From NCBI GenBank assembly GCA_036867785.1, contig CP145421.1:1103132-1123131 (forward strand): 20,000 bases of DNA, written 5' to 3'. Position 1 is the stretch's first letter. Each line of letters starts with the position of its first letter. The notes under the pieces were generated by a model. That model made no database searches. It saw only the letters and a list, made by a program, of their open reading frames with translations, and was not told where the DNA came from. Position numbers and translations under genes: made by a program. Origin of the DNA: Plasmodiophora brassicae (Eukaryota). This document shows positions 1 through 20,000 of this stretch, in pieces.

Positions 1-3000
1 ACTGCAACGTGACTTGCATCCACCGAACCCGGCGACCTCCCCGACCGGATAGTACGAGCTCTTGCGTGGCGCGATGCCACAGCCGACGTCCAGATCTCGC
101 AGCGCTGAGTAGTCGCGGCAGACGGCAACGGCTGTGTTGTCGGGGAAGGGTTCGGCCGACACGTTGGACCCGATGTCGAAGCGCGCGCAGTCCATTAACG
201 TTGACGGCCAGAACGTTCGCAAGTAGCGGCGCACCTCGAGAACGTCGGCGACACACGTCATTTTCATCAACGAGCGCACACCTAGCGCTTGCATCAACAC
301 CATGATGGAGCCGTCAAGCTCATCCTCAAGAGCCTCCAGGACAGCGCGGGCGGACGAAGGTGGCATAACCACGGGGCGGCGGTGGGCCCCAAACTGGTTA
401 AGGTAGTCGTTGATCTCGTCCGGCAGATCTGCTTGGCAGGCACTGAACGCAGCGGAAACCGCCCTGGAGCAGTGCTGCTTGAGGGAACGATGCGTCCAAC
501 GGGGTGCGGCAGCGATTAAGAAGATCGAGACATTTGCCATGGGATGGCAGTCAACCTGACCCAACAGGAATCGCGGCAACTGCGCCACTGACCGCGACGC
601 CTTCTCGTCGTCTCGCTGCACACGCAGATCGTGTACCGAGCTTCCCGTATCCGACTGACGTGCACGGTAGTTCCCGTACCTCTGCATCATGTGCAGGAAG
701 GCAAACGATTTGGCTTCGTGCACAGGAAAGTGCTGCAGCCAGGTCCCGATCGAAGTCGTGATTGCTTGCAAAGAGTCGACGTCAAACACCGGCCGCAATC
801 GCGGGCGACCCCCGTGAGCGTCTGAGGCGCGACGCGCCTCATCCGCCAGATCGAAGCGGAACCGGCCGCAGAAGGCCTCTTTCCTGGGGGATCCGAAGAC
901 ATCCCAGAAGCGTTCGCCGGCGAATTCGTCGAGGTGTATGACCTCAAACGTGGACAGATCCATTGCTGGTGCACTAGCACAGGGCGGCGTCGACTGGCGG
1001 ACGAGGTGGTCTACGGAGGGGTCGATGCGTTCGTCATCGCTTCCGTCGACATTGCTGGGGTCAGGGACGTCGCCGTCATCCATCGAATACGAAGAGTCAG
1101 AATCAGTTTCGACGTCGTCCCCGATTGCGTCGCCTGGGTCAGGGTCATCGCACTCGGAGTCTCCCACCGGATCCTCGCAATCATCACCGACTTCGTCACG
1201 CTCAGCGGCTTCGTGTGCATCCCTGATACGCTCCAGGTATTCTATTGTGCGGTCGTCCTCGTCCCCGTGTTCGACTGGATCTTTGTGCCCGGTGCACTCC
1301 TGCTTAGGCTGGCCATGTCCGTCGCAGACCATTATCATCGGGGCCGGCGCCCTTTCACAACTGACACGTACCGCTGACGACGGCAGTACTTCGAGCCAGA
1401 GCATCGGCGAGCTGTTCCGCAGGTGCATCAGGGGTAGCGCTATTGTAGACAGTACCGCCAAAGCTGCCACTCGTTTGACCGGCAACGAGTCGTCGCCCCT
1501 TCCTAACCGCTACATACGAAGTCAGAAACGTACAGGAACAAGGAATCGCAAAGGCTTACAGCAACGACGTCTGACGTGCCAAACCGCAAAGCGATGATGT
1601 GGGACCGCCGTCTGTCGATCAGAGGGTGGACGACGTCCCACAGGCAGCCGAACGGGACACCGTATTCGTTGAAGAGGGCGTCCACGTTGTCGACCGACAC
1701 TGGCGAATCCAAGAATAGGTCGACGATGACAGGATCGGTGCTCAAACACACTGTGACCATCAAATCCAGCGGCCACAAGCCGCATGATGTAGAGAGCAGG
1801 CTACAGTGGCGCATCATCTGTGCACCAGACGATGGTGTCGCAGTGGTCTGCCGAAGCCATTGGTCGAATTTGTCACGAAGGCCTGCCGGTGAAGCCTGCA
1901 GGCAAGATACGACCTCTCGCCGATGGCGTTCAATCATGCCTTGGTGTGGTGGCACGTGGTCGTGCCAGCACAAGTAAGACAGAAGCCAGCCAGAGACGTT
2001 GCGGAACGAATCCCAGGACAGGTCTTCGCAGGATTCGAACAGCGAGAAAACGGCGGGATCAGGAGCATATCCGTACGTCATGGTGACATCGACCAGGGTC
2101 AGGCGAATGTTGTCCGAAAGCGCCCGGTTCGAGGTACACGTCGTCAGACGACGGCGCCCGGCGAACCACGCACGATGGTCAAATGTCGATTGCAGGAGAT
2201 CATCCATATCGGCATCATCTGACGAAACGGGCAAATCGACCGGGTCTTCCTCAGGCGAAGGATATGGGAGGTCGTCTTCGATAGCAGCGTCAGGAACACG
2301 CGTTGGTGCACCACCGTCCCCGGTTAAAGTTGCCGTCAAGGAGATGCCAGGAGAAGCAGAGCGGTTGTACAGTGTGTCAGCTGGGCACGCGGGTAGGTCA
2401 GCTTGGCCCATTAGTAAGTAATTGGACGCGATAGCAACCCTAAGCCAGATTACCTACCATGACACGAGTCTTCAGCTCCCGCAGCGACGGCGACGGTGGC
2501 GACTTCTGGATGTGCTGCTGAAGTGTCGACGGATGCACCAGAAGGGAGCGGCCCAAGTCGGTCGGCGTGTTGCGCCGGCGCATGTGTCGGGTCAGCTGGT
2601 AGCGATATTTCGATTTCCATCAGAGACGATTTTGAACCACCTAACTCAAAATAAGCAGGTGAATATCGCGTTTGCCGGTGTCGATACCAACCGTCCCCGT
2701 CGTGTTCGTCGTTCATCGCGTCGCCAACGGCGGTCAGAGTCGCACCCGATCGGTCGGTCGTGTGCGACTTGACCACGCCCTTCGAATTCGGAGCGAAGTC
2801 ATCAAACTCGATCAGCGGTGCAACATCGAAAGGTGTGGACTCAATCGACCGTTGCTCGTCTTCGGCAGGCATGTCGTTACGGTTTTCTGCTTCTCTCGGG
2901 TAGTCGTGTCTTGCGATCTCCACCGTCCATCGCCGACGATATAAGCCGATATCGGTTCCCGAAAACCTCATGGGCGACGCGTTCGCCAAGAAGTCAGCGT

Positions 3001-4182
3001 ACTCGATCACGAAGACGCCACAGTCGGTTCCATTGCTCTGCATAGGAAACCGACCGCCAGCACGACGACAGGTCCATTCCACCTCGCATGGGTGGCCAGT
3101 CAGGTCCAGATACAAATCCAGCATGTACTGGATGACGTTGCGACCGAACTCAGTGCGAGGTGGTGTGTGCCTCAGCGAGTCGTACCACTCGACCAGGTGG
3201 AGCTTCGGTTGGACAACCATCAGGAACCAATGGTTAGCGTCACAGATCGGGAAAAATATGAGGTCATAGCCAAACACGGGCTCGTGGGCGAACCATCTGG
3301 CCCACGTTCTCACATTCGCGTAGGCGTACTTGCCATCCTGCATCATCTTCGCATACAACTGCGAGTCGAGCGCAAAGCAGGTCGGGTAGCGTCCAGGCAT
3401 CGTTACGCGACGCATTTCGTCACGCTTGACGATCAGAGACAGGCATGCCATGATAACGGCATCGCTGAGCCAGCATTCGTCGCGAAGGCTCCGGATATCC
3501 CCCTAAAGCAAAAGGCATTCGTGACGAATCAGACTGATGTGCTGATGCGACTAGCTGATTGGTAAGCATTGGCATGCATACAGGTTCGACGGCGACATTG
3601 CCGATTGTGTACGAGCGCCGTGTGGTATCGTTCCAGATCTGTTCGGCTGTGGCGTGAATGTCAGCAACGTCAGGAAGCTCGGTCTCGGCTTCTGGCTGTG
3701 ACAGTGAAGGGGACTGCACACGCCGGTCACGGTCGTCCGAACTTGTAGGAGACGTCTCCGGTCGACGTGCATAATCTTCGTCGACAGATACATGTCAATA
3801 TGGGGGACAAGAGGCCACCATCAGGCTTACTGTTCGAATTGCCATTAGGCGGCAGGATCGTTGAATTACACGCGACGTCTTCGTCGTCCTGGCCGGAACG
3901 AGCCTGACGAGGCTCCAGTATTGCGAAGTCGTGTCCTTGCCTACGGTCTTCAAGCAGAATGCGAGATATAGCACTGAACGTCCTCTTGTCATCCTCAACG
4001 TATGGGTTCGAGTGACCGATGCAACTCCAGTAGTGCCGACGTTTCCGTGCTCGCCTTTTGATGGAACTCTGCAGTGGATCTGTATTGCCAAGCCGCCCCA
4101 TGCCCTGTCGCTTCGATAACGATCTCGGTCAGCCGGCTTAGGCCGTTTCGACTAGCTCAAACCGTACCTTGCGACCGCCCAT
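1..4182 (-). CDS. Gene A: spliced multidomain protein (Ulp1/SENP-type C48 protease, acidic linker, large uncharacterised domain), 3'-partial
   Basis: Exons 4182-4168, 4110-3831, 3775-3582, 3502-2458, 2401-1560 and 1509-<1. Five GT-AG introns (57, 55, 79, 56, 50 bp) all preserve frame. Frame 1509->1 has no stop and is absent from the ORF track. At least 1295 codons. Confidence 0.85.
2900..3620 (-). other. Ulp1/peptidase C48 catalytic domain of gene A, intact triad
   Basis: Spliced translation reads VAVEP|GDIRSLRDECWLSDAVI ... LIFFPICDANHWFLMVV ... HLVEWYDSL ... PMQSNGTDCGVFVIEYA. These are the canonical W-L-x-D, H-W, D-S and Q-x-N-x-x-D-C-G motifs. Confidence 0.93.
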
Positions 4183-4537
4183 AGTAGCAAAGAATATTGC
4201 CCAACTGAGAGGTATGTGGGGCAGTACTCAGGTCAGTACGGGTAGAGAGTCTGTAACGAAGCGGTGCCAATTGCAGATCGACTTTGGAAATGGACGAGGG
4301 CGGCAGATTTGCCCGGAGGCCGCAACGAAGGCCTCGCCCTCGTCTGCCGGAAATAGCCCGCGTCCGAGGGATCAATCCAGAATAGCGACCCAACCGTGTC
4401 GGTATTTCCAAAAATAGATTCCTGACACTATCGACAGCCTCGGAGTTTGGCGAAGGTCTACATTCTCGCGCGACCGTCGCAGAAGTCCGAAGCTGCCGGG
4501 AGGTCGGGTGGCGTTGACCACCACCGCGTTCGGGTTC

Positions 4538-4740
4538 AATTCCGATAGACGGGGGCTGCAATAATAAAGCGCCCGAAAAGTCCGAAGAGCTCCTGAGCGA
4601 AGACCAGTGATCGGATCATCCGGAAACCGACGTCAATCGTGTTGTGATTTAATTCGCGACTATCTCCTTCGAATCGGATCGAATTCGGATAGACGGGGGC
4701 TGCAATAATAAAGCGTCCGAAAAGTCCGAAGAGCTCCTGA
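4538..4740 (+). repeat. 59-bp direct repeat pair (4538-4596, 4682-4740)
   Basis: AATTC(C/G)GATAGACGGGGGCTGCAATAATAAAGCG(C/T)CCGAAAAGTCCGAAGAGCTCCTGA, 2 mismatches, 144-bp period. Confidence 0.95.
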
Positions 4741-5047
4741 ATTGGGGGTCCATGCAGCCTGTCTGTTGCATTTACACCTTTGCGCAGTTTTTCCCGGGGG
4801 GTCTAAAATTGGTTCCTCCAAAATCGCCGGTAGGAGCAGAGGCAGGGGGGGGGGTTGAACCCGTGTAGAGATCGCAACGCTGGTTGGTCGAAACAAACTG
4901 GCCCACCGGTGCTTGGTTCGTTTCTGTGACCTCCATTGTGCTCCTGTACGCGAATTTTTCCACGGCTGTCTGCCTTGGCGACCTCGCCTGCGCGCGTGCC
5001 TGCACTGCAGGTCGTCGAAATTTAGCTCCGTTCAATAGGAGCACACC

Positions 5048-6110
5048 GTGCCATCACTGGCGTACAACGACCCTGGAGATCGTTCTGGCCGGTTCAGCCG
5101 TGGCGCCGACGTCGTCCAGGCCTGCGTGTCGACCACGACAGACCAGACTGAACAAGCGGCACACGCTGGTTGGGAATGGTATCGCGCCCGCAGAACATTT
5201 GATTGCGACAGGCTCGCGGCAAACGCTTCGCGTCGAGTGGCTCTGATGCGCCCAGGTATGCCCCCGGACCATGTTGTAGTCGACGTGGTTGTCCTGCACG
5301 ACGTCGTTCGGGAACGGGTGTCTTGCCGTGGTGGCGATGGTACATGTCCGGTACCAGGTCGATACGCAGCCATCGAATCAAGGTGGCGGACGGTCAGCAC
5401 GAAGCAGGGGAGAACTCCGTGGAAGGCTGTCGTCGTCGGCGCGACCGACGACCCGATGACGCTGCCTGTCGTCAACGCTGCCCTAAGCAACGTCGTGCGC
5501 GGCCGCCCGACGTGGCATTCGTTCGGCATCGGAGGTCGTCGACGCCTTAACGATTCTGCCTGGCGTGCCTGGCCCGCCCCGACGTCGCCGCCGACAAACT
5601 GCTCGGGCCAATAGAGTCACTAAGACCACAGCACGTCCTGCGGGGCGTCTACTGACGCGCGCCAGATACGTCTGCTGCGACGCCGGGCACCTGTACAACA
5701 GGTTTCAGTTGTCGCCTAATGCAGAGGTTCATAGATCTCTGACACTCTGGACAGGGGTCGCCTGCCGTCGCCGGACCCGCATGAGCACCTGCAGCGACCA
5801 GTCGTCCTGCCAATGAGTCTGCTCTGCTGCGACGTGTTGGCCCAATAACCTGTTGAATCGACTTACATCCCTGGCATTCTGGCTTACATCGGCGATGCTG
5901 GTTTTCGCCGCTGATGCCGCCATGATTGTGGCGCTGGTCCACTGTTGTCATGTAAGCCAGGTCCTGTCCTGGTTGAACTTCAGTGTCTGCGTCTTTCTAA
6001 TGCTGGTCGACAGTCGTCGCGTAATCCAGTTTCTGTCCTGGTCGACCTTCAGGTGACTGCGATCTGCTTGAACCATTTCATTCTGATACGCCACCCGTCG
6101 TTTCCCGCTT
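5048..6110 (+). pseudogene. Decayed copy 1 of an unknown plus-strand subtelomeric gene family
   Basis: Contains RPQHVLRG..., HLYNR split by intron 5702-5754, GCATGAGCACCTGCA, and a block at 6031-6075 matching 7194-7240. It has stops and frameshifts. The 188-aa ORF 5048-5614 may be its upstream part (uncertain). Confidence 0.55.
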
Positions 6111-6449
6111 TTGAACGGTTCTGCTTCTATTCCAGCACACGCCGTGGAGTCGCTCGTCGCCACACGACGCTGTGTCACTTCACGTATGTTAGTCGTCCAT
6201 CGCTTTCGCGGCACGTATCTGACCACTTCTGCAGGATTGTCGCGCGTTTAAGCCGTCGTCGTGCCTCTAGTTGCGCCACGTCTGCTATCTGGCCCGGCTG
6301 ATCAACGGCATCGTGCCGTCAGTTGCATGGCACATACCGAGCCTACCCGCCGAGTGACTCCGGCCGCCGTCCTAAATGTTGTTCTTGACACGTCTGGCGA
6401 CCCGGCGTGCTCGTGCGCTGATGTCGCCGCCGTCCAGCGCGCGCGCTGA

Positions 6450-7260
6450 TCCCCGGAGCGACAACAACCACAACACATCCTGCTGGGCGCCTTACAACAG
6501 CAAGCCGCATACATTAGTGCGAACGCGCTGCACCTACATAACAGGTACGTTTCTTCGCGTAACGCACAGAGCCAGGCCCTCTAATTCGTGCTGGGCAGGG
6601 CACGCCTGCCGTCGCCTGCTGTCTCCCGTTCAGCATGAGCACCTGCAAGGCAGGACAACGTCATGTCGACCTGCTCGTCAACTGCAGCGGCGCGCCGGTC
6701 GTTGCAATCGGTCGCGCGCGCTCGTGTTTGGCGGGGCGATCAAGCAAGGGCGTCGCCGAGGTCCCCGTCCGCATGGCAAGCGGCACCTGCGTGCCGTGCA
6801 AGACGTCCATCTGGGCGTCGGAGCCCACCGCGCCTGCCTGGCGTCCGGCCGTCGTCGGGCGTACTCCCTCAACGAGATTGTCCTGGCGTCTGGCGCCACG
6901 ACGCGTCGTCAGCCCTGCCAGGCATACGGCCACATCCAGATCCGCTCAATACAAACAGACCATGTCAACACGTGGGTATGACGTCACTGGAGATCGGCTT
7001 GGCGTCAGGCGTCACAGAACGGCAGCGTTCCGTGCCACTGGTGAAGTAGGAGGCGCTGGTCGACGCTCGAGAGCTGCGGGATCGCCCTGGCCGCCCGTCG
7101 ATGGCCCGTTACCTTCCCTGCTTTCGTATCCTCACAAGCTGAGCCCTTCAAAGCAAGCAGACCAGATTGAAACGCTGGGGTCCTGCTGAGTCGTTCCTGT
7201 CCAGGTCGACCTTCAGGTGATTGCAAGCTGCTTCAACCATTGCCGTCCGTCGTCATTCGC
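6450..7260 (+). pseudogene. Decayed copy 2 of the same plus-strand family
   Basis: Reads QPQHILLGA...LHLHNR with intron 6545-6598, then KGVAEVPVRMASGTCVPCKTSIW and QIRSIQTDHVNTWV. It aligns by eye with 18650-19260. Confidence 0.65.
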
Positions 7261-7447
7261 GTTACGGGCAACCGTTCGCTGTTGCGCGTATGCTCGAGGA
7301 CACGTCAGTTCATCCGATGCCTGTCGAGTCGCCCGACCGCCTCCGGCTGTGAAAAGGCATCGTAGTGCGATGCATGTGGACGGGGATCATTGCGGGCGAT
7401 ATCGGCGCCCCATATCTGGTATATTCCGTGTAAGAGATGATTGGCAG

Positions 7448-10400
7448 TTAGTTGTCAGCGACACCGCCACCTCCTTCATCTGGTCCATCGTCGCCTTCAG
7501 CACTTAGCCGTAAGGCAAGTGATTCCACGAGTTCCCGGGCGTGGTCGTCGTTTGGGTTGACATCCAGGTACCTGGAGAGGTAGAACCGTGCCTGGCGCAC
7601 CTCGATATCTGACCATTCCCGTTGGGCGTCCGTGCTGACAGTTCTGATCCATGGGAACCGGCGGTCGAACCGGGCCCACGTCGAATACGCGAAATCAACG
7701 TCGCCACCGCTTGTCGATGTCGACTGGGACTTGCCACTCGATGAAGATGACGATGCTGACGAGGATGGCGTCAATGGCAACGACGACGACAATGCGCGAT
7801 CTTGGCCGCCAGGTTCGTGCCTCGGGCGTTTGTTGGGTCGGGACGGCGAGCCTGGACACGAGTGCGATGATGGCAACGGGGACCCTTGCCGGTCGTGCGG
7901 CCGCTGCTGTTCCGGATGCCGCATCTGTAGATCTGCACGTTTGCAACGAAACAGCGATCAGCATGGATGGAGCGCGACATCAAACCAACACACGTACGGT
8001 TATTGTTCCTCGACGAATGCACCCCGGCCTCGTAGTCGTAGAAGGCAGCGAGTACCTGCGCCCCAGGACGCTGCAGGTACTCGGCGACGCCGTCTTGGTC
8101 GATGCTGGAAATGGTGGTGTCCTGGCAGACAAAGTACTGCATGGAAGGCGTAGAATACATCGTGTCCGGGTTAAGAGCGATCGCGATGTCGACCAGGTCG
8201 CCCGTTCCAGACGGCGCTCGCAGCGCCAGACCAGCTAGCCGCATCATGGATTCACCGAGTACGAATCGGATCGGGCATTCAATCTGAAAAGAATACGTCG
8301 GGGAAGTCAGTCTGAGTTTGCCGCTGCCTCATCCGGCGCCGCTTACCGTGACATCCGGATCGCCCTCCCAGTCCAGACCAGCGACGACGTTTCCGCTCGA
8401 CCGTCGTCCCAATTCACTTGTGAACGTCCGCGCCACAATATGGCGGGTCGTACTGGAGCAGGACGCGCACGTCAGATCCGCCTCGTCGTGAGGCAGTCGG
8501 CCCAGAAGCGTCTGGATTTTGACACTAGCGGGCTTAGGACCCAGAACGTTCAACCTCACCATGACGTAGGGTACACCCTGTCGCCTCTCCGTCCTCAAAC
8601 CTTTGCACGACTTGCACGTCCAGACGCACACGTGGTCAAACGTCATGACCCGCTTCAACAGCGACCACAACGGTGACTGCTGTCTGCCGTCTGTTTCCGC
8701 GAGATCGATGCTTTGGAGGCGAGACAAGATTTCGCCCAGCAAGAGCGCCGGGTGCGCAGCGACTTCTGCGAAGTGACCCAGCACGAGCTGCAACGTCGAC
8801 GTCGCGTGTGACGGATTCATGTTGACGTCCCGCACGAGTTCGGCAAGTGGCTCCAGCCACTCGGCAGACATGTAAGCCCTGACCTGTTGAACGGCGCGGA
8901 CGTAGTCGTTAACGAGAAACTTCGAAGAGCGGAGCACCTGAACTGCGGCAAAGGCCCACCCTAGACCTGCAGTGGCAGGCGCAAAGCCAGAGCGGGGCAG
9001 CCGAACAGGAGACACCGGTGGAACTAAGCTCTAAACGATAACCATTTGCGGTCAGTTCACCGTCTCATGTCGAGTGTTGCCCTAAAGCAGTGACAGACCT
9101 GGCGAGTGTTCGCAGTAGCAGCAGTCGGGCGCTTGGTCATTCGGGCAGGAGATGCATCAGACCTGGACCGCGCCCTGCCTCGAGTGGAACATCCGCGCGA
9201 CGCCTTGCTGGCTCGTGTCGACGACGTCCGCCCTTGCCGACCAACCGCAGACCTGGACCGCGCCCTGCCTCGAGTGGAACCTGCGCGCGACCCCTTGCTC
9301 GCTCGTGTCGACGACGTCCGACCTTGCCGGGCACTGGCCGCAGTCTCCGACGGCAATCGGCGCCGCCGACTCGATCTTGCAGCATTGCCGTCATTATCAT
9401 CATTGTCAACGTCGGCAGCGTGCCCCGGCTGCCACTCCCCGTCGGACTCGTCGACTTCTTCCTCGACCGGCTGACTTGCCGGGCGCCTCTATATCATTAG
9501 AGGTGATCATGGGTAGTACTAAGCATGCGGTCCTGTGGTGATCGATGACGTACCTGCACAGGATGATCATTGGGAGCGCGGACTGCAGGGCCAACAGCAC
9601 CCGCGACAGCGTATATGACCTGTGTGCGCCGTCGGACACACTCGACATACGCCTGGACCAGCTCCCTGACGTCCTCCTCCACGTTAGCGGTATCATTGGA
9701 CTCGTACAGCTTCACCATTGCCAACCACGCCCGCCAGAACATATCCCGGGCGTAGGCGTTGCCGAACTCGATTTCTTCCAGCCTGCCGTTGACGCAAGCG
9801 AGATGCTGATTGCGCAACCTGAACGAACGTGTCGCCTGCCACACGTCCCACCTTGCTGAGGACCCGTCACCGAAGACCAGATAAAACTCTTCGACTGGCA
9901 ACACCAGGTCGTTCTCATTGGAATATGATCCCTCGCGAGCGGAGCCAATATATACAACGGTGTCGTTGCCCAGATACCGTGCATGGCAGAGCATCTGCTG
10001 GAGGCGCTCAGGCGGCGATAGGTGCCCGATCAGTCGGCCCAGGATGGTCTGCGGCGTGATATCGCCCAGCTCCTTCTTCAGCGCCGCATGACAATGCGAA
10101 CGAAGTGCCTGCCCATTTCGCTGGCCGAGCAGCACAGTGTCGAACGTCGGTCTTTGGTACAGGACCGAGCAGTGCGGGTCTGTATACATCGACTGCCAGT
10201 CGACGACGCGGTTTTTTCTGGCTTCGAACGTCGCATGCTTGGCATGATTAACCGCCTGGATGGCGGTCAACATGTTAAAGATGAGGTTGACGTTCTTCCG
10301 ACCTGTCACGGTGCCGGGGAGAGGCATTGGGAGGAACATTTTTGTGGCGACCTCTTGGAGTGATCCGGGCACGTCATTGTGCGGAGACTTCAGGTCCTGA

Positions 10401-11734
10401 ATCGCCGGGAATCTGTCCGACTGGAGAGGGACGATCGCGTCCGGCGGTATCAGTGGCGGAATGCATACCACAATGGCGCGCAGCATGGCGACAACAGCGC
10501 CGTTGGAGAAGCGACCGCTGGCCGCCTGCTGGCGCTCCAGCTGACGGCGGTCCAGCTGATCCGGGTTCAAGCATAGGTTGGCAAATTCGACGGTGACACT
10601 GGGCGGCCTATCGACCAGGACGAAGAACGGGCGAGTCACTCGCCCATGCCTGGTCAGCTTCAGCGAGACGTGGACAGGGTTTCCGGCGACCCACTGCTGG
10701 TCGATCAGCTGAATCATCTTCAGCGCGATCTCGACTCTTGACGCGTTCTTCTGGACACTGCAAAGGTCGTTGAGCAAAGAACCGTGTGCCGTGCGCTCGG
10801 CAGCGCCCGACGTCCACCTCGTCGCAAACCAGACAGCAAACGGAACTGGTTCAGCCGTCTGCGCCGTCGCTGGCAGGTCGGCTCCATCAGCTCCGAGTTT
10901 GCCCAGGTGCTCTCGACTCGGCAAGAAGGCAGCGAAGTTGTAGTCGGCGGGGTCGTTCAGGCCAGGACGCGCATGGCGATGTTGGACGCTACGATCGAGG
11001 ACGCCCAGCTGTCGGAGACGGTCGTACGTGTTGGCCTCTTCGGCCAGCAGAAGGTTCTTCGCCATGAGATGTGCCGTCAGCGCGCTGTTGACGAGCTCTC
11101 GCAGACTGACATGGACGAGCCTGATAACCGCGGCAAGACTGTGAAGGCGTCCGCGGCAGCCGAGCTCTAGCACCAGAGCCATGACGTCCAGGGCCTCGTT
11201 GCGCCCGATAAAGGATGGTCGTCCACCGACGCACGCCAGGCGGAGCATGTCGATGACGTCAGGGTCGAACCAGTACCTGCCAAAGGCACTGCAATGGCGC
11301 AAGTAGTTGAACCTGTTGCGCTCGCAGAGCCAGGGGCCGAGGACCGATGCCGGTGTCATCGTATGGTAAAATCGGTTCGGGTTGATGGAGGATGAATCAA
11401 AAAGCGCATTAAGCGCGTCCTGGCCGATCATCACCACCAGCGTCTGGAAGCGTTGGAGGCACATCATATTGAGGCTACGGACGCCTGGGGCGATGTCGCG
11501 CCGCATCGCATCCAGCATCAGCCGCGGGAACGGCCGGTACATGTAATTAAAACAAGCAGGAACCAAATCCGTAGGGCAAAGGGTAGAGCGCAGGGGGCTC
11601 CAAATATAGCGCTTCGCGGCGAGGCATGTGCTGCTGCTGGCCGCCAGCCGACCGTTTGCCAGCTTGCATGTGGTATCGGCGGGTCGTGTTCCCGGCCCAG
11701 GCTGGCCAGCCGGGCCAAATTGGCATGGCAACAA
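7448..11734 (-). CDS. Gene B: spliced multidomain protein (unknown domain, Arg/Ser repeat, inactive USP/C19-like domain, Ser-rich tail); 5' end probably disrupted
   Basis: Exons ~11734-9554, 9488-9099, 9030-8347, 8283-7998 and 7932-7448. Four GT-AG introns (65, 68, 63, 65 bp) keep frame, giving about 1340 codons. The true start is unclear (first in-frame ATG at 11542, stops just upstream). Confidence 0.8.
8020..9000 (-). other. USP (peptidase C19)-like domain lacking catalytic Cys and His
   Basis: GFAPATAGLGWAFAAVQVL sits at the Cys-box position. Two CxxC pairs (WTCKSC, LTCASC) follow, then VTIECPIRFVL...MRLAGLALR...GDLVDIA...QYFVCQDTTISSI...QVLAAFY, which tracks the USP C-terminal boxes. 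Confidence 0.7.
9158..9329 (-). repeat. 90-bp-period coding tandem repeat (2 copies)
   Basis: 9158-9239 and 9248-9329 encode RQGRTSSTRASK(G/A)SR(A/G)(G/C)STRGRARSRS twice in gene B. Confidence 0.95.
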
Positions 11735-13950
11735 ATTGAGACGTCCCCCGCGTCAAGTCATATTCGGCCGCACGAGCAGATCTCCCAAGGCGGTACAGGC
11801 AGTTGACCTGTGCGGCTGTGTTTAATGAAGAATACGTATGTGTTATGTGTCGGAAACATTGCTTCCGTGCAGTAGAGAAGCTCTGGTGGCCGCTTGCTAC
11901 ATTGGCCGAATGGGACGCGACAGATGGCTTCTCGGTCTTCACACGGAGTTCGGCCACGGTGGCGTCGCTCTACCCTACGCTGGACGCAGAATGGACGGCC
12001 ATTACCCTGAGAATTTCGGCAATTTATTGGTTACCGGCTGTCGCTTTTTTGCGGATGGCGCTCGGCGACGGTCGTAGCGAGCACTGGTCGCCCCGGCTTC
12101 GTGCTCGTTGTGGACCGGCGGCTCGGTCGAGCTGCTGTGCATGTACCTGCATCATGCTGAGCGACATCGATCATTCCTGCTCAGTGAAGGCTTCCTCGGT
12201 CATGAAACCTGCTCCTGGGACTGCGATATGTCAGGAAATTGTGGCCTGGGGGATCACCGTCGTCAGGTACGACGGCGTGTCCAAGTGTGCTCAACGTTCA
12301 CGTTGACGGTCATCTTGGCTTAGAATGTGTCGCGTTTGCGCCGATTCGTTCGCCTTCTCAGGTAGCGCTGGGACCTCCCTGATCGCTCTCGTTGTCGCCG
12401 CGCGCGCCAAACTCACGGTCGTCGTCGCGATGCTCCAGGTCCTGGGTACCGTGCTTTGTGGTGCTGGTCGCGCGGTTCGTGTCGCACTGCTCATGCATGT
12501 CGTCGACCTCTGGTTCATACCCGGGTGCGTCAACGTCCAAATTGCGGGACTTCTGACATCGTCATCGATGTTAACGCGCGTCGCCAGGGTCGTCGGGTTG
12601 GCATGGTTTCAGTGAACTGAGACCGTAACGAAATCTTCCAAGCTTGTCGACAATCGGTCGCATGATTCAGGTGTGGATCTGCCTAAGCGTCGAATTGTTG
12701 CGACTGACGATACGTTGGCTGTAGTCCCACAGCGCCCCCACGAATGTCATCAAGCCAACTCACGAGGTGCCTTGTCAATGGTGCCCAGTTAAAGCGTTCG
12801 TACTAGCTCAGAGCGAACATCGGCGACTGGATGGTCGTCCGTGTCCTCTGCTGCGCCGTGTCGTCATTGATCCACCGTCCGTCCAGCAATTGCGACATCC
12901 ACCCGGTGGATATCTTCACGTTTGAATGGTCAATATCTCGGATAGCTAAGGTGGGCGGAATGTTTATAAATCAGCGAAGTGACTCGGTCAGATATCGACG
13001 CCTTGCGAATAAGACCCGATCATCAATGGAGTAGATGTGGCGCCATCGAAATCAAGGACGTGGTGCTGGACGCTGTCTGCCGGGCGACCTTCGAAATCGA
13101 CGATCGTCTTTTCGACGCGTCCTGCAGCGCATCGAGAAGGCGTTATCGAAGATGACATCGAATACGAGAAGACATCGAATACGAGAACCCGCCCCTTAGA
13201 TTGTGATCTTGGTCATCATGCTTTTGGCATGTGGGAAGCGTATGATTGTCGATCACGGTAGGGTGGAAGTCGTGGACAAACAGGCAATATATCGACTCGT
13301 CGGTTGTCATCTGTCGTCGACACTCACGCGCCTGCCATCGCGTTACCGTTTGCCGTTCCTTCGTATCGTCAGTTCATATTCGCGATCCAAGCGCAAACGG
13401 TGCACGCCCTGAACCGGCAGTCTCCTGTCCGTCATTGTCGATTGCCGATTCGCGTTCGCTATGACGTTCCGACAGGCGCCGCTTTCGTACGGCGCCATTA
13501 TTCAAGAAAGCGACCGGGGACCGCTTAGGCATGCTCAGTCTGCTCTTCTCGACCTTAAAAGGCTGTGTAATCTTTGTCTCTGCCGCCTTGTACTAGGCCT
13601 CAGCATCATCAACACCTTTCATGCCGCTTCGGGGCCGTCCTTGCAAGCGTTTGGCATCAGCTGCGCCAACTACGTGTCGAGGGCGTACAAGATGGTGCCG
13701 ATGTCATAGAGGTGGCACGTCGACCTTACCTAGTGGAGACTAGGCCAGCGTTTGCCGAGCTTGACGACGAGTCCGATCGACCGATAATCCATTGGTCGAA
13801 AACACGCTGGTCATCCGGTTTGACACAGCGTGCGAGCAGAGTCTCGATTGCGAACGACGCCTGACCGTTCATCGTGAGGACGAAATGGCAGCCGTCGAGC
13901 AGCGCCTGACTCACGGCGACGATCGCAGTTGGCACGCGCCTCTGATCCCT
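11735..13950 (-). pseudogene. Decayed 5' half of gene B including a Ulp1 remnant (about 12620-12945) and an acidic tract (about 12360-12540)
   Basis: One frame reads NVKISTGWMSQLLDGRWINDD (W at 12874) ... PLTRHLVSWLDDIR (HLVSWLDDIR at 12769-12740) ... NHATDC (T at 12658), with stops at 12805 and 12685. Further long frames broken by single stops lie on both sides. The outer limit is approximate. Confidence 0.6.
13154..13187. repeat. Perfect 17-bp tandem duplication
   Basis: GACATCGAATACGAGAA occurs twice back to back. Confidence 0.95.
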
Positions 13951-16900
13951 TAGCTTGTGGCAGACGAACCGGTAGCATGCATAACCGCTCGCTTAGTTCA
14001 CATTCTGTGGCGGGCCATGGCAAAGGGCGCTGGAGATGCTATACTATTATTACTGAGAGAGTTCCACCCAAACTGCGAATAAACACGGATTGTAGCTGGT
14101 GCATCATCCGCGAACAATGGCCGGAACGTTCGAACTGTCTGGCCTGGCCACGGTGGCCCTTGCCACTGGTGTTGATGTTAACAACGAGCTCGACCGTCGG
14201 TTCAAGCAACGACGCCTCGGATGATGCTCAGTATGGCACTGTCGAAGGGGGTCGTAAACCGCATGACTATAATGATGCTGCCCATCGGCACCGTCGATGT
14301 TACGAGATGCATGTAGTGTTTCTGCGTGTGTGTATGTGATCAGCATGTATTGACATCTGCCTTTAGCGACTTCTAAATGTACTGATGTGAATACAGCTGA
14401 AACATCATTATTGAGCCGACAAACGGAAGTTGAGAACAGGACGGGGCGAATGGTCACTGCCAGCGGCGCGATGGATGATGTTCGATCTATGGTGACAACG
14501 TTAATATGATGTGACTCTCCAAGCGACGCCGAGGACATCGACCAGCGTCAGAGCCGTGGCGCCAGACGGACGTGCGCGTTCCGATCAGCGAATGCAGCGT
14601 GCCTGGCTAGCGCAGGTCGGATCGATAGATGAAGACGCAGGTCCAGGTGCGGCACGCAACAGGCCAGTTTGACCGGTCGATGGCTCTGGTCGGCGAGCCA
14701 ACAACGCCAGCAGAATGGCGGACACGTGGACGAGATCGACCAGTATCCGATACACGAACACTCTCCAGGCTACCGGTTCACCTGTTGGAATGCATTAATC
14801 ATGAGGGTCGTATCAAGCGAAATGACGGCGAGCAAATCGTACCCATGATCGTATCTCTGCTTTGCGGTCATACTCACCGCGGGGGACCCCAGACAGGACA
14901 ACGTCTTAGACAGGACCCTCGCCTTGCAACGGACGCTGACGTGAATGCCGACCAGCATGACTTGCATGATCTTGTCTCAGGCAGGTCGTCATGCAAACCT
15001 GTACGCACGACCGGTTAGAGGAAACGACGCGAGATAAGGATGCAATGTATCAGGCTGGGCAGCAGGGTGCCGTCACTCACGAATCGCGTGTGGCATTGCG
15101 CGTGCATCAAATCGCGTCAGGTCGACATACAGGACCGGCTGCAGGCGTGTCGGCGGATCACAGCAATAGGAGTGCGAACGCGATGCAGAACTGCTTGGAC
15201 AGTCGGACATGACAGCGTCAACATCGTGGCCCATGCACTCTGGATTGTCGTCAAAGCGGCATGTGAGGCGACCAGATCTACCGGGTCGTACCCCGGTCTG
15301 CGGGTAGTAGGTCTCTGTGTCCGCTGGTGTACCCGCTTAGTAGCGCCTAGCGTCCGTTCAGCCCTGCGGGTCTGTCGCGCGTCCGTGCCGGCATCGTCGT
15401 ACGCGGACTCGGTTGGCGAAGTCCCCGTCGCACAGACGGGGGTCGTTGGCGCACTGCGCACGACGTCCGGTCATCGGTGTGCACGACGGACGCGGGGCTG
15501 GGCGATCGTCTGTTGGCGCTGGTCGTGATGAGCATCGCTCGCGGACGGTTCTCATCGGCATGATTCGCAAAAGGCTGCCAATCAACGGGCTGTCGTTGTG
15601 GGCCTGATAGTGATGGGAGGTGGCACTGATCTGCTGACTGTCACCCATGACGCCGGCATCGTTGTTGATGGACGCGATCGGCTCATGGCGCTGCTCTCCC
15701 GTGAGGTGCTACCATCAACTTGTTGTTTCCAATGGGCCTGACATCCATAACGTTGCGGGTAGGAACGATGTTGCAACTCCTAAATCTGCGCTCCCGCCTC
15801 ACTGGTGTTCCGCTGGCAATGGTGCTGCTGCCGCTGCTGCTGCTGCTTCTGGTGGTGAGATGCACCATCGTCTGGGCATTCGGATCGTGTTTGTTGGTGG
15901 TCGAACTTCGCAACTTGGTTCGCATCTCGGTGGACCTTCAGACGATGTGAACGTGCAACGGGCTGTCCCGTCATGTCAGGTACGATGTCCCATCATTTCA
16001 TGTACGCCGTCTGTTTTATCGACCTAACTGGTAGATAGTTGTTCTAAAGTGCTTGTGCTTCACAGTGCGTTTGTCGATCTTCCCCGTCGAATGAAGGCGC
16101 ATGCCTGCGTTAGTTTGCTGCCGATGCTGACCGATCCGGGTTTCCTGCTAATTTGTTCCGGACGGCGTCTTCGCCATCTGGCCGCTTACACATGTGCATC
16201 AAAGCTGGCCGCGTTCGCAGCCGACCCGTGAAGGCTGGATCGACGTCGTCGGCTGCTGTGGAGTTGATCGGCGCGTGTCCGCAATGTGTTTTGAAACTGT
16301 GTTGAATGCCATTCTGTGGTATTCGACCCAGTTAACTCAGTATGGTCGCCGTTGCTTAATTGTCTCTCACAACCTTATCGAATTGCCATTGATCTGAAGT
16401 CTGCGTGCAGGTACAGGCGATCAATGCGGTTGATGTAACTGTTGGCCCTGAAGGTTTCAGAGCTGCCGAGCACTAATAAATTCGACATATTATCTTCATG
16501 CATCTCTCTCTAAAGGCTTGTCACATGTGCTTGGATTTGTTGTATGTGTCAGCGACGTCGGCAATATCCGTCTCAGAATTATTGTTTAGCGTTGGATTCG
16601 ATAATTTGTGACAGGGCCCAGGCTCGTTGTCAACCGGTAGGCCCCTAATGACAGACACGAGGAATGGCGGCGGCGTCCATGTCAAGCGGATGCGAATGTG
16701 TTCTGTTTCGGGTCAACACTTCGTCAACAGGTACTGAACTCCCGTCATCTGACGCTAAGCCGATATCTACGGCGCCAGCATGCATGCCGGTTTCGGCATA
16801 TTGCCACCGGTTCTGCCAATGCAGCCCGACCACACATGTCGCTGATCATTACGACGGCAGAACGTGTGGGAGCAGGAGTACGTGCGGACACCTGCATCTG

Positions 16901-17269
16901 CTGGCAAATCAAGGGTGCACTTGATGCTGGTAACGTTTCGATCGGTCGCTGACGTTATGGCGGCAGCGGTGGCTGGTGGCCGCGCGTCACCCGTCGATCT
17001 GACCTGGGCGCCCACGTCGGCGGATCGCCAATACCTTCTGGCGAGTTGGCAGCGATTCCAGAAGTGTGACCATTGGCGCCGCATCCGAAATTACGCATGT
17101 CAGGGAGCTGCTCGAAGAGCAATGCAACGATGAATGTCGCACGTTAGCGGCGTTGGACAAGGTTCCGGCAGGGGACAGTGACGAACTGCTGGCAGGAAGT
17201 CGAATCGAGAGGCGCGCACGCGGTGCCATCGACTGCAACTGCCCGGGACCACGACCCATTCGACGCCCT

Positions 17270-17644
17270 TCACTTCTCAGCCATCCTCGTCAAGTCATTG
17301 CGGACGGCAATCGAGATATGACCCGCCGCTGGTGATTGCTGGAGCGCTGATGCGATCAATGCACCATCATGAAGCAACTCCCTAGTCGCTGTCGCCCTAA
17401 TGCTGACATGGCCTACGTGGGAGGGGATCCAGAAATAGTTGCCACTGTCAGTTTCGAGGAGGTATACCGGTATTGGCTGCGGCACTGAAACATGGCAGGT
17501 CGCGACAATATCGTCGATGCTCTCATTACAGTGGCTCTCGAACTTGGGGAGGAGGAGATTAGAAGCACAAAACGCTCTTGCCTCAGGAACACGGGTTTCA
17601 GCTGAAACAGGGGCGAGTCGGGCTAAAAATAGCGCCATCTGCAC
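17270..17644 (-). CDS. Possible hypothetical protein fragment (124 aa)
   Basis: Globular-looking composition (PIPVYLLETDSGNYFWIP). No recognised motif and no ATG at the annotated start. Confidence 0.2.
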   Translation of the reverse strand: MQMALFLARLAPVSAETRVPEARAFCASNLLLPKFESHCNESIDDIVATCHVSVPQPIPVYLLETDSGNYFWIPSHVGHVSIRATATRELLHDGALIASALQQSPAAGHISIAVRNDLTRMAEK

Positions 17645-17679
17645 TATGAAGTCAGAGGGCTAAAAATAGCGTCATCTGC
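17620..17679 (+). repeat. 23-bp direct repeat pair (17620-17642, 17657-17679)
   Basis: GGGCTAAAAATAGCG(C/T)CATCTGC, 1 mismatch, preceded by the palindrome GTTTCAGCTGAAAC at 17595-17608. Confidence 0.9.
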
Positions 17680-17799
17680 CGCCGCCATTGTTTTCTGACG
17701 CCAACGGCCTACGAAGAGACCGTTTTGTGAGGTCGCCGAAATGCCAGCCGCTATGGGACGAATCGGACTTTCCATGAGCGAGACGGCAACAGAACGGCG

Positions 17800-18550
17800 T
17801 CACATGTTCCATGCGTCGATGGCGTGCCCAACAAATCAAGGACGTCGCCGAGCTCCCCATCTGCCTAGCAGGCAGCGCCTGCCTGCCGTTCATGTCGGCC
17901 AGTTGAGCGGCGTCGGTCGGCATGCGAATGCCGGCCTGCCGTCAACGACCCGCCGCGATCCCTGCCGGCGTATATATCGCTGCAGCCAGAACCGTTCACT
18001 ACGAGCAGACCAGGTCGACACGCGCGTAAACCGATCCTGCAGGACATCGTGGTCTCGGACGGCGACGAACGGCAACGTTCGCGGCGATCAGTGCAGGGCG
18101 CGGTGCCCGTCGCCAGTCGAGGGCACGGATATCGCCCCCGCATGCATGCCGACCAGGACAGCCAGGACCAGACGAGCATCGCAGGAAGGTCGGGGAACGA
18201 AGCACCCACGTGTGACAGAGGCTGTCGCCCGATTCCCAGCAAACGGCACGCGTCCGCTGTCGCCAATGCGGGTTGGAGCGCCCCCGACCAGGACTGGGAA
18301 GGTGACAACCGCTCACCGATCTGGTTAGGCAGGTTGTTCGTTCATGTTCGTTGCGGTGGTGCACCCAGTTGAAGTACTCCATAAATGCTGGTGCGGTGAC
18401 GTTCACAGAAGCTCGTGGTGAAGGTCTTCGCGTGCTAACCGGCAGGTCAAATCCGAGGGTTTCCGAAAATAAGAAAATCATCGACCCAACCTGGTTGGGC
18501 AGATTGTGGTTCATGTTCGTCGCGGTGGTGTAGCAACCAGTTGTATTCCC
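17800..18550 (+). pseudogene. Decayed copy 3 (partial) of the plus-strand family
   Basis: Reads KDVAELPICLAGSACLPFMSAS* and QNRSLRADQVDTRV. An internal ~60-bp imperfect repeat lies at 18321-18380 versus 18491-18549. Confidence 0.6.
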
Positions 18551-19545
18551 TATCAGAATGGGGATCAGGCGACGTACCCAAAGGCTCGTGAAGATCGTCG
18601 CGTGGTACATAGCTCCAAGGTCATGCTCCGCAGATAGGCGGCACGAGCGAACGGACCCAAGACGACCACAAGGCATCCGGCTGGGCGCCTTCCGACGACC
18701 GCGACCTGCCTGCGATACCGTCATGCACGTTCATCACAGGTGCGAGCCGTTGTCTGATGCACCGGCGCCCAGGCTGACTATCCCGCTGGAAAGGACACGA
18801 TACCGTGTGGCCTGACGTGTTCCGTCCAGCATGAGCACGTGCAGGCCAGCAGCCGCCCTGTCTAGGCGGGATGTGGCCAGCGTCGCGCCGACCTGCTTCT
18901 CCGCTCAGGCGGCGCCCTGGACGTCCTCCGACCACTGCAAGCGGTCGCACGCTCATGTCCTGCACCATGCGTCGATGGCATGCCCAGCCAACCAAGGGCG
19001 TCGCCGACCTCCCTGTCTGCCTGGCAAGCAGCGCCTGTCTGCCCTTCAGGTCGGCCAGTTGAGCGGGGGCGCCCAGCGCCCGTAGTCGTTGGTCGACATG
19101 CGAACGCCGGCCTGTACCGTCAGCGACCCGCCGCGATCCCTGCCGGGATATCGCCTCAGCCAGAACCGTTCACTACGAGCAGACCAGGTCGACACGCGCG
19201 TAAACCGATCCTGCAGGACATCGTGGTCTCGGACGGCGACGAACGGCAACGTTCGCGGCGATCAGTGCAGGGCGCGGTGCCCGCCGCCAGTCGAGGGCAC
19301 GGATATCGCCCCCGCATGCATGCCGACCAGGACAGCCAGGACCAGACGAGCATCGCAGGAAGGTCGGGGAACGAAGCACCCACGTGTGACAGTTGCTGTC
19401 GCCCGATTCCCAGCAAACGGCACGCGTCCGCTGTCGCCAATGCGGGTTGGAGCGCCCCCGACCAGGACTGGGAAGGTGACAACCGCTCACCGATCTGGTT
19501 AGGCAGGTTGTTCGTTCATGTTCGTTGCGGTGGTGCACCCAGTTG
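17983..19545 (+). repeat. Near-identical 389-bp direct duplication (17983-18371 and 19157-19545)
   Basis: Offset 1174 bp, with only about 3 substitutions seen by eye. Confidence 0.95.
18558..19545 (+). pseudogene. Decayed copy 4 of the plus-strand family, truncated by the telomere
   Basis: Reads RPQGIRLGAF...MHVHHR with intron 18740-18793, then KGVADLPVCLASSACLPFRSAS*. It ends directly at the telomere repeats. Confidence 0.65.
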
Positions 19546-20000
19546 GGGCTTTAGGGTTTTAGGGTTTTAGGGCTTAGGGTTTTAGGGTTTTTAGGGTTTT
19601 AGGGTTTTAGGGTTTTAGGGGTTTTAGGGTTTTAGGGTTTTAGGGTTTTAGGGTTTTTTAGGGTTTTAGGGTTTTAGGGTTTTAGGGTTTTAGGGTTTTA
19701 GGGTTTTAGGGTTTTAGGGTTTTAGGGTTTTAGGGTTTTAGGGTTTTAGGGTTTTAGGGTTTTAGGGTTTTAGGGTTTTAGGGTTTTAGGGTTTTAGGGT
19801 TTTAGGGTTTTAGGGTTTTAGGGTTTTAGGGTTTTAGGGTTTTAGGGTTTAGGGTTTTAGGGTTTTAGGGTTTTAGGGTTTTAGGGTTTTAGGGTTTTAG
19901 GGTTTTAGGGTTTTAGGGTTTTAGGGTTTTAGGGTTTTAGGGTTTTAGGGTTTTTAGGGTTTTAGGGTTTTAGGGTTTTAGGGTTTTAGGGTTTTAGGGT
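19546..20000 (+). repeat. Telomere (TTTTAGGG)n
   Basis: More than 50 tandem units to the window end with the G-rich strand running outward. Variant units are concentrated at the proximal end. Confidence 0.99.

Follow-up and report, generated by a model that had tools for sequence, protein, structure and literature searches.

The window analysed here is a 20,000-nucleotide stretch of the Plasmodiophora brassicae genome. Near its first base, on the minus strand and about 15 kb from a TTTTAGGG telomere close to a chromosome end, lies a transcribed, spliced, protein-coding gene of P. brassicae, which a sequence-only reading had proposed to be a single gene with five introns encoding a Ulp1 protease joined to a large unknown domain. 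Contigs from four sequencing runs (X1, X5, X10 and X16) were aligned to the window and compared; the RNA nature of the runs is a guess (each is labelled 'RNA?' or '?'), and the contigs do not show transcript level, strand or ends. The features of the locus, with the evidence for each in brackets, are:

4168 to 4182, minus: putative five-codon first exon of the sequence-only reading, ATG at 4182-4180 (sequence)
4111 to 4167, minus: predicted intron 1, 57 nt, GTACGG..AAG, with a CTGAC motif (no joint in contigs)
3831 to 4110, minus: putative 5' coding exon; contains an in-frame ATG (4101-4099) and a basic, NLS-like RRARKRR run (sequence)
3829 to 3834, no strand: X16 breakpoint, possible edge of a duplicated unit (loose contig ends)
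3776 to 3830, minus: predicted intron 2, 55 nt, GTAAGC..AAG (no joint; an X1 contig reads through 3776-3803)
3582 to 3775, minus: exon 3, transcribed, no in-frame ATG (X1 contig spanning 3581-3803 and joined down to 3502)
3503 to 3581, minus: intron 3, 79 nt, GTATGC..TAG (joint in one of four runs)
2692 to 3502, minus: Peptidase_C48 (Ulp1/SENP) exon, domain at about 3472-2909 (Pfam, SENP2 alignment)
Within it, minus: active-site codons for Trp (3472-3470), His (3232-3230), Asp (3181-3179), Gln (3040-3038) and Cys (3022-3020) (sequence and alignment)
2641 to 2691, minus: sixth intron, absent from the sequence-only reading, 51 nt, in frame, GTTGGT..TAG (joint in X1 and X5)
2458 to 2640, minus: exon, a piece of low-complexity linker after the protease (RNA-like contigs)
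2402 to 2457, minus: intron, 56 nt, GTAGGT..AAG, with a TACTAAT motif (joint in two of four runs)
1560 to 2401, minus: exon 5, 280 residues, acidic linker followed by an orphan region (RNA-like contigs)
1510 to 1559, minus: intron, 50 nt, GTAAGC..TAG, with a CTGAC motif (joint in two of four runs)
14 to 1509, minus: exon 6, orphan tail, 498 codons (open frame)
1 to 13, minus: another intron probably begins here, with GT at 13-12 (X1 and X10 contigs diverge)
1237 to 3323, plus: spliced antisense RNA with four GT..AG introns at 1237-1307, 2414-2475, 2599-2658 and 3263-3323 (contig joints)
19546 to 20000, plus: telomere array (TTTTAGGG)n (end of window)

Three minus-strand open frames underlie the gene: 1..1509 (503 codons, running off the window edge), 1503..2453 (316 codons) and 2450..3502 (350 codons). 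When bases 1-4200 were shuffled 500 times and the longest stop-free run was taken from each shuffle, the mean was 156 codons and the maximum 287, so that all three frames lie far beyond chance. The five introns first proposed are all GT..AG (57, 55, 79, 56 and 50 nt), and once they are cut out 1295 codons (3885 nt) read through with no stop. They had also been described as frame-preserving, which is mistaken: the 57-nt intron alone has a length divisible by three, and the other four shift the frame. The confirmed large exons have a GC3 of 0.64-0.70, against an overall GC of 0.44-0.54 in the introns, and codon bias is weaker in the 5' exons (GC3 0.56-0.57, with 0.57 for the exon at 3831..4110).

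Joints at 1509|1560 and 2401|2458 are present in two of the four runs (X1 and X5, from two studies), that at 3501/2|3581/2 in one of the four (X1) and that at 2638|2690 (cut +2) in X1 and X5; splicing of the intron marked by the last of these takes out 17 residues. In X16 none of these joints is found and all of these introns are retained, from which we conclude that X16 behaves as DNA. Four introns are thus removed in the RNA-like contigs of X1 and X5 and kept in the DNA-like contigs of X16, which supports the gene model. Among the five introns originally predicted, 3581-3503, 2457-2402 and 1559-1510 are spliced, whereas no RNA joint is seen for 4167/4111 or 3830/3776. The model is also supported by the lengths of the introns (50-79 nt) and their CTGAC-type motifs, in that these agree with the figures for P. 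brassicae (median length 55, commonest motif TCTGAC/CTGACR) in the portion of PMC2483917 available to us. That the separate frames form one spliced gene was borne out by an X1 contig of 3041 nt which runs from 103 to 3300, crosses three removed introns and so links the protease exon to the 503-codon tail. RNA-like contigs also run past the unspliced stops at 2450 and 1503, where transcripts of separate genes would have ended. About 1265 codons are free of stops across six exons.

At the 5' end, exon 3 has no in-frame ATG, so an intact protease needs the putative exon upstream of it. The in-frame ATG of that exon, at 4101-4099, makes the proposed five-codon first exon unnecessary, and the basic RRARKRR run lies 16 residues past it. 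At 93 codons the exon is below the length of chance open frames. Bases 3926-4396 are uncovered by the RNA-like contigs of X1, X5 and X10, which is neutral with regard to the 5' exons; one X1 contig is unspliced through 3776-3803 and then continues into 26 letters foreign to the window. At the other end of the gene, X1 and X10 contigs depart from the window sequence at base 13, a GT on the minus strand, and 255 other letters follow. Exon 6 probably ends at 14, with the gene continuing past the window via another intron.

The protease domain matches PF02902 (Peptidase_C48) with an E-value of 1.8e-20 and a score of 74.2 bits (cut-off 20.7), over profile positions 2-211 of 217. Eighteen solved chains match at E <= 0.01, all of them SUMO proteases by their depositors' names. 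The best is SENP2 (1tgz_A, E 2.8e-17), followed by SENP1 (3.4e-15), with yeast Ulp1 (E 1.9e-5) and Ulp2 (5lnb_B, E 0.0093) far behind; by these scores the domain is Ulp1/SENP1-2-like and not Ulp2-like. The WLxD, HW, DS and QxNGxDCG motifs are all aligned with those of SENP2 1tgz_A, cWLsD of the protein with hWLnD of SENP2 and QsNGtDCG with the same SENP2 motif. The claim of an intact His-Asp-Cys triad held, as all three codons are present and aligned with SENP2. We take the Gln of QsNGtDCG to be the oxyanion Gln, and the Trp of cWLsD is presumably the one that covers the SUMO Gly-Gly tail and closes its tunnel. With a score above the profile threshold, the triad together with the oxyanion Gln, and the Trp of the Gly-Gly tunnel, the domain belongs to C48. 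The available text of PMC6759571 describes the His-Asp-Cys triad and the tunnel over the SUMO Gly-Gly tail for this family. From the conserved active site, deSUMOylation can reasonably be inferred. Papers retrievable by title or abstract on Plasmodiophora SUMO proteases include none on a P. brassicae enzyme.

What follows the protease is harder to place. The tail has acidic low-complexity linkers and two globular-looking regions, with an acidic stretch in exon 6 of 32 Asp/Glu per 80 residues. About 900 residues have no Pfam, solved-structure, metagenome or viral match. A word-indexed search of proteins of 276-881 aa gave none among 7998 candidates, and a full HMMER search over 1.84 billion representative proteins gave one match, P0001 (115 aa, E 1.7e-9), which comes from a single 1787-nt contig. 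The Atlas search gave no usable match for the tail, and the middle exon had no PDB or Pfam match. None of 2858 candidates 614-2000 aa long was a fused relative of the protease open frame; pattern matches numbered 204 and 95 in metagenome contigs and 34 and 7 in viral contigs, none of which was confirmed as a relative. Two weak hits to the tail were set aside: FabG in the PDB (E about 0.8-0.9, taken as chance) and, as the only Pfam entry at E <= 10, DUF7939 (E 0.19 on a sub-fragment, under its cut-off). In AlphaFold2 models made without an alignment, mean pLDDT was 41.3 (exon 5) and 36.0 (tail), too low to use; the tail has no recognisable fold at that score, and the orphan region of exon 5 is predicted, with low confidence, to be mostly helical. 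Apart from the P0001 fragment, then, this considerable length of expressed protein has no known relatives.

The protease region has one close relative. Among proteins of 192-613 aa, the only match is the NCBI P. brassicae protein P0002 (249 aa), which is 77% identical over 246 residues and lies on another contig. The P0002 model, annotated as 'Ubiquitin-like protease family profile domain-containing protein', begins with an internal Met and runs on into the counterpart of the 51-nt intron, left unspliced, where it stops; it is probably truncated at both ends. It keeps all five active-site and clamp residues, with a Gly-to-Val change beside the Cys. In X16, 151 of 452 aligned contigs are 95-99% alike, and its contigs are short and broken, which points to near-identical extra copies or strain variants. 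X16 contigs depart from the window sequence at 3829-3834, in both directions, and at 2326; the loose-end letters at 3829 and 3834, like those of the X1 contig at 3803, are absent from the window with up to three mismatches allowed.

The surroundings of the gene are those of a chromosome end, and a TTTTAGGG telomere is reported for P. brassicae in the accessible parts of PMC6823432 and PMC11191646. Just upstream, at 4530-4740, is a high-copy repeat with an X16 depth of 19095, as against about 540-3500 in the other 29 bins (1-4553). A neighbouring frame of 751 codons (9497-11752) resembles neither the tail nor the middle exon and matched nothing in Pfam, the PDB or the Atlas. The window contains no tRNA and no Rfam family. 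The antisense RNA is supported by three joints in X10 and one in X5. A coding antisense gene was considered and rejected, as the longest spliced open frame, at 267 codons, is within the chance range. As a case of spliced antisense transcription across a subtelomeric gene the locus is a clean one, and it comes from a species in which the RNAi pathway was described only recently (PMC13547706, in the part accessible to us).

The layout of the protein had suggested a transposon- or virus-type polyprotein. This found no support: neither the gene nor 72 other frames contain a transposase, integrase, reverse transcriptase, capsid or ubiquitin-like domain. The gene has no Pfam family besides C48, and none of the 72 open frames of at least 90 codons beyond base 4200, nor any of 10 further frames, reaches a Pfam cut-off. 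No relative was confirmed in viral contigs, there is no capsid, polymerase or integrase Pfam family in the window as expected of viral or Polinton polyproteins, and self-processing of the protein is not supported. A subtler alternative, which we consider unlikely, is that the gene encodes the main protein of an undescribed mobile element, its tail containing an unrecognised enzyme of transposition or recombination to which the SUMO protease would be fused. Zisupton and KDZ elements may carry Ulp1-like domains, but no paper linking Zisupton with Ulp1 and a transposase was found, and they are not counted as precedents here. There are precedents in Ginger1 transposases, which bear a C-terminal Ulp1, and in hydra, lancelet and plant Mutator elements that also carry Ulp1 (PMC2836005, available text). 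The near-identical extra pieces with X16 divergence at 3829/3834 and 2326, the paralogue on another contig, the subtelomeric position, the overlapping antisense RNA and the upstream high-copy repeat would all suit such an element. However, the window holds no transposase or integrase in the same protein or element, and no Pfam family is recognised in the tail even at the relaxed threshold; the gene has no flanking inverted repeat in the window, although one end of a unit would fall outside it, the tail fold was not predictable, protein collections gave just the paralogue and the fragment, metagenome contigs gave no relatives, and a count of at least six spliceosomal introns would be high for a young transposon gene. 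A bolder version of this idea, which we regard as distinctly improbable, would make the gene the signature protein of an undescribed Phytomyxea-specific element, mobile or telomere-linked: the tail would be a new DNA-transaction enzyme coupled N-terminally to a SUMO protease, 3829-3834 the element end and the antisense RNA a mark of host silencing.

Partial copies with different flanks and a spliced antisense transcript could also be the marks of a duplicate that is transcribed but has no function, a pseudogene or chimera near the telomere in which the long frame is still undecayed. The unsettled translation start, the X1 contig that reads through proposed intron 2 and the lack of a self-match in the protein collections searched would agree with this, but we hold it very improbable in view of a frame open over some 1265 codons, four introns correctly spliced in two studies, and the retention of the five active-site and clamp residues both here and, save for the Gly-to-Val change, in P0002. 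Least probable to our minds is a host-directed effector, a SUMO protease that would be delivered to Brassica cells and reshape SUMOylation there, as the bacterial C48 effector XopD does in its hosts. P. brassicae is a plant pathogen living inside host cells, the gene is species-specific, duplicated and subtelomeric, the stretch is present in runs under four different organism labels, and C48 effectors are known in plant-associated bacteria from the literature accessible to us; no hydrophobic signal-like stretch, however, follows either candidate N terminus (ATG 4182 or ATG 4101, by eye), and at least 1265 residues would be very large for a secreted effector, though a missed 5' exon might still encode a signal peptide. 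Judged by the extra copies, the breakpoints (3829-3834, 2326) and the antisense RNA, a mobile or decaying element does no worse than a cellular gene family, which counts against the reading preferred below.

On balance we lean towards a reading that, judged as one whole, makes the gene a lineage-specific, duplicated and probably nuclear SUMO protease, with at least six introns, a product of at least about 1265 residues and a lineage-specific tail, from a gene family that public annotation has missed or truncated. The short basic N-terminal part would probably serve as a nuclear localisation signal. The C48 protease, acting through its His-Asp-Cys triad and oxyanion Gln with the Trp clamping the Gly-Gly tail, would strip SUMO from conjugates, mature the SUMO precursor, or both, as its conservation suggests. 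The tail may decide the place and the substrate of the enzyme, like the variable non-catalytic parts of other ULPs, and the gene would be a member of a small, recently duplicated family within P. brassicae. If this SUMO-protease model is true, an important crop parasite contains several large SUMO proteases, a family that annotation misses or trims to the bare domain, with a bearing on gene catalogues, effector screens and SUMO biology in Rhizaria, to our knowledge a supergroup with almost no functional data. No current knowledge is overturned; the result is a solid re-annotation plus an open question.

Compared with known systems, the gene as predicted has an unusual layout, a SUMO-type protease joined to some 900 residues found almost nowhere else. 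Ginger1 and MULE Ulp1 proteins resemble it in that C48 is attached to a large protein of another kind, in a context that may be multicopy here as well (PMC2836005, as far as its available text goes). In Ginger1, however, Ulp1 is C-terminal to a recognisable integrase-type DDE transposase, whereas here C48 is N-terminal and the window yielded neither a transposase nor a zinc finger nor a terminal inverted repeat. P0002, from the same species, shares the catalytic residues and the 77% identity but is annotated as a single 249-aa open frame. With SENP1, SENP2 and yeast Ulp1 the protein shares a catalytic domain of about 190 residues and the same aligned motifs; their domain is C-terminal, while here it lies at residues 166-353 or so of at least 1265, tied to the tail by spliced contigs and followed by about 900 or more residues without detectable relatives, so that the proposed position of the protease near the N terminus was correct and the canonical Ulp1/SENP architecture is not the one found. 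The accompanying premise, that housekeeping Ulp1/SENP enzymes carry the protease at the C terminus, describes what is typical but is not universal: according to the portion of PMC6759571 available to us, the domain of Arabidopsis ELS2 is nearer the N terminus and those of SPF1 and SPF2 are central in much larger proteins. From the Ulp2 type the gene differs in its Ulp1/SENP1-2-like domain, outside which no similarity was detected. In overall plan it is nonetheless like yeast Ulp2 and Arabidopsis SPF1, SPF2 and ELS2, large proteins that the same text describes as having a domain that is central or near the N terminus and long non-catalytic regions.

The low end of the window holds three long open frames on the minus strand:

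2450-3502, minus strand: open frame of 350 codons
1503-2453, minus strand: open frame of 316 codons
1-1509, minus strand: open frame of 503 codons, reaching the window edge without a stop

When bases 1-4200 were shuffled 500 times and the longest stop-free run recorded, the mean was 156 codons and the maximum 287; as all three frames exceed this maximum, they are not due to chance. The 350-codon frame, the only one of six frames of the gene with a Pfam match, matches Peptidase_C48 over profile positions 2-211 of 217 (E 1.8e-20; 74.2 bits against a cut-off of 20.7). It also matches 18 distinct solved chains at E <= 0.01, including SENP2 (E 2.8e-17), SENP1 (3.4e-15), an 'Ulp1-like SUMO protease' (9.9e-12), SENP5 (1.1e-8), SENP7 (1.3e-5), yeast Ulp1 (1.9e-5), a SENP3 fusion (4.9e-5) and Ulp2 (0.0093). 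Alignment with SENP2 sets cWLsD, nHW, yDS and QsNGtDCG opposite hWLnD, vHW, lDS and QlNGsDCG. The His-Asp-Cys triad, described as intact in an earlier sequence-only reading of this DNA, is indeed so, its residues aligning with the SENP2 motifs HW, DS and DCG. We take the aligned Trp to be the clamp Trp and the aligned Gln to be the oxyanion Gln. Together, the Pfam match and the aligned motifs make this look like an active enzyme of the Ulp1/SENP1-2 type. The catalytic triad and Gly-Gly tunnel of ULPs are described in an excerpt of PMC6759571.

Five introns had been proposed to join these frames, at 4167/4111, 3830/3776, 3581/3503, 2457/2402 and 1559/1510 (57, 55, 79, 56 and 50 nt). All are GT..AG, with 5' sites GTACGG, GTAAGC, GTATGC, GTAGGT and GTAAGC in that order, and have CTGAC-, TTGAC-, CTGAT- or CTAAT-type motifs 10-27 nt upstream of the 3' end; their excision leaves 1295 codons without a stop. 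Their lengths and motifs fit those that a comparative intron study, PMC2483917, tabulates for 86 P. brassicae introns (mean length 55.7 and median 55, with TCTGAC/CTGACR as the commonest motif, the columns as we read them). The description of these introns as frame-preserving was mistaken: only the first is a multiple of three, and the other four are needed precisely because their excision changes the frame.

Evidence for splicing comes from a comparison, over bases 1-4700, of contigs from four public sequencing runs, all of them contig sets whose kind is guessed (X1, X5 and X10 RNA-like, X16 DNA-like). Sense joints were found as follows:

1559-1510, minus strand: intron, joint 1509/1560 in X1 and X5
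2457-2402, minus strand: intron, joint 2401/2458 in X1 and X5
2691-2641, minus strand: intron, joint 2638/2690 (cut +2) in X1 and X5
3581-3503, minus strand: intron, joint 3501/3581 (cut +1) in X1

X1 and X5 come from two studies, and in each the first three joints are carried by one contig (3041 nt in X1, 2982 nt in X5). Of the eight joints on the two strands, not one occurs in X16, whose contigs cross the introns unspliced; X16 thus behaves as DNA and the joined forms are RNA products. Three of the five proposed introns (3581-3503, 2457-2402 and 1559-1510) therefore stand, whereas 4167/4111 and 3830/3776 have no joint in the four runs. The RNA-like contigs also have a coverage gap at 3926-4396. 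The intron at 2691-2641 (51 nt, GTTGGT..TAG), whose excision removes 17 residues, had escaped notice because it contains no stop and keeps the frame.

One X1 contig connects 103-3300 and overlapping contigs extend to 3803, a linkage over 103-3803 that puts the tail of 503 codons in one spliced RNA with the protease exon. That transcripts should run past the unspliced stops at 2450 and 1503 was a check named beforehand for a single spliced gene, and they do. Contigs of X1 and X10 depart from the window at base 13 and continue for 255 letters; the minus strand has GT at 13-12, and on our reading the 30 letters beyond base 13 are open in frame. The departure at 13 and the GT indicate that the exon probably ends at 14 and that the protein extends beyond the window. 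The splice model is one with an intron to add and its 5' end left open.

At that 5' end, exon 3 (3775-3582) lacks an in-frame ATG, so an upstream exon is required for an intact protease, and from the in-frame stop at 3797-3795 to the start of exon 3 the sole acceptor is the AG at 3777-3776. An in-frame ATG at 4101-4099 could serve as the start without the five-codon first exon proposed earlier, and the run RRARKRR, resembling a nuclear localisation signal, lies 15 residues after it. Excision of six introns leaves, within the window, a protein of 1265 residues if translation begins at ATG 4101, against 1273 from the start first proposed. Neither 5' exon is as long as frames that arise by chance, and their third-position G+C is weaker, at 0.56-0.57 against 0.64-0.70 in the confirmed large exons. 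One X1 contig is unspliced through 3776-3803, within the second proposed intron, and then carries 26 letters foreign to the window. Contigs of X16 exit the window sequence both ways at 3829 and 3834, the proposed donor site of that intron, and also at 2326, and the foreign letters at these exits are absent from the window. The exits seem to reflect other gene-body copies with different upstream DNA; there are thus partial copies, flanked by other DNA, elsewhere or in other strains, and the X1 read-through contig may derive from such a differently flanked copy.

A paralogue is also found among public proteins. P0002, a 249-aa P. brassicae protein at NCBI, is 77% identical to the protease frame and is the sole resembling protein at 192-613 aa. 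Its first residue is a Met that lies within the C48 domain, and its end falls in the unspliced equivalent of the 51-nt intron, bounds that mark a gene called as one frame with the splicing overlooked; to judge from its sequence, the public model is probably cut short at both ends. The window's own protein was not returned by any protein search, and hence the searched public protein sets lack the protease gene. The finding itself is real, and it is better than the public annotation.

Beyond the C48 domain, stretches of the protein are acidic and of low complexity (one run of 80 residues has 32 Asp/Glu), and there are two regions of ordinary hydrophobic content. For this rest of the protein, nothing in Pfam reached a cut-off (searched at E <= 10), solved structures gave no credible match and the protein atlas no usable one, a word-indexed protein search returned none, and no relative was found in metagenome or viral contigs. 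A full HMMER search of the tail over 1.84 billion representatives identified one relative, P0001, a 115-aa fragment from a single contig (E 1.7e-9; identity 37% across 81 residues). Alignment-free structure prediction of the tail regions gave pLDDT values of 41 and 36, too low for a usable model. On these sequence comparisons the tail is effectively an orphan.

The opposite strand of the gene carries introns of its own:

1237-1307, plus strand: antisense intron, GT..AG
2414-2475, plus strand: antisense intron, GT..AG
2599-2658, plus strand: antisense intron, GT..AG
3263-3323, plus strand: antisense intron, GT..AG

Joints for these four introns (60-71 nt) were seen in X10 (three) and X5 (one), and X10 contigs retain the sense introns unspliced, indicating that the opposite strand is transcribed and spliced on its own. 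In the spliced antisense RNA the longest open frame has 267 codons, a length that chance can produce, and the RNA over 1237-3323 is probably non-coding.

The gene's surroundings (window G+C 54-65%) are those of a chromosome end:

19546-20000, plus strand: telomere array (TTTTAGGG)n, ~450 bases, with some variant units close to the inner edge
17809-19560 and 5612-7241: ~1.17-kb subtelomeric repeat, two tandem copies within the 2.4 kb adjoining the telomere
4530-4740: 67-nt direct repeat pair, 93% identical and 144 nt apart, directly upstream of the protease gene
9497-11752, minus strand: open frame of 751 codons, same strand as the protease gene

The eight-base unit TTTTAGGG is known from P. 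brassicae, according to excerpts of PMC6823432, PMC11191646 and PMC13547706. Since the array closes the window, the window is a chromosome end and the protease gene lies ~15 kb from it. The tandem copies of the 1.17-kb repeat are 98% identical over 300 nt (17974-18273 versus 19148-19447), with diverged pieces (64-88%) at 5.6-7.2 kb, 11-12 kb further inward. The stretch at 4530-4740 has a depth in X16 of 19095, against ~540-3500 in the other 29 bins (1-4553), is also covered by contigs of X1 and X5, and is probably a dispersed high-copy repeat. Pfam, PDB and the Atlas gave no match for the 751-codon frame, nor does it resemble the tail of the protease gene; the frame is probably another large subtelomeric orphan gene. 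Downstream of it lie same-strand neighbours at 8329-9030 and 7448-7957 (minus strand), and there is a 90-nt tandem duplication at 9158-9329. Between 4200 and the telomere, none of 72 open frames of at least 90 codons reached a Pfam cut-off, three sub-threshold matches being attributed to chance; ten further frames gave none above cut-off, and no tRNA or Rfam family was found in the window.

On balance, we lean towards a SUMO protease that is specific to its lineage, duplicated recently and probably nuclear, with a long non-catalytic part steering it to substrates or places. By analogy with other ULPs, whose variable regions are thought to direct the enzymes in this way (PMC6759571, in excerpt), the long part would do so here. 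That the gene instead encodes a transposon protein is unlikely, although Ginger1 transposases with a C-terminal Ulp1 domain, and Mutator elements with a Ulp1 domain, provide a precedent (PMC2836005, in excerpt), and the extra copies, DNA-level breakpoints, antisense RNA and subtelomeric site all fit. Every test for transposition machinery was, however, negative within the window, beyond which one end of any element would lie. With these tests negative and no relative among viral contigs, the transposon- or virus-type origin suggested by the sequence-only reading was not borne out, and the associated idea of a self-processing polyprotein found no support.

That this is a decaying duplicate is improbable for a gene with ~1265 codons open, active-site residues intact and splicing correct. 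Least probable is a host-directed effector, no signal-like N terminus being visible.

The rule invoked in the sequence-only reading, that housekeeping Ulp1/SENP enzymes carry the protease at the C terminus, holds for the typical case but has exceptions in the excerpted account of PMC6759571: in ELS2 the domain lies nearer the N terminus, and in SPF1 and SPF2 it is central, in much larger proteins. The architecture described here is a new variant, in which a member of a well-known enzyme family is joined to an orphan partner region.
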